Shown here piece after piece: positions 1 through 64,000 of a DNA stretch of 64,000 bases. Position 1 is the stretch's first letter, and every line of letters begins with the position of its first letter. Below the pieces are notes generated by a model. That model saw only the letters and a list, made by a program, of their open reading frames with translations. It made no database searches and was not told where the DNA came from. The translations under genes were made by a program, and so were the position numbers. This stretch comes from Actinomycetota bacterium (lineage in GTDB: Bacteria; Actinomycetota; UBA4738; JBBDHU01). The stretch spans positions 116,469 to 180,468 of the forward strand of contig JBBDIK010000012.1 in the NCBI GenBank assembly GCA_040880465.1, read 5' to 3'.

Positions 1-297
1 GACCGGGATGCAGGGGAGGACCGGTTGCTCGTCCTGCTGCAGGTCGACGCCGGGGATGCCGACGCGTCGATGGACGAGCCCATCTGGATCGGTGACCGGG
101 CTGTGGGATCGGTGACCTCGGGCGCCTACGGCCACCATGTCGGCATGAGCCTCGCGCTCGCGTACGTCGATCGGGAGGTCGTCGAGGAGAGCCCGGATCT
201 GACGGTCTCGGTGGTCGGCGACCCGCTCCCTGCGAGGATCCTGCCGGAGCCTCCGTACGACCCGAAGGGAACCAAGCTGCGCGACCTGCCCGACTGA
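1..297 (+). CDS. 3' end of a GcvT-family folate-binding protein (aminomethyltransferase / sarcosine-dimethylglycine dehydrogenase type); 5' end outside window
   Basis: Frame 1 is open from base 1 to TGA 295-297. The segment AVGSVTSGAYGHHVGMSLALAYVDREV resembles the C-terminal barrel of glycine-cleavage T-protein family members. Confidence 0.6.
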   Translation, partial: DRDAGEDRLLVLLQVDAGDADASMDEPIWIGDRAVGSVTSGAYGHHVGMSLALAYVDREVVEESPDLTVSVVGDPLPARILPEPPYDPKGTKLRDLPD

Positions 298-323
298 CGC
301 GGGTGGTCCGATAGCCTCTCGCC

Positions 324-773
324 ATGCTCGTCCTCATCTCGCATCTGATCCGGGCGGATCACGAAGAGGTCGACGGGCTCGTCCGCGAAGGGTTCCGCGG
401 GATCGGCAAGGACGGGGTCGAGGTCCAGGTCGTCGCCACGCGAAGCCCGACGCGGTTCACCGGCAAGGCGTGGCCGGAGCCCCCGGCTCGCCGCGTGACC
501 GGACCGGAGACGCGTTGGTTGGTCGAGATCGTGATGCCGGCGCGTCCGCCCGTTGATGGGTACCCGATCGAGTGGCGCTATCCGCGCCTCAAGACCGCGC
601 CGGTGTTCACCGCCCACGACTGGCGGGATCGTGTGTTCACCGTTGTTGCGCATGAGGCCTATCACGTCAAGCAGTTCCGGATGGGGATGCGCCGGTCCGA
701 GGTCGCCGCGGAACGGTGGGCCTTCAGGGCCCTGGAGCGGGTTCGTGCGTCCGATGGCCGGTCGGGCTCGTAG
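324..773 (+). CDS. hypothetical protein with HExxH motif (possible metallopeptidase-like)
   Basis: 149-aa ORF with an HEAYH motif near the C-terminus. The TAGCCT hexamer at 312-317 ends 6 nt before the ATG, a leaderless-type arrangement. No family recognised. Confidence 0.4.
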   Translation: MLVLISHLIRADHEEVDGLVREGFRGIGKDGVEVQVVATRSPTRFTGKAWPEPPARRVTGPETRWLVEIVMPARPPVDGYPIEWRYPRLKTAPVFTAHDWRDRVFTVVAHEAYHVKQFRMGMRRSEVAAERWAFRALERVRASDGRSGS

Positions 774-815
774 CGCCCCCGGGAGCCGATACCATGGAGG
801 TATCGAGGGCGATCA

Positions 816-2660
816 GTGACGAAAGCCAAGACGGTCGAAGAGAAGACCAACGTCGTCGTCCGGTTCGCCGGCGACTCGGGCGACGGTATCCAGCTCACCG
901 GTGATCGCTTCACCGTCGCCACCGCCGTCCTCGGCAACGACCTCGCCACCCTTCCGGACTTCCCGGCCGAGATTCGGGCGCCTGCGGGCACGATCGCTGG
1001 GGTTTCGGCTTTCCAGATCCACTTCGCGTCCGAGGACATCCTCACGCCTGGGGACCACCCGAACGTCCTGGTGGCGCTCAATCCGGCAGCCCTGAAGGCC
1101 GAGCTGAGTGTCCTCGAGAAGGGCGGTACGGTCATCGTCAACGAGGACGCCTTCATCCGGCGGAACCTCGACAAAGCCGGTTTCACCACCGATCCACTCG
1201 AGGACGGGACCCTCGACGGCTACAAGCTCTACCGCGTTCCGATGACCTCGATCACGACCCGCGCCCTCGAGGGGATGGACCTCGCCAAGCGAGACATCGA
1301 ACGCTCGAAGAACATGTTCGCGCTGGGCCTCGTCTCGTGGATGTACGGGCGACCGATCGACGTCACCATCGACTGGATCAACGGGAAGTTCGCGGCGAAC
1401 GAGCTTGTCGCAGCGGCCAACGTCGCTGCGTTCAAGGCCGGCTACAACTTCGGGGAGACCACCGAGCTATTCGAACACTCCTATTACATCAAGGCCGCGC
1501 CGGCAAGACCCGGCACCTATAGGAACGTTACCGGTGCAACGGCGCTGGCTTGGGGACTGGTCGCCGCCAGCGTGAAGAGTGGGCTGCCGATGTTCTACTC
1601 CAGTTATCCGATCACGCCGGCGTCGGAACTGCTCCACGAACTCGCCCGCCTCAAGAACTTCGGCGTCAAGACCCTGCAGGCGGAGGACGAGATCGCCGCG
1701 TGCAATATCGCGCTAGGGGCCGCGTTCGGCGGACAGCTCGGGGTGACCGGCACGAGTGGACCGGGGATGGACCTGAAGGAGGAGACGATCGGGCTGGCGG
1801 TGGCCCTCGAACTGCCGCTCGTCATCGTCGACGTTCAGCGGGCCGGACCCTCGACGGGCCTTCCGACCAAGACCGAGCAGTCGGATCTGCTGATGGCCCT
1901 GTACGGACGTCACGGTGAGTCGCCGCTGCCGGTTCTGGCTCCGCGGTCGCCGTCGCAGTGCTTCGAAGTCGCCTTCGAAGCCGTTCGGATCGCGGTGACG
2001 TACAGAACGCCAGTCATCCTGCTCTCCGACACGTTCCTGGGGAACTCGTCGGAGCCGTGGCTCCTCCCCGATATCGACGCCTTCCCCGCCATCGATCCGA
2101 AGTTCGCCGGTAGGCTCCGCGAGGGAGAGACGTTCCAGCCCTACGAGCGCGACGCGAACCTAGCCCGCCCCTGGGCCGTTCCGGGCACGCCGGGCCTGCG
2201 GCACCGGATCGGCGGGCTCGAGAAGGAAGACGTAACCGGTGACATCAGCTATGACCCGCTCAACCACGAGCGGATGACGCATCTGCGGGCCGCTCGGATC
2301 GCCAAGATCGGGGAGTCGCTGCCGCCCCTGGAGGTCAGCGATCCGGACGGGGACGCAGAGCTGCTGGTGCTCGGGTGGGGGTCGTCCTTCGGGGCGATCC
2401 GAGCGGCAGCCCGGCGGGTCCGCGATCGGGACATGAAGGTGGCGACGGTGCACCTGGAGTACCTGAACCCGTTGCCGCCCAACACGGGGGACGTGGTGCG
2501 CGCCTACCCGCGCGTCCTGATCCCGGAGATGAACATGGGCCAGCTATCGAAGATCATCCGCGGCGAGTTCCTCGTCGATGCGATCGGGTTCAACAAGGTT
2601 CAGGGGCTCCCGATCTTCGCCGACGAGCTGCAAGCCGAGATCGAGACGATCCTGCGATGA
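816..2660 (+). CDS. korA: 2-oxoglutarate/2-oxoacid:ferredoxin oxidoreductase subunit alpha
   Basis: 614-aa ORF with a GTG start. Sequence throughout resembles KorA-type alpha subunits (YPITPASELLHEL, GTSGPGMDLKEE). The stop overlaps the korB ATG (ATGA at 2657-2660). Confidence 0.9.
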   Translation: MTKAKTVEEKTNVVVRFAGDSGDGIQLTGDRFTVATAVLGNDLATLPDFPAEIRAPAGTIAGVSAFQIHFASEDILTPGDHPNVLVALNPAALKAELSVLEKGGTVIVNEDAFIRRNLDKAGFTTDPLEDGTLDGYKLYRVPMTSITTRALEGMDLAKRDIERSKNMFALGLVSWMYGRPIDVTIDWINGKFAANELVAAANVAAFKAGYNFGETTELFEHSYYIKAAPARPGTYRNVTGATALAWGLVAASVKSGLPMFYSSYPITPASELLHELARLKNFGVKTLQAEDEIAACNIALGAAFGGQLGVTGTSGPGMDLKEETIGLAVALELPLVIVDVQRAGPSTGLPTKTEQSDLLMALYGRHGESPLPVLAPRSPSQCFEVAFEAVRIAVTYRTPVILLSDTFLGNSSEPWLLPDIDAFPAIDPKFAGRLREGETFQPYERDANLARPWAVPGTPGLRHRIGGLEKEDVTGDISYDPLNHERMTHLRAARIAKIGESLPPLEVSDPDGDAELLVLGWGSSFGAIRAAARRVRDRDMKVATVHLEYLNPLPPNTGDVVRAYPRVLIPEMNMGQLSKIIRGEFLVDAIGFNKVQGLPIFADELQAEIETILR

Positions 2661-3790
2661 CCGGACCCCAGGAAGGCGTGTTCGACGGCGACCCAGCCGA
2701 CCGCGGCGACGACCTGCACCCCAAGGTCGAGAAGCCGTCGAAGACCGCGCAGGCGGCGAAGGCCTCCGCGGCGGCCATCAAGCAGCGGCCAACCGGTCTG
2801 TCGAAGAAGGACTTCACCAGTGACCAGGAGGTGCGGTGGTGCCCTGGCTGCGGCGACTACGCGATCCTGGCGACCGTGCAGTCGTTCCTCCCGGAACTCG
2901 GGGTGCTGCCCGACGACATCGTGTTCGTGTCCGGGATCGGGTGTTCCGGCAGGTTCAGCTACTACACGGACACCTACGGTCTCCACGGTATCCACGGGCG
3001 GGCGCCGGCCCTGGCGACCGGGATCGCGCTGGCTGACCCCGACCTGTCTGTGTGGGTCGTCACCGGGGACGGGGATGCCCTCTCGATCGGTGGGAACCAT
3101 CTGATCCACACCCTGCGTCGCAACGTGAACATCAAGATCCTGCTCTTCAACAACCAGATCTACGGGTTGACGAAGGGCCAGTACTCGCCGACGTCCGCGG
3201 AAGGCAAGGTGACGAAGTCGACGCCGTTCGGCTCGCTGGACCATCCGTTCGATCCGGTAGCGCTCGCGCTCGGGGCGGAGGCGTCGTTCGTAGCCCGCTC
3301 GCTGGACAACGACCGTCAGCACCTCACCGAGGTCCTGCGGCAAGCGGTCGCGCACCGCGGCTCGGCGTTCGTCGAGATCTATCAGAACTGCAACGTATTC
3401 AACGACGGGGCGTTCGATGCGCTGCGGGAGAAGTCCGAAGGGATGCATAACCAGATCCGCCTGGAGCACGGCAAGCCCATCATCTTCGACGATGGAGCGC
3501 GGTGCGTCTCGGTCGGGGACAACGGCCGATTCGTCATCACCGCCGTCGTCGAGACGGATCCGGACCGGATCGTGGTCCACGACGTTCACGGCAGGCCATC
3601 GCTCGCGTTCGCGCTGGCCCACATCTCCCGCGGTCCGACCGAGCCGACCTGCATCGGGGTGTTCCGCGAGGAGGAACGGCCCGTCTACGGGGAGTTGATG
3701 GAAGCCCAGGTGGCTGCGGCGACTGAGCGGCTCGGGGTCGGCGATCTGAAGTCCTTGCTGCACGCCGGCGATACCTGGGAGGTCACCTAG
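2657..3790 (+). CDS. korB: 2-oxoglutarate/2-oxoacid:ferredoxin oxidoreductase subunit beta (TPP-binding)
   Basis: Motifs WCPGCGDY, GIGCSGR and VVTGDGDALSIGGNHL. Start placed at ATG 2657. The in-frame ATG at 2375 lies inside korA and its translation is Arg/Pro-rich. Confidence 0.9.
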   Translation: MTGPQEGVFDGDPADRGDDLHPKVEKPSKTAQAAKASAAAIKQRPTGLSKKDFTSDQEVRWCPGCGDYAILATVQSFLPELGVLPDDIVFVSGIGCSGRFSYYTDTYGLHGIHGRAPALATGIALADPDLSVWVVTGDGDALSIGGNHLIHTLRRNVNIKILLFNNQIYGLTKGQYSPTSAEGKVTKSTPFGSLDHPFDPVALALGAEASFVARSLDNDRQHLTEVLRQAVAHRGSAFVEIYQNCNVFNDGAFDALREKSEGMHNQIRLEHGKPIIFDDGARCVSVGDNGRFVITAVVETDPDRIVVHDVHGRPSLAFALAHISRGPTEPTCIGVFREEERPVYGELMEAQVAAATERLGVGDLKSLLHAGDTWEVT

Positions 3791-3794
3791 CGCG

Positions 3795-4973
3795 TCACCC
3801 GTCGGCGTCGCCGCGGGCGAGCGACCGGCGGGATGCGTGCTCGACGCGGTGGAGCTCCTCGATCAGCGGCGTGATCTCTGCGAGGAAACGTTCGATGTCC
3901 TCGCGGGTCGTCTCTCGTCCGACCGATGCCCGGAACCCGACGGTATCGGGGATCCCCATCGCCTTGAGGACCGGAGAGGCCTCGCCGGCGAGTCCGCGCT
4001 CGATGCATCCGCACGACAGGCGGAACCCCCGTTCGTCCAGGGCCATGAGGAGGACGTCGGGATCGACGCCGTCCGCCGAGAAGCAGACCAGATGAGGAGC
4101 CCGCTGGGTGGGGTGTCCGTGTGTCGACACGGATGCGATCGCGTCGAGCCCGGACCGGAGGAGATCGGTGAGCGCCCATTGCGCGGCTGCTTGATCGGCC
4201 AGTTCGTCCAGCGCGTCGGTCATCGCCGCAGCCATCGCGACGGCACCCGGGAGGTTCTCTGCGCCGGCGCGGCGATGGCGCTCGCGGACGTCCCCTGGTG
4301 GGAACCCGGCCAGGGGAACGCCGCGGCCGACGTAGAGCGCGCCGATCCCCGGCGGCGCGCCGAACTTGTGGCCCGAGATCGTGAGGAGGTCCACATCGAG
4401 CGCGTGAACGTCGATCGGCAGGCGACCGGCCGTCTGGGCTGCGTCACAGTGGATGGTGACGCCGGACTCCCGCGCGAGGCGCGTGGCCTCAGCGACCGGC
4501 TGCAGGGTTCCGACCTCGTGGTTGGCGTGCTGCACGCTGGCCAAGATGGTTCCGGGAACGCGGACCTGGGTCATGAACGCGTCGGTATCGAGACGCCCGT
4601 GCTCGTCGACGCCGACCGTCGCGACCTCGACCCCATCCTCGGCCAGCAGGCGACCCGCCGCGCCAACGCTTGGGTGTTCGATGGCACCTATCACGATGCG
4701 AGTGCCGTCGGCGCGCCGAGCGCGGGCGGCTCCGATCAACGCGAGGGCGACCGACTCCGTGCCACCGGACGTGAACACGATCTCATCCGCTTGAGCGCCG
4801 AGTCCGTCGGCGACCGTCTGACGGGCTGCCTCGAGAACGGCGGCCGCGTGGCGCCCGGGTGCGTGGCTCTGCAACGGGTCGGCGAACGCATCCAGTGCCG
4901 CCGCTTGGGCCGCCGCGGCGGCCGGCCGGACCGGGGTCGCGGAGGCATGGTCCAGATAGATCTGCGGGTTCAT
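3795..4973 (-). CDS. cysteine desulfurase (class V aminotransferase, NifS/IscS-like)
   Basis: 392 aa with the PLP-lysine region SGHKFGAPPGIGALYV and a Cys-containing loop RLSCGC near the C-terminus. Convergent with korB across a 4-nt gap. Confidence 0.85.
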   Translation of the reverse strand: MNPQIYLDHASATPVRPAAAAAQAAALDAFADPLQSHAPGRHAAAVLEAARQTVADGLGAQADEIVFTSGGTESVALALIGAARARRADGTRIVIGAIEHPSVGAAGRLLAEDGVEVATVGVDEHGRLDTDAFMTQVRVPGTILASVQHANHEVGTLQPVAEATRLARESGVTIHCDAAQTAGRLPIDVHALDVDLLTISGHKFGAPPGIGALYVGRGVPLAGFPPGDVRERHRRAGAENLPGAVAMAAAMTDALDELADQAAAQWALTDLLRSGLDAIASVSTHGHPTQRAPHLVCFSADGVDPDVLLMALDERGFRLSCGCIERGLAGEASPVLKAMGIPDTVGFRASVGRETTREDIERFLAEITPLIEELHRVEHASRRSLARGDADG

Positions 4974-5073
4974 CGAGAGGGACTCCGAACGCCAAAACCC
5001 CAGCTAGACAGGGGAAAACCGGATGGTATCATGGGCAACCGAGCACCACGTCGGTCCGATCTGGAGCCTCCCC

Positions 5074-5253
5074 ATGGCCGAGCACGCAGCGGAGATACCC
5101 GGGCAACAAGGGCCAGTCGCCTCACAGCAGGCGTCCGAACGACGCTGTGAGATCTGCGATACCAAGCTGTCCAGCTACAACCCCGGGCCCAATTGTTGGC
5201 AGCACACGATCGGTCATCCCTGGCGCGGCCCGACGGCCAAGCCCAAGTACTGA
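5074..5253 (+). CDS. small hypothetical protein with Cys/His cluster
   Basis: MAEHAAEIPG...RRCEICDTKLSSYNPGPNCWQHTIGHPW has a CxxC...CxxH zinc-finger-like pattern, and GGAGCC lies upstream of the ATG. An alternative start exists at 5023. No family recognised. Confidence 0.3.
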   Translation: MAEHAAEIPGQQGPVASQQASERRCEICDTKLSSYNPGPNCWQHTIGHPWRGPTAKPKY

Positions 5254-5265
5254 CTGGGAGCTCCG

Positions 5266-5985
5266 CTAGCCGGCCCGCTCCAGCAGAGCCAGCTCGTCTT
5301 CCTTCCTGCGGAGGAACGCGGCCCAGTACACCAGGGCGGCGGCGACGCCCCCGGCGACGGGACCGATGAGGTAGATCCACCAGTCCGACCACGTTCCGGA
5401 GACGATCGCCGGACCGAACCAGCGTGCGGGGTTCATCGCGGCGCCGGTCATCGGACCACCCATCAGGATGTCGAAGGTCAGGACCAAGCCGATCGAGAAC
5501 CCGGCCAACTTCGAGAACGCCCCGCGAGGATCGACGGCCGTTCCGAAGACGGCGAACACGAGGAAGAAGGTCAGGATCGCCTCGGTCGCGACCCCCTGCA
5601 TGGCGCCGACGCCCAAAACGCGGTTGAGTTGCGGCGTGCCGAGCATGGCTTCTTCCCAGAGCGTCTTCGGAACCACGAGACTGAGCGCCAATGCGCCGAA
5701 GACCGCGCCGGCCATCTGAGCCGCGATGTAGCACATCGCGCGGGTGCTTTCGACCTTGCCGGTGACCCACAAGCTGATGGTCACCGCCGGGTTCACGTGA
5801 CCGCCAGAGATCTGTGCGGTGATCGAAACGAGGACGGCGAGAGCGATCCCGTGCGCCAGGGCTACGGCCACGAGTCCGGCCCCGCTGAGGTCGTTGGCGG
5901 CCATGACGACGGCGCCTGCGCCGATGAAGATCAGACAGAAGGTGGTGATGAACTCCGCGATCCATGCTCGCGATATCGGCTCCAT
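5266..5985 (-). CDS. aquaporin / MIP-family channel
   Basis: Two NPA boxes (HVNPAVT, MNPARW) in a multi-TM hydrophobic protein. Start set at ATG 5985 (MEPISRAWIAEF...), because the upstream extension to 6129 is Arg/Pro/Gly-rich. Confidence 0.9.
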   Translation of the reverse strand: MEPISRAWIAEFITTFCLIFIGAGAVVMAANDLSGAGLVAVALAHGIALAVLVSITAQISGGHVNPAVTISLWVTGKVESTRAMCYIAAQMAGAVFGALALSLVVPKTLWEEAMLGTPQLNRVLGVGAMQGVATEAILTFFLVFAVFGTAVDPRGAFSKLAGFSIGLVLTFDILMGGPMTGAAMNPARWFGPAIVSGTWSDWWIYLIGPVAGGVAAALVYWAAFLRRKEDELALLERAG

Positions 5986-6133
5986 TGCAGACTCCCTCCC
6001 TCGGTTTCCGCACATAGCGAAGCTGCGGGGAAACGGGGAAGCCGTCCCGGCGGTGCCCGGACGGGTCGGCCAGAGTCTACGCGACGGATGTCCCCGCGCG
6101 CCGCGCCCCGCAAGGGGCCCGACCGCCATCGGC

Positions 6134-6139
6134 TAGGAT
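6134..6139 (+). promoter_or_regulatory. -10-like hexamer TAGGAT preceding a probable leaderless start
   Basis: TAGGAT is followed by 7 nt and then GTG 6147, which gives an MKVLLV... response-regulator N-terminus. Confidence 0.4.
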
Positions 6140-6146
6140 GCCATCC

Positions 6147-6533
6147 GTGAAGGTACTGCTCGTTTCTTGGGATCCGAAGACCCGCGAGATGATGCGTTTG
6201 GCCGTCGGAAACGGCGAGCGCCGCGGCGCCGCGGCACTGGAGTTCCTCGAGGAGAGGAACGGGGAACGAGGGGTGACGACGGCTTGGCGGGAGTTGCCCG
6301 ATGTCGTGGTCGCCGACGAGATCACCTCGCGGATGGGGGCCTTCGGACTGGCGCGGGACCTCCGAGGAGCTGACCGGCCGTTCCCCGGGATCATCGCCAT
6401 CTTGCTGGATCGGAAGCAGGACACGTGGCTCGCGGAGTGGTCGGGTGCCGATGCCTGGTTCGTCAAGCCGGTGGACCCGTTCGAGCTGGCCGCCCGTATC
6501 GTGGAGCTGTTGGACGTGAAGGAGACCGCGTGA
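6147..6533 (+). CDS. single-domain response regulator (receiver domain, atypical acidic pocket)
   Basis: (M)KVLLVSWDP...DVVVADEITSRMGAFGL...WFVKPVDPFEL follows a CheY-like receiver layout with the conserved K-P. SWDP replaces the usual DD pair. Alternative ATG at 6138. Confidence 0.6.
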   Translation: MKVLLVSWDPKTREMMRLAVGNGERRGAAALEFLEERNGERGVTTAWRELPDVVVADEITSRMGAFGLARDLRGADRPFPGIIAILLDRKQDTWLAEWSGADAWFVKPVDPFELAARIVELLDVKETA

Positions 6534-6796
6534 AGATCAAGGCGACGTGCAAGAAGTGCGACCGGGAATTGCTCCTGGAGCAGGTGGTGGGCACCGGCGG
6601 ACACTGTCCCTGGTGCGGACAGACCTTCCAGAAGGACTATGCGGCGGTGCTCGTCGACGCGATCCAGGCAGCCCAGGGGGCGGGAGCCACCTTGGAGAAC
6701 GCGCTCGAGAAGATGGCAGAGCTGCGTCCCGGATTCCGTCTCGACGAGCGCTCCATCGTCGGCGCGATCGTGCGCGACGCGGGTCAGCTGTCCTAA
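6530..6796 (+). CDS. zinc-ribbon protein, unknown function
   Basis: The GTG start overlaps the previous stop (GTGA). Two CxxC pairs are present in CKKCDRELLLEQVVGTGGHCPWCGQTF. Confidence 0.45.
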   Translation: MKIKATCKKCDRELLLEQVVGTGGHCPWCGQTFQKDYAAVLVDAIQAAQGAGATLENALEKMAELRPGFRLDERSIVGAIVRDAGQLS

Positions 6797-6810
6797 CCGA
6801 AAGGCATGAC

Positions 6811-6918
6811 GTGGGGTTCAACGTCAAGCAGCCGGGCAAGATCAAGCCTGCGGACATCCTGTACCTGGTCGCGGCACTGGCGGTGATCGGCGCCTTGGTG
6901 TTCTGGGCGACACGGTGA
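6811..6918 (+). CDS. possible 35-aa single-TM micro-protein
   Basis: GTG start, and ...KPADILYLVAALAVIGALVFWATR is a clean TM helix. The stop overlaps the next gene's GTG (GTGA at 6915-6918). Confidence 0.25.
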   Translation: MGFNVKQPGKIKPADILYLVAALAVIGALVFWATR

Positions 6919-7313
6919 CCGGGCCGTCGCAGGGATCGTCGTCGCAGTCCTCGCCGAACGCCGATCTCGACTTCTGCTACCTCACGACCCGCGGACGCAA
7001 GACCGGACAGCCGCATCAGATCGAGCTCTGGTTCGGCTTGCAGGGTGCGTGTCTGTATCTCCTGGCGAACAGCGTCGAAGCCGACTGGGTGCGGAACCTC
7101 GGAGCGGACCCACAGGTCAACGTCCGCGTCGGCGACGCGACGTACGCTGCTTCCGGGAGGCTGGTGCTGGATCCTGCGGAGGACGCGCGAGCCCGCGACC
7201 TGCTCTTCGACAAGTACGAACCTCGCTACAGCGGCGACCTGAGTGAGTGGAAACAGACGTCGGCGGTGGTCGCCGTCGATCTGCCGGGCGGGTTCGCGGC
7301 AGCTGAGAGCTAG
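6915..7313 (+). CDS. deazaflavin(F420)-dependent nitroreductase-family oxidoreductase (DDN/PNPOx-like split barrel)
   Basis: 132 aa. YLTTRGRKTGQPHQIELWF...LYLLANSVEADWVRNLGADPQVNVRVG is typical of the F420-dependent DDN family. Confidence 0.75.
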   Translation: MTGPSQGSSSQSSPNADLDFCYLTTRGRKTGQPHQIELWFGLQGACLYLLANSVEADWVRNLGADPQVNVRVGDATYAASGRLVLDPAEDARARDLLFDKYEPRYSGDLSEWKQTSAVVAVDLPGGFAAAES

Positions 7314-8500
7314 GCGCGCTCGAGAACGAAACTCATGCCCTGGCCACCCGACACGCACAGGGTCGCCAGTCCCAGCGCGTAGCCGCGGTCGCGCATCTCG
7401 TATGCGGCCGACAGGATGATGCGGGCGCCACTCATCCCGATGGGGTGACCGACGGCGATCGCGCCTCCCCTCGGGTTGACCTTGTCGCGGTCGAACTTAA
7501 GTTCACGATCGCAGGCCAGGACTTGCGCCGCGAACGCCTCATTGATCTCGATCACGTCGAAGTCGCCGAGTGACAGACCAGTCGCGTCGAGTACCTTCTT
7601 GGTTGCCGGGACGGGAGCGATGCCCATGAACGCCGGATCGACGCCGGCCGAGGCGTAGGCGACGATCTTCGCCAGCGGCTCCCGCCCCTCGGCCTTCGCG
7701 CGCTCCTCGGACATGAGGACGAGCGACGCCGCTCCGTCCGTGATGCCCGAGGAGTTGCCGGCGGTCACGGTCCCGTTCTCCTCGTCGAAGACGGGCCGCA
7801 GCTTGGCGAGCCCGTCCATCGAGGAGTCCGCCTTGGGGTGCTCGTCTTCGTCGACGGTCGCGGTCTCCCCGCGCTTGCGGCCGGGGATCTCGACGGGGAA
7901 CATCTCCGCAGCGCGACGTTCCTTGCCTGCCTCAGCCTTCACCTGGCTCTCGAGCGCGAACTCGTCTTGCTCCTCGCGCCCGATGTCGTACTGGCGGGCG
8001 AGGTTCTCGGCGGTCTCGCCCATGATCAAGCCACACAGCCGGCACGTGAACCCGTCCGCGTACATCCCATCCACGACGGGAGCGTCGCCCATCCGGTAGC
8101 CCACCCGCATGTTCGGAAGCAGGAACGGAACCTGGGTCATGTTCTCCATGCCGCCGGCGACCGTAACCTCGGCGTTGCCGAGGATGATCTGCTCCGCGGC
8201 GAGTTGCACGGCCTTCGACCCCGAGGCGCAGGCCATGTTCAGGGTGTAGGCGTTCACCTCTTGTGGGATGCCGCTCTTGTACAGCACCTGCCGCGCGGTG
8301 TTCGGTCCGTTGCCGGCTTGGCGCGCGTGGCCGTAGACCAGTTCCTGCACCTGATCCGGCTCGACGCTCGCCCGCCTCAGAGCTTCCTGCGTGGCAGCGA
8401 CGCCGAGCTCGACCGCCGATGTCTTCGCGTAAGAACCCAGGAACTTCCCGATCGGCGTTCGGGCGCCCTCGATGATGACCGCAGGATCCATGGCATCCAT
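7310..8500 (-). CDS. acetyl-CoA C-acetyltransferase (thiolase II)
   Basis: ARTPIGKF N-terminus, active-site region NMACASG, and C-terminal NEAFAAQ and GGAIAVGHPIGMSGARI...LCVSGGQG. Start ambiguous among 8491, 8500 and 8515. Confidence 0.9.
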   Translation of the reverse strand: MDAMDPAVIIEGARTPIGKFLGSYAKTSAVELGVAATQEALRRASVEPDQVQELVYGHARQAGNGPNTARQVLYKSGIPQEVNAYTLNMACASGSKAVQLAAEQIILGNAEVTVAGGMENMTQVPFLLPNMRVGYRMGDAPVVDGMYADGFTCRLCGLIMGETAENLARQYDIGREEQDEFALESQVKAEAGKERRAAEMFPVEIPGRKRGETATVDEDEHPKADSSMDGLAKLRPVFDEENGTVTAGNSSGITDGAASLVLMSEERAKAEGREPLAKIVAYASAGVDPAFMGIAPVPATKKVLDATGLSLGDFDVIEINEAFAAQVLACDRELKFDRDKVNPRGGAIAVGHPIGMSGARIILSAAYEMRDRGYALGLATLCVSGGQGMSFVLERA

Positions 8501-8521
8501 CGTACCCGCGCTCAACGGGCG

Positions 8522-10166
8522 CTATCGGACCCGAACGTCCTCGCGGCCTCGTTCCGCTGCGGCGAACATGACCCGAAGTCGCTCCAGCGCGGCGCCGCCG
8601 GCCACCGGTTCCGCGAGCGCGCGGTCGGATGTCTCGAGGCGAACCGGATTGCGCGCCAGCCATCGCCGGATCTCGGCGATCTCGTCGGCCCGCTCGCGGG
8701 GGACCGGGACCGGGATCGGGGAGGGTCCGGTCCACCGCGAGTTGACCATGCCGGAACGCGAGCTGCGCTCCGGTCGTATCGCGCAGGACGAATCGACCGG
8801 GCTGCAGGAGCCAGTCGTTCGTCCGTTGGCGGGTGAGGGCATCGATCGTCGCGCGGAGGCGGTCGCGCGCCAGCGCAGCCTCCTCGAAGCGTTCGGCATC
8901 CGCGAGGGCATCCATGCGAGTCTCGAGTATCTCCAGGAGCGTGTCGGGATCTGCGAGCGCGTCGAGCAGCCGGCGCACCGTCGCCAGGTACCCGTCGCGA
9001 TCAGTGCGGCCGTCGCACGGGGCGAGGCACCGGCCCATGTCCGCGAGAGCGCAGGGCGCGAACCGCGTCCTTTCTCCCATCGACTTCGTGCAGCGGCGGA
9101 TCGGGAAGACTTCCTCGAGCGCCTCCTTCGCGAGCCGGGCTTGCGCGGATGACCGGAAGGGGCCCAAGAAGCACACTCCCTCGCCGGCCTTCGCCTCGTA
9201 GACGACCTTGAAGCGGGGGAACGCTTCGGTGGTGTCGAGCTTGAGGTACGCGTAGCGCCGCCAGGTCTTGCCGCGCCGGTTGTATTTCGGCGCGTGTGCT
9301 CCGATCAGCCGGGCCTCCAGGACCAGGGCTTCGAGCTCGGATCCGCAAGGGCGGGCCTCGACCCGCGTGACCTCGCCGAGCAGGTCCTCGATCTTCTTGC
9401 GGCCGTCGCCGTAGAAGTAGGTCTTGACGCGCTGACGGATGTCTTTGGACTTGCCGACGTAGAGGATCTGATCATCGCGCCCCCGGAACAGATAGACGCC
9501 GGGCGAGCGTGGCAGATCATCGGTCATCCTGATCTTGTGGAAGTTCGGGCGGCCACGTGCGCGGACCGCGTTGTGCAGGTCCCCGAGCGTCAGGATCCCC
9601 AGCCGTCCTCCGAGTTCGAGCAACCCGTGGAGCACCTCCGCGCATGCTTGAGCATCCGGAAGCGCGCGGTGGTTCGGTTGAACGCCGACCCGGAAGTACT
9701 GGGAGAGGGTCGCCAGTTTCACGTTCGGCACATCCGGCCAGACGACCCGGCGCGCAAGCCGGGCGGTGCACACGGGCGGCGGCGGGATCGGCTCGTAGTT
9801 GAGCCGCAGCAACTCCGTGTTGACGAACGACAGATCGAACCGCGCGTTGTGAGCGACGAACACCGCGTCTCGGGAGAATTCGACGAACTGAGGCATGATC
9901 GCCTCGATGGGCGGCATCCCGATCACGTCGCGATCAGCGATGCCGGTGAGGCGCGTGATGAACGGCGGGATGGCGACGCCGGGATCGACGAGCTCGGAGA
10001 AGGTCCCGAGCAGTTCTCCGCCCCGGTACTTCACGGCCCCGATCTCCGTGATAGACGAGGACTGCGGCGACCCGCCGGTGGTCTCGAGGTCGACCACGCA
10101 GAAGGTCACCTCGGACAATGGCACCCCCTGGTCCAGGGTGGTCTGGAACGCCTCAGCAGCCTGCAC
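8522..10166 (-). pseudogene. DEDD (DnaQ-like) 3'-5' exonuclease fused to GIY-YIG (UvrC/Cho-like) nuclease; reading frame broken near 8698-8702
   Basis: The N-terminus has FCVVDLETTG...HNARFDLSF...H..LPDA (exo I-III), followed by GVYLFRGRDDQILYVGKSKDIRQRV (GIY-YIG). After ...AVDRTLPDPGPGP the long frame becomes Arg-rich junk and runs into the thiolase gene. The +1 frame continues as RERADEIAEIRRWLARNPVRLE... and stops at 8522, just upstream of the thiolase start. Confidence 0.65.
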
Positions 10167-10199
10167 GAGCCGCCTTCCCCGGGGCGGGCGCGGAGGGTC

Positions 10200-10228
10200 A
10201 GTGTACCGAACATATGTTCGAGAATCAA
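10200..10228 (-). promoter_or_regulatory. promoter (TTGATT-17-TACACT) with an embedded LexA/SOS box
   Basis: The minus strand reads cTTGATTcTCGAACatatGTTCGGTACACT. TCGAAC-N4-GTTCGg (plus-strand 10206-10221) matches the actinobacterial SOS box TCGAAC-N4-GTTCGA at 11 of 12 positions. It lies 40 nt upstream of the exonuclease GTG. Confidence 0.7.
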
Positions 10229-10250
10229 GCGGTCGCGGGGACCGGGGTGG

Positions 10251-11144
10251 TCAGTCGGGCAGGACGAGGTCGAGTGGCTCGCCGTCGGCGGTGTGGAAGG
10301 TTCGCTCGACCGAGTCCGAGTTGCGAACGCGGGCGAGGACCTTGGTCGTCGGCGGATCCGGTACCGCGCTGGTGATGACCCCGACTTCGGCGCCGTCGGT
10401 GAACACCGCCTGACCGACGCCGACGGCGGCATGCGTCCAGAGCCGGGTGATCACGAACGGGGGCCTCCCGAAGTTGCGGATCTTCGCGACGCTCTCTTGC
10501 CCGAGGAAGCACCCCTTGTCCGCGTCGATCGTTGCCTCCGCAGCCGGATCTTCAGCCGGGAGTGACTCGGCCGTCAGGTCGATCGGGAATCGCGCGATGC
10601 CATGTCGGATGCGCCAGACGTCGAGCGCCTCGTCATCGATCAGCACCAGCCTTTCGGTGAGGGAGGCGATGAGGTCGAACCGGGCCTCCGGATCGGATGG
10701 CGTGGCGACCAGCTGCCCGAACGGTTCCCACGGCGACGCCGTCCAGGCTGCGTCGTGGACCTCGGTTCCCGTCGGGACCGCGAACAGCGTCACCTCGTCG
10801 TCCGCGTCGGCCAGGGCGACATCCGAGGACAGGACGTACTTCGCGAGGAGTTCGCCGATCTGCTCGGGCTGCGTACGGTCTTGGAGCAGCACGTACCCCT
10901 GGTCGGTTCGGGCGACGTGGAAGTCCGACCTGATGCGTCCCGTGGGGGTCAGGAGCAGGGATCGGCGTGCCTGGCCGGACTCCATCCCGGCCACACCGGC
11001 GGTGACGAGGTCGTTCAGCCAGGTTTCGGCATCGGTCCCGGTCACGGACGTCGAGCGGAGGTCGGTCGTCAGGTCGGCGAACGCCTCCCCCTCCTCGAGG
11101 GCCGCGACCTCTTCTTCCAGGAACTTCCCAAGGGGCTCCATCAC
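10251..11144 (-). CDS. ygfZ: folate-binding YgfZ-family protein (GcvT-like fold)
   Basis: 297 aa with the signature DKGCFLGQESVAKI (the K-G-C-[FY]-x-G-Q-E motif of YgfZ proteins). Confidence 0.8.
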   Translation of the reverse strand: MMEPLGKFLEEEVAALEEGEAFADLTTDLRSTSVTGTDAETWLNDLVTAGVAGMESGQARRSLLLTPTGRIRSDFHVARTDQGYVLLQDRTQPEQIGELLAKYVLSSDVALADADDEVTLFAVPTGTEVHDAAWTASPWEPFGQLVATPSDPEARFDLIASLTERLVLIDDEALDVWRIRHGIARFPIDLTAESLPAEDPAAEATIDADKGCFLGQESVAKIRNFGRPPFVITRLWTHAAVGVGQAVFTDGAEVGVITSAVPDPPTTKVLARVRNSDSVERTFHTADGEPLDLVLPD

Positions 11145-11161
11145 CTGAGAGCATAGGCGCC

Positions 11162-12310
11162 GTGAGCGATCATCCCGCGCCCGACATCCCCCGCACGCTC
11201 GTCGTGACGGCCGACTTCCCGCCTACGGTGGGCGGCGTGCAGCAGTACGTTCACAGTCTCGTCCATCGCTTCCCCGAGAACCGCGTGACGGTGCTGACCT
11301 CGACGCACGAGGGATGGGAGGCGTCCGATGCCACCCAGCCGTTCCGGGTCCGGCGTGTCCCGACGAAATGGCTCTGGCCCGGCCGGGGGCTGACGGAGCG
11401 GATCGAGGAGGTCGTCCGTGACACCGGTGCCGAGGCCGTGCTGTTCGCCAGTGGGTATCCGGCAGCGATCTCCGGTCCGGCGCTCGCGAAACGGGGGGTG
11501 CCCTACATCGTGGCGACGCACGGGATCGAGCACTGGATCGCCCTGGTTCCCGGCGGCCCTGCCCTGATGAGGTCGGCGTTCGGGCGAGCATCTCGAGTCG
11601 TCGCGATCAGTCGCTTCACGGCTCGCGCCATCGGCCGTGGGGTGCCGGGTGACGTTCCGCTCGAGATCTGCCATCCAGGGGTCGATGTCGACAAGTTCCG
11701 CCCCGATGTCGACGGCGGGCCGATCCGCCTTCGGCACAAGGTCTTCGACCGACCGCTCGTCGTCTGCGTCTCGCGGTTCGTCAAGCGCAAGGGGCAGGAC
11801 GTACTGGTCCGCGGCATGGAGCGTATCGTCCGCCGCGTGCCGGATGCCGTGCTGCTCATGGCGGGAACCGGACCCGATCATGATCGGGTCGTTCGGTTGG
11901 CCCGGGAGGCACCCGACCGGTCGGTCGTCTTCGCCGGGGTGATCCCCGAGGAAGAGCTCCCGATGTACCACGCCGCCGCGGACGTCTTCGCGATGCCCTG
12001 CCGTTCTCGCGCGTTCGGGCTCGAGGCCGAAGGGTTCGGCATGGTGTTCACCGAGGCATCCGCAAGCGGTAAGCCCGTGGTCGCGGGCCGCTCCGGAGGC
12101 GCGGCGGAGGCCGTCGTCGATGGGGAAACCGGGCTCGTCGTGGACGGCCGCCAGACCGAGGCCGTGGCCGAGGCGGTCTCCGGGCTCCTGCTCGACCCGT
12201 TCCGCGCGGAGCACCTCGGGAAGGCCGGCCGCGTGCGTGCCGAGCGCGAGTTGGCTTGGACCGGCATCGCCGGGCGATACGCGGGGTGGTTGAGGGAAGC
12301 CGCCGGGTAG
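11162..12310 (+). CDS. glycosyltransferase family 4 (PimA/PimB-like mannosyltransferase type)
   Basis: 382 aa with the C-terminal GT-B motif EGFGMVFTEASASGKPVVAGRSGGAAEAVVDGETGLVV. Confidence 0.85.
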   Translation: MSDHPAPDIPRTLVVTADFPPTVGGVQQYVHSLVHRFPENRVTVLTSTHEGWEASDATQPFRVRRVPTKWLWPGRGLTERIEEVVRDTGAEAVLFASGYPAAISGPALAKRGVPYIVATHGIEHWIALVPGGPALMRSAFGRASRVVAISRFTARAIGRGVPGDVPLEICHPGVDVDKFRPDVDGGPIRLRHKVFDRPLVVCVSRFVKRKGQDVLVRGMERIVRRVPDAVLLMAGTGPDHDRVVRLAREAPDRSVVFAGVIPEEELPMYHAAADVFAMPCRSRAFGLEAEGFGMVFTEASASGKPVVAGRSGGAAEAVVDGETGLVVDGRQTEAVAEAVSGLLLDPFRAEHLGKAGRVRAERELAWTGIAGRYAGWLREAAG

Positions 12311-12327
12311 CCGACGATACGAAGGTG

Positions 12328-13167
12328 ATGGACACGGAAGGACCGCCCGAGGAGACCGAGGGCCGCTGTCCCAACTGCGGGGCACTGGTCTCGCCGGACG
12401 CCGAATGGTGCAACCTGTGCTTCGCGTCGCTCAAGGTGCCGGAGGCCGAGGTGCCCGATCCGACCCAGGCGGCTGCGGGACCTTCGCCGTCGGACACGGG
12501 TCCGGCATCGGCGGCCGACCTCGTGACGATCGAGGTCGACATCGAGGAGGTCGACGATACCGAGCCTCCCGCTCCCGAGCCCGCCGTAGCCGGTCCGGCG
12601 CCCGGCTCGCAGATCGCGGAGCGAGAGGCCGCCGAGGAGGAGGCGGCCGCTTCGACCGTCTGGCAGTGCCCGGTCTGTGACGAGGAGAACCCACTGGAGG
12701 CGAATACCTGCATGATGTGCGGGACGCCCTTCGGCCGGCTCTTCGAGGAACCGGAGGAGCAAGCGACCATGGAGCCGAACCGCGCTGCGATGCTGGGGCT
12801 CCTCCCGGGGCTCGGACACTACAAGCTCGGACGGGGCGGTGAGGGATTCGCGCGAGCATTCGCGTTCGCCGGTTGCCTCGGGATGGCGCTGCTCTTCTTG
12901 CTCTCGGTCTCCGGGACCGGCTCCTCTCGGCTACTGATCCTGTCGCTCTACTTCATCGCGGTGATCTTCCTCATCGGAGAGTCGGCGATGGAGTGCTACC
13001 GGATCGCCTCGGGGGAGCCGCAGCTGATCCCGGGCCGGCTCCTCATCTGGGGGTTCGTCGCGGTCTTCGGCCTGTCCGTCGTTCTGGTGGTTGCACTCTC
13101 GCTCGGTGTTCGGCCTGAGACGTCGACGCCGACGACCGTCCCTGGACCACCGTTGTCGGGTGCCTGA
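12328..13167 (+). CDS. double zinc-ribbon membrane protein, unknown function
   Basis: Two zinc ribbons, CPNCGALVSPDAEWCNLC and WQCPVCDEENPLEANTCMMCG (RanBP2-like), are separated by an acidic linker. Several TM helices follow. Start set at ATG 12328, downstream of the GT4 stop. Confidence 0.55.
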   Translation: MDTEGPPEETEGRCPNCGALVSPDAEWCNLCFASLKVPEAEVPDPTQAAAGPSPSDTGPASAADLVTIEVDIEEVDDTEPPAPEPAVAGPAPGSQIAEREAAEEEAAASTVWQCPVCDEENPLEANTCMMCGTPFGRLFEEPEEQATMEPNRAAMLGLLPGLGHYKLGRGGEGFARAFAFAGCLGMALLFLLSVSGTGSSRLLILSLYFIAVIFLIGESAMECYRIASGEPQLIPGRLLIWGFVAVFGLSVVLVVALSLGVRPETSTPTTVPGPPLSGA

Positions 13168-13236
13168 AAGCCTCGGAGCGCGGCGGGAACCAGACTAAGC
13201 TAGCGCGATGACGCGAACCGGAACCGCCGACCCACG

Positions 13237-14187
13237 ATGAGCGCCCACGCGATCGGGGTCGATGTCGGTGGAACGAAGATCGCCGCGATGCGGGTCACCG
13301 CCGAGGGCGAGATCCTTGCGCGCGAGACCGTCGAAACGCCGGCCTCCGATGCGGAGGCGACCCTGGCCGCGACCGAACAGGCGGCCCGAGCCGTCCTGAG
13401 CGATGAAGTCGTGGCGGTCGGGGTCGGCGCCGCGGGCATCGTCGACTTCGCGGCGGGAGTTCTGCGGTACGGCCCGAACCTGCCGTGGCGGGAGCTGGGC
13501 GTCGTCGAGCGGATCACCCGTGAGATCGGTCTGCCGTGCGTCCTGGACAACGACGCGAACGTGGCCGCTTGGGGCGAGTATCGGTTCGGCGCCGGCAAAG
13601 GCACCCAGGACATGTTGCTCGTCACCGTCGGAACCGGGATCGGGGGTGGGATCGTCTCCGGGGGGAAGATGTATCGCGGGGCGCACGGGTTCGCCGCCGA
13701 GATCGGCCACGTGATCGTCGACCCCAACGGGCCGCTGTGCGGTTGCGGCAATGTCGGGTGTTGGGAGCAGGTCGCGTCCGGTAGCGCCATCCAGCGCGCA
13801 GGACGCGAGGCGGTCCCCGATCATCCGGAGTCGCTGATCTCCAAGCTCGCGAGCGGCGACGCCGCGAAGGTGACCGGCCCGATCGTGACCGAGGCCGCCC
13901 AGAAGGACGACGACATCGCCAAACGCATCATCCGGGAAGCCGGGCGGCGCCTCGGCCAAGGGATCGCCGGACTCGTCAATATCCTCGACCCGGATGTCGT
14001 CGTGATCGGCGGCGGAGTGGTTGCCGCGGGCGATCTCGTCCTTGGGCCGGCGCGCCGAGCGATGGTCGACGCTATCGAGGCTCCGGAGCACCGGCCCGAG
14101 GTGCCGCTGCTCGCGGCGACGCTGGGGAACGATGCCGGCGCGGTCGGTGCCGCGGCGATGGCGTTGGACGAACTGGGCTCCGGGTGA
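13237..14187 (+). CDS. ROK-family glucokinase
   Basis: N-terminal IGVDVGGTKIAA, the ROK zinc motif CGCGNVGCWE and the GIGGGIV motif. 316 aa. Confidence 0.85.
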   Translation: MSAHAIGVDVGGTKIAAMRVTAEGEILARETVETPASDAEATLAATEQAARAVLSDEVVAVGVGAAGIVDFAAGVLRYGPNLPWRELGVVERITREIGLPCVLDNDANVAAWGEYRFGAGKGTQDMLLVTVGTGIGGGIVSGGKMYRGAHGFAAEIGHVIVDPNGPLCGCGNVGCWEQVASGSAIQRAGREAVPDHPESLISKLASGDAAKVTGPIVTEAAQKDDDIAKRIIREAGRRLGQGIAGLVNILDPDVVVIGGGVVAAGDLVLGPARRAMVDAIEAPEHRPEVPLLAATLGNDAGAVGAAAMALDELGSG

Positions 14188-15086
14188 ACCTCGGACTGGT
14201 CCTTCCGCTGTACTCGGGCGATCCGGCGCGCGTCATGGCCTTCGCGGAACGTGCGACCGCCCTCGGTTTCGACGGGCTGTTCGCGTTCGATCATTTCTTC
14301 CCGCCCGGGACGTCGGCGGAGCGGGCGAGTCTCGAGGCCTTCACCACGCTGTCCGCGGTGACGGTGGCGTGTCCGAACATGACCATCGGGACGTTCGTCG
14401 CTCGGGCCGGGGTCCGCGCGCCGGGGATGCTGGCGAAGATGGCCGGACAGATCGACGACATGAGCGGCGGGAACTTCATCCTGGGTCTCGGTGCCGGGGA
14501 CGAGCAGAGCCGGGCCGAGGCCGAGACGTTCGGGTTCGAGCACCTGGAGACGCAGACCGAGCGCTACGAGTTGCTGGCCGACACGGTCCGGGGGGTCCGA
14601 GCGCTCCTCGACGGTCGTGCTTGGGTCGGGAGCGACCTGGTTCCTGCGATGGAGGGTCCGCTGGCGCCGGCACCACGACGTTCCGGGGGCCCGCCGGTCT
14701 GGATCGGTGGAAAAGGGGACGCAGCGCTGCGGCTGGCCGCCGATCTGGCCGACGGTTGGAACGGCTGGGGTATCGATGAGGAGACCTTCGCTGCCCGCGC
14801 CGCCGAACTGACGGCGCTGTCGGGGGCTTCGGGTCGGACCGTCGAGCCGAATTGGGGAGGGATCGCGCTGGTCGGGGAGGACGCCGCGAGCGTTGAGACG
14901 CTCCTCGTGCGGCGTCGAGAGGTCGGCCTGACCGAGAGCACCGTGTGGTCGGGCACGGCCGCGGAGTTCCGGATGTTCCTCGAGCGCCTGGCGGCAGCGG
15001 GGGCAAGCTGGGCGATCTTCGTTCCGGCTGGACCGGCAGACCGGATGGATCTGATCGCGGACGCCCTGGATCGGGTTCGCCCGTGA
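14184..15086 (+). CDS. LLM-class (luciferase-like) F420-dependent oxidoreductase
   Basis: 300 aa with GFDGLFAFDHFF and LGLGAGDEQSRAE typical of luciferase-like monooxygenase family proteins. GTGA overlap with the glucokinase gene. Confidence 0.75.
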   Translation: MNLGLVLPLYSGDPARVMAFAERATALGFDGLFAFDHFFPPGTSAERASLEAFTTLSAVTVACPNMTIGTFVARAGVRAPGMLAKMAGQIDDMSGGNFILGLGAGDEQSRAEAETFGFEHLETQTERYELLADTVRGVRALLDGRAWVGSDLVPAMEGPLAPAPRRSGGPPVWIGGKGDAALRLAADLADGWNGWGIDEETFAARAAELTALSGASGRTVEPNWGGIALVGEDAASVETLLVRRREVGLTESTVWSGTAAEFRMFLERLAAAGASWAIFVPAGPADRMDLIADALDRVRP

Positions 15087-15688
15087 CCGGCAACAAGGCC
15101 ATCAGGCGGGCCAAGACCGAACTCCGCACGCGGATGAAGCAGGTCCGGGAGCAGATCCCGTCGGATGAACGTGCACGACTCGCCGTGCTGGTCGCGGATC
15201 GACTGATCGGCGTGCTGGCCGATATCGACACCGTCATGACGTTCCTGTCCTTCGGGAACGAGTTGCCGACCGATCAGATCGCCGAGCGGCTACACGCGGC
15301 CGGCAAGCGCTTGGCCGTTCCGCACGTCGACGGCGAGACCATCGTGCCGCTGGAGTACGTCCCCGGCGATCCGGTCGAGGAGGCGGTGTTCGGCATCCGC
15401 GAGCCGGCGGAGCATCGCCCCGTTCCGCATGCAGAGATCGGAGCCGTGATCGTTCCGGGCCTGGCCTTCGACCGGGGCGGCTACCGCGTGGGCTACGGCG
15501 GTGGATTCTACGATCGGCTACTGCGCTCGGTCCCCGTCAGCGCGCTTCGCGTGGGCATCTGTTTCCGCGCGCAGGTCGTCGAGGAGGTCCCTCGTGGCCA
15601 CCTGGACGAGGCGCTCGATCTGGTTGTCACCGACGGCGAGACCATCGAATGCCACCGCGGCGGGGGCGCCGATGAGGGAGGCGCGTAG
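15083..15688 (+). CDS. 5-formyltetrahydrofolate cyclo-ligase
   Basis: The GTG start overlaps the previous stop. KAIRRAKTELRTRMKQVR...VPGLAFDRGGYRVGYGGGFYDR is the MTHFS family signature. Confidence 0.8.
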   Translation: MTGNKAIRRAKTELRTRMKQVREQIPSDERARLAVLVADRLIGVLADIDTVMTFLSFGNELPTDQIAERLHAAGKRLAVPHVDGETIVPLEYVPGDPVEEAVFGIREPAEHRPVPHAEIGAVIVPGLAFDRGGYRVGYGGGFYDRLLRSVPVSALRVGICFRAQVVEEVPRGHLDEALDLVVTDGETIECHRGGGADEGGA

Positions 15689-15769
15689 ACTCGCGCTTGC
15701 GCCGGAGGCGGCGTTCCCGGTACAAGAGGTTCATCAGGGGTACAACCGAGAGCCAAGGAGAAGATCGAG

Positions 15770-16849
15770 ATGGCGGAACCGACACGCACCGCGCTCCACG
15801 ACAAACTCGAGGCCATGGGCGGCACGTTCGAGGAGGACAGCGGCTGGCTGTGGATCGATACCTTCGGTGACATCCGCAAGGAGTACGACGCCGTTCGTGA
15901 AGCGGTCGGCGTCTGGGATCTCTCGCCGCTGATCAAGTGGGAGTTCAAGGGTCCCCAGGCCGCCGAGGCGGTCAACTTCGTGAACGGGAACGACATCCTC
16001 GGCGCGAAGCCGGGTCAGGTGAAGTACGGGCCCTTCCTGAACGAGAAGGGTGCGGTCGTCGATGACGGCACCATCTACAAGTTCTCCGACGAGGACCTGT
16101 TGGTGATGACCAACGGCGAGGACCACGGGCCGTACTGGGACGAGCACCTCTCGGACCTGGATGTGTCGATCACGAACGTGGCGCGGCAGATGCCGCACGT
16201 GTCGATCCAAGGACCGAAGTCGCGAGAGATCGTGGCGTCGCTGACCGACGCCGACGTCGCCGGGCTCAAGTACTTCAACTTCATCCCGGAGAAGGTCAAG
16301 CTCGGCGACGCGAGCGGGTACCTCGCCCGGACCGGGTTCTCGGGTGAGCTCGGGTTCGAGTTCTTCACCAACCCGGACGACATCGGAGATCTCTTCGATG
16401 TGCTGATGGACAAGGGGGTGACGCCGTTCGGCGTCGGTGCCATCTACATCCTGCGCCTCGAGGCCGGCCTGCTCATCCCGACGCTGGACTACGACCCGGG
16501 CGAGACGAGTCCCTACGACGTCTCGCTCGATCGGTTCGTGCGGATGGACAAGGACGAGTTCCTGGGGCGGCGCGCGTTGGAGCCGGTCGCGCAGGACCCG
16601 CCGCGCCGCTACAAGACCCTCAAGGTCGACGGGGACCTGCCCGAGGACGGGGCCGTCGTGCTCAAGGACGGCGAGAACGTGGGCGTGTTCCGGTGCGGGG
16701 TCGAAAGCTTCGCGTTCGGGAACATCGGCGGGGCGATCCTGAACAAGGAGGTCGCCGTCGACGGCGAGACGGTCCAGGTCGACGGGAGGGCCGCGACCGT
16801 GCACCCGTGGGGCATCTACGACCCGCAGAAGAAGCGTCCTCGCAGCTAG
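15770..16849 (+). CDS. GcvT-family aminomethyltransferase (paralog 1)
   Basis: 359 aa. HVSIQGPKSREIV, ARTGFSGELGFEFF and RLEAGLLIP match the glycine-cleavage T-protein fold. No gcvH or gcvP adjacent. Confidence 0.85.
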   Translation: MAEPTRTALHDKLEAMGGTFEEDSGWLWIDTFGDIRKEYDAVREAVGVWDLSPLIKWEFKGPQAAEAVNFVNGNDILGAKPGQVKYGPFLNEKGAVVDDGTIYKFSDEDLLVMTNGEDHGPYWDEHLSDLDVSITNVARQMPHVSIQGPKSREIVASLTDADVAGLKYFNFIPEKVKLGDASGYLARTGFSGELGFEFFTNPDDIGDLFDVLMDKGVTPFGVGAIYILRLEAGLLIPTLDYDPGETSPYDVSLDRFVRMDKDEFLGRRALEPVAQDPPRRYKTLKVDGDLPEDGAVVLKDGENVGVFRCGVESFAFGNIGGAILNKEVAVDGETVQVDGRAATVHPWGIYDPQKKRPRS

Positions 16850-16967
16850 CCGGACGATTTGCCGACCCCCCAGTGCCGAGGGGTAAACTCCGGGTCACCC
16901 GCTCCTGAGTGAGGAGTCAGACACGACTGGCCCCGGAGCCGGGTATCCGAAGGAGGAGCGAAGGCTC

Positions 16968-18077
16968 ATGGTCGACGAAGGCTTCAAGAATGCGTTCCAC
17001 GCCGCCGAAGAGAAGCGGGGCGCGGAGTTCGACCTGGATAGCGGCTGGTACTGGACGGCCCGGTTCCCGGACGACCCCGACGGTACGAAGGGCTACACGG
17101 CAACCCGCGAAGACGTATCCGTCTGGAATGTCTCCCCGTTGATCAAATGGAAGTTCGTAGGCCCGGACGCCGCGAAGGCCGTCGATCGGGCCGGCACCAA
17201 CAAGGTCGAGGACCTCAAGGTCGGCGGGGTGCGCTACTCGCTGTTCCTAGATGAAGACGGGTCGGTGCTCGACGAGGGAACCGTCTACCGGGTGGCCGAC
17301 GACACGCTGTACTTCATGCTCAACACCGACGGCGACGAGTTCGGTGACGAGCTGAAGAAGCGCGCACAGGGGTTGGACGTCGAGATCACCAACCCGTCCC
17401 GTGGGATGCCGAACCTGGCGATCCAGGGACCGAACGCGCTGGCGCTGGTGCAGAAGCTGACGGATGCCGACGTGGGGAGCCTCCGGTACTTCAACTTCTT
17501 CACCGAGCCGGTGGAGTTCGCGGGAGCGCAGGTGATGCTGACCCGGACCGGCTACTCGGGGGAGAAGGGCTACGAGGTCTTCCTCATGGATGCATCCGAC
17601 GCCGACGGGGTCTACGAGGCCGTGGTCGACGCAGGCGCCTACCCGATCGGTACCGACGCGGTGCTTCGGTACCGGGTGGAGTCGGGACTGGTGATCGCTG
17701 CTATCGACTACGCGTCGGAGGCGAACCCGAACACCAGCCCGTACGACATCGGGCTGGGGCACGCGATCAAGCTGGACCACGACTTCGTCGGCAAGTCGGG
17801 GATTGAGGCGACCGCCTCGAACCCGCCGAATCGCTACGTCACCCTGAAGCTCGAGGGCGACGAGGAGTCCGAGTACGGCGCGGAGGTCAAGAAGGACGGC
17901 GAGGTCGTTGGGCTGGCCCCGTCGCCGACCGTCAGCCCGGGTTTCGGTGCTATCACGCTTGCGACCGTGCCGGCGGAGCTGGCGGAGCCGGGTACGGAGC
18001 TGGAGGTCGACGGTCGCAAGGCCATCGTCGACACCGTTCCGTTGTACGACCCGGAGAAGAAGCGCCCCCGCAGCTAG
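16968..18077 (+). CDS. GcvT-family aminomethyltransferase (paralog 2)
   Basis: 369 aa. LAIQGPNALALV, TRTGYSGEKGYEVF and RVESGLVI. Both paralogs end in the same YDPxKKRPRS tail. Confidence 0.85.
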   Translation: MVDEGFKNAFHAAEEKRGAEFDLDSGWYWTARFPDDPDGTKGYTATREDVSVWNVSPLIKWKFVGPDAAKAVDRAGTNKVEDLKVGGVRYSLFLDEDGSVLDEGTVYRVADDTLYFMLNTDGDEFGDELKKRAQGLDVEITNPSRGMPNLAIQGPNALALVQKLTDADVGSLRYFNFFTEPVEFAGAQVMLTRTGYSGEKGYEVFLMDASDADGVYEAVVDAGAYPIGTDAVLRYRVESGLVIAAIDYASEANPNTSPYDIGLGHAIKLDHDFVGKSGIEATASNPPNRYVTLKLEGDEESEYGAEVKKDGEVVGLAPSPTVSPGFGAITLATVPAELAEPGTELEVDGRKAIVDTVPLYDPEKKRPRS

Positions 18078-18096
18078 ATCTGCAGGACGAACCACA

Positions 18097-18124
18097 GATG
18101 GGCGGGGCTTCGGCCTCGCCCATC
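18097..18124. terminator. bidirectional stem-loop between convergent genes
   Basis: GATGGGCGGGGC-TTCG-GCCTCGCCCATC forms a 12-bp stem (one G-U pair) with a TTCG loop. It lies between the gcvT-2 stop (18077) and the fhs stop (18133). Confidence 0.6.
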
Positions 18125-18132
18125 GTCCGTCC

Positions 18133-19803
18133 CTAGAACAGGCCGACGGTGTTGCCGTCCGCGTCGATGTCGATGTCGAGGAACGCCGGTGTCTTCCCCA
18201 GCCCCGGCATCCGCTGCATGTCGCCACAGAGCGCGACGACGAACCCCGCTCCCGCTGACGGAACGACGGCGCGGATCGGCAGGCGCCAGCCCTTGGGTCG
18301 GCCCCCGAGCAAGGGGTCGTGCGACAGCGAGAGGTGCGTCTTGGCCATGCAGACCGGGTACTCGCCGAATCCCAGCTCCTCCATACGGGCGATGTCCTTC
18401 TCGGCCTGCGGCAGGTAGTCGACCCCGTCGGCCCCGTAGATCCGGGTGGCGATCGTCTCGATCTGCTGCTTGATGTCGTCTCCGGGCTTGTTCAGCGGCT
18501 CATAGGTGATCGGTCCGTCGATGGCCTTCACGACCGCCTCGGCCAGCTCGATCGCCCCTTCGCCACCATGCGCGAACCCGTCGTTGACGACCACTGATTC
18601 AGCCCCGACCTGGGTGGCAAGCTCGCGCACGAGCGCGACCTCCGCGTCGGTATCGGTGGGAAACCGGTTGATCGAGACGATGCACCGCAGGTTGAACGCG
18701 CGGACCAGCTCGATGTGCGCCTGGAGGTTCTCAGCTCCCGCACGGATCGCGTCGTCGTTCGGCTTGCTCAGTTCCTTGAACGGGATGCCTCCGTGGGACT
18801 TCAGGGCCCGGATGGTGGTGACCAGCACGCCGGCGCTCGGCTTGATGCCGGCGGCGCGGCAGACGATGTGGCAGAACTTCTCGAACCCGAGGTCGGCGGC
18901 GAAGCCGGCTTCGGTGACGACGATGTCGCCGAGCTTCATCGCGACGCGGTCCTCGATGATGGAGTTGTTCGCGTGGGCGATGTTGCCGAACGGGCCGGCG
19001 TGGATCAGCGCCGGCTGCCCCTCGATCGTCTGCACGAGGTTCGGCTTGATGGCCTCCTTGAGGATGACGGTCATCGCGCCGGCCGCGCCGAGTTCTTCGG
19101 CGGTCACCGGCTTGCCGTCGTTGGTCGATGCCACGACGATCGCGCCCAGCCGCTTCCGGAGATCCTGCAGATCCGAAGAGAGAGCCAGGATGGCCATAAC
19201 CTCGGACGCAGCGGTGATGACGGTCTCGTTCTGGCGGGGGATGCCGTGGACCTTACCGCCGAGGCCGATGACCGTGTTGCGCAGTTCCCGCGCGTTCATG
19301 TCCATGGTCCGCGGCCACGAGATGGCGTTGATGTCGATGTCGAGGGGGTTCCCCCAGTACAGCGATCGGTCGATGGCGGAGGCGAGCAGGTTGTGTGCGG
19401 TCGTCACGGCGTGGAAGTCGCCGTTGAAATGCAGGTTGATCTCTTCCATCGGAAGGACCTGGGCGTAGCCGCCGCCGTTGCCGCCACCCTTGATGCCGAA
19501 GACCGGCCCGAGGGATGGTTCGCGCAATGCGAGGACGACGTTCTGGCCGATCTTGCCGAGGCCCTGGGTCAGGGACAGCGACGTGGTCGTCTTTCCTTCG
19601 CCGGCTTTGGTCGGGGTGATAGCCGTGACGATGACCACCTTGGCGTCGGGCTTGTCCTTCAGCCGCTCGAGGATCGACAGGTCGATCTTGGCCTTGTACT
19701 TGCCGTATTGCTCCAGCTCGCTGTCCTCGATGCCGGCGGCGGCAGCGATCTCGGTGATGGGCTTGAGTGCTGCTTCCTGCGCGATCTCCAGTCCGGACTT
19801 CAT
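18133..19803 (-). CDS. fhs: formate--tetrahydrofolate ligase
   Basis: 556 aa from ATG 19803 (MKSGLEIAQEAALKPI...). Contains TPTKAGEGKTTT (P-loop), EPSLGPVFGIKGGGNGGGY and MAKTHLSLSHDP. The upstream part of the 683-aa ORF is junk-like. Confidence 0.95.
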   Translation of the reverse strand: MKSGLEIAQEAALKPITEIAAAAGIEDSELEQYGKYKAKIDLSILERLKDKPDAKVVIVTAITPTKAGEGKTTTSLSLTQGLGKIGQNVVLALREPSLGPVFGIKGGGNGGGYAQVLPMEEINLHFNGDFHAVTTAHNLLASAIDRSLYWGNPLDIDINAISWPRTMDMNARELRNTVIGLGGKVHGIPRQNETVITAASEVMAILALSSDLQDLRKRLGAIVVASTNDGKPVTAEELGAAGAMTVILKEAIKPNLVQTIEGQPALIHAGPFGNIAHANNSIIEDRVAMKLGDIVVTEAGFAADLGFEKFCHIVCRAAGIKPSAGVLVTTIRALKSHGGIPFKELSKPNDDAIRAGAENLQAHIELVRAFNLRCIVSINRFPTDTDAEVALVRELATQVGAESVVVNDGFAHGGEGAIELAEAVVKAIDGPITYEPLNKPGDDIKQQIETIATRIYGADGVDYLPQAEKDIARMEELGFGEYPVCMAKTHLSLSHDPLLGGRPKGWRLPIRAVVPSAGAGFVVALCGDMQRMPGLGKTPAFLDIDIDADGNTVGLF

Positions 19804-19956
19804 CTGTACCCCTACGCTCCGGCGGGCGGGTGACCCGCGATCCGATGTGTCCCCTCGTGAGGGAGAACGGTGACTCGGCGCGCCAGTATATCGGCGGCTG
19901 AGACCCACCTCAGTCGGTCGTTCGGGGGAAACGCAGGTGCCATCGTGTCGCAGGCC

Positions 19957-19962
19957 TAGACT
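19957..19962 (+). promoter_or_regulatory. -10 hexamer TAGACT for a leaderless fdhD transcript
   Basis: TAGACT is followed by 7 nt and then ATG 19970. Confidence 0.45.
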
Positions 19963-19969
19963 GGTGGGG

Positions 19970-20815
19970 ATGGCCGGATCCCTCTCTGACCTGCGTAGGA
20001 ATGTTACCGGCGTGCGCGTAGTTGCCCACACCGGCGGCGCGTCTTCCGAGCGTCCGGACCGTCTGGCGACCGAGGAACCCATGGAGATCCGCGTCGGGGG
20101 GCCCGGCCAGGTGGCAGAGGCGATCGCGGTCACGATGCGCACACCGGGGGGCGACTTCGAGCTGGCGGCGGGGTTCCTGTTCACCGAAGGGCTGATCGCC
20201 GGGCGGGACGCGATCGAGCAGGTCAGCTACTGCGAAGACCTCGACGATGAGGAGCAGCTCTACAACGTCGTCACGGTTCGGACAGTGGCTCCGTTCGATG
20301 CCGAGTCGGTGAGGCGGAACTTCTACGCTACGTCGTCGTGCGGGGTCTGCGGGAAGGCGTCCATCGAGGACGTCGAGGTCCGGTGCGACGCAGTCGAGCC
20401 GGGACCGCTCGTGTCGGCGGAGGTGATCCGGGGGTTGCCCGGCGGACTCCGGGACAAGCAGCGGGTGTTCGACGAGACGGGCGGACTGCATGCCGCGGGC
20501 TTGTTCGATACGGCAGGGACCTTGCTGTCGCTCCGTGAGGATGTGGGCCGGCACAACGCGGTCGACAAGCTGGTCGGTGAGGCCCTGATGGCCGGTCGGA
20601 TCCCGCTGTCGGAACGCATCTTGCAGGTCAGTGGCCGGGTTTCCTTCGAGATCGTCCAGAAGGCAGCGGTCGCGGGGATCCCGATCGTGAGCGCGGTCAG
20701 CGCGCCGTCGAGCCTGGCGGTGCAAACTGCGGACGCGCTGGGGATGACCGTCATCGGTTTCGTCCGCGACGACCGCTTCAACGTCTATACCCATCCCGAG
20801 CGCGTGGGCGCCTGA
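19970..20815 (+). CDS. fdhD: formate dehydrogenase accessory sulfurtransferase FdhD
   Basis: Contains SSCGVCGKASIEDV and GGLHAAGLF...GRHNAVDK, characteristic of FdhD. Start chosen at ATG 19970; alternative GTG at 19937. Confidence 0.9.
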   Translation: MAGSLSDLRRNVTGVRVVAHTGGASSERPDRLATEEPMEIRVGGPGQVAEAIAVTMRTPGGDFELAAGFLFTEGLIAGRDAIEQVSYCEDLDDEEQLYNVVTVRTVAPFDAESVRRNFYATSSCGVCGKASIEDVEVRCDAVEPGPLVSAEVIRGLPGGLRDKQRVFDETGGLHAAGLFDTAGTLLSLREDVGRHNAVDKLVGEALMAGRIPLSERILQVSGRVSFEIVQKAAVAGIPIVSAVSAPSSLAVQTADALGMTVIGFVRDDRFNVYTHPERVGA

Positions 20816-20850
20816 CCCTCCGATGGAGGACCGGCCCTGGCTGGCCCGCT

Positions 20851-20887
20851 GTTCCACGATCTGGAACTGAGTTCCATCATCTGGAAC
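20851..20887. repeat. twin 17-bp palindromes GTTCCA-N5-TGGAAC (copy A of a 2-locus element)
   Basis: GTTCCACGATCTGGAAC-tga-GTTCCATCATCTGGAAC lies 36 nt after the fdhD stop. It is preceded by the hairpin CCTCC-GAT-GGAGG (20817-20829). A near-identical element occurs at 48283-48319. Confidence 0.8.
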
Positions 20888-20927
20888 ACCTCGGAACCGG
20901 ACGTCCGGCGCCCGGGTTTCGGCTCCC

Positions 20928-21623
20928 TTAGAGCAGCTTGTCGGCCTGTTCGCACGCAGACTGCACGCCGACCAAGTCGTTGATGGCTTCCTGCTGGGTC
21001 GGTGCGTTTAGCGCGGCGATGATGCCACCGAGGCAGCGTCGCAGCACGTCGATCTGGCCCGCCTGGAGCTCGATACGTGTCTTCGTCTGCTTGATCGTGC
21101 TCTCCTGACCTTTGACCTTGCGTTGCAGGTCATCGATGGTGTCGTCGGCAGCGGACAGGTCGTCCTCGAGTTGCCCGACATCGATCTCGAGGCTGTCGCG
21201 TTCGCTCTCTGCGCCGAGGAGTGAGGCCTCGGTATTCGCCAGCTCCCCCGTGACGTCGTCGAGGTCCCCCCGGGTTCCCATCCAGGCCATCGTCACGAGC
21301 AGAAGGATCACCACGATCAGCGCCCCGCCGATGAGGAACCACAGGTTGCGCGCGAGCCACGATCCGCTCGACGCGCCGGCCGGAGCAGCGGTCCACGTGG
21401 ACGTTGCGGTTGCGGGCATCGGCTCTATCGAACGGGTGGCGGATGCCTCGGTCGTTGGTGGCGTGCTCTGGCCCGCCGGGACCGCGCCCGTTACCGGTAG
21501 GGCGGCGGTTCCCGTCGGCGTCGCCGCCGGTTGGCCCGCGACCGCATCCATACGCGCGCCGCACGTCTCGCAGAACTCCCACTCGTCACGGGCATCGGCT
21601 CCACAGTTCGGGCAGCGTTTCAC
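20928..21623 (-). CDS. zinc-ribbon / TM / coiled-coil protein, unknown function
   Basis: N-terminal CPNCGADARDEWEFCETCG, a Thr/Pro/Ala-rich linker, one TM (WFLIGGALIVVILLLVTMAW), then a heptad-like acidic C-terminal region. The GTG start overlaps the upstream gene's stop. Confidence 0.55.
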   Translation of the reverse strand: MKRCPNCGADARDEWEFCETCGARMDAVAGQPAATPTGTAALPVTGAVPAGQSTPPTTEASATRSIEPMPATATSTWTAAPAGASSGSWLARNLWFLIGGALIVVILLLVTMAWMGTRGDLDDVTGELANTEASLLGAESERDSLEIDVGQLEDDLSAADDTIDDLQRKVKGQESTIKQTKTRIELQAGQIDVLRRCLGGIIAALNAPTQQEAINDLVGVQSACEQADKLL

Positions 21624-22552
21624 GGGGTCCCTCCTTCTTGGTCGGTGGATGATGCGGGCGGCTCGTCCCCGTCACAGGCGACGAGCGTCTGACAGGCGAT
21701 GTCGATGGGGATCCCGAACGACAGGTTCTCTGCGCCGCCACCCGCGACCTTCGCGACGATGACGGCGACGACCTCGCCTCGCTCGTTCAACACCGGTCCG
21801 CCACTGTCACCGGGGCTCACCGGTGCCGAGATCTGGAGTCGGCGGCCATGCTTCGCGGACACCAACCCATCGGCAACGGTGTCTTCGAGCCCGAACGGCG
21901 CGCCGATCACGACGATATGGTCGCCGGGCGAGGGCCGCTGGGTCGCGAGCGGGAGCGGAGTGAGCGGCTGGATCGTCTGGATGAGCGCGAGATCCTCGGC
22001 GACGCTCACGTCGACGACGGTCCCCGAGATCTTCTTCTTGTCTTCCAGGAGTCGTACCTCCTTGGTCCCCTCGGTCCAGGCGTCTCCGATCACGTGGTAG
22101 TTCGTCAGGAGGTAGCTCGCCCGTCCGTCCGCGGAGACCACGAACGCCGAACCACCGACCGCGCCGCTGGACGACCTGCTCTCGACCGTCAGCACGGAAT
22201 CGATGGAGCGATCGGCGATGGCTTGCGGATCGAATGCGGCTCGATCGTGCTCCTCCAGGTCCGATATCCGGGTCTCGTTCTCGATCGCCTGCGTGAGCGT
22301 GAGTTCCTCCCGCCGGCTGAGCTCCTTCATGCGCTCATCCAGCGCCTTGATGTCATCGCGGGCGGACAGCAGGATCACGACGAGAGCGACCAGCGCCAGC
22401 CCCTCGATGATCACGACGGCCAGGAGTACCGACCGCAGGCGATCCGGCGCGCGGGCGATCTCGTCGGGGGGCGTGTCCGCGCGGACGTGCCCTATCGGAC
22501 ACGCGCTGTCTGTGAGCTCTGAACCGCAACGCGGACAGAACCGTGGCCCCAC
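21620..22552 (-). CDS. membrane-anchored trypsin-like serine protease (S1C/HtrA-like core, no PDZ) with N-terminal zinc ribbon
   Basis: Contains CPRCGSELTDSACPIGH, a TM (LLAVVIIEGLALVALVVILL), a coiled segment, then a protease domain with NYHVI, ...DLALI and GDSGGPVLNERGEVVAV. Start set at GTG 22552, which has GGAGGG 4-5 nt upstream. Confidence 0.75.
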   Translation of the reverse strand: MGPRFCPRCGSELTDSACPIGHVRADTPPDEIARAPDRLRSVLLAVVIIEGLALVALVVILLSARDDIKALDERMKELSRREELTLTQAIENETRISDLEEHDRAAFDPQAIADRSIDSVLTVESRSSSGAVGGSAFVVSADGRASYLLTNYHVIGDAWTEGTKEVRLLEDKKKISGTVVDVSVAEDLALIQTIQPLTPLPLATQRPSPGDHIVVIGAPFGLEDTVADGLVSAKHGRRLQISAPVSPGDSGGPVLNERGEVVAVIVAKVAGGGAENLSFGIPIDIACQTLVACDGDEPPASSTDQEGGTP

Positions 22553-22646
22553 CCTGCCCTCCAGCTGTCGGTGGCTCCGACCATGACACGACGGGCTACG
22601 ACGGGCAAGGTGACCGGTGCGCAAGAAGCCCGCCTCACTCCCGCGC

Positions 22647-22652
22647 TAGACT
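22647..22652 (+). promoter_or_regulatory. -10 hexamer TAGACT upstream of the formate dehydrogenase operon
   Basis: TAGACT lies 24 nt upstream of ATG 22677. GGGAGG (22666-22671) provides the ribosome-binding site. Confidence 0.4.
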
Positions 22653-22676
22653 GATGAACGAATCAGGGAGGTGGCG

Positions 22677-24656
22677 ATGAAGCAGCGCTACGCGCGGCTG
22701 ACGGAGCCCATGGTCCGTGACAACGGATCCCTGCGCCAGGCGAGCTGGGAGGAGGCCCTCACCCGGGCCGCCGAAGGGTTCTCCGTCGCGCAGGCGAAGG
22801 GACCGCAGGCGCTCGGTGTGTTCAGCTGCTCCAAGGCCTCGAACGAGATGAACTTCCTCGCCGGGAAGTTCGCCCGTCAGGTCATGGGCACGAACAACAT
22901 CGATAGCTGCAACCGCACCTGACACGCTCCCAGCGTCGTCGGTCTGGCGACGGTATTCGGAGCAGGTGGCGGGACAAGTTCATACGCGGAGATCGAAGAC
23001 ACGGACCTCATCGTGATGTGGGGGTCGAACGCGCGCGAAACGCATCCGATCTTCTTCCACCATGTCCTGAAGGGCATCAACAACGGCGCCAAGATGTACG
23101 CGGTCGACCCGCGCCGTACGTCCTCGGCCGAGTGGGCCGATGTCTGGCTCGGCATCGACGTGGGCACCGACATCGCCCTCTCGAACGCCGTCGCCCGGGA
23201 GATCATCGCGGCGGATCTGCACCACAAGGAGTTCATCGAACGCGGCACGACCGGCTTCGCCGAGTACGCGGCCAGTGTCGAGGAGTGGACCCTCGAGCGC
23301 GGTGAGGCCGAGACCGGTGTCCCGGCCGACGTCATCCGCGACCTCGCACACACGATGGGCCTCGCCGACCGCGTTCAGATCTGCTGGACGCTCGGGATAA
23401 CCGAACATCACAACGCGGTGGACAACGTCCTCAGTCTGATCAACCTCGCGCTCCTCACCGGGAACGTCGGTCGATACGGCTGCGGCGTCAACCCGCTCCG
23501 AGGACAGAACAACGTCCAGGGCGGTGGTGACATGGGCGCGATCCCGAACAAGCTCTCCGGGTTCCAGGACATAGAGGAGAACCACGAGGCTCGTCGGCGG
23601 TTCGAGTCGGCGTGGGACTGCACGATCCAGCCGAAGTACGGGTGGCACCTCACGCAGATGTTCGAGGCGATGGCGCGCAAGGAGTTGACGCACCTGTACG
23701 TGATCGGAGAGAACCCCGCTCAGTCCGAGGCCGATGCGAATCACGCCAACCACGTCCTGGAGGGGCTGGAATTCATGGCCGTCCAGGACATCTTCTTGAC
23801 GCGAACCGCGGAGATGGCGGATGTCGTGTTCCCGGCATCGGCTTCTTGGTGCGAGTCCGAGGGGACCGTCACCAATTCGGAACGCCGCGTTCAGCGCGTG
23901 CGGAAGGCGCTCGACCCCCCGGGGAACGCGCGCGACGATATGCAGATCATCGCTGATCTCGCGGGGCGGCTCGGCCGCACGTGGGACTACGGTGCCGAGC
24001 CGCGCGAGATGGCCGAGAACGTCTGGAACGAACTGCGCTCCCTCTCGCCCATGCACACCGGCATGAGCTACGAGCGTCTGGAAACCGAAGGCGGCTTGCA
24101 GTGGCCGTGCACGAGCGATGACGACCCCGGGGCCACCTTCCTGCACGGACGCCTTTGGTCGACGGATCCCGACGAACGCGGCATCCCGGCGCCGTTCAGC
24201 GTGGTCCTCCACGAGTTGCCCGTCGACGAGCTGGATGATGATTTCCCGCTGCGTCTCACGACCGTGCGGAACCTCTCCGACTACAACACCGGGGTCCAGA
24301 CCAGTGGCTACTCCTCGCCGCTCCGGCGTGACGAGGCGCTCTGCGTCTCGCCCGAGGACGGCGAGCGGTACCAGGTCAAGGACGGTGAGGTGGTCAAGGT
24401 CAGTTCCCGGCGAGGGTCGCTCCAGGCGCCGGTTCGCTACGATCCCGCCCTGCGCCCGGGGCTCGTCTCGATGACCCTTCACTTCCCGGACGAAGTCGAG
24501 GTGAACGTGCTGACCATCGAAGCGACCGATCCGAAGTCCGGGACCGCGGAGTTCAAGGCGACGGCCGTGCGGATCGACAAGCTCGCCAACGGCTCCGGCA
24601 ACGGCCGTGGCGCCGGCGCGGGACCGGAAAAGAGCTCCGCCGGGGTGGACGCCTAA
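22677..24656 (+). CDS. fdhA: formate dehydrogenase catalytic (Mo/W-bisPGD) subunit lacking the N-terminal Fe4S4 domain; in-frame TGA at 22920-22922 read as selenocysteine
   Basis: ORFs 22671-22922 and 23013-24656 are in the same frame. NNIDSCNRT-TGA-HAPSVVGLATVFGAG aligns with the FdhF active site ...CARV-U-HGPSVAGL.... The remainder resembles molybdopterin oxidoreductase domains II-IV. Confidence 0.85.
22934..22952 (+). promoter_or_regulatory. SECIS-like hairpin
   Basis: CGUCGUC-GGUCU-GGCGACG forms a 7-bp stem (one G-U pair) starting 11 nt after the UGA. The apical GGUCU resembles the E. coli fdhF SECIS loop. Confidence 0.6.
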
Positions 24657-24658
24657 AC

Positions 24659-26535
<1,877 letters not shown>

Positions 26536-26539
<4 letters not shown>

Positions 26540-27516
26540 GCCAGGCCGTCCCCCTCGCGCCGCCGAAGCGCCTGGTCGATATGGAGGTAGATGGCAAGCA
26601 GGTGCGGGTTCCCGAGGATCGGACCATCCTGGAGGCGCTCCGGGGCGAGGGCGTGGATACCCCGACCCTGTGCTACCTCGAGAACCTCACGCCGGTGAAC
26701 GTCTGCCGTGTATGCGTCGTGGAGGTCGAAGGCTCGCGAACGCTGGTTCCTTCGTGTTCGCGCAAGGTCGAACCGGGGATGGTCGTCAAGACGGACTCGG
26801 ACCGCGTCAAGCACTCACGCAAGCTCGTCCTCGAACTGCTGTCCTCATCGGTCGATATGTCCCTGGTCGATGAGGACACCCAGCGGTGGATGTCCGAGTA
26901 CGAGGCCGAGCCGGAGAAGTTCGGGCCCGCGGCAGCGCCGGCAGAGGCCGGCGAACGGGACGCGGCGCATCCCGGGCACCATCACGAGCCGGATGGGTCG
27001 GTTGTCGCGACCGTCGCGCAGCCGGTCAAGATCGACAACGACCTCTACGTCCGTGACTACGCTAAGTGCATCCTCTGCTACAAGTGCGTCGAGGCATGTG
27101 GGGTCGACGCCCAGAACACCTTCGCGATCGCGGTTGCGGGGCGGGGGTTCGACGCGCGGATCTCGACGGAGTACGCGATCACGCTCCCCGAGTCAGCATG
27201 CGTGTACTGCGGGAACTGTATCGGCGTCTGTCCGACTAACGCGTTGATGTTCAACAGCGAGTACCAGATGCGGGAAGCGGGTACGTGGGACGAGTCGGAG
27301 CAGACCGTGTCACAGACCATCTGCCCGTACTGCGGGGTCGGATGCAACTTGGAGCTCCATGTCCAGGACAACCGGATCGTGAAGGTGACCTCGCCGATGG
27401 ACCACGCCATCACCAACGGTCATCTGTGCATCAAGGGACGCTTCGGGTGGGAGTTCGTGCAGGAGCCCGCAGCCGTCGGGAAGCAGGACGCAGCCGCCGG
27501 GGGGTCCGACGCCTAG
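26536..27516 (+). CDS. Fe-S subunit: 2Fe-2S ferredoxin + 2x[4Fe-4S] + the Fe4S4 domain normally at the N-terminus of the formate dehydrogenase catalytic subunit
   Basis: The GTG start overlaps the previous stop. Contains CYLENLTPVNVCRVCVVEV...VPSC (2Fe-2S), CILCYKCVEAC and CVYCGNCIGVCP (ferredoxin-type), then ICPYCGVGCNLELHV...GHLCIKGRFGWEFV (Mo-enzyme Fe4S4 domain), after which the protein ends. Confidence 0.85.
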
Positions 27517-27535
27517 CGTTCCGGCCGTCACCGGG

Positions 27536-28144
27536 GTGGTGCTGGCGGGTGGCCGGTCCTCGCGCTTCGGCGAACGCGACAAGCTGGCGGAACCGTATCT
27601 CGGGGAACCGCTTCTGCATCGTCCGGTCAGAGCGCTGGACGAACTATGCGAGGAGATTATCGTCGTCATCGCCCCCGAGGCGGCGGAACCGGTACTGCCG
27701 GAGGTCACAGCGGACGTTCGGGTGATAAGGGATACGCGCGCGGACCAGGGACCGCTCGTCGGTCTGACCTCCGCCCTGGGAGTCGTGTGGACCGAGCTTG
27801 CCCTGACCGTCGGCGGTGACATGCCCGAGCTCTCGGTCGACGTCCTTCGGGGGATGGTCCGCGCGGCCAGTGCCCGGGCTGACCTGTCCGCGGTCGTCCT
27901 CGCCGACGGGGATGGTTGGCGACCCCTTCCGCTGATCGTCCGTCCCGATGTTCGGCGGGAAGCGCAGGTCCTGCTCCGGCACCCGGGAGCGGGGCTCCGG
28001 GACCTCGTCCGCGCGGTCCCCTTCGAGGTCGTCCCCGAGGATGCCTGGCGGCGCTTCGACCCGTCGGGGAAGACGCTCTCGGATATCGATACTCCGTGGG
28101 ATCTGCCGGGTGGTGGGGGACCGGGAACTACGACACCTGACTAG
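27536..28144 (+). CDS. mobA: molybdenum cofactor guanylyltransferase
   Basis: (M)VLAGGRSSRFGERDKL N-terminus and ...GDMPELS; about 200 aa. Located directly after the FDH genes. Confidence 0.8.
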   Translation: MVLAGGRSSRFGERDKLAEPYLGEPLLHRPVRALDELCEEIIVVIAPEAAEPVLPEVTADVRVIRDTRADQGPLVGLTSALGVVWTELALTVGGDMPELSVDVLRGMVRAASARADLSAVVLADGDGWRPLPLIVRPDVRREAQVLLRHPGAGLRDLVRAVPFEVVPEDAWRRFDPSGKTLSDIDTPWDLPGGGGPGTTTPD

Positions 28145-28167
28145 CGCTCCGCAAGTAGCTCGGTAGC

Positions 28168-29472
28168 GTGAGCGGACCGGCCGTGCCAGACTCGAGGGCG
28201 ATGGGCCTCCACCGGTTGTCCGCACCGCTCACGGCGTTCTCCTTGGCCTTCCTCGTCGCCACCGGGTCGGCCCAGGCTGTGCCGGGCGACCTGGATACGA
28301 GTTTCAGCGGTGACGGGTTCACGACCGTCTCGGCCGAACTGGGCGACGAGTTCATCAACGGTATCGACGAAGGGAACGGGAAACTCGTCGGGGCCGGATG
28401 GACCTCCGATACCGTCGATCGGAACGCCTTGCTCATCCGTCTCAAGGGGGGCGGCGCGGTCGATACGAGCTTCTCCGGCGACGGGATGGTCGTGACCGGT
28501 GGCTCGGCAGACGAGGGATGGACGGATGTGGTCGCGCTGGAGGACGGATCCGTCGTCGCCGTCGGCGCATTCCCGGGCGGGGGCGGGGGGCGCGTGGCGC
28601 TCGCGAGCTACACGTCGGGCGGTGGCCGCGACCGGGCTTTCGGTCGCAAGGGGATCCGGTACGCGAACCTCGATCCGGGGGCAGAGCGGCCCGAGGCGTT
28701 GGTCAAGATGGGCTCGTCCTATTACGTGGTCGGTTCGCTCGGATCCTCGCCGAACATGGACATGTTCATCGCGCGATTCAACGGGTCGAACGGGCGCCTG
28801 GACCAGTCGTACGCAGCCGGCGGGGTTCGTCGGATCGACATCGGACTCAACGACACCGCGTACTCGCTCCATCGGACCCAGGACGGCGGGATGGCGATCG
28901 GCGGAACGGCCCAGCCGTCGGCATCTTTCCAGATGGCCCTGGCGAAGGTGAGCGCCGCCGGGAATCTCGTCAACGGGTTCGGGGACGGCGGGGGGACGAC
29001 GACGCTCGGGGTCTCCGGAGCCAACGCGGGCTACGACCTGTCGCGCGACGGATCCAGGATCGTGCTGGCCGGCCGTTCCCTCGGGATCACCTACGACCCG
29101 GCGATCGCCATCTTCAAGGCTGATGGGTCACCCGATACGTCCTTCGACGGCGACGGATTCCGCAGCTACCCGATCTCACCGAGCGATGGGCGGTTCGCCA
29201 GCGTGTTCGTGACGCCGGATGGCATCATCGCGGCTGGCCAGGGGAGCAGCGGCATCGATCAGGACTTCCTGCTGATGCGGGTGAGCAGGTCAACGGGCGC
29301 GCCGGACGCCACGTTCGGCGGCGGCGACGGGATGGTCTTCACTAACCTCGGCTCGGACCAAGACGCCGCTACCGATACGACGCTGGTTGGCAACACGGTC
29401 TACCTCGGCGGCTGGGCGGACGTGGGGCCAACGTTCTCGGAAGCGGCCTTCGCCCGCTACGACCTGACGTAG
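28168..29472 (+). CDS. secreted delta-60-repeat (beta-propeller-type) protein
   Basis: Signal-like N-terminus (LSAPLTAFSLAFLVATGSAQA). The motif D-[TQ]-S-F-[SD]-GDG-h-h-h recurs about 7 times (DTSFSGDGFTTV, DTSFSGDGMVVT, DTSFDGDGFRSY, DATFGGGDGMVFT, ...). Confidence 0.7.
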   Translation: MSGPAVPDSRAMGLHRLSAPLTAFSLAFLVATGSAQAVPGDLDTSFSGDGFTTVSAELGDEFINGIDEGNGKLVGAGWTSDTVDRNALLIRLKGGGAVDTSFSGDGMVVTGGSADEGWTDVVALEDGSVVAVGAFPGGGGGRVALASYTSGGGRDRAFGRKGIRYANLDPGAERPEALVKMGSSYYVVGSLGSSPNMDMFIARFNGSNGRLDQSYAAGGVRRIDIGLNDTAYSLHRTQDGGMAIGGTAQPSASFQMALAKVSAAGNLVNGFGDGGGTTTLGVSGANAGYDLSRDGSRIVLAGRSLGITYDPAIAIFKADGSPDTSFDGDGFRSYPISPSDGRFASVFVTPDGIIAAGQGSSGIDQDFLLMRVSRSTGAPDATFGGGDGMVFTNLGSDQDAATDTTLVGNTVYLGGWADVGPTFSEAAFARYDLT

Positions 29473-29517
29473 TCGCTCGCCTGCGCTTGGCGTCGTCCGG
29501 CTAGACTGCCCGCCCTC

Positions 29518-30219
29518 GTGAACATCAGGGTGCTGGTCTACAACGTCCATGGGTTCCGATCCGGAGCCGACGACGTGGCGGCGGCGGTCGCCGATGCGCG
29601 GCCCGACATCGCCTTGATCAACGAATGCGGTTCGTACAGGAAGCTCGGCAGGTTCGCGGAGCTCATGGAGATGCGGGCGACGTCCACGCCGCTGCCAAGG
29701 GTGCGCCGCGCCGCCCGCAACGCGATCCTCGTGCGGCGACCGTGGAAGGTGGCGGCATCTCGCACCGTGGCCCTTCCGCGCGGGCAGAAGCGTGCCTACC
29801 CTCGCGCGCTCCTCGCCGCTCAGGTGCACGACGAATACGGTGCGGGAGCGAGCCTCAACGTCCTCTGCACGCATCTCGGGTTGCTCCCGGGGGAACGGGC
29901 GGTACATGCCGGACGGATCCTGGACACCGTCGCAGGAACGGCCGGCCCGTTGCTCATCGGTGGGGACCTGAACGAGCGTCCTGGTCAGCCGGCAGCGGCC
30001 GCGTTCGGGACTCGTCTGTGGGATACCTGGATCAGAGTGGGACCTTCGACGGGGGAGACGTTCCCGGCGTCCGCGCCCGAAGCGCGCATCGACTATCTGT
30101 TCGCCTCCGAGGACCTCACGCCCCGCCGGGCTGTAGTGCTCGGGAGCCCTGCGGCCAAGGCCGCATCCGACCACTTGCCCCTGGTCGTGGACCTCGCCAA
30201 CGGATACAGTTCCGGCTGA
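29518..30219 (+). CDS. endonuclease/exonuclease/phosphatase (EEP) family protein
   Basis: 233 aa with VLVYNVHGF..., ...ALINECGS, ...LCTHLGL, GGDLNE and a C-terminal SDHLPLVVDL typical of the EEP fold. TAGACT at 29502-29507 lies 10 nt before the GTG. Confidence 0.75.
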   Translation: MNIRVLVYNVHGFRSGADDVAAAVADARPDIALINECGSYRKLGRFAELMEMRATSTPLPRVRRAARNAILVRRPWKVAASRTVALPRGQKRAYPRALLAAQVHDEYGAGASLNVLCTHLGLLPGERAVHAGRILDTVAGTAGPLLIGGDLNERPGQPAAAAFGTRLWDTWIRVGPSTGETFPASAPEARIDYLFASEDLTPRRAVVLGSPAAKAASDHLPLVVDLANGYSSG

Positions 30220-30749
30220 TGCGCTTCCCTGCCTTCCCCGGGGCCTTCCCCAGGCTCGTCATCAGCGCCGCCGCGGCGCTGCTCCTGCTCATGGGCTGTT
30301 CGAACACGACATCTTCGACCGGGGCCGACGCGAAAGTGGTCCTAGACGGCGCGCAGGTCGACTCCGAGTTCCGGCAGATCGATTCCCGGTGGGACGAGGA
30401 GAACACGGTTCCGGTCCGTGTCCTGGTCGGTCCCGCCCGCAAGGTCACCGCCAACCTCGTGACCCTTCCCGACAGTTTCGAGAAGACCGAACCGACCGAG
30501 GAGGACCTCGCGAGAGGACCGCAGGGCCAGCTCATCGTCGCGAAATGGTCGGGACCGAGTTCCAGCGGCGGCAGCTGCGCGGTCCGGCTGATCCGGGTTC
30601 CGTCGGCCCTCGTCGAGGGCGGGGAGAGCCGAGTCGAGGTTGCCGGAGATGAGGCGGCGGTGGAGGTATCGGTGGCATGTCGTCCGCCCGAGCGCGATGA
30701 GAAAGACGGGAACGGCGGGAAGGGCGGCAAGGAGCAAGGGGGCGTCTAA
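30219..30749 (+). CDS. lipoprotein, unknown function
   Basis: MRFPAFPGAFPRLVISAAAALLLLMGCSN is a signal peptide plus lipobox (LMGC). The ATG overlaps the previous stop by 1 nt. The tail is Gly/Lys-rich. Confidence 0.6.
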   Translation: MRFPAFPGAFPRLVISAAAALLLLMGCSNTTSSTGADAKVVLDGAQVDSEFRQIDSRWDEENTVPVRVLVGPARKVTANLVTLPDSFEKTEPTEEDLARGPQGQLIVAKWSGPSSSGGSCAVRLIRVPSALVEGGESRVEVAGDEAAVEVSVACRPPERDEKDGNGGKGGKEQGGV

Positions 30750-30880
30750 CTGCGCCGGCCGACGCCGGTGTTGCGGAACATGGTGCTGATGACGTAGATG
30801 CCGAACAGTCCAGCGGCTCCGACGAGACCGACGAGTAGCACGATGAAGAACCACTCCAGGAATCCCCACGCCGCCAGCAT
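30746..30880 (-). CDS. possible 44-aa membrane micro-protein
   Basis: MLAAWGFLEWFFIVLLVGLVGAAGLFGIYVISTMFRNTGVGRRS is one long hydrophobic helix with a basic tail. It is below the ORF-track size cut-off and was found by reading the minus strand. Confidence 0.3.
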   Translation of the reverse strand: MLAAWGFLEWFFIVLLVGLVGAAGLFGIYVISTMFRNTGVGRRS

Positions 30881-30953
30881 CCGCTCGTCTCCCGTGTCCT
30901 GCCGCGGGCGGTAGTGTAGTACCGACCCGCCCTGCCGGCCCCCGGGGAGGCCC

Positions 30954-31763
30954 GTGTTCTTCTACTGGTTGATCAAGAACGTGCTCGGCGGACCGATCGT
31001 CCGCCTCCTGTACCGACCTCGCTCGCAGGGTGCCGAACGGGTGCCCACGGAGGGGCCGGTGATCCTGGCGGCCAACCACCTCTCGTTCCTCGACAGCATC
31101 TTCATCCCCCTGTTCCTGCCCCGCCCGGTGATCTTCCTGGGAAAGTCGGAGTACTTCGAGCGTCGCCGGACCGCCTGGTTCTTCCGTCTCGTCGGGGTCA
31201 TCCCCGTTCGGCGGGATAGCGGGACCGCAGCCGAGGCCGCATTGCGCGCCGGGCTCGAGGTCCTGAAGGAGGGGGGGGTCATCGGGATCTACCCGGAGGG
31301 AACCCGGAGCCCCGACGGACGCGTCTATCGCGGGAAGACCGGCGTGGCCCGCCTGGCGCTGGCTGCCGACGCCCCGGTGGTGCCCGTCGTCGTGTTCGGA
31401 ACGCGCGACCTGCAGCCCCCGAACCGTCGGTTGCCGAAGCTGTCCGGGCGCGTTCGCGTCGCCTACGGCGAGCCGCTGACCTTCGAGAAGTACCGAGGCC
31501 GAGCGAACGATAAGTATGCCCTCCGCCGGGTCACGGACGAGATCATGTTCGAGATCATGATGCTCTCCGGCCAGGAGTACGTGGACGAGTACGCGGCCCG
31601 GGCGAGGAGCCGTATGGATGCACAGGTGGACGTCTCGGAGGGCCCGGGCGCCTCCGACGGTTCCGCGGCCTCGGATATCGCGGGGCACACCCCCAAGGAG
31701 ACTCCGGCGCAAGACGACGCGGCTTCGGGAACGGACCGCCCGGATGATCATCGGCGCCGGTAG
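30954..31763 (+). CDS. plsC: 1-acyl-sn-glycerol-3-phosphate acyltransferase (lysophospholipid acyltransferase family)
   Basis: Contains the acyltransferase motifs ANHLSFLDS (HX4D) and YPEGTRSPDG. Confidence 0.85.
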   Translation: MFFYWLIKNVLGGPIVRLLYRPRSQGAERVPTEGPVILAANHLSFLDSIFIPLFLPRPVIFLGKSEYFERRRTAWFFRLVGVIPVRRDSGTAAEAALRAGLEVLKEGGVIGIYPEGTRSPDGRVYRGKTGVARLALAADAPVVPVVVFGTRDLQPPNRRLPKLSGRVRVAYGEPLTFEKYRGRANDKYALRRVTDEIMFEIMMLSGQEYVDEYAARARSRMDAQVDVSEGPGASDGSAASDIAGHTPKETPAQDDAASGTDRPDDHRRR

Positions 31764-31815
31764 TTCGGCGGACCTCGGGTATACTTACGCTGTAAGTCGA
31801 CTGGGAGAGGGCCGC

Positions 31816-32598
31816 ATGGAACTGATCGTCGAGGCGCGCGGCGTTCGCAAGGTCTATCACGCAGGGACCGACGTCGAGGCGTTGAAGGGCGTCGATGTCG
31901 ATGTCGCGACCGGTGAGATGGTCGCCATCATGGGTCCGTCGGGGTCCGGCAAGACGACCCTGCTGAACTGTCTGTCCGGCCTGGAGTCGATCGATGAGGG
32001 AACGATCCTCGTCGACGGGCAGGACCTCGCGGAGCTGTCGGACAACGCGCGAACGGAGTGGCGGGGCAAGTCCATGGGGTTCATCTTCCAGGCGTTCAAC
32101 CTCTTGCCGGTGCTCTCGGCCGCGGAGAACGTCGAGATGCCGCTGCTCCTGCTCGGGACGAAACAGCGGGAGGCCCGGCGGCGCGCGAACGAGATGCTCG
32201 AGATGGTGGGACTGGCGGGGCGGGAGAAGCATCGCCCGGATCAACTCTCCGGGGGTGAACAGCAGCGCGTCGCCGTGGCGCGAGCACTCGTGCACCGCCC
32301 GGCGGTCATCTGGGCGGACGAACCTACCGGGAACCTCGATTCCGAATCGACCGAAACGATCATGGATCTGCTGATCCGCATGAACGGGGATGGGCAGACG
32401 ATCGTTCTGGTTACCCACAGCCAAGAGGTCGCAGACCTGACACAGCGGGTGATCCGGGTTCGTGACGGCATGATCGAAGGCGGTTCGAGAACGGCGGGCG
32501 ACACGACGCATGCAGGCCACGCCGACGAGGCAGACGGTGACGCGCCCCCCTCGGACGACGCGGCCGATGACGCAGCCCCTGCGGACACCCTCTCGTGA
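31816..32598 (+). CDS. ABC transporter ATP-binding protein (MacB/LolD/FtsE type)
   Basis: Walker A GPSGSGKTT, signature LSGGEQQRVAVARAL and Walker B VIWADEPTGNLD. Start at ATG 31816. Confidence 0.9.
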   Translation: MELIVEARGVRKVYHAGTDVEALKGVDVDVATGEMVAIMGPSGSGKTTLLNCLSGLESIDEGTILVDGQDLAELSDNARTEWRGKSMGFIFQAFNLLPVLSAAENVEMPLLLLGTKQREARRRANEMLEMVGLAGREKHRPDQLSGGEQQRVAVARALVHRPAVIWADEPTGNLDSESTETIMDLLIRMNGDGQTIVLVTHSQEVADLTQRVIRVRDGMIEGGSRTAGDTTHAGHADEADGDAPPSDDAADDAAPADTLS

Positions 32599-35500
32599 GC
32601 CCAGCCTTGCAGGTGATCGGCGGCGCCTTCGTCGTCGTCTACCTGATCGTGATCTTCCTGGCCATCCGCAAGCCACTCCTCGGGCGCCTGGCGCTGCGGG
32701 AGGGGGTTCGCCGCCCCGGGCAGACGTTGCTGGTGGTAGGTGGGTTGATGGTCGGCGCAGCGGGCATGACGGCCGCCCTGGTCGGCGCCGACTCCGCTCG
32801 GGACTCCTCGGTCCTGAACGCCTACCGATCGTGGGACGCGACCGACCTGACGGTGACCGCGGACAACGAGGTGTTCCCGTACGGTGTCGCGCAGGCGTTG
32901 CGCGATGACCAGGCGGTCGCGGACCACGTCGACGGCGTCATGGCCGGCATCGAAGTCGTCGGATCGGTCTCGAACAAGACTCGCGAGACCAGCGATTCTG
33001 GGGTGCGGCTGATCGGGTTCGACACGGCGACCCAGGCGCAGTTCGGCGCCTTCACGCTCGCGGACGGCACGACCACCACCGGTGAAGATCTCGGTCCGCG
33101 CGAAGTCCTGGTCTCGCGGCAGCTTGCGGACGATCTGGACGTCGAGGTGGGCGACGAACTGAAGATGGGGGTCGAGCCGCTCGAGAAGCCGAAGCCAACG
33201 CCGAAGCAGATCGGGAACAGGATGAAGGCGCTCGGCAACGACCTCCAGCGCCTCCAGAACGAAGCCGAGCGGAAAGCGACCGCGGCCGCGAAGAGGGCCG
33301 GCAAGCGGGCGGCTGAAGCCGCCGCGAAGCAAGCGGCCGCGCAGTACCTGGCGCAGGTCCAGGCGGATCTGGCGGCGCAGGGACAGGCCACGGCGGCCGC
33401 CTACCTGGGGCAGATCAAGGACTTCCAACAGGGCGTCAAGGACACCATCAAGGACGCGAAGGAGGCGGAGAAGGAAGCGGGGCTGCCGCCCGGTTCCATC
33501 CCGCCGTACATCGCAGAGCCTGTTCCGCCGCCGCCGCCCACGATCACGCCGCCCGATGTCGATGCGATCAAGGCCGAGGCGACGGCGGTGGCGACGGCGG
33601 CCGCTCAGGCCGCGGGTGCGGCTGCGGCCCAGGATGCCGCGGAGCGGGTCGGCAAGCGCTACAGCAAGCGCGCCGAGAGCAAGGTGGATCGCCTCGAGGA
33701 TCTGAAGGACCTGTTGGACGAAACGATCGACGAGCTGCGCCCCGTGACGTTCAGGGTTGCCGGTATCGCCAAGCTCGAGGGCCCCGGTGCGTATGGGTTG
33801 TTCTCCGCAGTGTTCGCACCGCTCCCCCTCGCACAAGACATCGCCAACACCGAACGGGTGAACGTCATCCGCGTGTCGGGAACGGGCGACGCGTACACAG
33901 GTCTTGAGGAAGCAACCGCGGCGATCCCCGCCGTTCGGGCCCGCCTCGACGAACTGAACCGCGACGTGAAGATCGATGAAGACGCGCTCCTCGAAGTCCA
34001 GGACGTCAAGCAGAGCGAGGTCGAGGCGGCCGAGGACAGCACCGAGTTCGTGTTCGCGATGTTGGTGGGGATGAGCTTCCTCGTGATCGCCGCAGGCATC
34101 GCCCTGGTCATCAACCTCACGCAGATGCTCGCCGAGGAGCGTCGGCCGCGACTGGCGACGTTGCGCGCGCTGGGGCTGACGAGACGTGGACTCGTGACGC
34201 TGTCGGTCTTGGAGGGCGCCTTCTACTCGCTCCTCGCGGCGCTCGTCGGCACCGGCATCGGGATCTTCGCCGGCCGGATGCTGGCCGAACGGTTCGGCAA
34301 GGCTTTCGCGGAGTTCTTCGGCGCGAACGTCGACTACCGGTTCGTGTTCTCGGTTCGCATCGAGACGCTCGCGACGGCGTTCGCGGCCGGCGCGCTTATC
34401 ACCTTGGGGACGATGTACGTTTCGGCTTGGCGAACCTCGCGCATGTCGATCCCCGCCGCGATCCGGAACCTGCCGGAGCCTGCCAAGGACAAGCACCGGC
34501 GTCGCTGGCCACGCGTGGTTTTCGGCGTCGCCCTCTTGACGTTCGGCATCATGAGCCTGGCCGGCACTGAAAAGGCGGGCCGGCTCGTCGGCGGGGTAGC
34601 GGTCATGGTGGTCATCTCCGGCATCCTGAAAGGCCGGATCCCCGACCGGCTCCGCGGGACGATCTACGGAGCGGCCTTGGCCGGATGGGCGTTCTACAAC
34701 GTCGGACAAGTGAGCGGCGAAGACGACCCGAACAAGTTCTTCGGCGTCTTCACGCTCTCGGTACTCATCGCGGTGATCGGCTTGTCGCTCCTTGCCGCCG
34801 CCAACCTCCGGATCGTCGAGCGAGCCGCGAACCTGCTCCGGTTCGTTTCCCGGCGCCTCGCCGCGACGCTCCGCGTCCCGCTTGCCTTCCTGGCTCGCCG
34901 GTCGATGCGCACCGGGCTCTCGATCATCATGTTCGCGGTGATCATGGCCATCATCTCGATGTTCTCGGTGATGCTGGCGATCTTCCAGCCGCAGTACGAA
35001 CGCGAGTCGCTCGGGTACGACATCGTGCTCACCTCGGCCGAACACGAGCCGGTCGGGCTCCCGGCCTCGGTCAAGCCGCTGGTGGAGGAACGTGCCAACA
35101 TCGTGACGAAGGTCTACACGGGCTCGTTCAAGTCCCAGTTCGCCAACCTCGAGCGGACGTTCGCTCCGCTGTACGTGCTCGACGAGGAGCAGTTCGCCGA
35201 TCCGCCGATGATGCTGAACGCCCGCGACGAGGCCTACGGGTCTGATGCCGAGGTATGGGCGGCGGTACGGAGTGATCCCACCTTGGTCGTGTCCAACTTC
35301 GGTCAGCCGGGAGACGAGATCACGCTCGACGGCAAGGACGGTCCCGTTACGTTCACGATCGCCGCGACGCCGCCGGCCGGACTCTTCCAGGGACTAGCGG
35401 GGCCGAAGGAGACCTTCGACGTCTTCGACGACACGACGAAGGGCGTGACCAGCCTCGTCGCGATCGCGGGGAACGGGAACGTGCCCGAGGTGGCGGCTTT

Positions 35501-35978
35501 GATCGAGCGCAAGAGATACAAGGACGGGGTGACCTCGACCCCGGTCCGCGAGCTGATGGACCGCGGTTACCGCGCGAACCGGACCATGTTCTCGGTGATC
35601 GACGTTCTGATGAAGATGGGGCTGGTCGTCGGGATCCTCTCGCTCGGGATCCTGGCGCTCCGCGCGATCGTCGAACGGCGCCACCTGATCGGCGTGCTCC
35701 GCGCGATCGGATTCCGGAAGCGCTCGGTCATGTCCGGGCTGTTAGTGGAGGCCGGCATGACCACGACCCTCGGCGTCGCCGTCGGCGTCATCACCGGGCT
35801 GATCATGGGCTGGATCTTCTTCACGTCCTTCTTCGAGACGTCGGTGTTCGGCATCGACCGCGAGAACCTCTTCGGCGCGATCGCGCTGGTCTACGCCGCG
35901 GTCGTTGTCGTGACCGTTCCTCCCGCCTGGCGGGCATCCCGGCTTCCGCCGGCGGAAGCCGTCCGGTACACGGAGTAG
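32595..35978 (+). CDS. ABC transporter permease with two FtsX/MacB-type domains and a very large extracytoplasmic insert
   Basis: 1127 aa with GTGA overlap to the ATPase gene. FtsX-like TM bundles occur mid-protein and at the C-terminus (...RASRLPPAEAVRYTE). An Ala/Lys/Gln-rich coiled region and a PPPPPTITPP tract lie at about 33180-33720. Confidence 0.85.
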   Translation: MSPALQVIGGAFVVVYLIVIFLAIRKPLLGRLALREGVRRPGQTLLVVGGLMVGAAGMTAALVGADSARDSSVLNAYRSWDATDLTVTADNEVFPYGVAQALRDDQAVADHVDGVMAGIEVVGSVSNKTRETSDSGVRLIGFDTATQAQFGAFTLADGTTTTGEDLGPREVLVSRQLADDLDVEVGDELKMGVEPLEKPKPTPKQIGNRMKALGNDLQRLQNEAERKATAAAKRAGKRAAEAAAKQAAAQYLAQVQADLAAQGQATAAAYLGQIKDFQQGVKDTIKDAKEAEKEAGLPPGSIPPYIAEPVPPPPPTITPPDVDAIKAEATAVATAAAQAAGAAAAQDAAERVGKRYSKRAESKVDRLEDLKDLLDETIDELRPVTFRVAGIAKLEGPGAYGLFSAVFAPLPLAQDIANTERVNVIRVSGTGDAYTGLEEATAAIPAVRARLDELNRDVKIDEDALLEVQDVKQSEVEAAEDSTEFVFAMLVGMSFLVIAAGIALVINLTQMLAEERRPRLATLRALGLTRRGLVTLSVLEGAFYSLLAALVGTGIGIFAGRMLAERFGKAFAEFFGANVDYRFVFSVRIETLATAFAAGALITLGTMYVSAWRTSRMSIPAAIRNLPEPAKDKHRRRWPRVVFGVALLTFGIMSLAGTEKAGRLVGGVAVMVVISGILKGRIPDRLRGTIYGAALAGWAFYNVGQVSGEDDPNKFFGVFTLSVLIAVIGLSLLAAANLRIVERAANLLRFVSRRLAATLRVPLAFLARRSMRTGLSIIMFAVIMAIISMFSVMLAIFQPQYERESLGYDIVLTSAEHEPVGLPASVKPLVEERANIVTKVYTGSFKSQFANLERTFAPLYVLDEEQFADPPMMLNARDEAYGSDAEVWAAVRSDPTLVVSNFGQPGDEITLDGKDGPVTFTIAATPPAGLFQGLAGPKETFDVFDDTTKGVTSLVAIAGNGNVPEVAALIERKRYKDGVTSTPVRELMDRGYRANRTMFSVIDVLMKMGLVVGILSLGILALRAIVERRHLIGVLRAIGFRKRSVMSGLLVEAGMTTTLGVAVGVITGLIMGWIFFTSFFETSVFGIDRENLFGAIALVYAAVVVVTVPPAWRASRLPPAEAVRYTE

Positions 35979-36057
35979 GCAGGGCTCGGGCCGCAGGAGC
36001 CTCCGCTCGCCGGGTGGCATACGATGCTCCCGTGCGGTTCCCGATCATGGAGGCGAT

Positions 36058-37317
36058 GTGAGGCTCGGCATCCTGTGCGGCGGTGGTCCCGCTCCGGGCA
36101 TCAACTCGGTGATCTCGGCCGCCACGATCGAGGCGATCAACTCCGGCTGGGAGGTCGTCGGCATCCGTGATGGCTTCTCCCATCTGATCACCGGCGACAC
36201 CTCGCACATCGAGCCGCTCCTGATCACCGACGTCTCCCGCATCCACGGCATGGGCGGGACGATCCTCGGCACCTCGCGCGCGAATCCCACGAGACGGGAG
36301 GACGACCTGCGCGCCTGCGTGGCAACGCTGAAGGCACTCGAGCTCGACGGCCTGATCACGATCGGCGGGGACGATACCGCCTTCTCCGCGACCCGGCTGG
36401 CTGAGGAGGCGGGCGGCACGCTGAAGGTGGTTCACGTTCCGAAGACGATCGATAACGACCTGCCGCTGCCGGGAGGGATGCCGACGTTCGGGTTCCAGAC
36501 GGCCCGTCACGTCGGTGTGCACCTGACCACGAACCTGATGACGGACGCGACGGCGACGGAGCGTTGGTACTTCGTGGTCGCGATGGGGCGCACGGCCGGC
36601 CATCTGGCGTTGGGCATCGGGAAGGCGGCCGGCGCGACGGTGACCGTCATCGCCGAGGAGTTCCCCGAGGGCCCGATCCCGCTGAAGCAGGTCGCCGACA
36701 TCCTGGAGACGTCGATGCTCAAGCGTGTGGCCCACGGACGACCGTTCGGTGTCGCGGTGATCGCGGAGGGGATCGGGGAGCGGCTTCCGGAGGAGGAGCT
36801 GATGGAGGTCGCGCCGGATATCGAACGTGACGATCATGGCCACATCCGGCTCGAAGAGCTGAACCTTCACCGGATCCTCGCCGACGTCGTCAAGAAGCGT
36901 TTCAAGGAACGCGGCCAGAGTGTCACGATCACCGCGAAGAACATCGGCTATGAGCTGCGAGGCGCGCCGCCGATCCCATGGGATATCGACTACACGCGCG
37001 ATCTGGGGTGGGGGGCCTTCGACCACCTGCGCACGTTGCTCGGGTCCGGCTCCGAGGAGATCGGGGCCATGATCACGCTGCACGACGGGCATCTCGAGCC
37101 GCTCGAGTTCGGCTCCTTCAACGACCCGAAGACCGGTCGTCCGATGCCCCGGCTCGTGGATGTCAACTCCACGACCTACCGCGTCGCTCGCGAGTACATG
37201 ATCCGGCTCAGCGCGGAGGACCTCGCGGACGATGCGAAACTCAAACCCATCGCCGAGGCGGTTGGGATGGATCCGGCGGCGTTCCGTGACCGCTTCGGGT
37301 ACGTGGCCGGCGACTGA
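36058..37317 (+). CDS. 6-phosphofructokinase, probably PPi-dependent type
   Basis: Contains GGGPAPGINS, GGDDT (Asp where ATP-dependent enzymes have Gly), TIDNDL and MGRTAGHLA. GGAGG lies upstream of the GTG. Confidence 0.85.
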   Translation: MRLGILCGGGPAPGINSVISAATIEAINSGWEVVGIRDGFSHLITGDTSHIEPLLITDVSRIHGMGGTILGTSRANPTRREDDLRACVATLKALELDGLITIGGDDTAFSATRLAEEAGGTLKVVHVPKTIDNDLPLPGGMPTFGFQTARHVGVHLTTNLMTDATATERWYFVVAMGRTAGHLALGIGKAAGATVTVIAEEFPEGPIPLKQVADILETSMLKRVAHGRPFGVAVIAEGIGERLPEEELMEVAPDIERDDHGHIRLEELNLHRILADVVKKRFKERGQSVTITAKNIGYELRGAPPIPWDIDYTRDLGWGAFDHLRTLLGSGSEEIGAMITLHDGHLEPLEFGSFNDPKTGRPMPRLVDVNSTTYRVAREYMIRLSAEDLADDAKLKPIAEAVGMDPAAFRDRFGYVAGD

Positions 37318-37361
37318 GCAGCCCCTTCCACGCTTCACGCGGTTCGCGGGATGATAGACGG

Positions 37362-37907
37362 ATGGAGAGCCTCCGCGGGAAGCTGTTGATCGCCGGCCCG
37401 GGCCTGTGGGATCCGCGTTTCCGACGGACGGTGGTCCTCATCGGCCAACACGACGAGCAGGATGGAGCCGTGGGGGTCATCCTCAACCGAGCGCTGGAGC
37501 TGTCGGTGGAAGAGGCGATCCCGGACCTCTCCCAGGTCGTCCCTCCCGGAGAGCCGATCTTCGAAGGCGGCCCGGTTCAGCCACAGGCGGCGATCATCGT
37601 CGCTGACTTCGATGACCCGGCGCAGGTGGACGTGCTGGCGTTCGACTCGGTTGGGTTCGTCCCACCCGAGATCGATCCGCAGACGGCCGTGGTCCGGCGT
37701 GCGCGCGTCTTCGCCGGGTACGCGGGTTGGGGCCCCGGACAGCTGGAGGCGGAGCTGGTCGAGGATGGGTCGTGGTTGATCGAGCCCGCCCTGGCGGATG
37801 ATGTCTTCTGCCACGACCCCGAGCGTCTCTGGGAGCAGGTCGTCGCGCGGAAGGGAAGTGACTTCGCGCTCCTGCGGTCCATGCCGGAGGATCCTTCGCT
37901 GAACTAA
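37362..37907 (+). CDS. YqgE/AlgH family protein (UPF0301)
   Basis: LRGKLLIAGPGLWDPRFRRTVVLIGQHDEQDGAVGVILNR...FAGYAGWGPGQLE is the family signature. Confidence 0.85.
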   Translation: MESLRGKLLIAGPGLWDPRFRRTVVLIGQHDEQDGAVGVILNRALELSVEEAIPDLSQVVPPGEPIFEGGPVQPQAAIIVADFDDPAQVDVLAFDSVGFVPPEIDPQTAVVRRARVFAGYAGWGPGQLEAELVEDGSWLIEPALADDVFCHDPERLWEQVVARKGSDFALLRSMPEDPSLN

Positions 37908-37940
37908 CCGGGGATGTGCCGGTGTTGTGACCGGTGGAGG

Positions 37941-37946
37941 TAGATT
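37941..37946 (+). promoter_or_regulatory. -10 hexamer TAGATT for a leaderless copA transcript
   Basis: TAGATT is followed by 6 nt and then ATG 37953. Confidence 0.4.
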
Positions 37947-37952
37947 CTGCCT

Positions 37953-40712
37953 ATGACTCAGTTCCTGGCGGCCGCGGTCGGTCTCGTGTCGATCGGCGGG
38001 CTCGCGTACTTCTTCTTCGGCCCCAAGAAGGCCCAGACCGCCGCTGTCGTCGGCGGCATGCAGGAGGTCGATGTCCTGGTCAAGGGTGGCTATGAGCCTT
38101 CCCAAATCAAAGTGACCGAGGGTGTGCCCCTACGGATCGTGTTCGACCGTCAGGAAACCGGGGAGTGCACGTCGCGCGTCGTGTTCCCGGACTTCATGAT
38201 CAACGCATCCCTTCCGCCGTACGCGCGGACGGCGGTCGAGCTCGTCCCGACGACCTCGGGCGAGTTCGGGTTCGCGTGCGGGATGAACATGGTTCACGGC
38301 AAGCTCATCGTCGAACAGGATGATGGGGGTGCGGTCGCGACGCTCGATCCACCCGCCGTCCGATCTGATGGACCCGGGTCGGAAGTGCCCGGTGGGGAAA
38401 AGCCCGGACTGGAGACGCCCGAGGCCTTGCCGCCGCCGGATGGTGACGCGGGGTCCGCGGCGCCCGCCCGCCCGAGCCTCGCCGACGAGCAGGATGTCGA
38501 GGGTGTCGCGCGCCGGGAGGAGATACGGGATCTCACGCGTCGCGTGGTTGTCGGCGCGGTGCTAACCGCCCCGGTCCTGTTCGCGACCATGGCACACGAT
38601 CTGTTCGGAGCGATGTGGGTTCCGGCTGCGCTGATGAACCCGTGGGTCCAGCTCGCGTTGATCACCCCGGTGATGTTCTACACGGGCTGGCCGATCCACA
38701 GGATCGGCTGGTTGATCCTCAAGCGCCGTACCTCCGACATGAACACGCTCATCACGATCGGAACGTCCGCCGCCTACCTGTTCAGCCTCCTGGTCACGAT
38801 CGCTCCCGGGCTGCTGCCGCCGGACATGCGGGAGGTGTACTACGAGGCGGTCGGGGTGATCCTGGTTCTGATCACACTCGGACGGCTCTTCGAGGCCCGG
38901 GCGAAGGCCGGGACGGGTGAGGCGATCCGCGCCCTGATCGGGCTGCAGGCGAGGACCGCCCGTGTGGTTCGGGGCGGCGTCGAGCAGGAGATCCCGATCG
39001 AGGAAGTCGTGGTTGGGGACGAGGTCCTCGTCCGACCGGGCGAGAAGGTCCCGGTCGACGGCGAGATCGTGGACGGACGCTCGACGATCGACGAGTCGAT
39101 GGTGACGGGCGAATCGCTCCCGGTGACCAAGACCACTGGTGACGAGGTCATCGGCGCGACCCTCAATCAGACCGGAGCCTTCCGGGTGCGGGCGACGAAG
39201 ATCGGCGCGGACTCGATGCTCGCGCAGATCGTTCGTCTGGTCGAGCAGGCCCAGGGATCCAAGGCGCCCATCCAGCGGCTGGCCGACACGGTCTCGAGCT
39301 ACTTCGTCCCCGCGGTGATCTTCATCGCGATCGCGACGTTCGTCGCGTGGTTCATCTTCGGGCCTCCTCCGCAACTGATCTTCGCGCTGGTGACGTCCGT
39401 GGCGGTGCTGATCATCGCGTGCCCGTGCGCCCTCGGGTTGGCCACGCCGCTCTCGGTCATGGTCGGGACCGGGAAGGGCGCCCAGGCCGGGATCCTCATC
39501 CGGTCCGCGGAGGCGCTCGAGACAGCGGGGCGGCTCACCACCGTCGTCCTGGACAAGACCGGCACGATCACCCGGGGCCGTCCGATGCTGACCGACGTCG
39601 TTGCGGTCGGAGCGCTGACCGATGACCTCGTGCTCCGGCTGGTTGCCGCATCTGAGCGGAACTCGGAGCATCCGCTGGCGGAGGCCATCGTGCGAGGTGC
39701 CGTCGACCGTGACCTCGCCCTGTCTGAGCCCGCAGGGTTCGAATCCGTCACGGGAAAGGGCGTTCGCGCGTTCCTGGAAGGCCGCCGGGTGCGGGTGGGG
39801 ACCGCGCGCTTCCTCGAGGAGGAGGGCATCGACCCGGCCCCGCTCGCGGACGCCGTTGACCGCTTGACCGGCGAGGGGAAGACCGCCGTGCTGGCCGGTG
39901 CCGACGGGGCGGCCATCGGGGTACTGGGCGTCGCCGACACCGTCAAGCCTGACTCCATGCGTGCCGTGGGGGCGCTCCGGGCGATGGGTCTCGAGATCGT
40001 GATGATGACCGGTGACAACCGTCGCACCGCGGAGGCGATCGCCCGGCAGGTGGGGATCGGCCGAGCCGTCGCCGAGGTCCTTCCGCAGGACAAGGCGCGC
40101 GAGGTCAAGCGGTTGCAGTCCGAGGGCAAGGTGGTCGGGATGGTGGGGGATGGGATCAACGATGCGCCGGCGCTCGCCCAGGCGGAGGTCGGGATGGCCA
40201 TCGGAACCGGAACCGACATCGCCATCGAGGCGGCCGACATCACGCTGATCTCGGGTGAACTGAAAGGCGTCGTGACGGCTGTCTCGCTGTCACGCAGGAC
40301 GATGCGCAACATCCGCCAGAACCTGTTCCTCGCGTTCGTCTACAACATCATCGGGATCCCGATCGCCGCCGGCATCCTGTACCCGTTCATCGGACTCCTG
40401 CTGAGCCCGATGATCGCCGGCGCGGCGATGGCGCTGTCGTCCCTCTCGGTCGTCACGAACTCGAACCGGCTCCGGGCGTATCATGCTCCCGAGCTGCCGG
40501 GGGGTCCGTTCCCGGCGGTGGAGCTGATGGTCGAGGTCAGCGAACACCAGGAGGACCACATGGAGATGGTGACAGACCCGGTCTGCGGGATGAACATCGA
40601 TCCGTCGAGCGCGGCGGGACAGTACGAGTACGAGGACACGATGTACTACTTCTGCTCGGTGGGCTGTCTCGAGTCGTTCGCCGCGGAACCGGCGAAGTAC
40701 GCGGGGGACTAG
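37953..40712 (+). CDS. copA: copper-translocating P1B-type ATPase with N-terminal cupredoxin-like domain and C-terminal YHS/TRASH-type domain
   Basis: Contains the CPC motif ([13 protein letters not shown]), DKTGTIT, MTGDN and [10 protein letters not shown]. The N-terminus has a TM followed by [17 protein letters not shown]...[14 protein letters not shown] (cupredoxin-like). The C-terminus has [10 protein letters not shown]...YYFCSVGC (YHS-like). No CxxC HMA domain is seen. Confidence 0.9.
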
Positions 40713-41707
40713 GCGCGCCCCGGACCGCCTGGCGCGAGGTCCTTCTGGTACTTGAGGAAGGAACGATACGGCTGCATTCCGGCCCGTTCGTACAGGCGGT
40801 TCGCACCTGTGAGGCTTTCCGAGTCGACACCGAGTCCGACCCGCCGCACCCCTCTGCGATGGAACTCCCCGAAGGCATGGTGGAGGAGGGCGAGAGCGAT
40901 CCCCCGGCGCCGCCACGGGCGGCGGACCGACAGGTCACCCACCCAGCCCATGGTCAGGTCTTCGGGCCGGCCCGTTCGGCACAGGCACGACCCGACGATC
41001 GTGTCGCGGTCCATCGCGAGGAACCAGAGGTCGGCGTCGAAGTGGGGGTCCGTGTCGATCTCCTCGTGTCTCCACTCGTCGAACGAGGCCGGTGTCCAGC
41101 CATAGTGGTCCTGGAATGCCTCCTCGGCCCCTTCGAAGACGGCCCGGTCGTCCACGCCGCTCACGAAGGTTCGCATGGTGATCCCGTCCGGCCAACCCGG
41201 TTCCGGCGGCGGACCATCCATCACGATCTTCATATCGTCGAACCGGCGAACCGGCCGGTAGCCGCGGGCGAGGAAGAAGTCGTGTGCCGGTCCGGTTTCT
41301 TTCCACGCAGCGACCAGCAGGGCTATCGTCTCCTCCGCAGGAGCGCGCCGGGCGACCTCGGCTCCGCGCCCTTCTGCGAACGCGAGGAGCAACGTGCCGA
41401 CCCCTCCTCCCACGTGGTCGGGGCGAACGAAGCCGTCCAGCTCGATCCGGGTGAAGGGTTCCCGGGTGTAGACGGACATCTGACCCACCAGTGTTCCCGT
41501 CCCGTTGAACACGAGCAGTTCGTCGCGGGCGAGATCGACCCCGGGTGCCGTCCAGTACCCCCGGATCTCGTGGGGGTCCGTGAAGTCCGTCCCGATCTCG
41601 TCACGGTGCACCGAATTGCGAAGATCGGCGACCGCCTGGACGTCCGCGAGCGTCGGCGGCCGTACGGCCAGACCTGGCGGAACCTGACGTTCGAACCGGA
41701 CGTTCAT
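40709..41707 (-). CDS. tandem-GNAT N-acetyltransferase (MshD-like architecture)
   Basis: 332 aa with two acetyl-CoA-binding regions ([30 protein letters not shown]). Its stop overlaps the copA stop on the opposite strand. Confidence 0.7.
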
Positions 41708-42657
41708 CGCAGATGCCGCTCGTAGGAGACCGACTCCGCCTTGGTGTGCATGCCAGCTCGCTGGTACAGGCCGAGGGCACCGGTCGGGTTGTCGGTATCC
41801 ACATCGAGGAAGGCGCGGTGGAACCCCTTTGCCGCGAGCGTCGCGAACCCGTGCCCGAGCAGGGCGGTCCCGATCCCGCGCTTGCGCCAGCCCCGCAGAA
41901 CCCCGAGTTCGTCGACGACCGCCACGCCCGGTCCCTCCGCTTTCGCGGGCGCGCTCACGTAGGTTCCGACAACCCCGGCCCCGTCGAGAGCAAGCAGCAG
42001 CAGGTCCGGATCGAAGCCTTCGTCCGAGAACATCGCGTAGTCGAACTGCTCGTAGGTAACCGGCCCGACCCCGTAGTGGTCCTCGAAGGCAGCCAGGTGG
42101 GTCTCGTACATCGCCCGCTCATCCCTCCCGGTGATGAACCCACGGATCTCGATCCCGTCCGGGACGGGACCGGGGTCGAGTGCATCGTCCAGGTCGATCT
42201 CCAGGGTGAACCAGACCCTCGACTCCGCGAACCCCTGCGTCGCGAACAGGTCCGCTGCACGGGTGTTCGACGCCCACCGCCACGCGCGCAACATCGGGTC
42301 TGTGTCTCCGGACGCCATGGCCGCCGCGGCTTCTGCGCGCGCGATCGATCTGCGCAGCAGGGCAGTGCCGATCCCGCGGCCGCTGGCAGCCGGCAGCACG
42401 CACGTCAGCGCCCACATATCCACGTACGGCTCGCGCGCCATCAGGTCGGTGCTTCCGACGATCGTCCCATCGGCGTCGACGGCGACAGACCAATCCTCGG
42501 GTCGGTGATCAGGCGAACTGAGCCAATGCCGGGTCTGGGCTTCCGTGGTCCACGGGAAGCCGGCATCCGCGATGCACAAGGCGTTCACGCATGCCGCGAT
42601 CCCCTCGGCGTCATCGAGGGTGGCAGGGCGGATCGTGAAGTCTGGCGTTCCGGACAT
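41704..42657 (-). CDS. tandem-GNAT N-acetyltransferase (paralog, MshD-like architecture)
   Basis: 317 aa with two GNAT cores (VLPAASGRGIGTALL, VLRGWRKRGIGTALL). 4-nt overlap with the downstream paralog. Confidence 0.7.
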   Translation of the reverse strand: MSGTPDFTIRPATLDDAEGIAACVNALCIADAGFPWTTEAQTRHWLSSPDHRPEDWSVAVDADGTIVGSTDLMAREPYVDMWALTCVLPAASGRGIGTALLRRSIARAEAAAAMASGDTDPMLRAWRWASNTRAADLFATQGFAESRVWFTLEIDLDDALDPGPVPDGIEIRGFITGRDERAMYETHLAAFEDHYGVGPVTYEQFDYAMFSDEGFDPDLLLLALDGAGVVGTYVSAPAKAEGPGVAVVDELGVLRGWRKRGIGTALLGHGFATLAAKGFHRAFLDVDTDNPTGALGLYQRAGMHTKAESVSYERHLR

Positions 42658-42686
42658 GCTCCCTATACTGGCGGAACGGAGGTGGG

Positions 42687-43310
42687 ATGAGCGTGTTCTC
42701 GAAGCGATATCCGGAGGAGGTCGCCGCCAGGATCCCCCCGGGGAACCACCTGGTGAAGTCGTGGCCGGTGCTCCACTACGGCACGATCCCGAAGTTCGAT
42801 CCGGCCTCCTGGGACCTCAACATCTTCGGCCTGGTCGAGAACCCCGTGACGCTCAGCTACGACGAGCTGAAGGCGCTCCCCAACGCGGACGTCCAGGCGG
42901 ACATGCATTGCGTGACCACCTGGTCGACCCTGGACAACACCTGGACCGGGGTCACGTTCCGGACGTTGATGGACCTCGCGAAGCCGTCGTCCGACGCGGG
43001 GTGGGTGATCGCTCACTGCGAACACGGGTATACATCGAACCTCTCGCTGGAGGCGATGTCCGGCGACGACGTGCTGGTCGCGTGGGGCCACGACAGGGAC
43101 GACCTGACGCCCGAGCACGGTTTCCCGCTGCGTCTGGTGGTCCCGAAGCGCTACGCGTGGAAGAGCGCGAAATGGCTGCGGGGGCTCGAGTTCACGGACC
43201 ACAACCGACGCGGGTTCTGGGAGGTCCGTGGGTACCACACCCACGCCGATCCATGGGTGGAGGAGCGATACTCCTACCAGGAGGGTCGCGGCGCGGACCT
43301 CGAGCCGTAG
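42687..43310 (+). CDS. molybdopterin-dependent oxidoreductase (sulfite-oxidase-fold, small YedY/MsrP-like type)
   Basis: 207 aa. ...DMHCVTTWSTLDNTWTGV...GFPLRLVVPKRYAWKSAKWL is typical of the Mo-binding oxidoreductase domain. Confidence 0.8.
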   Translation: MSVFSKRYPEEVAARIPPGNHLVKSWPVLHYGTIPKFDPASWDLNIFGLVENPVTLSYDELKALPNADVQADMHCVTTWSTLDNTWTGVTFRTLMDLAKPSSDAGWVIAHCEHGYTSNLSLEAMSGDDVLVAWGHDRDDLTPEHGFPLRLVVPKRYAWKSAKWLRGLEFTDHNRRGFWEVRGYHTHADPWVEERYSYQEGRGADLEP

Positions 43311-43321
43311 CCGCTCGCCCC

Positions 43322-45247
43322 TCAGTCCCCGAGGAACAGCTCGACGGTCGTGCCCGCCCTCACCGATGTTCCGGCAGCCGGCTGCTGACCGACCACGCGA
43401 TCCCCTGAGGACCCGGGGACCTGCGACGTCGTCGTTTCGAGCCCGAGGTCGTGGAGCTTGCGTTCTGCGTCCCCGAGCGAGAGACCCGTCATGTCGGGCA
43501 TGGCGAATTCCTTCGGGCCTTGCGAGACGACGATCTTGACCCGCGTCCCCTTCCCGACGATGTCGTCGGGCTTCAGGTTCTGGGAGATGACCAAGCCCCG
43601 GTCCACCTTCTCGGAGAAGTCCTGCTTCACCTCGACGCGCAGTCCCTGCGCTTCCAAGGCGTCGACCGCGGTGGCCTCGTCCAGTCCGGTCACGTCCGGC
43701 ACGGTCACGGGTGGCGGTCCCTGGGAGATGACGAGGTCCACCCTCGAACCGCCGGCCGCCTCTTCACCCCGGCCCGGTGACTGCTCCATGACGGCTCCGT
43801 CGGCGACCTCCTCACTGAAGTCCTCGGTTACCTCCCCGAGGATCAGACCGTCCGCGTGAAGTGCGGTGGTCGCCTCCTCCAGGGTGGCGTCGATGAGCTT
43901 GGGAACCTTCACGACCTCGGGTCCGCGCGAGGCGTAGATCGTGATGTCGGTACCGGGTTTGCGGCGCTCACCCGCGACGATGCTCTGCTCGGCCACCTGC
44001 CCCGGGGCGTACTGGGCGGAGAACACGGGCTCGCCGATCGTGACGTCGAAACGCGAGGCCTTGAGTTCCTGTTGCGCGGTCTCGGCTTGGAGGCCGAGGA
44101 CATCCGGAACCTGACGCGGGATGAAGAAGGTCCACGCGGCCCATGCCGCGCCGGCCAAGATCATGAGGAAGATGAGCCAGCGACGGAGCCTGCGGAGTCG
44201 GCGGCGTCTCGGCTTGGTTCCTCGTGGAGCGTCGCTCGTGGTCGCTTCGGCCGTCCCGTCTGCCGCCTGGGGCGAGACCGGCGCCGCCACGCCGATCGCG
44301 GCCGTGGGTTGCTCCCCGGGGTCCGAACCGACACGGGGGATGGTGACCGTGGGGGCCCGGTCGGTGAGCGGGATGTCGATGCGGGGAAGTCCGGCGACCA
44401 GCGAAGCAAGCGGCGCCGCGGCGGGGATCTGCCCGGACAGGCGCGTGAGTTCCCGGTTGAGATCGGCGGCGGATGCCGGCCGGTGAGCCGGGTCCTTCTC
44501 CGTCGCCCACATGATGACCCGGTCGAGGTCGGCGGGGACGGTCGCTGTCGCCTCTGACGGGGCCGGGACGCGGTTCTCCAGGTGCTGGTACGCCACCGCG
44601 ACGGAGGTCTCGCCTGTGAACGGAACGTGACCGGTGAGCAGCTCGTAGCCGACGATACCGAGCGCGTACAGGTCGGTGCGCGGGTCGGCGGCATCGCCGC
44701 GGATCTGCTCCGGCGCGAGGTAGGCGACGGTGCCGGTGACCGTGCCGGGGGCTTGTGTCACCCGCGACTCGGCGTACGCGCGTGCCAGACCGAAGTCCGC
44801 GACCTTGACTACTCCCTCGCTCGTGACGAGAAGGTTCTCCGGCTTGATGTCGCGGTGAACGATCCCCTCCTCGTGCGCGTGGTCGAGCGCGGCCAGGGTC
44901 TGTCGCAGCACGTCGATCGCCTGCGCGGGCGCGAGGGCGGCCTGGTTGGTGAGGACCTCACGGATCGTGTGTCCCTCGATCAGCTCCATCACCATGAAGT
45001 AGGTGTCGCCCGAAGCACCCCAGTCGTACACGGCGACGATGTTGGGATGATTCAGGCTGGCCGCCGCCTGGGCCTCTCGCCGGAACCGGTCGATGAACTC
45101 GGCGTCGTCCGAGAGGCTTCGGTGCAGGATCTTGATCGCGACCTCGCGGCCCAGCACCGAATCGCGCGCGCGGAAGACCTCGCCCATACCGCCCGCGGCG
45201 ATGCGGTCGATGATCTGGTAGCGGTCCGAAACCGTGGTGGCGCTCAT
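43322..45247 (-). CDS. pknB: Ser/Thr protein kinase with C-terminal PASTA repeats
   Basis: Kinase motifs GGMGEVF, VAIK, HRDIKPEN, DFG and APE, followed by a TM and four PASTA-like repeats (VPDVLGL..., VPKLID..., VPDVTGL..., MPDMTGL...). Confidence 0.9.
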   Translation of the reverse strand: MSATTVSDRYQIIDRIAAGGMGEVFRARDSVLGREVAIKILHRSLSDDAEFIDRFRREAQAAASLNHPNIVAVYDWGASGDTYFMVMELIEGHTIREVLTNQAALAPAQAIDVLRQTLAALDHAHEEGIVHRDIKPENLLVTSEGVVKVADFGLARAYAESRVTQAPGTVTGTVAYLAPEQIRGDAADPRTDLYALGIVGYELLTGHVPFTGETSVAVAYQHLENRVPAPSEATATVPADLDRVIMWATEKDPAHRPASAADLNRELTRLSGQIPAAAPLASLVAGLPRIDIPLTDRAPTVTIPRVGSDPGEQPTAAIGVAAPVSPQAADGTAEATTSDAPRGTKPRRRRLRRLRRWLIFLMILAGAAWAAWTFFIPRQVPDVLGLQAETAQQELKASRFDVTIGEPVFSAQYAPGQVAEQSIVAGERRKPGTDITIYASRGPEVVKVPKLIDATLEEATTALHADGLILGEVTEDFSEEVADGAVMEQSPGRGEEAAGGSRVDLVISQGPPPVTVPDVTGLDEATAVDALEAQGLRVEVKQDFSEKVDRGLVISQNLKPDDIVGKGTRVKIVVSQGPKEFAMPDMTGLSLGDAERKLHDLGLETTTSQVPGSSGDRVVGQQPAAGTSVRAGTTVELFLGD

Positions 45248-45334
45248 GGATAGGTTGATTGTAAGAACCGAGGGGCTGGTAGGTGCCGGAAACGCAGGCC
45301 GATATCCCGCGGCAGGCGGAGTCGGCCCCGCGCC

Positions 45335-45340
45335 TATACT
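45335..45340 (+). promoter_or_regulatory. -10 hexamer TATACT for the thi operon
   Basis: TATACT lies immediately upstream of the TPP riboswitch. Confidence 0.5.
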
Positions 45341-45342
45341 TG

Positions 45343-45436
45343 GCAGAGGGGAGCTCGGGCGACCGGGCTGAGAGGCGGACTCGGATGCGTTCGCGACCCG
45401 AGAACCTGATCCGGGTAATGCCGGCGGAGGGAATCG
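45343..45436 (+). promoter_or_regulatory. TPP (THI-box) riboswitch
   Basis: GGGGAGC...GGGCUGAGAG...ACCCGAGAACCUGAUCCGGGUAAUGCCGGCGGAGGGA matches the conserved THI-box core (CUGAGA, ACCUGAUCnGGnUAAUGCCnGCG). GGAGGGA doubles as the thiG Shine-Dalgarno sequence. Confidence 0.85.
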
Positions 45437-45438
45437 AC

Positions 45439-46221
45439 GTGACCCAGGACCCGCTCCAGATCGCGGACCGCACCTTCTCCTCGCGCTTGCTCGTCGGCAC
45501 CGGCAAGTTCGGATCCCCAGAGGTCATGCGGGAGGCCTTGGACGCGACCGGCACCGAGATCGTCACAGTGGCGCTCCGGAGGGTGGACCTGGAGGCGACC
45601 GGCGGACCCGACATCCTGGAGTTCATCGATACCGAGCGCTACCTGCTGTTGCCCAACACCTCCGGTGCTGTTAACGCCGATGAAGCGGTCCGGATCGCCC
45701 GTCTGGCCCGCGCCGCCGGGATGTCGGCGTGGGTCAAATTGGAAGTGACCCCGGAGCCGCGCTATCTGTTGCCCGACCCCGTGGAGACGCTGAGCGCGGC
45801 GGAGATCCTCGTTGCCGATGGGTTCACCGTGCTGCCCTACATCAACGCCGATCCCGTGTTGGCGAAGCGCCTGGAGGAGGTGGGGTGCGCGACCGTCATG
45901 CCGCTCGGTTCGTGGATCGGCTCGAACCAAGGGCTGCGGACGCGAGACGCTGTTCGCATCATCATCGAACAGGCGACGGTCCCGGTGGTAGTCGACGCCG
46001 GCCTCGGGGCACCCTCGCACGCGGCGGAAGCGATGGAGTTGGGTGCCGACGCGGTCCTGGTGAACACCGCGATCTCGATAGCGGGTGATCCGGTCGAGAT
46101 GGCACGGGCGTTCCGCGAGGGAGTCGAGGCCGGGCGACGTGGGTACCTGGCCGGCAAGCCACCGGTCCGCGACGATGCGGAGGCTTCGAGTCCGCTCACC
46201 GGATTCCTGGACGGACGATGA
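45439..46221 (+). CDS. thiG: thiazole synthase
   Basis: 260 aa from GTG 45439, placed after the riboswitch. Contains [28 protein letters not shown] and [11 protein letters not shown]. Confidence 0.9.
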
Positions 46222-47372
46222 GTTTCGCGGAGGTGCTCGGCGTGCTCCCGTTCGAGCGGTTGCTCGCCCTCGGCCGGGACCCGGCGCCCGACGCGATCAA
46301 CCGCGTGCTGGCGGCCGACCCCGGCGACCGGACCCTGGAGGATCTGGCGGTACTGCTCTCGGCTTCGGCCGGTGAGCGGCTGGAGGAGCTGGCCGGCGAG
46401 TCCCGCGAGCTGACCCTCGCGCGGTTCGGGCGGACGATGCACATGTACGCGCCGCTGTACCTATCCAACGAATGTCTGACCACATGTACGTACTGCGGTT
46501 TCGCCAAGGATCTGCCGATCTCGCGCAAGACGCTGACGCCTGAAGCGACGTTGGAGGAGGCGCGGCACCTGCTGCGCGGCGGATTCCGTTCGATCCTGCT
46601 GCTGACCGGGGAGCACGAGCGGCTGACCGGAGTGGAGTTCCTGGAGGAGCGGATCCGCGCGCTCGCTGCCGAGGTGCCGCAGCTCGCGATCGAGGTGCAG
46701 GTCTGGAGCGAGGAGGAGTACCGGCAGCTGACCGATGCCGGATGCGAAGGTGTGACCATCTATCAGGAGACGTATCACCCGGAGACCTACGCGCAGGTGC
46801 ACGTTGCTGGACGCAAGCGCCGCTACGAGTGGAGGCTGCTGGGACCGGAACGTGCGGCCCGGGCGGGCATGCGCCGGCTCGGTATCGGCGCCCTCTTCGG
46901 TCTGCACGACGACTGGCGCTACGAGGTTCTCGCCGTTGCGGCACACGCCCGGTATCTGCAGCGCCATCACTGGCGTTCGCAGGTGAACGTCTCGGTGCCG
47001 CGGATGCGCCCGAGCGCCTCGGGCTACCGCCCGCGGGCACTGCTTTCGGATCGCGAGCTCACCCAGGTCGTCTGCGCGCTGCGGCTGCTGCTTCCCGACG
47101 TGGGCCTGGTTCTGTCGACGCGCGAGGTTCCCGCGGTTCGCGACGGACTCTTCCGGGTCGGCATCACCCACGTGTCGGCAGGGTCGCACACCGAACCCGG
47201 CGGCTACGAGCATCCGGACGAAGCGACGGAGCAGTTCGAGGTGGCGGACCTGCGGGCGCCGGCCGAGGTCGCAGGTCGGCTGCGCGAGCTCGGATACGAG
47301 CCGGTCTGGGAGGACTGGAGCCGGGTGACGCGTGGAGTCGAACGCACGCTGGAGGGGAGCGCCCGGTCGTGA
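46218..47372 (+). CDS. thiH: 2-iminoacetate synthase (radical-SAM tyrosine lyase)
   Basis: Radical-SAM cluster motif [10 protein letters not shown]. 384 aa. ATGA overlap with thiG and GTGA overlap with thiS. Confidence 0.85.
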
Positions 47373-47569
47373 ACGTCGTGGCGAACGGCAAGCCGTTGGT
47401 GGCGGCCCCCGCCAGTACGGTCCGGGATCTGATCGTCGCATACGGGTTGGACCCGAGGTTCGTGGTGGTGGAGTTGAACGGACAGGCACTGGAGCGGAAG
47501 CGGTACCCGGAAGTCGCCCTGCACGACGGTGACCGTCTCGAGCTGGTGCGGGCGGTCGCCGGTGGGTAG
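47369..47569 (+). CDS. thiS: sulfur-carrier protein ThiS
   Basis: 66 aa ending ...LVRAVAGG (C-terminal Gly-Gly), in thi operon context. Confidence 0.85.
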   Translation: MNVVANGKPLVAAPASTVRDLIVAYGLDPRFVVVELNGQALERKRYPEVALHDGDRLELVRAVAGG

Positions 47570-47588
47570 CGCACTGCTGGATCACCGG

Positions 47589-48251
47589 ATGGAGTTGTTA
47601 CGTTCCGCACGCCTGTACGTGGTCACCGACGCGCGTTCCGGCCGGGGAGACCTGGTGGAGTTCCTCGACGCGATCCTGGGGGCTGGCGTCGGGATGGTGC
47701 AGCTCCGGGAGAAGGAGGCCGAGGCGGCCGATCTGATCCGGTACGCGGAAGTATTCCGCGGAGCGGCGGATCGGCACGACGCGCTGTTCCTGGTCAACGA
47801 CCGGCCGGATGTCGCGCTGGCGACCGACGCCGACGGGGTCCACGTCGGTCAGGGCGATCTGCCGCCGGGGCTGGCCCGCAAGATCCTCGGCGAGGACGCC
47901 ATCATCGGGTTGTCGTGCCATTCGTCCGCTGACCACGAGTCGGCGCCGCCGGAGGCCGACTACCTGACGGCCGGTCCCGTGTTCGCGACGCCGACGAAGC
48001 CGGGACGCAGGGCCGTTGGCGTGGAGCTGGTCCGGCTGGCGGCACGGCATGTGACCGATCGGCCGTGGTTCGCGATCGGGGGGATCGATCTCGGCAACGT
48101 CGGAGACGTGGTGGAGGCGGGGGCATCCAGGGTGGCGGTCGTCCGCGCGGTCACGGAGGCGGATGATCCAGGCGCCGCGGTCCGGGATCTCCTGTCCGCG
48201 CTGTCACCTCCGCGCGACGACCCGGAGGCAGGTGCGGGGCCCGCGCCGTAG
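47589..48251 (+). CDS. thiE: thiamine-phosphate synthase
   Basis: MELLRSARLYVVTD...VGMVQLREKE...GLSCHS...DYLTAGPVFATPTKPG...FAIGGI. An alternative GTG start at 47562 overlaps the end of thiS. Confidence 0.85.
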   Translation: MELLRSARLYVVTDARSGRGDLVEFLDAILGAGVGMVQLREKEAEAADLIRYAEVFRGAADRHDALFLVNDRPDVALATDADGVHVGQGDLPPGLARKILGEDAIIGLSCHSSADHESAPPEADYLTAGPVFATPTKPGRRAVGVELVRLAARHVTDRPWFAIGGIDLGNVGDVVEAGASRVAVVRAVTEADDPGAAVRDLLSALSPPRDDPEAGAGPAP

Positions 48252-48282
48252 AGGGATCCGGAGGGGGATCCGGTCTCGGCCT

Positions 48283-48319
48283 GTTCCACTATCTGGAACT
48301 CTGTTCCGAGATTTGGAAC
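48283..48319. repeat. twin 17-bp palindromes GTTCCA-N5-TGGAAC (copy B)
   Basis: GTTCCACTATCTGGAAC-tct-GTTCCGAGATTTGGAAC lies 32 nt after the thiE stop. It is preceded by the hairpin GGATCC-GGAGGG-GGATCC (48254-48271). About 40 nt is near-identical to 20849-20888. Confidence 0.8.
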
Positions 48320-48429
48320 AACCCGCGGACGAACGCCGCTGCGGGATCTCGGCGCGAGGTACCGGATGGGGGAGGCAACGAGTTGTCCTGAACTCCTGGC
48401 GAAGCTGTGACGGTTCCGTAAGGGCCCTT

Positions 48430-49191
48430 GTGGCCGACGCTTGGTTCGAGCAGTCTCGAGTCGTGACGATCCCTGCCGAGGTCCAGCCCTCCAACGTCCT
48501 GCCCCCCGGAGAACCGCAGAACACGACGCGCCGGCGGCCCATCGATCCGCTTGCCGGTCGCCTGCTTGCGGTGGCCGTGGTCGCCTACGGCGCCCTCATG
48601 ATGACGGTCGACTCGGTGGTCGCGGAACGGTGCTTGGTCGGTTTCCCGGGACGCAAGTGCCCGATGTCGATGCCTGCCCTCGTCGTGCTGCTTCACGTCC
48701 TGATCCCTTTGGGGGTCGGCTATTCGATCGCATGGCGGGACGCGGTAGCGGCTCCCGCCACTCTGGCCTGCGTCATCGGAGTGGCGATCCAGGTCGGACT
48801 CGGGATGACGCTCCTGCACACGCGAGAGGAGGTTGGATCGGACGGTGTGGCCTTGGCGTTCCTCCTCAACCTCGTCGTCTTCCCAGCCGTCGCAACCGTG
48901 GTGCTTCTCGTCCTCCGGGGTCCGACCCCAGGGATCGTCGCGGCCCTCACGCTCATCGCCGCGGGGGTAGGAGCACTCGGCGCGATGGGCATCGTCGCCT
49001 ATGCCACCCTGGCGAACGGCGAATGGATCGAATCACTCATCGTCCTGGCTGGGCAGAGAGGCGGATTCTTGGCAGGTATCGGAGCCCTCACGGGAGCTTC
49101 GCTCGGCGCGGGCCTCTACCGCGCCATCTCAGCCGTTCGATCCCGCCACGTCGCCGCAGATACACCGCGACCTACCGCAGCCAGGTCTTGA
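48430..49191 (+). CDS. polytopic membrane protein, unknown function
   Basis: Multiple hydrophobic helices (LLAVAVVAYGALMM, ALVVLLHVLIPLGVGY, LACVIGVAIQVGLGM, FLLNLVVFPAVATVVLLVL, ...). The start is uncertain; GTG 48430 is the first standard start after thiE. The 3' end overlaps the convergent GT2 gene by 20 nt. Confidence 0.45.
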   Translation: MADAWFEQSRVVTIPAEVQPSNVLPPGEPQNTTRRRPIDPLAGRLLAVAVVAYGALMMTVDSVVAERCLVGFPGRKCPMSMPALVVLLHVLIPLGVGYSIAWRDAVAAPATLACVIGVAIQVGLGMTLLHTREEVGSDGVALAFLLNLVVFPAVATVVLLVLRGPTPGIVAALTLIAAGVGALGAMGIVAYATLANGEWIESLIVLAGQRGGFLAGIGALTGASLGAGLYRAISAVRSRHVAADTPRPTAARS

Positions 49192-50221
49192 CGATGACCT
49201 TCGCGAAGTTCCAGCCGTAGCGGAGCGACTTGGGCTTCTTGGATTCGCCGCCGCGCCGCGTCAGGAACGTCACCGGTACCTCCCGCACCTTCGCGTGCAT
49301 CCGCAACGCCTCGATCAGGACCTCCGTGCTCCAGAACTGATCCTGCTCAAGCACCATCCGGTGCAGTAGGTCGGCGCGCGCCGCCCGGTAGCCGCTGGAG
49401 GGGTCGGTGATCCGCTGACCGGTCAGGATCGTCACGACCCGCGAAAAGAAGTGCACGCCGATGTGCCGGATCGTCGACTCCTTCTCGAACGCCCCCAGCA
49501 GCCGTGAGCCGTTCACGTAGTCGGCCTCGCCGTCGATGATCGGCTTGATCATCACGTCCATCTCCTCTGGTTTGTGCTGGCCGTCCGCATCCAACGTCAC
49601 GATGATCTCTGCGCCGAGCTGCAGCGCGATCTCGTACCCGACACGCAACGCCAGCCCGCCCCCGCGCCGGACCGGCAGCGACGCCGCCAGCGCTCCGTGT
49701 TCCCGCGCAACGTCCGCGGTTCCGTCGTCCGAGCAGTCGTCCACCACGATCGAGAACACCTGGTAGCCCAGTACCTCCCGAGGCATATCGTCAAGGACGA
49801 ACCCCACGTTCTCGGCTTCGTTGAAGGCCGGCGAGATCGTCGCCAGCAGCGGCTGCGGCGGCAGTTGTGCACGAACCGCGTCGACGTCGATGGTCCGCAC
49901 CCCCAGGGCCTCCACCAGCTGACGGATCGCGCGCTCGTTCGAGTCGGTGTAGGTCTGCGCCCGCCACAGCAACGCGAAGAGCACGAGGACCGCGAACAGC
50001 AGGACCCCCAACAGCCGCTCGCCGCCACCACGGCGGAAGTTGAAGAAATTGAAGACCGGGTCGAACAGCCCTGGCGAGACGGCCAGCAGGATGATCCCGA
50101 TCGCCAGGACCCAGGAGATGATCAGGTTCAAGCGGCTGATCTGGCGTCGTCGGTACCGGGGGACCGAAGTCGCGATGAGGATGAGAGCGACGAGCGCGCC
50201 GAGGATCCTGAGTGCCAGCAT
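49172..50221 (-). CDS. GT2 polyprenyl-phosphate glycosyltransferase (DPM1/GtrB-like) fused to an N-terminal small membrane (DUF2304-like) module
   Basis: The N-terminal ~110 aa has 3-4 TM helices. It is followed by a GT-A domain with ISPAFNEAENV, VVDDCSDDGT, LDADGQH and DPSSGYRA. Confidence 0.8.
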   Translation of the reverse strand: MLALRILGALVALILIATSVPRYRRRQISRLNLIISWVLAIGIILLAVSPGLFDPVFNFFNFRRGGGERLLGVLLFAVLVLFALLWRAQTYTDSNERAIRQLVEALGVRTIDVDAVRAQLPPQPLLATISPAFNEAENVGFVLDDMPREVLGYQVFSIVVDDCSDDGTADVAREHGALAASLPVRRGGGLALRVGYEIALQLGAEIIVTLDADGQHKPEEMDVMIKPIIDGEADYVNGSRLLGAFEKESTIRHIGVHFFSRVVTILTGQRITDPSSGYRAARADLLHRMVLEQDQFWSTEVLIEALRMHAKVREVPVTFLTRRGGESKKPKSLRYGWNFAKVIVKTWLR

Positions 50222-50227
50222 CCTCCG

Positions 50228-52539
<2,312 letters not shown>

Positions 52540-52574
52540 CTCGGCCGTGTCCGGCCGATCCCGAAGGGACTCTC

Positions 52575-53579
52575 CTAGATCTGCACCGTCTCGCCCGCAC
52601 CAGTAGCGATCGCACGTTCCAACACGAGCGCAGCCGCCGCCACGTCCTGGACGCCGACCCCCGTCAGATCGCACACCGTGAGCTGATCACGTGATGTTCG
52701 GCCGGGGCGCGTTCCCGCGACGACCTCGCCGAGTTCCGCGGCAGCGACCGCGTCCGCGATCACCCGATCTTCCAGCGCGTGATGCAGTTCGCCCCGTTCG
52801 GCACATTGGGGGCGCGAGTCCACCACCAGGACATCCGCGCGTCCTAGGATCTCGGTGGCGAGTTCCTGCTTGTCCGGCCCGTCCGAGCCGACCGCCGTCA
52901 CATGTGCGCTGGGCGAGAGCCAGTCCGCTTCCACCAGCGGCTCACGGCTGGCGGTGCACGTGATGACCACATCCGCGCCCTCGACCGCCTCACGCACGGT
53001 CGGCGCGACCGAGGTCCGCAGGCCGTCCGGCAAACCCGGGCGACCTACAAGGTCGTCGACGCACGCCCGCGCCTTGTCCTCGTCCCGGCCCCAGACGCGT
53101 ACCTCGCCGAACGACCGTGCCTGCACCAGCGCATCGAGTTGGTAGCGCGCCTGTGCCCCCGTCCCGACCACCGCAACGACCGACACATCCTCCGGCGCCA
53201 ACAGCGATGCGGCGAGTCCTCCCGCCGCCCCGGTCCGCAGGTCCGTGATGAACCCGTTGTCGAACATCAACGCTCGAGGCGCGCCGGTCGCCGCGTCGAA
53301 CGCGAGCACGATGCCGTCCGACGTCGCCAGCCCGAGGGCCGCGTTCCCGGGGAAGCCCGAGGCGAACTTCGCCGCGTAGATCACGCCACCGTGAAGGTAC
53401 CCGGCTTTGATGTGGATCTCGGCCGCGGCCTCGGGTACGTTCAGATGGATCACCGCAGGGAGTTCGGCCGCGCCGGACGAGTACGCCGCGAACGCGCTGC
53501 GCATCGCCTCGATACACGAGCCCATGTCTAGGGCGGAACGGATCTCTTCCTCGCGGATCAGCAGCACGGGTCGGCTCAC
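52575..53579 (-). CDS. ornithine cyclodeaminase / mu-crystallin family protein
   Basis: 335 aa from GTG 53579. Contains LTDLRTGAAGGLAA, the Rossmann motif VVGTGAQA and VTAVGSD. Confidence 0.8.
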   Translation of the reverse strand: MSRPVLLIREEEIRSALDMGSCIEAMRSAFAAYSSGAAELPAVIHLNVPEAAAEIHIKAGYLHGGVIYAAKFASGFPGNAALGLATSDGIVLAFDAATGAPRALMFDNGFITDLRTGAAGGLAASLLAPEDVSVVAVVGTGAQARYQLDALVQARSFGEVRVWGRDEDKARACVDDLVGRPGLPDGLRTSVAPTVREAVEGADVVITCTASREPLVEADWLSPSAHVTAVGSDGPDKQELATEILGRADVLVVDSRPQCAERGELHHALEDRVIADAVAAAELGEVVAGTRPGRTSRDQLTVCDLTGVGVQDVAAAALVLERAIATGAGETVQI

Positions 53580-53667
53580 GCCTGAGAGCCTACCCCGACC
53601 GGCGGTCAGTATCCGCTCTGCTAGCCTTCCGAACGGCCGCAGCCCGGCGCAGACAGGAGGTAGTGCG

Positions 53668-54801
53668 TTGCGCATCGAACCGTTCCGCATGGAGAGGACC
53701 CAGTGTCTCTGGGAGAACCTCATCGACTACAACCTCTCCGAGAGCGGAGTTTCGCCCCTCCGCGTCGAGGAACTGCTCGGTGATGAACTCAGTACCGGCG
53801 ATTTCCTGAACAGCAAACTCAGCTATTCCTGGGCGGGTGGATCGCCCGATCTGCGTGAGCGCATCGCCGACTTCTACGGCGCCGGACCCGAGAACGTTCG
53901 CGTCACCAACGGAAGCTCAGAGGCGAACTTCATGGAGTTCTGGGGGCTGCTGGAGAAGGGCGACCGGGCGGCCATCATGATCCCGAACTACCTGCAGACG
54001 TGGGGCCTCGCGCGCCACTTCACCGGCCGCGCGGACCCGTACAAGATGGTCTTGCGCAAGGAGAACGGCGTCGCGCGGTGGGCGCTAGACGTCGAGGGCC
54101 TTCACCGGGCCGTCACCAAGCGCACGAAGTTGATCCTGGTCACGAACCCGAACAATCCGACGGGCTCGGTCCTGACCGAGGACGAGATGGACGAGATCGT
54201 GCGGGTCGCCCGCAAGGTTGGTGCCTGGATCGTGAGCGACGAGGTCTACCGTGGCGCCGAACTGGCCGGCCGAACGTCGCCGACGTTCTTCGGGCGCTAC
54301 TCGCGGGTCCTGGTGACCGGCGGTTTGTCCAAGGCGTTCGGACTCCCGGGGCTGCGGATCGGCTGGATCGTCGGGCAAGCCAAGATGGTCGAGAAGCTCG
54401 AGGGCTACCACGACTATCTGACCCTCACGCTGTCCTCGCTCTCGGATCGCCTGGCGACCGTCGCGATGGAGCCGAAGCGGCGCGAGCAGCTGCTCGACCG
54501 TACGCGCGGGATCCTGCGCACGCAGTTCCCGATGTTGAAGGAGTGGATCGACGAGCGCCCCGACGTCCTCGCGTGCACGCCTCCGGACGCCGGAGCCATC
54601 GCGGTCCTCGGCTACAAGCTCCCGATCACCTCGACCAAGCTCTTCGACCGGCTGCGCGACGAGAAGTCGGTGCTGATCACGCCGGGCGCGCACTTCGGCT
54701 TGACGGGCAAGTACTTCCGGGTGGGATACGGCTACGACATGGAAACGACCCTCAAGGGCCTGGCCCTGATCGGTGATTTCATCGACGAGGTCCGCACCTG
54801 A
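53668..54801 (+). CDS. pyridoxal-phosphate-dependent aminotransferase (class I/II)
   Basis: TTG start with GGAGG 7 nt upstream. LRIEPFRMERTQ..., NPNNPTG, SDEVY and GGLSKAFGLPGLRIGW (PLP lysine). Confidence 0.85.
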   Translation: MRIEPFRMERTQCLWENLIDYNLSESGVSPLRVEELLGDELSTGDFLNSKLSYSWAGGSPDLRERIADFYGAGPENVRVTNGSSEANFMEFWGLLEKGDRAAIMIPNYLQTWGLARHFTGRADPYKMVLRKENGVARWALDVEGLHRAVTKRTKLILVTNPNNPTGSVLTEDEMDEIVRVARKVGAWIVSDEVYRGAELAGRTSPTFFGRYSRVLVTGGLSKAFGLPGLRIGWIVGQAKMVEKLEGYHDYLTLTLSSLSDRLATVAMEPKRREQLLDRTRGILRTQFPMLKEWIDERPDVLACTPPDAGAIAVLGYKLPITSTKLFDRLRDEKSVLITPGAHFGLTGKYFRVGYGYDMETTLKGLALIGDFIDEVRT

Positions 54802-55631
54802 TGCGACTGGCGCTGGACGTCGCGCAGCACCAGCTCACGTACGCCGAGGTGCTCGAGCGCGTCCGCTACGCCGAGGAGGTCGGGTTCGACGGTGCCTGGG
54901 TCTTCGACCACTTCGAGCCGCTCTATGGCGACCCGGACGGACCGTGTCTTGAGTCGTGGACGCTGCTCGGCGCGCTCGCCGCGTCGACCACCAGCATCCG
55001 CCTCGGGACGCTCGTCAGCGGCATGACCTACCGGCATCCGTCGATCCTGGCGACGGAGGCGGTTACCGTCGATCAGATCTCCGGCGGACGGCTCGAGATC
55101 GGGCTCGGTGCGTCCTGGCACGAGGACGAACACGCCGAGCTCGGCATCCCGTTCCCGGCGTTCGCGCAGCGTGCGGAGCGGCTCGAGGAGGGCATCGAGG
55201 TCATGCGCGCGTTGATGACCGAGGAGGCCGCTTCCTTCGAGGGTGAGCATTTCCAACTCGACGATGCGAACTACAACCCGAAGCCCATCCAGCAGCCTCA
55301 CCCCCCGATCTGGATCGGCGCTGAAGGCGAGAAGGTGATGCTTCCGATCGTCGCGCGGCAGGCCGACGCATGGCACACCTACGGGACCGACGAGGAGCTG
55401 GCCAAGCGATCTGCCCGTCTCGATGATCTGGCCGAGTCCTACCAGCGCGACCCTGAGTCGATCCTGCGGGCGACGGATGTCTCGATTTCCGAGGACTTCG
55501 ACGATGTCCGAAAGCGGGCGGAGTCGCTTCGCGAGCTGGGGTTCTCCTACCTGGTCGTCTCCTGGCCGACCGAGGGCTGGGACCGCGTCGAGGAGTTCGT
55601 CACCAAGGTCATGCCGGAACTCGTGGGATAG
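54801..55631 (+). CDS. LLM-class F420-dependent oxidoreductase
   Basis: 276 aa with GFDGAWVFDHF, ...RLEIGLGASWHEDEH and HPPIWIGAEG, typical of the luciferase-like family. Confidence 0.8.
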   Translation: MRLALDVAQHQLTYAEVLERVRYAEEVGFDGAWVFDHFEPLYGDPDGPCLESWTLLGALAASTTSIRLGTLVSGMTYRHPSILATEAVTVDQISGGRLEIGLGASWHEDEHAELGIPFPAFAQRAERLEEGIEVMRALMTEEAASFEGEHFQLDDANYNPKPIQQPHPPIWIGAEGEKVMLPIVARQADAWHTYGTDEELAKRSARLDDLAESYQRDPESILRATDVSISEDFDDVRKRAESLRELGFSYLVVSWPTEGWDRVEEFVTKVMPELVG

Positions 55632-55687
55632 CATCGGCTCGAGGGGCCCACGCCGGCTGGCGGGGTCCGGGGAAGGAGTGGTTCGCA

Positions 55688-55966
55688 GTGAGGTTCCTCA
55701 AGACCTTGTTCAAGCTGGCGTTCATCGCGCTGGTGATCGCCGCCATCGCCGAGGAACTGCGCAAGCCCCGCGGGCAGCGTGAGGGCTTCGGCCGCGTCGC
55801 AGGTCTGGTGCCGTACGACTTCCGGATCCCGACGCCCGACCGCTTCAAGGACCGGATGTGGAACCCCAACGACGACCGACTGATCACCGAGACCCCGTTC
55901 GGGGTCGGCTGGAGCTTGAACCTCGCCCGGTTGCGTCCGCGGCAACCGGATGTCAGCTGGAACTAG
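55688..55966 (+). CDS. small membrane-anchored protein, unknown function
   Basis: The N-terminal TM is LFKLAFIALVIAAIA. It is followed by ...PYDFRIPTPDRFKDRMWNPNDDRLITETPFGVGWSLN. Confidence 0.5.
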   Translation: MRFLKTLFKLAFIALVIAAIAEELRKPRGQREGFGRVAGLVPYDFRIPTPDRFKDRMWNPNDDRLITETPFGVGWSLNLARLRPRQPDVSWN

Positions 55967-56212
55967 CGGAAATAGGAAGAGCCGGGGGAACGGCGCTGGG
56001 GCGCCGGCACGTTCGGAAGCCGTAACTCGTTCAGGTTGGTTGTCGGCCCTGGTGTCCGGCGCCCTCGGCGCCGTACTCGCGAGGCATGGAGGAAGGGACC
56101 CATTCAGGTCGGGCCCAGCGCTCCCCGCTCACGTAACCCCAGCTCATGTCACCATCATCGGGCATGTGGAGGGGTGAGGTAAGCATGTGCGGGGCAAGAT
56201 GACCCCGACTGA

Positions 56213-56833
56213 CTAGCCCTGTTCTTCGAGCGAATCCCAACCTGGAACCAGGGTCGGGCGGTTCCACTCGGGCTTCGGACGCCAGTCCTGCCAGGTGTCG
56301 TCGAACGGTTCTGCCTTCCCCTCGATCATGTCGATCGCGCGCTTGCTCTCCGCGCGGAACCCGGCGATCTGGTCGGCGGTGAACAGGCCGCTCTCGATGG
56401 CCTCGTCCAGTTCGTGTTCGTCCTTGATGAACCAACCGCGGTGCGGCTTGATCACGATGTCCAGGACGTGGTCGATGGTGTCGAACCCGAGCGAGGTACG
56501 CCGCAGCGGCTCCTGCAGGTTCACGTACCAGCCGAGGAAGGCGCCGGAGTCGGCGTGCCAGGACATCAGGACGGCGAAGCTCGTGTCCGGCCAGGCGAAG
56601 GACAGGACCCGGCGGTTGCTCGAGTAGGCGTTGACCAGGAGCCACGGTTCGGCGGTCGGGACGTGAAGGTAGGGGCCCTTGCGGTCGGCGGCGCGCATCT
56701 TCTCGGCCTTGGGGGGGACGTAGAGCATGATGCGCTCGTCGGTGTCCTCGACCACCGTGGCAGCGCGCGCTTCCCAGATGCGCGAGTCCCACAGCTCACG
56801 GAGGACGATCGGGTCTCCAGCGGCGAACGTCAT
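56213..56833 (-). CDS. DUF402-family protein (nucleoside di/triphosphatase-like, FomD/Ntdp type)
   Basis: 206 aa from ATG 56833. ...FLGWYVNLQEPLRRTSLGFDTIDHVLDIVI...W..KDEHELDEA is typical of DUF402. Confidence 0.7.
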   Translation of the reverse strand: MTFAAGDPIVLRELWDSRIWEARAATVVEDTDERIMLYVPPKAEKMRAADRKGPYLHVPTAEPWLLVNAYSSNRRVLSFAWPDTSFAVLMSWHADSGAFLGWYVNLQEPLRRTSLGFDTIDHVLDIVIKPHRGWFIKDEHELDEAIESGLFTADQIAGFRAESKRAIDMIEGKAEPFDDTWQDWRPKPEWNRPTLVPGWDSLEEQG

Positions 56834-56925
56834 CGCGCCACTGTAGCGGGACGGACGACGCCTGGCGAGCGGGCGGCTGGAGTCCGACCTCAAGCCCGGA
56901 ACCGGGGCCTGTCGATACCTGATAG

Positions 56926-57453
56926 ATGGAAGAGCCGAAGCCAGAGGCAGCAGGTGAGCCCACCCGGCAGGCGAAGAGGAAGTCTCATCCCGTTCGTGTC
57001 GCGCTGATCACGATCGGCTGCATAGCCGTAGTTGTAATCGTTGTAATCTTCGTGGGCAATCCGACCTACGACAACAGGGAGAGTGCGCAGCGCAAGGCCG
57101 CCCAGTCGAGCCTCCGGAACGCGATGGCCGCAGCGAAGACCGTGTATGTCGAACGGGACGACTACGGCTTGGTGTCTGCGAAGACGCTGATGAAGTTGGA
57201 ACCCATTCTGACGTTTACGTCTGGGGAGTCGAAGGGCCCGCTTGAGGTGGCCTGGCGTGTCGATGATGTCGTGACGGAGGAAGCGACGTTCCCTGACACG
57301 CAGTTCAGTGCCGCGGTTCGGTCCGAGAGCGGGGAATGCATGTACATCAGCGACGCCGCCGCCCCGCCTTTCCACGGCGGAACGTTCTACGGATCCGGCG
57401 ACGTCTGTACCGCCGATGCCGCTCGCCAGGGCGCGACCAACACAACTTGGTGA
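56926..57453 (+). CDS. membrane-anchored hypothetical protein (post-TM segment weakly pilin-like)
   Basis: Basic N-terminus, then a TM (VALITIGCIAVVVIVVIFVG), then AQRKAAQSSLRNAMAAAKTVYVERDDYG.... Contains many A/T-ending codons. No prepilin cleavage motif. Confidence 0.5.
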   Translation: MEEPKPEAAGEPTRQAKRKSHPVRVALITIGCIAVVVIVVIFVGNPTYDNRESAQRKAAQSSLRNAMAAAKTVYVERDDYGLVSAKTLMKLEPILTFTSGESKGPLEVAWRVDDVVTEEATFPDTQFSAAVRSESGECMYISDAAAPPFHGGTFYGSGDVCTADAARQGATNTTW

Positions 57454-57550
57454 GTCTTGTGGAGCGTTATGTGTGATGTGGGTCACTGCGCGCTTCGGCG
57501 GAGGATGTCACCCTTGCGAGATGGATGCCGCTAGCGTACGATTCACTGAC

Positions 57551-57820
57551 ATGAAGCGTACAGATGAACCGAAAGGTGTGAGTCTCACCGAGCTCCGCGA
57601 CGACCTTGGTCGCTACGTCGACCGCGCGTCGTCGGGGGAAGAGATCACGATCACCGACCGCGGCCGGCCGGTGGCTCGGTTGTCGCCGCTGCGTGACGCC
57701 GTCGACGAGCTGATCGCTCAGGGCCGGGCGCGGCCGCCGCTGAGGCCGCGTCGTCCGGCCAGCGAACGGCCCGCACCGATCAAGGTCAAAGGCACCGTCT
57801 CGGACCTGATCCGTCGATGA
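57551..57820 (+). CDS. type II antitoxin (Phd/YefM-like)
   Basis: 89 aa. VSLTELRDDLGRYVDRASSGEEITITDRGRPVARL is the Phd/YefM N-terminal signature. ATGA overlap with the PIN toxin gene. TACGAT lies 8 nt before the ATG. Confidence 0.8.
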   Translation: MKRTDEPKGVSLTELRDDLGRYVDRASSGEEITITDRGRPVARLSPLRDAVDELIAQGRARPPLRPRRPASERPAPIKVKGTVSDLIRR

Positions 57821-58236
57821 AACTCGTGTTCGATACGTCGGCCTTGGTGAAGCTGCTCGTCGAGGAGGAGGGATCCGACGAGGCCGACGTCCTGTGGGAG
57901 CAGCCGGGTCGGCGCCATGCCAGCGCCATCGTGCTCCCGGAGGCACGATCGGCCATCCGTGCGGCGGAACGGGCTGGTCGGATCTCACGTCCCCGATCCG
58001 CCCGAGTCCGGGATGAACTCCGAACGTATTGGGACGAGGTGGTGGTCATCGGCGTGGACGATCCGATGGCTCGCAGAGCTGCCGAGATCGCCGACGGGAC
58101 CGGGCTCAAGGGCGCCGACGCGATCCACGTCGCGACGGGTCTCGCCGTCGGGGCCGAGGACACGGTCCTCGTCACCTGGGACCGGGCGATGGCCAACGCG
58201 GCGACCGAACTCGGTCTCGCCGTAGCCCCCGCGTAG
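57817..58236 (+). CDS. vapC: type II toxin VapC (PIN-domain ribonuclease)
   Basis: MKLVFDTSALVKLLVEEEGS..., ...GADAIHVATG... and ...LVTWD supply the PIN acidic residues. 139 aa. Confidence 0.85.
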   Translation: MKLVFDTSALVKLLVEEEGSDEADVLWEQPGRRHASAIVLPEARSAIRAAERAGRISRPRSARVRDELRTYWDEVVVIGVDDPMARRAAEIADGTGLKGADAIHVATGLAVGAEDTVLVTWDRAMANAATELGLAVAPA

Positions 58237-58261
58237 CCACAGCGTCCGCGCATCTGGCGCC

Positions 58262-58267
58262 TAGACT
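58262..58267 (+). promoter_or_regulatory. -10 hexamer TAGACT for a leaderless or near-leaderless transcript
   Basis: TAGACT is followed by 8 nt and then ATG 58276. Confidence 0.4.
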
Positions 58268-58275
58268 CTCCGACC

Positions 58276-59415
58276 ATGGGATACGACGCCGACGTCATCG
58301 TCATCGGGGGCGGGATCATGGGGACCGCCACTTCGTACGCGCTTGCGGTGCGTGGGGTGAAGACCATCCTGCTCGAACGGTTCCGGCTGGGGCATCTGCG
58401 GGGGAGTTCCGGAGGCCCGACCCGGATCTTCCGCCTCGCTATCGCGGAACCGCGCTACGCCCAGATGGCGGTGCCAGCCCTCGAAGCGTGGCGTTCGCTG
58501 GAGCGCGTTGCGGGGCAACCGCTCTTGGTAACGACCGGCGGACTCGACATCGGCGAGAAGACGGAGCGGGCAGCCGAGTCGTTGGAGTCGATCGGCGCTC
58601 CGTTCGAATGGCTCACCACCGCCGACGCCCGGGAGCGCTGGCCGGGGATGCGCTTCGAGGACGGCGAGGAGATCCTGTTCCATCCCGGCGCAGGGGTTTG
58701 CTACGCGGAGCGCACGGTGTTGGCCCTGGCCGGGCTAGCCACCGAACGCGGAGCCGAGATCCGCGAAGAAACGCCAGTCGCGTGGCTTGACGTCGATGCC
58801 GATGGCGTTCAGGTCTCGACCGAAGGAGGAGAAACGCTGAAGGCGCCCGTCGCGGTCGTTACCGTCGGTTCGTGGGCTGGGCCGATGCTGCGTGAGGTGG
58901 GAATCGATCTGCAGCTGACGCCGACCGTCGAACAGGTTTCGTACTTCCGGCTCGAGACGCCGTCACCGCTTCCGACCGTGATCGATTGGTCCGCGGCCGT
59001 CCCCGCATCCGAGGGGTTCCAATCCCGCGGTCCCTACGCCGTGCCCGATCCGGAGCACCCCGGGGACGTGAAGCTGGCCCTCCACATGTCCGGCCCGCCG
59101 GCCGATCCCGCCGAGGGGCCGTTCGAGGTTGATCCTGCGCGGATCGAGGAGGTCGCGGCGTGGGCGGCTCGCAGGTTCGCACCGCTCGTTGAGACCCATC
59201 CGGCGCACACATGCCTCTATACGCGAACGCCCGACCACGACTTCGTCATCGACCGCGAGGGGCCGCTGGTGATCGGCTCACCGTGCAGCGGTCACGGCTT
59301 CAAGTTCGGCCCGCTGATCGGAGAACTCCTCGCCGACCTCGCCACCGGCGCGTCGCCGACCGTCGACCTCTTCGGATTCTCGGCCTCGCGCTCAGGAGTA
59401 CGCGGCGGCCGATGA
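58276..59415 (+). CDS. monomeric sarcosine oxidase / N-methyl-L-tryptophan oxidase family flavoprotein
   Basis: DVIVIGGGIMGTATSYAL (FAD dinucleotide fold) and ...GSPCSGHGFKFGP (Cys of the covalent-FAD motif). 379 aa. Confidence 0.85.
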   Translation: MGYDADVIVIGGGIMGTATSYALAVRGVKTILLERFRLGHLRGSSGGPTRIFRLAIAEPRYAQMAVPALEAWRSLERVAGQPLLVTTGGLDIGEKTERAAESLESIGAPFEWLTTADARERWPGMRFEDGEEILFHPGAGVCYAERTVLALAGLATERGAEIREETPVAWLDVDADGVQVSTEGGETLKAPVAVVTVGSWAGPMLREVGIDLQLTPTVEQVSYFRLETPSPLPTVIDWSAAVPASEGFQSRGPYAVPDPEHPGDVKLALHMSGPPADPAEGPFEVDPARIEEVAAWAARRFAPLVETHPAHTCLYTRTPDHDFVIDREGPLVIGSPCSGHGFKFGPLIGELLADLATGASPTVDLFGFSASRSGVRGGR

Positions 59416-59494
59416 AAGGAACGCGAGCAGGCCAGCTAGGGACAGCGCGGATAGTCGTCGTACGCTCTCCTGAGATCTATTCGGGGACGGGGAA

Positions 59495-60154
59495 TTGGAC
59501 GACGAGGCGGCAAGCGTCAGCGAGATAGTCGAGCTGACCCCCAGGGAGGAGCACGTGAGACTCCTGCTTGCGCGATCACGAGTTCCCGAGACGGCCGAGA
59601 TGTACCTTGCCGCCAAAGAGATGCTTGCCGGGGGCGTGAGAGACCTGGAAGCCCTTGTCGCCCTTGAGATGCGCGAAATCATGGACAAGATGTCCTCTGC
59701 CCACGACGCCCCAAAGTCGGACGGGCTAAAGAAGCGCACCCGGGATCTTCAGGGACACTGGGCGAAGGTGCAGGCTATGTCGCCTGACTGGACCGAAGGG
59801 CAGGTTTTGAGCGGACCCCTCGCGGCATTCCTTGGCGAGACGAAAGCGTTCTTCGGAGACTTCGAGACTGAGCACCAGACCAGATCGGCACGACCCCTAG
59901 CTGTTCTGGACGCTACGGATGTTTCCGGTCTTCCAGCACCTGACCCAGTCAGAAGGCAGTTCGCTAGCGAGTGGCTCGAATTGGACTCCTATTTCAACAA
60001 CGGAGCGCACCACGTCGTTTCCAGCAGGGCGCTAGAAGCGATGGTCACGAGGCTTGAGGGCCTTCTCTTGAGACTGCTCGAAGCCCGACCAGCCGACGTG
60101 TACCCGGTCCTCGACGCATTGATCGAGCAAGGGGAGGAGGAATTCGGTGGGTAG
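59495..60154 (+). CDS. hypothetical protein (gene 1 of a lower-GC three-gene operon)
   Basis: 219-aa ORF with a TTG start (uncertain). Predicted mostly helical, and no catalytic motif recognised. Its stop overlaps the next gene's start by 8 nt (GTGGGTAG). Confidence 0.5.
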   Translation: MDDEAASVSEIVELTPREEHVRLLLARSRVPETAEMYLAAKEMLAGGVRDLEALVALEMREIMDKMSSAHDAPKSDGLKKRTRDLQGHWAKVQAMSPDWTEGQVLSGPLAAFLGETKAFFGDFETEHQTRSARPLAVLDATDVSGLPAPDPVRRQFASEWLELDSYFNNGAHHVVSSRALEAMVTRLEGLLLRLLEARPADVYPVLDALIEQGEEEFGG

Positions 60155-62990
60155 CGTGCCGATCGATGACGTCGTTCGCCAGATCCGCGACACCATTACG
60201 CGTGGTGATGAGGCGCAGTACTTCTTCCAACAGCTGAAGTCACCGGACTGGCTAGCCCCTTTGAAGCGCGCGGGCTTCTTTGACGCCCTCCCTCCACTCG
60301 AGGAACTACCCGAGGGATACGTCCGTTTCCCAACCTGGCCAGCTGCGGGATACCTAGAGAGGATGGCCCAGCTTGCGCCGGGCGAAGTTGCGGAAATCAT
60401 TCTCAATCTTGGCCTCACCAAGAACGCCCGGGCCATCGCTGGTGTCGTTGAGGTCGCGCTCGCGCTTCCTCCTGATCGAGCAGGACGAGTCGCACCGATG
60501 GCAAGTGTCTGGTTGGAACAATCAGCACAGCTGTATGTGCCGGATGCTCTTGGCAAGCTCATGGCTTACTTGGCCAAGGCGGGAGAGATACGAGGGGCTC
60601 GGCAAGTGGCTGAAGCCTTGTTGTTCCTGGAGAGATCTCCCGACATCCAGATCGGGGATGGTCTGACGATGCCGGCGCACGCCAGGGTGCGGTTCGCCAA
60701 ACACGACCTAGCCGAAATCCTGGAAACGAGTTTCGCTGACTTGGCACGCGCTGATCCCATCCCGACCGTTCAACTTCTAGCCACCAAGTTGGCCTTGGCG
60801 ATACGCCTCCCGCGCGAAAAGGAGCTCCGGAGCGCATACGAGGACTACTCGTACATATGGAAATCGGATCTGCGTGCGCCAGACAACGACCATGAGGTAG
60901 AAGGCTATTTGGTAAGTGCCGTTCTCGCCATATCGCGAATGGTCGTCGAAAGTGATCCGGGCGCGCTGTCATCAATAGTCGACCTTCTTTGGGTTGAAGA
61001 GCTCCTCATTCACGATCGGGTGGCGACGCTTCTCGTGGCCGAGCTGGCGCCAGAGGGAGATCCGCTGCTGACTCAAACCCTTTCCCGTCCACGGCTCGCT
61101 GAGAACTCACATCTCTGGGAAGAGGTTGAGCAGCTGGTGGCTCGACTCAGTGAAGTACCAAAGGATGCGCGAGACACTTTTGTTGCTCGGCTTCTCTGGG
61201 TTGAGCCCGAATCAATTGACGAGGATGCTGACGATGAGCTGCGCCAGCGTGTTTCGCTCCGAGCCGACCGTTCATTGACGATCAAGTTGGGGTCCCTGCC
61301 AGCCAGCTTCCTCACCCCCGAGCAACACCGCGATCTTGAGAATGCGCAAGGCCGTCTGAGCGCCTACCGATCAACACTGCCCGGCGAGCTCGAAGGAGAC
61401 AAGGCTCTGCACGATGCAGCAGAGAGCCTTGGAGGCCTGACACCCGCGGAGGTCATCGCGCTTATTGAGGAGGTCGATGCTGCAAGTCCTGTGACCCAAG
61501 ATGCCCTCGAACATCTGGGGGACGCATTCACCGCACGGGTAGCCAGCGATGCGCCCGCCTTCTCCGGTTTGGCCCAGCAGCTTGAGGGGCTCTCCCCCCT
61601 GGCTGTTCAGAGCTTCATGCGGGGCCTGCGTCAGTCGGAGGCTGACGAACCACTTTCATGGAGACCACTCCTTTCACTCATGGCATGGGTAGTTGATCAG
61701 CCCCGAGCTGACTCTGAGGCAAGGCGGTCGCACCCCGACATCGATCCCGGCTGGGCCTGGACCCGCGACACCGCCATTGACCTTGTCGATGATGCGTTGC
61801 GCAAGCCGGCATCCCGTCCCCGTGACATGGACGATGTTCGTGAACCGTTTTGGGGAGTCATACGGCTCCTGGCCGATGATCCGGATCCCGATTCAGATCG
61901 CGACAAGGAAGTGATGGAGCGGTCGCGGGAGCACCGAGCTGTGGGCGGACCGGCGGCCGAACTGTCCATCAACTCAATCCGAGGGCGGGCACTGCACGCG
62001 GCGTTCAACTATCTTCGCTGGATTATCGAGAGCGACGAGCCATCGGCCAAGGGCGCGACGTTGAGTTTCCTCGCGCCCGGGCTGCTGTCTCTCGTTGAGG
62101 AGAAGCTTGAAACCGACCCGTCACCTGCCGTTCGGTCGGTGATCGGAACGAACATGGTTCTACTCGACTGGGTAGATCCAGTGTGGGTGCAGGATTCCAG
62201 GGAGAAGGTCTTTAGTCGTAGCGGCACGGGGTTGGATGTGCTCGGGCAAGCCGCCTGGGACAGCTTCATCACATTCACTCGAAATCCCGGGCGCCTTTTC
62301 TCCACCTTGCAAACCGAGTTTGAGATTGCGGTTCAGGCGCTCGATGCCGCAGCGGATTCGCGCAGGGATCGCGAGTCACCCGCGGCCAATCTGGGTCAAC
62401 ACATCGTGGTCAGATACTGGTTCGGTGACCTTTCGCTGGATTCGCCTTTCATCGAGGGCTACTTCGAGCGGGCGGCGGGTGGCGACAGGGCCAATGCCCT
62501 GACATTCATCGGTCGAAACCTGAAGTTGGCGGAACCTGAGGTCGTCCAGCGGGTCATAGAGCTATGGGAGTGGCGTCGTAGCGCAATCGCCTTCGACACG
62601 GCAGCCCCCGACGGCTATCGACAAGAACTAGCGGCATTTGGCTGGTGGGCAAAGGCACCCAACCTTGACGCCGGGTGGGTAGTGGATCAGCTTCTCTTCG
62701 TGACGAGCCTGGGTGTATCCCCAGATCTTGAGCATCTCGTGACCCAGCGCCTCGTCGAGGCAGTCCACGACTTCCCGCTTTCCGTCGCTCAAGTGACGGA
62801 ACACATCATCATCAACGACCGGGATGCCTGGCTATTTCAGGGGCCGATCGACGACTTCACAGTCATCCTCTCGGCGCTTGCCGATACGCGACCCAGCGAA
62901 GCATGGAGCATCGGCTACGGCGTGGCCAACAGGCTTGTAGCGATGGGCAACAAGTCGCTCATGCGGTTTGCCGCGACCCCAAATGAGTAA
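60147..62990 (+). CDS. large (947 aa) all-alpha repeat-like hypothetical protein (gene 2)
   Basis: Uninterrupted 2.8-kb ORF with clearly different codon usage (many A/T-ending codons). No Walker A, HExxH, DEDD, PD-(D/E)xK or other motif recognised. The N-terminus is YFFQQLKSPDWLAPLKRAGFF. Confidence 0.7.
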   Translation: MGSVPIDDVVRQIRDTITRGDEAQYFFQQLKSPDWLAPLKRAGFFDALPPLEELPEGYVRFPTWPAAGYLERMAQLAPGEVAEIILNLGLTKNARAIAGVVEVALALPPDRAGRVAPMASVWLEQSAQLYVPDALGKLMAYLAKAGEIRGARQVAEALLFLERSPDIQIGDGLTMPAHARVRFAKHDLAEILETSFADLARADPIPTVQLLATKLALAIRLPREKELRSAYEDYSYIWKSDLRAPDNDHEVEGYLVSAVLAISRMVVESDPGALSSIVDLLWVEELLIHDRVATLLVAELAPEGDPLLTQTLSRPRLAENSHLWEEVEQLVARLSEVPKDARDTFVARLLWVEPESIDEDADDELRQRVSLRADRSLTIKLGSLPASFLTPEQHRDLENAQGRLSAYRSTLPGELEGDKALHDAAESLGGLTPAEVIALIEEVDAASPVTQDALEHLGDAFTARVASDAPAFSGLAQQLEGLSPLAVQSFMRGLRQSEADEPLSWRPLLSLMAWVVDQPRADSEARRSHPDIDPGWAWTRDTAIDLVDDALRKPASRPRDMDDVREPFWGVIRLLADDPDPDSDRDKEVMERSREHRAVGGPAAELSINSIRGRALHAAFNYLRWIIESDEPSAKGATLSFLAPGLLSLVEEKLETDPSPAVRSVIGTNMVLLDWVDPVWVQDSREKVFSRSGTGLDVLGQAAWDSFITFTRNPGRLFSTLQTEFEIAVQALDAAADSRRDRESPAANLGQHIVVRYWFGDLSLDSPFIEGYFERAAGGDRANALTFIGRNLKLAEPEVVQRVIELWEWRRSAIAFDTAAPDGYRQELAAFGWWAKAPNLDAGWVVDQLLFVTSLGVSPDLEHLVTQRLVEAVHDFPLSVAQVTEHIIINDRDAWLFQGPIDDFTVILSALADTRPSEAWSIGYGVANRLVAMGNKSLMRFAATPNE

Positions 62991-63807
62991 CAAGGATCAC
63001 CGACGCTTCTTGCGGCTGAAGGCCACGCGGCGTGGCTACTTCGAGAATGCGGCCGAACGGCTGGCCGACGCCGGGAGGCTCCACCTGGACCTAGAGGTTG
63101 GATCCTTCGATACCTCCATCGTCGTGCACGGCTCCGCCGATGGCGCAGGGGAAGGTTGGGTCGAGGCTAGGGGGAACACGTGGGGATCTGGCGTTCAGGT
63201 TGAGTGGGAGACGCGGGAAGAGCTCATCGAGATCCTCGCAAACGACCTGATGGGCTCTGCCGCCAACTTTCCAGGGGTGGGCGAACGCATCCCCTTGGAT
63301 CCCATGGACCCGGATTCCGTCGGTAGCCGAGGCGAGCCATCTGGTAGCCGCTTCCGCAATCTTTTCGACGAGGCCGATGCGCTCTCTCGCGCAGGTCTCG
63401 ATCCCAGTGAAGTTGTGCTTGAGGTTGGGAGATGTGCAGACATCACCACGTTCGGGGACCTGGACACGGCGGGTGCCTCATGGGTGTATGTCATGGTCAC
63501 CGACACGTCGCTTCGTTGGCTTCCGCTCGGATCTCCGGAAACGCCTGCGGTTCTCGCCCTCGATGCCGTGGAGTCTCCTGTCGATGCTCGGTGGCGCCAG
63601 CGCTGCGCCTTGGTGTTGCGACACGAGGAGCTCATCAGAACGCACCTGTCTGCTGATCACGATTGGGTGACTGGGCCCTTGAAGTTGGTAGTTCTGGCTT
63701 TCTCCCACGCGCACACCAAGGCCGCAGACGCCTTGCGGGCCCAGCTGGAAGCTCGGAGCATGCACGTCGAGATTCTCGATCTGCCTAGTTCGGGGCTTCC
63801 GAAGTAG
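62983..63807 (+). CDS. hypothetical protein (gene 3)
   Basis: 274 aa from ATG 62983, an 8-nt overlap (ATGAGTAA) with gene 2. Alternative TTG start at 62968. No family recognised. Confidence 0.6.
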   Translation: MSNKDHRRFLRLKATRRGYFENAAERLADAGRLHLDLEVGSFDTSIVVHGSADGAGEGWVEARGNTWGSGVQVEWETREELIEILANDLMGSAANFPGVGERIPLDPMDPDSVGSRGEPSGSRFRNLFDEADALSRAGLDPSEVVLEVGRCADITTFGDLDTAGASWVYVMVTDTSLRWLPLGSPETPAVLALDAVESPVDARWRQRCALVLRHEELIRTHLSADHDWVTGPLKLVVLAFSHAHTKAADALRAQLEARSMHVEILDLPSSGLPK

Positions 63808-63866
63808 CCAACACCCACCCTGGGTTTTGCGTTTCAGCAGATCATCCCCATAGACCCAATCTCATC

Positions 63867-63896
63867 TTGACGGATGTCGGACCCTCGGCGTATCGT
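63867..63896 (+). promoter_or_regulatory. promoter TTGACG-18-TATCGT
   Basis: A good sigma-70-type -35/-10 pair lies in the intergenic region after the three-gene operon. Confidence 0.55.
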
Positions 63897-63906
63897 TCAA
63901 GGTCCA

Positions 63907-63922
63907 TCGAACATACGTTCGA
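63907..63922 (+). promoter_or_regulatory. perfect LexA/SOS box TCGAAC-ATAC-GTTCGA
   Basis: 12/12 match to the actinobacterial SOS box consensus TCGAAC-N4-GTTCGA. It begins 10 nt downstream of the -10 hexamer. Confidence 0.75.
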
Positions 63923-63972
63923 TTCCCCGAGACGGCAGGCCTGGAGGCAGGCACGAGCAGGAAGGGCGGGGG

Positions 63973-64000
63973 ATGGCGAAGCGATACGACGACGACGTCC
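63973..64000 (+). CDS. 5' end of an SOS-regulated gene (MAKRYDDDV...), identity unknown; continues beyond window
   Basis: ATG 63973 is preceded by a purine-rich GGAAGGGCGGGGG stretch. Only 9 codons are visible. Confidence 0.3.

Follow-up and report, generated by a model that had tools for sequence, protein, structure and literature searches.

In the 64-kb stretch of Actinomycetota DNA analysed here (the window), the formate dehydrogenase (FDH) gene is almost certainly one intact selenium-dependent gene, with its internal UGA codon read as selenocysteine (Sec). We put the probability at about 0.9 that it encodes the Sec-containing Mo/W catalytic subunit of an FdsABG/FDH1-type enzyme and that the UGA is recoded by means of a stem-loop lying within the coding sequence. 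The features on which this reading is based are collected in Table 1.

Table 1. Features of the FDH locus, in window coordinates
Feature	Position	Strand	Remarks
Formate–tetrahydrofolate ligase, context gene	18133–19803	−	Pfam; relatives
FdhD/FdsC-type FDH maturation factor	19937–20815	+	homology
Shine-Dalgarno-like AGGGAGG	22665–22671	+	5 nt 5′ of the start codon; sequence read directly
FDH Mo/W-bisPGD catalytic domain, one gene	22677–24656	+	659 codons including Sec82
UGA codon, predicted selenocysteine	22920–22922	+	Sec140 alignment, Cys in orthologues, 83/83 conservation
SECIS-like element	22926–22963	+	covariation, RNAalifold, synonymous-site constraint, covariance model
Lower stem of the SECIS-like element	22926–22930 with 22959–22963	+	tentative
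Upper stem of the SECIS-like element	22934–22940 with 22946–22952	+	covariation-supported
Apical loop GGUCU	22941–22945	+	G23 = 22942, U24 = 22943
NuoE–NuoF fusion, FdsG+FdsB / Fdh1B-like flavoprotein	24659–26539	+	2Fe-2S, FMN/NAD(H)-binding and 4Fe-4S domains
Iron-sulfur subunit, equivalent to FdsA residues 25–303	26536–27516	+	Fer2_4, two Fer4, C-terminal Molybdop_Fe4S4
MobA-like NTP transferase (molybdenum cofactor guanylylation)	27536–28144	+	homology

The internal UGA and the active site

The list of open reading frames (ORFs) gives the gene as two pieces, 22671–22922 and 23013–24656, which share a frame. A preliminary description of this DNA had held that nothing but the TGA separates them, and translation of 22671–24656 bears this out: the frame from the ATG at 22677 to the TAA ending at 24656 is broken at that codon only. 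The ATG at 22677 is the likely start, and the proteins of relatives also begin with MKQRY. Around the internal stop the peptide reads NNIDSCNRT on one side and HAPSVVGLATVFGAGGGTS on the other, and the tryptic peptide across residue 82 would be T-U-HAPSVVGLATVFGAGGGTSSYAEIEDTDLIVMWGSNAR. Pfam PF00384 matches residues 7–430 in a single unbroken match that crosses the TGA. The product, of about 71 kDa, corresponds to residues 61–690 of FdhF and 307–937 of FdsA, and it is without an N-terminal Fe4S4 domain.

The UGA had been placed at the active-site Sec of FdhF, the ligand of Mo or W, and our alignments agree. In a phmmer search against the PDB, the internal codon aligns with the X that stands for Sec140 in E. 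coli FDH-H (1aa6), with nnvdccarvXhgpsvagl of FDH-H aligned to nnidscnrtChapsvvgl of the window protein. The comparison with Cys-type homologues, proposed earlier as a check, gave a matching answer: the UGA position is occupied by Cys in all 11 full-length homologues inspected (...SCNRTCHAPSV...), actinomycete proteins among them. Furthermore, the U-H ... RGQ active-site motif is present, with His directly after the Sec and the conserved Arg, as read with published motif classes (PMC8808070).

In a scan of the 64 kb, the TGA at 22920 was the sole in-frame TGA with coding-like composition on both sides, and the 577 codons 3′ of it are intact and carry a coding signature. A general reassignment of UGA was rejected because roughly half of the remaining ORFs in the window still end in TGA. 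The TGA is kept in all 83 distinct orthologous genes recovered, which come from 80 species-representative genomes (66–94% protein identity; the closest FDH protein match is 94% identical) and whose hosts are mostly Thermoleophilia, Gaiellales and Solirubrobacterales. Their frames are intact on both sides, each with 553–601 stop-free codons 3′ of the TGA, so the gene is not a decayed one; the decay in relatives that would have counted against a selenoprotein is absent from all 83. Gene callers split the relatives' genes into fragments of 81–84 and 546–562 residues, as had been anticipated for automated annotation.

Two readings without Sec have to be weighed against this conservation. The TGA could mark a plain pseudogene, or a Cys codon (TGC or TGT) could have turned into TGA through a mistake in sequencing or assembly; TGA and TGC differ by one base, and genes of this kind are handled as broken by annotation pipelines. 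We consider this extremely unlikely, as the same TGA recurs in all 83 orthologues, which many studies assembled independently, no other disruptions accompany it, and RNA-level constraints are exclusive to the TGA-bearing genes. It is just as hard to credit a truly split enzyme, in which an 81-residue N-terminal peptide assembles with a 547-residue protein whose translation restarts at GTG 23013, with no recoding. The α subunit is already divided at the boundary between the Fe4S4 and Mo domains, so the lineage tolerates splitting, but the 30 codons between the TGA and that GTG (residues 83–112) would be left untranslated. They hold the invariant HAPSVVGLATVFGAGGGTSSY, which includes the catalytic His and is kept in Sec- and Cys-type genes; the metal ligand would be absent as well, and the TGA–GTG region varies mainly at third codon positions, like translated sequence.

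The stem-loop downstream of the UGA

The preliminary description had also pointed to a hairpin, CGUCGUC-GGUCU-GGCGACG, 11 nt 3′ of the UGA. Its coordinates, 22934–22952, are right, and its minimum free energy is −10.6 kcal/mol. With z-scores of −2.4 (23 nt) and −1.4 (47 nt), the fold is unexceptional for GC-rich sequence; single-sequence folding was therefore set aside as insufficient evidence, and the hairpin takes its significance from comparison with relatives and not from thermodynamics.

Across 71 sequences, stem pair 18–30 is C-G in 51 and G-C in 20 and is never broken; both columns are synonymous, and at least four switches occurred independently on the tree. RNAalifold recovers the same stem, which starts at nt 15 and has 6–7 bp. 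All 71 have G23, which lies 20 nt past the UGA, and U24. Third-codon positions after the UGA vary in 13 cases out of 17; the invariant ones are columns 6, 21, 24 and 27, and the last three of these make up the loop and its closing pair. The loop codons are GGT and CTG in all 83 genes, although GGT accounts for only 10.3% of Gly codons in those genes, and the whole element is identical in relatives at 89–94% identity. Covariation support is limited to the upper stem-loop: in the lower stem (7–11/40–44) three pairs are invariant, a fourth varies by just one G-U, and 33 of the 71 sequences cannot form the middle pair, which leaves the lower stem tentative.

A covariance model built without the window sequence scored the window element at 80.4 bits (E 3.5e-17); the second-best site in the window reached 13.9 bits. 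The Cys-type sites scored 26–31 bits; four Cys-type orthologues are without the conserved hairpin features, and at the loop codons the Cys-type genes have GGC CUC, GGG CUG or GGC CUG. Rfam models at gathering thresholds gave no match in the 64-kb window. In a permissive search the best Rfam model was SECIS_3 (RF01989), matched over its full length, in register with the UGA and with a similar (A/G)GUCU loop; at 14.9 bits (E 0.66) against a gathering score of 63, the window element is a non-member by the Rfam criterion. The comparative evidence supports the view that selection acts on the hairpin as an RNA element.

We also considered that the hairpin could simply follow from encoding the conserved peptide PSVVGLA in GC-rich DNA, with any read-through independent of the hairpin. 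It does lie within highly conserved coding sequence, and both the weak z-scores and the sub-threshold Rfam result would suit such an origin. We nevertheless judge it very unlikely, for the Cys-type orthologues encode a near-identical peptide yet are without the loop, have several pairs broken and score far below the 80 bits of the window element, and the covariation and the invariant positions lie at synonymous sites, free of protein constraint.

Compared with known elements, the hairpin shares with the E. coli fdhF SECIS the 11-nt spacing from UGA to stem and the G23 and U24 of the apical loop, and to this extent the proposed likeness between the two loops holds; in fdhF, too, the codons behind the loop are GGU CUG, for Gly-Leu. 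The likeness does not extend to U17, which the E. coli element requires as a bulge. In the window stem U17 is invariant but paired, with A31 in 65 sequences and G31 in 6, and no bulge is predicted. We take the Moorella thermoacetica fdhA SECIS to be, like the window element, an unbulged hairpin with a GGUCU loop. The window hairpin fits two published rules: for bacterial SECIS elements, 6–8 bp of stem and a G in the loop some 20 nt past the UGA (PMC4605307), and for E. coli, a stem-loop that opens 11 nt past the UGA and has G23/U24 in its loop (PMC8659212).

Operon and enzyme type

The flavoprotein encoded directly downstream matches the FdsB chains 6tg9_B and 6vw7_B and the Fdh1B chain 7e5z_B. 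Its stop codon overlaps the GTG start of the gene for the iron-sulfur subunit, whose Molybdop_Fe4S4 domain has the pattern CxxCxxxC...C and whose counterpart in relatives is called as 326 aa. Upstream, the ORF of the formate–tetrahydrofolate ligase extends to 20184, while its Pfam match begins at residue 130 and relatives call a 556-aa protein. No FdsD was identified at the locus. The domains of an α subunit (NuoG-like 2Fe-2S/4Fe-4S, Fe4S4 and Mo-bisPGD) are all present, distributed over two polypeptides. Judged by its sequence, the enzyme is an FdsABG/FDH1-like soluble FDH with a split α subunit, and it is probably NAD-linked; NAD+ as the electron acceptor and the identity of the metal (Mo or W) are inferred.

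In the mechanism that we propose, the gene would yield one polypeptide, the Mo- or W-containing catalytic subunit of a soluble FDH. The stem-loop within the coding sequence would direct recoding of the UGA to Sec, and the Sec would ligate the metal. The iron-sulfur subunit would supply the proximal [4Fe-4S] cluster together with the remaining NuoG-like iron-sulfur chain, and the NuoE–NuoF fusion would carry FMN and the NAD(H) site. The three products would then rebuild an FdsABG/FDH1-type NAD-linked formate:CO2 oxidoreductase whose α subunit is split near residue 305, its halves being encoded in permuted order, and the nearby FdhD and MobA may mature the cofactor.

Among the closest characterised systems are two kinds of soluble, NAD+-dependent Mo/W FDH: FDH1 (Fdh1AB) of Methylorubrum extorquens, and the FdsABG(D) enzymes from Rhodobacter capsulatus and Cupriavidus necator. 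The window enzyme has the same inventory of cofactor domains, its NuoE and NuoF modules are fused as in Fdh1B, and an FdhD/FdsC gene is nearby; it differs in that its α subunit consists of two polypeptides in reversed order, with the flavoprotein gene between them. The structurally characterised FdsABG/FDH1 members all have a Cys ligand (PMC13397495), whereas the window gene has a Sec codon. A Sec codon in a gene of this type is a variant feature and not an exclusion criterion.

Other Sec-containing FDHs resemble the window enzyme in part. E. coli FdhF has Sec at the homologous position in NN(V/I)D.C.R.-U-H.PSV.GL, with moderate identity to the window protein (414 bits), but there the N-terminal Fe4S4 domain is part of the same polypeptide, and the coupling is to hydrogenase instead of NAD. 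The NAD(P)-dependent Sec FDH of acetogens (for example, Moorella thermoacetica FdhAB) is likewise cytoplasmic and linked to pyridine nucleotides, and the NAD(P)-dependent class has been listed as Sec/Cys (PMC7331816); it belongs to another lineage and to anaerobic acetogenesis, and its α subunit is unsplit. The mycobacterial selenoprotein FDH is likewise actinobacterial, has its SECIS directly after the UGA, often has sel genes nearby and is routinely mis-annotated as two genes, but it is of the FDH-O/FdoG type (about 1064 aa), not NAD-linked and FdsA-like, and its hosts belong to another actinobacterial class (PMC13449736).

Another close comparison is provided by the Cys-type orthologues of Streptomyces, Thermopolyspora, Saccharopolyspora, Nonomuraea and others (for example, proteins P0035, P0063 and P0005 and loci L085–L088). 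They have the same three-gene split architecture at 62–67% identity, and one of the loci (L085) also has the FTHFS/FdhD/GcvT/MobA neighbourhood. In contrast to the window gene, their codon at the TGA position is TGC or TGT (read directly in L085–L088), the GGUCU loop is missing and stem pairs are broken.

Selenocysteine machinery and biological meaning

No tRNA-Sec, selA, selB or selD was found within the 64-kb window. This says little, because in most related loci, too, the sel genes lie outside the 10-kb flanks. In 10 relatives, all of them among the more distant ones (66–69% identity), selD, tRNA-Sec, selA and selB adjoin the fdh operon. A SelA search with the query from locus L079 gave 120 proteins among the matches listed, all of them Solirubrobacteraceae SelA. 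Window ORFs of about 330 aa, considered as sel genes, proved instead to be GNAT acetyltransferases, an ABC ATPase, a glycosyltransferase and an ornithine cyclodeaminase. Insertion of Sec in the source organism and binding of the stem-loop by SelB are presumed.

The gene might then be a relic whose organism has lost the Sec machinery, so that the UGA terminates translation or allows weak near-cognate read-through and the gene is newly non-functional. Beside the empty search of the window, this accords with the common loss of bacterial selenoproteins (PMC1794560) and with FDH pseudogenes that keep a SECIS in some mycobacteria (PMC13449736). Against it stand the intact downstream codons with their coding signature, a SECIS that is identical to that of close relatives and scores 80 bits, accessory genes that are all intact, and the position of the sel genes in most related loci. 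We regard a relic as unlikely, though less so than the other alternatives. A functional selenoprotein, which the preliminary description had called probable, is favoured by the conserved UGA, the covarying hairpin and the sel genes beside the operon in relatives.

No bacterial selenoprotein is more widespread than FdhA, known from 822 organisms (PMC5029168), so the window gene is another case of a known selenoprotein type, and mis-annotation at the UGA is well documented (PMC13449736). Neither the annotation nor the biology overturns current understanding. The two ORFs should be merged into one selenoprotein gene, and its orthologues, in no fewer than 80 species-representative genomes, call for the same merge; current gene catalogues carry the gene as two fragments. 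Read as a selenoprotein, the enzyme would make formate oxidation or CO2 reduction dependent on selenium in a widespread group of soil Actinomycetota. The natural Sec/Cys orthologue pairs of an NAD-linked, split-α FDH also provide material for comparing catalysis.

More tentatively, and with the odds rather against it, a large clade, comprising 80 or more lineages at species level and for the most part soil Thermoleophilia, Gaiellales and Solirubrobacterales, may share a selenium-dependent, NAD-linked FDH of the FdsABG/FDH1 type with a split and permuted α subunit; we found no description of such a clade in the searchable literature. If this were true, formate and C1 metabolism of abundant, largely aerobic soil Actinomycetota would be selenium-dependent, and the Sec-FDHs of these organisms, NADH-coupled and exposed to oxygen in nature, would be of interest for CO2 reduction.

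Probable selenocysteine at the active-site UGA

The UGA codon at 22920–22922 is very probably read as selenocysteine (about 0.9), making fdh a selenoprotein gene as the preliminary description proposed; that reading is well supported by the frame, the active-site alignment, the conservation of the TGA and the comparison of the SECIS with relatives. The ORFs 22671–22922 and 23013–24656 share one frame in the ORF list, and in the translation across both the sole internal stop is this TGA, within NNIDSCNRT*HAPSVVGLATVFGAGGGTS, so that coordinates and translation agree with the claim that the TGA alone separates them. AGGGAGG lies 5 nt before ATG 22677, the likely start of fdh, and the MKQRY N-terminus is common to the window protein and its relatives. 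With the stop replaced before the search, the Pfam Molybdopterin domain spans the TGA unbroken (residues 7–430) and is followed by Molydop_binding. In a scan of the 64-kb window, this was the only in-frame TGA with coding-type composition on both sides. General reassignment of UGA was rejected, because TGA still terminates about half of the other ORFs of the window.

A phmmer search against PDB sequences aligns the TGA with X (Sec140) of E. coli FDH-H (nnvdccarvXhgpsvagl in FDH-H, nnidscnrtChapsvvgl in the window), which places it at the active-site Sec position, as had been suggested. The His after the Sec and the RGQ arginine motif, reported to be strictly conserved in formate dehydrogenases (PMC8808070), are both found in the window Fdh. 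Full-length homologues of 633–661 aa from Streptomyces, Saccharopolyspora, Thermopolyspora, Nonomuraea and other genera have Cys exactly at the TGA position; together the two types make up the classical Sec/Cys pair.

In the protein search, relatives above ~70% identity are all called as fragments of 546–562 aa covering 83% of the query, with an 81–84 aa Molybdopterin fragment directly upstream on their contigs; gene callers do split the gene in two, as anticipated. A scan of species-representative genomes recovered 80 loci at 66–94% identity, mostly MAGs labelled Thermoleophilia, Gaiellales, Solirubrobacterales or "Actinomycetes". Together with three further relatives and the window these give 83 distinct genes, all with TGA and none with a Cys codon at the homologous position, and each with 553–601 stop-free codons downstream. 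Decay of the gene, the alternative raised earlier, predicted further disruptions in close relatives; their frames are intact, which argues that fdh is not a decayed gene. Sec-type genes 68–74% identical to that of the window also occur in MAGs labelled as other phyla (Table), which could reflect horizontal transfer or mis-binned contigs.

The SECIS-like hairpin

The 23-nt hairpin (−10.6 kcal/mol, z = −2.4; z = −1.4 for the 47-nt element) is by itself unremarkable for GC-rich RNA, and it is the comparison with relatives that decides. There was no match at Rfam thresholds in the window; in permissive mode the best family was SECIS_3 (14.9 bits versus a gathering score of 63), which aligns over its whole model in register with the UGA. 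Among 71 distinct Sec-type sequences aligned without gaps, with columns numbered from the UGA, stem pair 18–30 is C-G in 51, G-C in 20 and broken in none. The two columns are third codon positions at which the alternatives are synonymous (Val GUC/GUG, Ala GCG/GCC). On a protein tree computed with the SECIS-encoded residues left out, the pair must have switched independently at least four times. RNAalifold independently recovers stem 16–21/27–32 and the GGUCU loop. Third-codon positions after the UGA vary at 13 of 17; the four invariant ones are column 6 and, in the loop and its closing pair, columns 21, 24 and 27. The loop codons GGT and CTG are present in 83/83 genes, in which GGT makes up only 10.3% of Gly codons. 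Four Cys-type orthologues with a near-identical peptide read GGC CUC, GGG CUG or GGC CUG in the loop and break several stem pairs. A covariance model of 68 relatives, from which the window and its two closest relatives were excluded, gives 80.4 bits (E 3.5e-17) for the window site, compared with 13.9 bits for the second-best window site and 26–31 bits for the Cys-type sites. The SECIS-like hairpin first noticed in the sequence is thus borne out by covariation, invariant loop codons and the covariance model.

The hairpin geometry fits published rules, namely a 6–8 bp stem and a conserved loop G ~20 nt after the UGA in bacteria (PMC4605307) and, in E. coli, an upper stem-loop that begins 11 nt past the UGA and carries G23 and U24 in its apical loop (PMC8659212). 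Unlike in the E. coli SECIS, the bulged U17 is missing; U17 here is invariant but paired. We regard the putative lower stem 7–11/40–44 as tentative because it shows little variation and many sequences break its middle pair. The 60 codons after the TGA (22923–23102) have a GC3 of 0.78, compared with ~0.87 in the C-terminal ORF (23013–24656), in line with a constraint at the RNA level on the codons used within and near the SECIS.

Selenocysteine machinery

The 64-kb window contains no tRNA genes, and SelA, SelB and SelD gave no tblastn match there and none in Pfam scans of the larger ORFs. In ten related loci (Table), ARAGORN places tRNA-Sec, with anticodon tca, at most a few kb from fdh, and Pfam and tblastn identify the ORFs beside it as SelD, SelA and SelB. 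Part of the clade therefore carries the complete set of recoding genes in physical linkage with the orthologue. Such linkage has been described for single-selenoprotein organisms (PMC1794560, PMC5029168). [quoted passage not shown]

Enzyme class and operon

The catalytic protein matches FDH-H residues 61–690 and Rhodobacter FdsA residues 307–937, and so lacks the N-terminal Fe4S4 domain. The domain matches of the three products (Table) thus point to an FdsABG/FDH1-type soluble formate dehydrogenase, probably NAD-linked, with a split alpha subunit. The split falls at the Fe4S4/Mo-domain boundary (~FdsA residue 305), and the order is permuted: Mo half, NuoEF flavoprotein, FeS half. Cys-type loci of Streptomyces, Thermopolyspora and Saccharopolyspora (L086–L088) have this architecture too, so it is not special to the window. 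We infer NAD+ coupling, the metal and assembly of the alpha halves in trans.

Features of the window and groups of related loci
Feature	Position	Strand	Remarks
fdh, Mo half	22677–24656	+	
NuoE-NuoF fusion	24659–26539		between the two alpha halves; matches FdsB and Methylorubrum Fdh1B
Iron-sulfur subunit, FeS half	26536–27516		Fer2_4, two Fer4, C-terminal Molybdop_Fe4S4 (CPYCGVGC...C); matches FdsA 25–303
FdhD	19937–20815		flanks operon
MobA	27536–28144		flanks operon
Formate-THF ligase	18133–19803	−	clusters with FDH operon
GcvT-like aminomethyltransferase paralogue	10251–11144	−	
GcvT-like aminomethyltransferase paralogue	15770–16849	+	
GcvT-like aminomethyltransferase paralogue	16968–18077	+	
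Loci with tRNA-Sec near fdh			L025, L026, L035, L036, L040, L052, L073, L075, L079, L082; Fdh 66–69% identical
Loci labelled as other phyla			L006, L013, L019, L023, L034, L041, L044, L051, L053, L056, L066, L081, L083; labels include Chthonomonadia, Vicinamibacteria, Methylomirabilota, Limnocylindria/Chloroflexi, Acidobacteriota, Binatia, Eisenbacteria, Armatimonadota, Deltaproteobacteria

At the 94%-identical metagenomic relative (L001:11644–14472), gene calling joins the NuoEF and FeS-half genes into a single 942-aa product (FdsG-FdsB-FdsA-N), which may be a true fusion or may result from an assembly or frameshift error. Inside the NuoF-like gene of the window, a perfect 9-bp tandem repeat of CCAACGGGT (4.3 copies, 26361–26399) encodes (NGS)x4 just ahead of the C-terminal 4Fe-4S region; the homologue at the related locus L003 is shorter by 9 residues.

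Among bacterial selenoproteins, FdhA is the most widespread (PMC5029168, PMC1794560). Sec-type formate dehydrogenases with sel genes are documented in Actinobacteria, for example mycobacteria, where annotation also fails at the UGA (PMC13449736), and pyridine-nucleotide-linked enzymes are listed as Sec/Cys (PMC7331816). The structurally characterised FdsABG/FDH1 members are all Cys-type (PMC13397495), whereas the window gene has UGA at the ligand position. In the literature available to us, we found neither a Sec-type member of the FdsABG/FDH1 class nor any selenoprotein from Thermoleophilia described.

Upstream of the operon, and clustered with it, are the formate-THF ligase gene and the three GcvT-like genes; relatives also carry a 5-formyl-THF cyclo-ligase in this neighbourhood. 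Together with the formate dehydrogenase, the ligase and the GcvT-like paralogues point to a formate/folate C1 module, with a possible role in formate assimilation.
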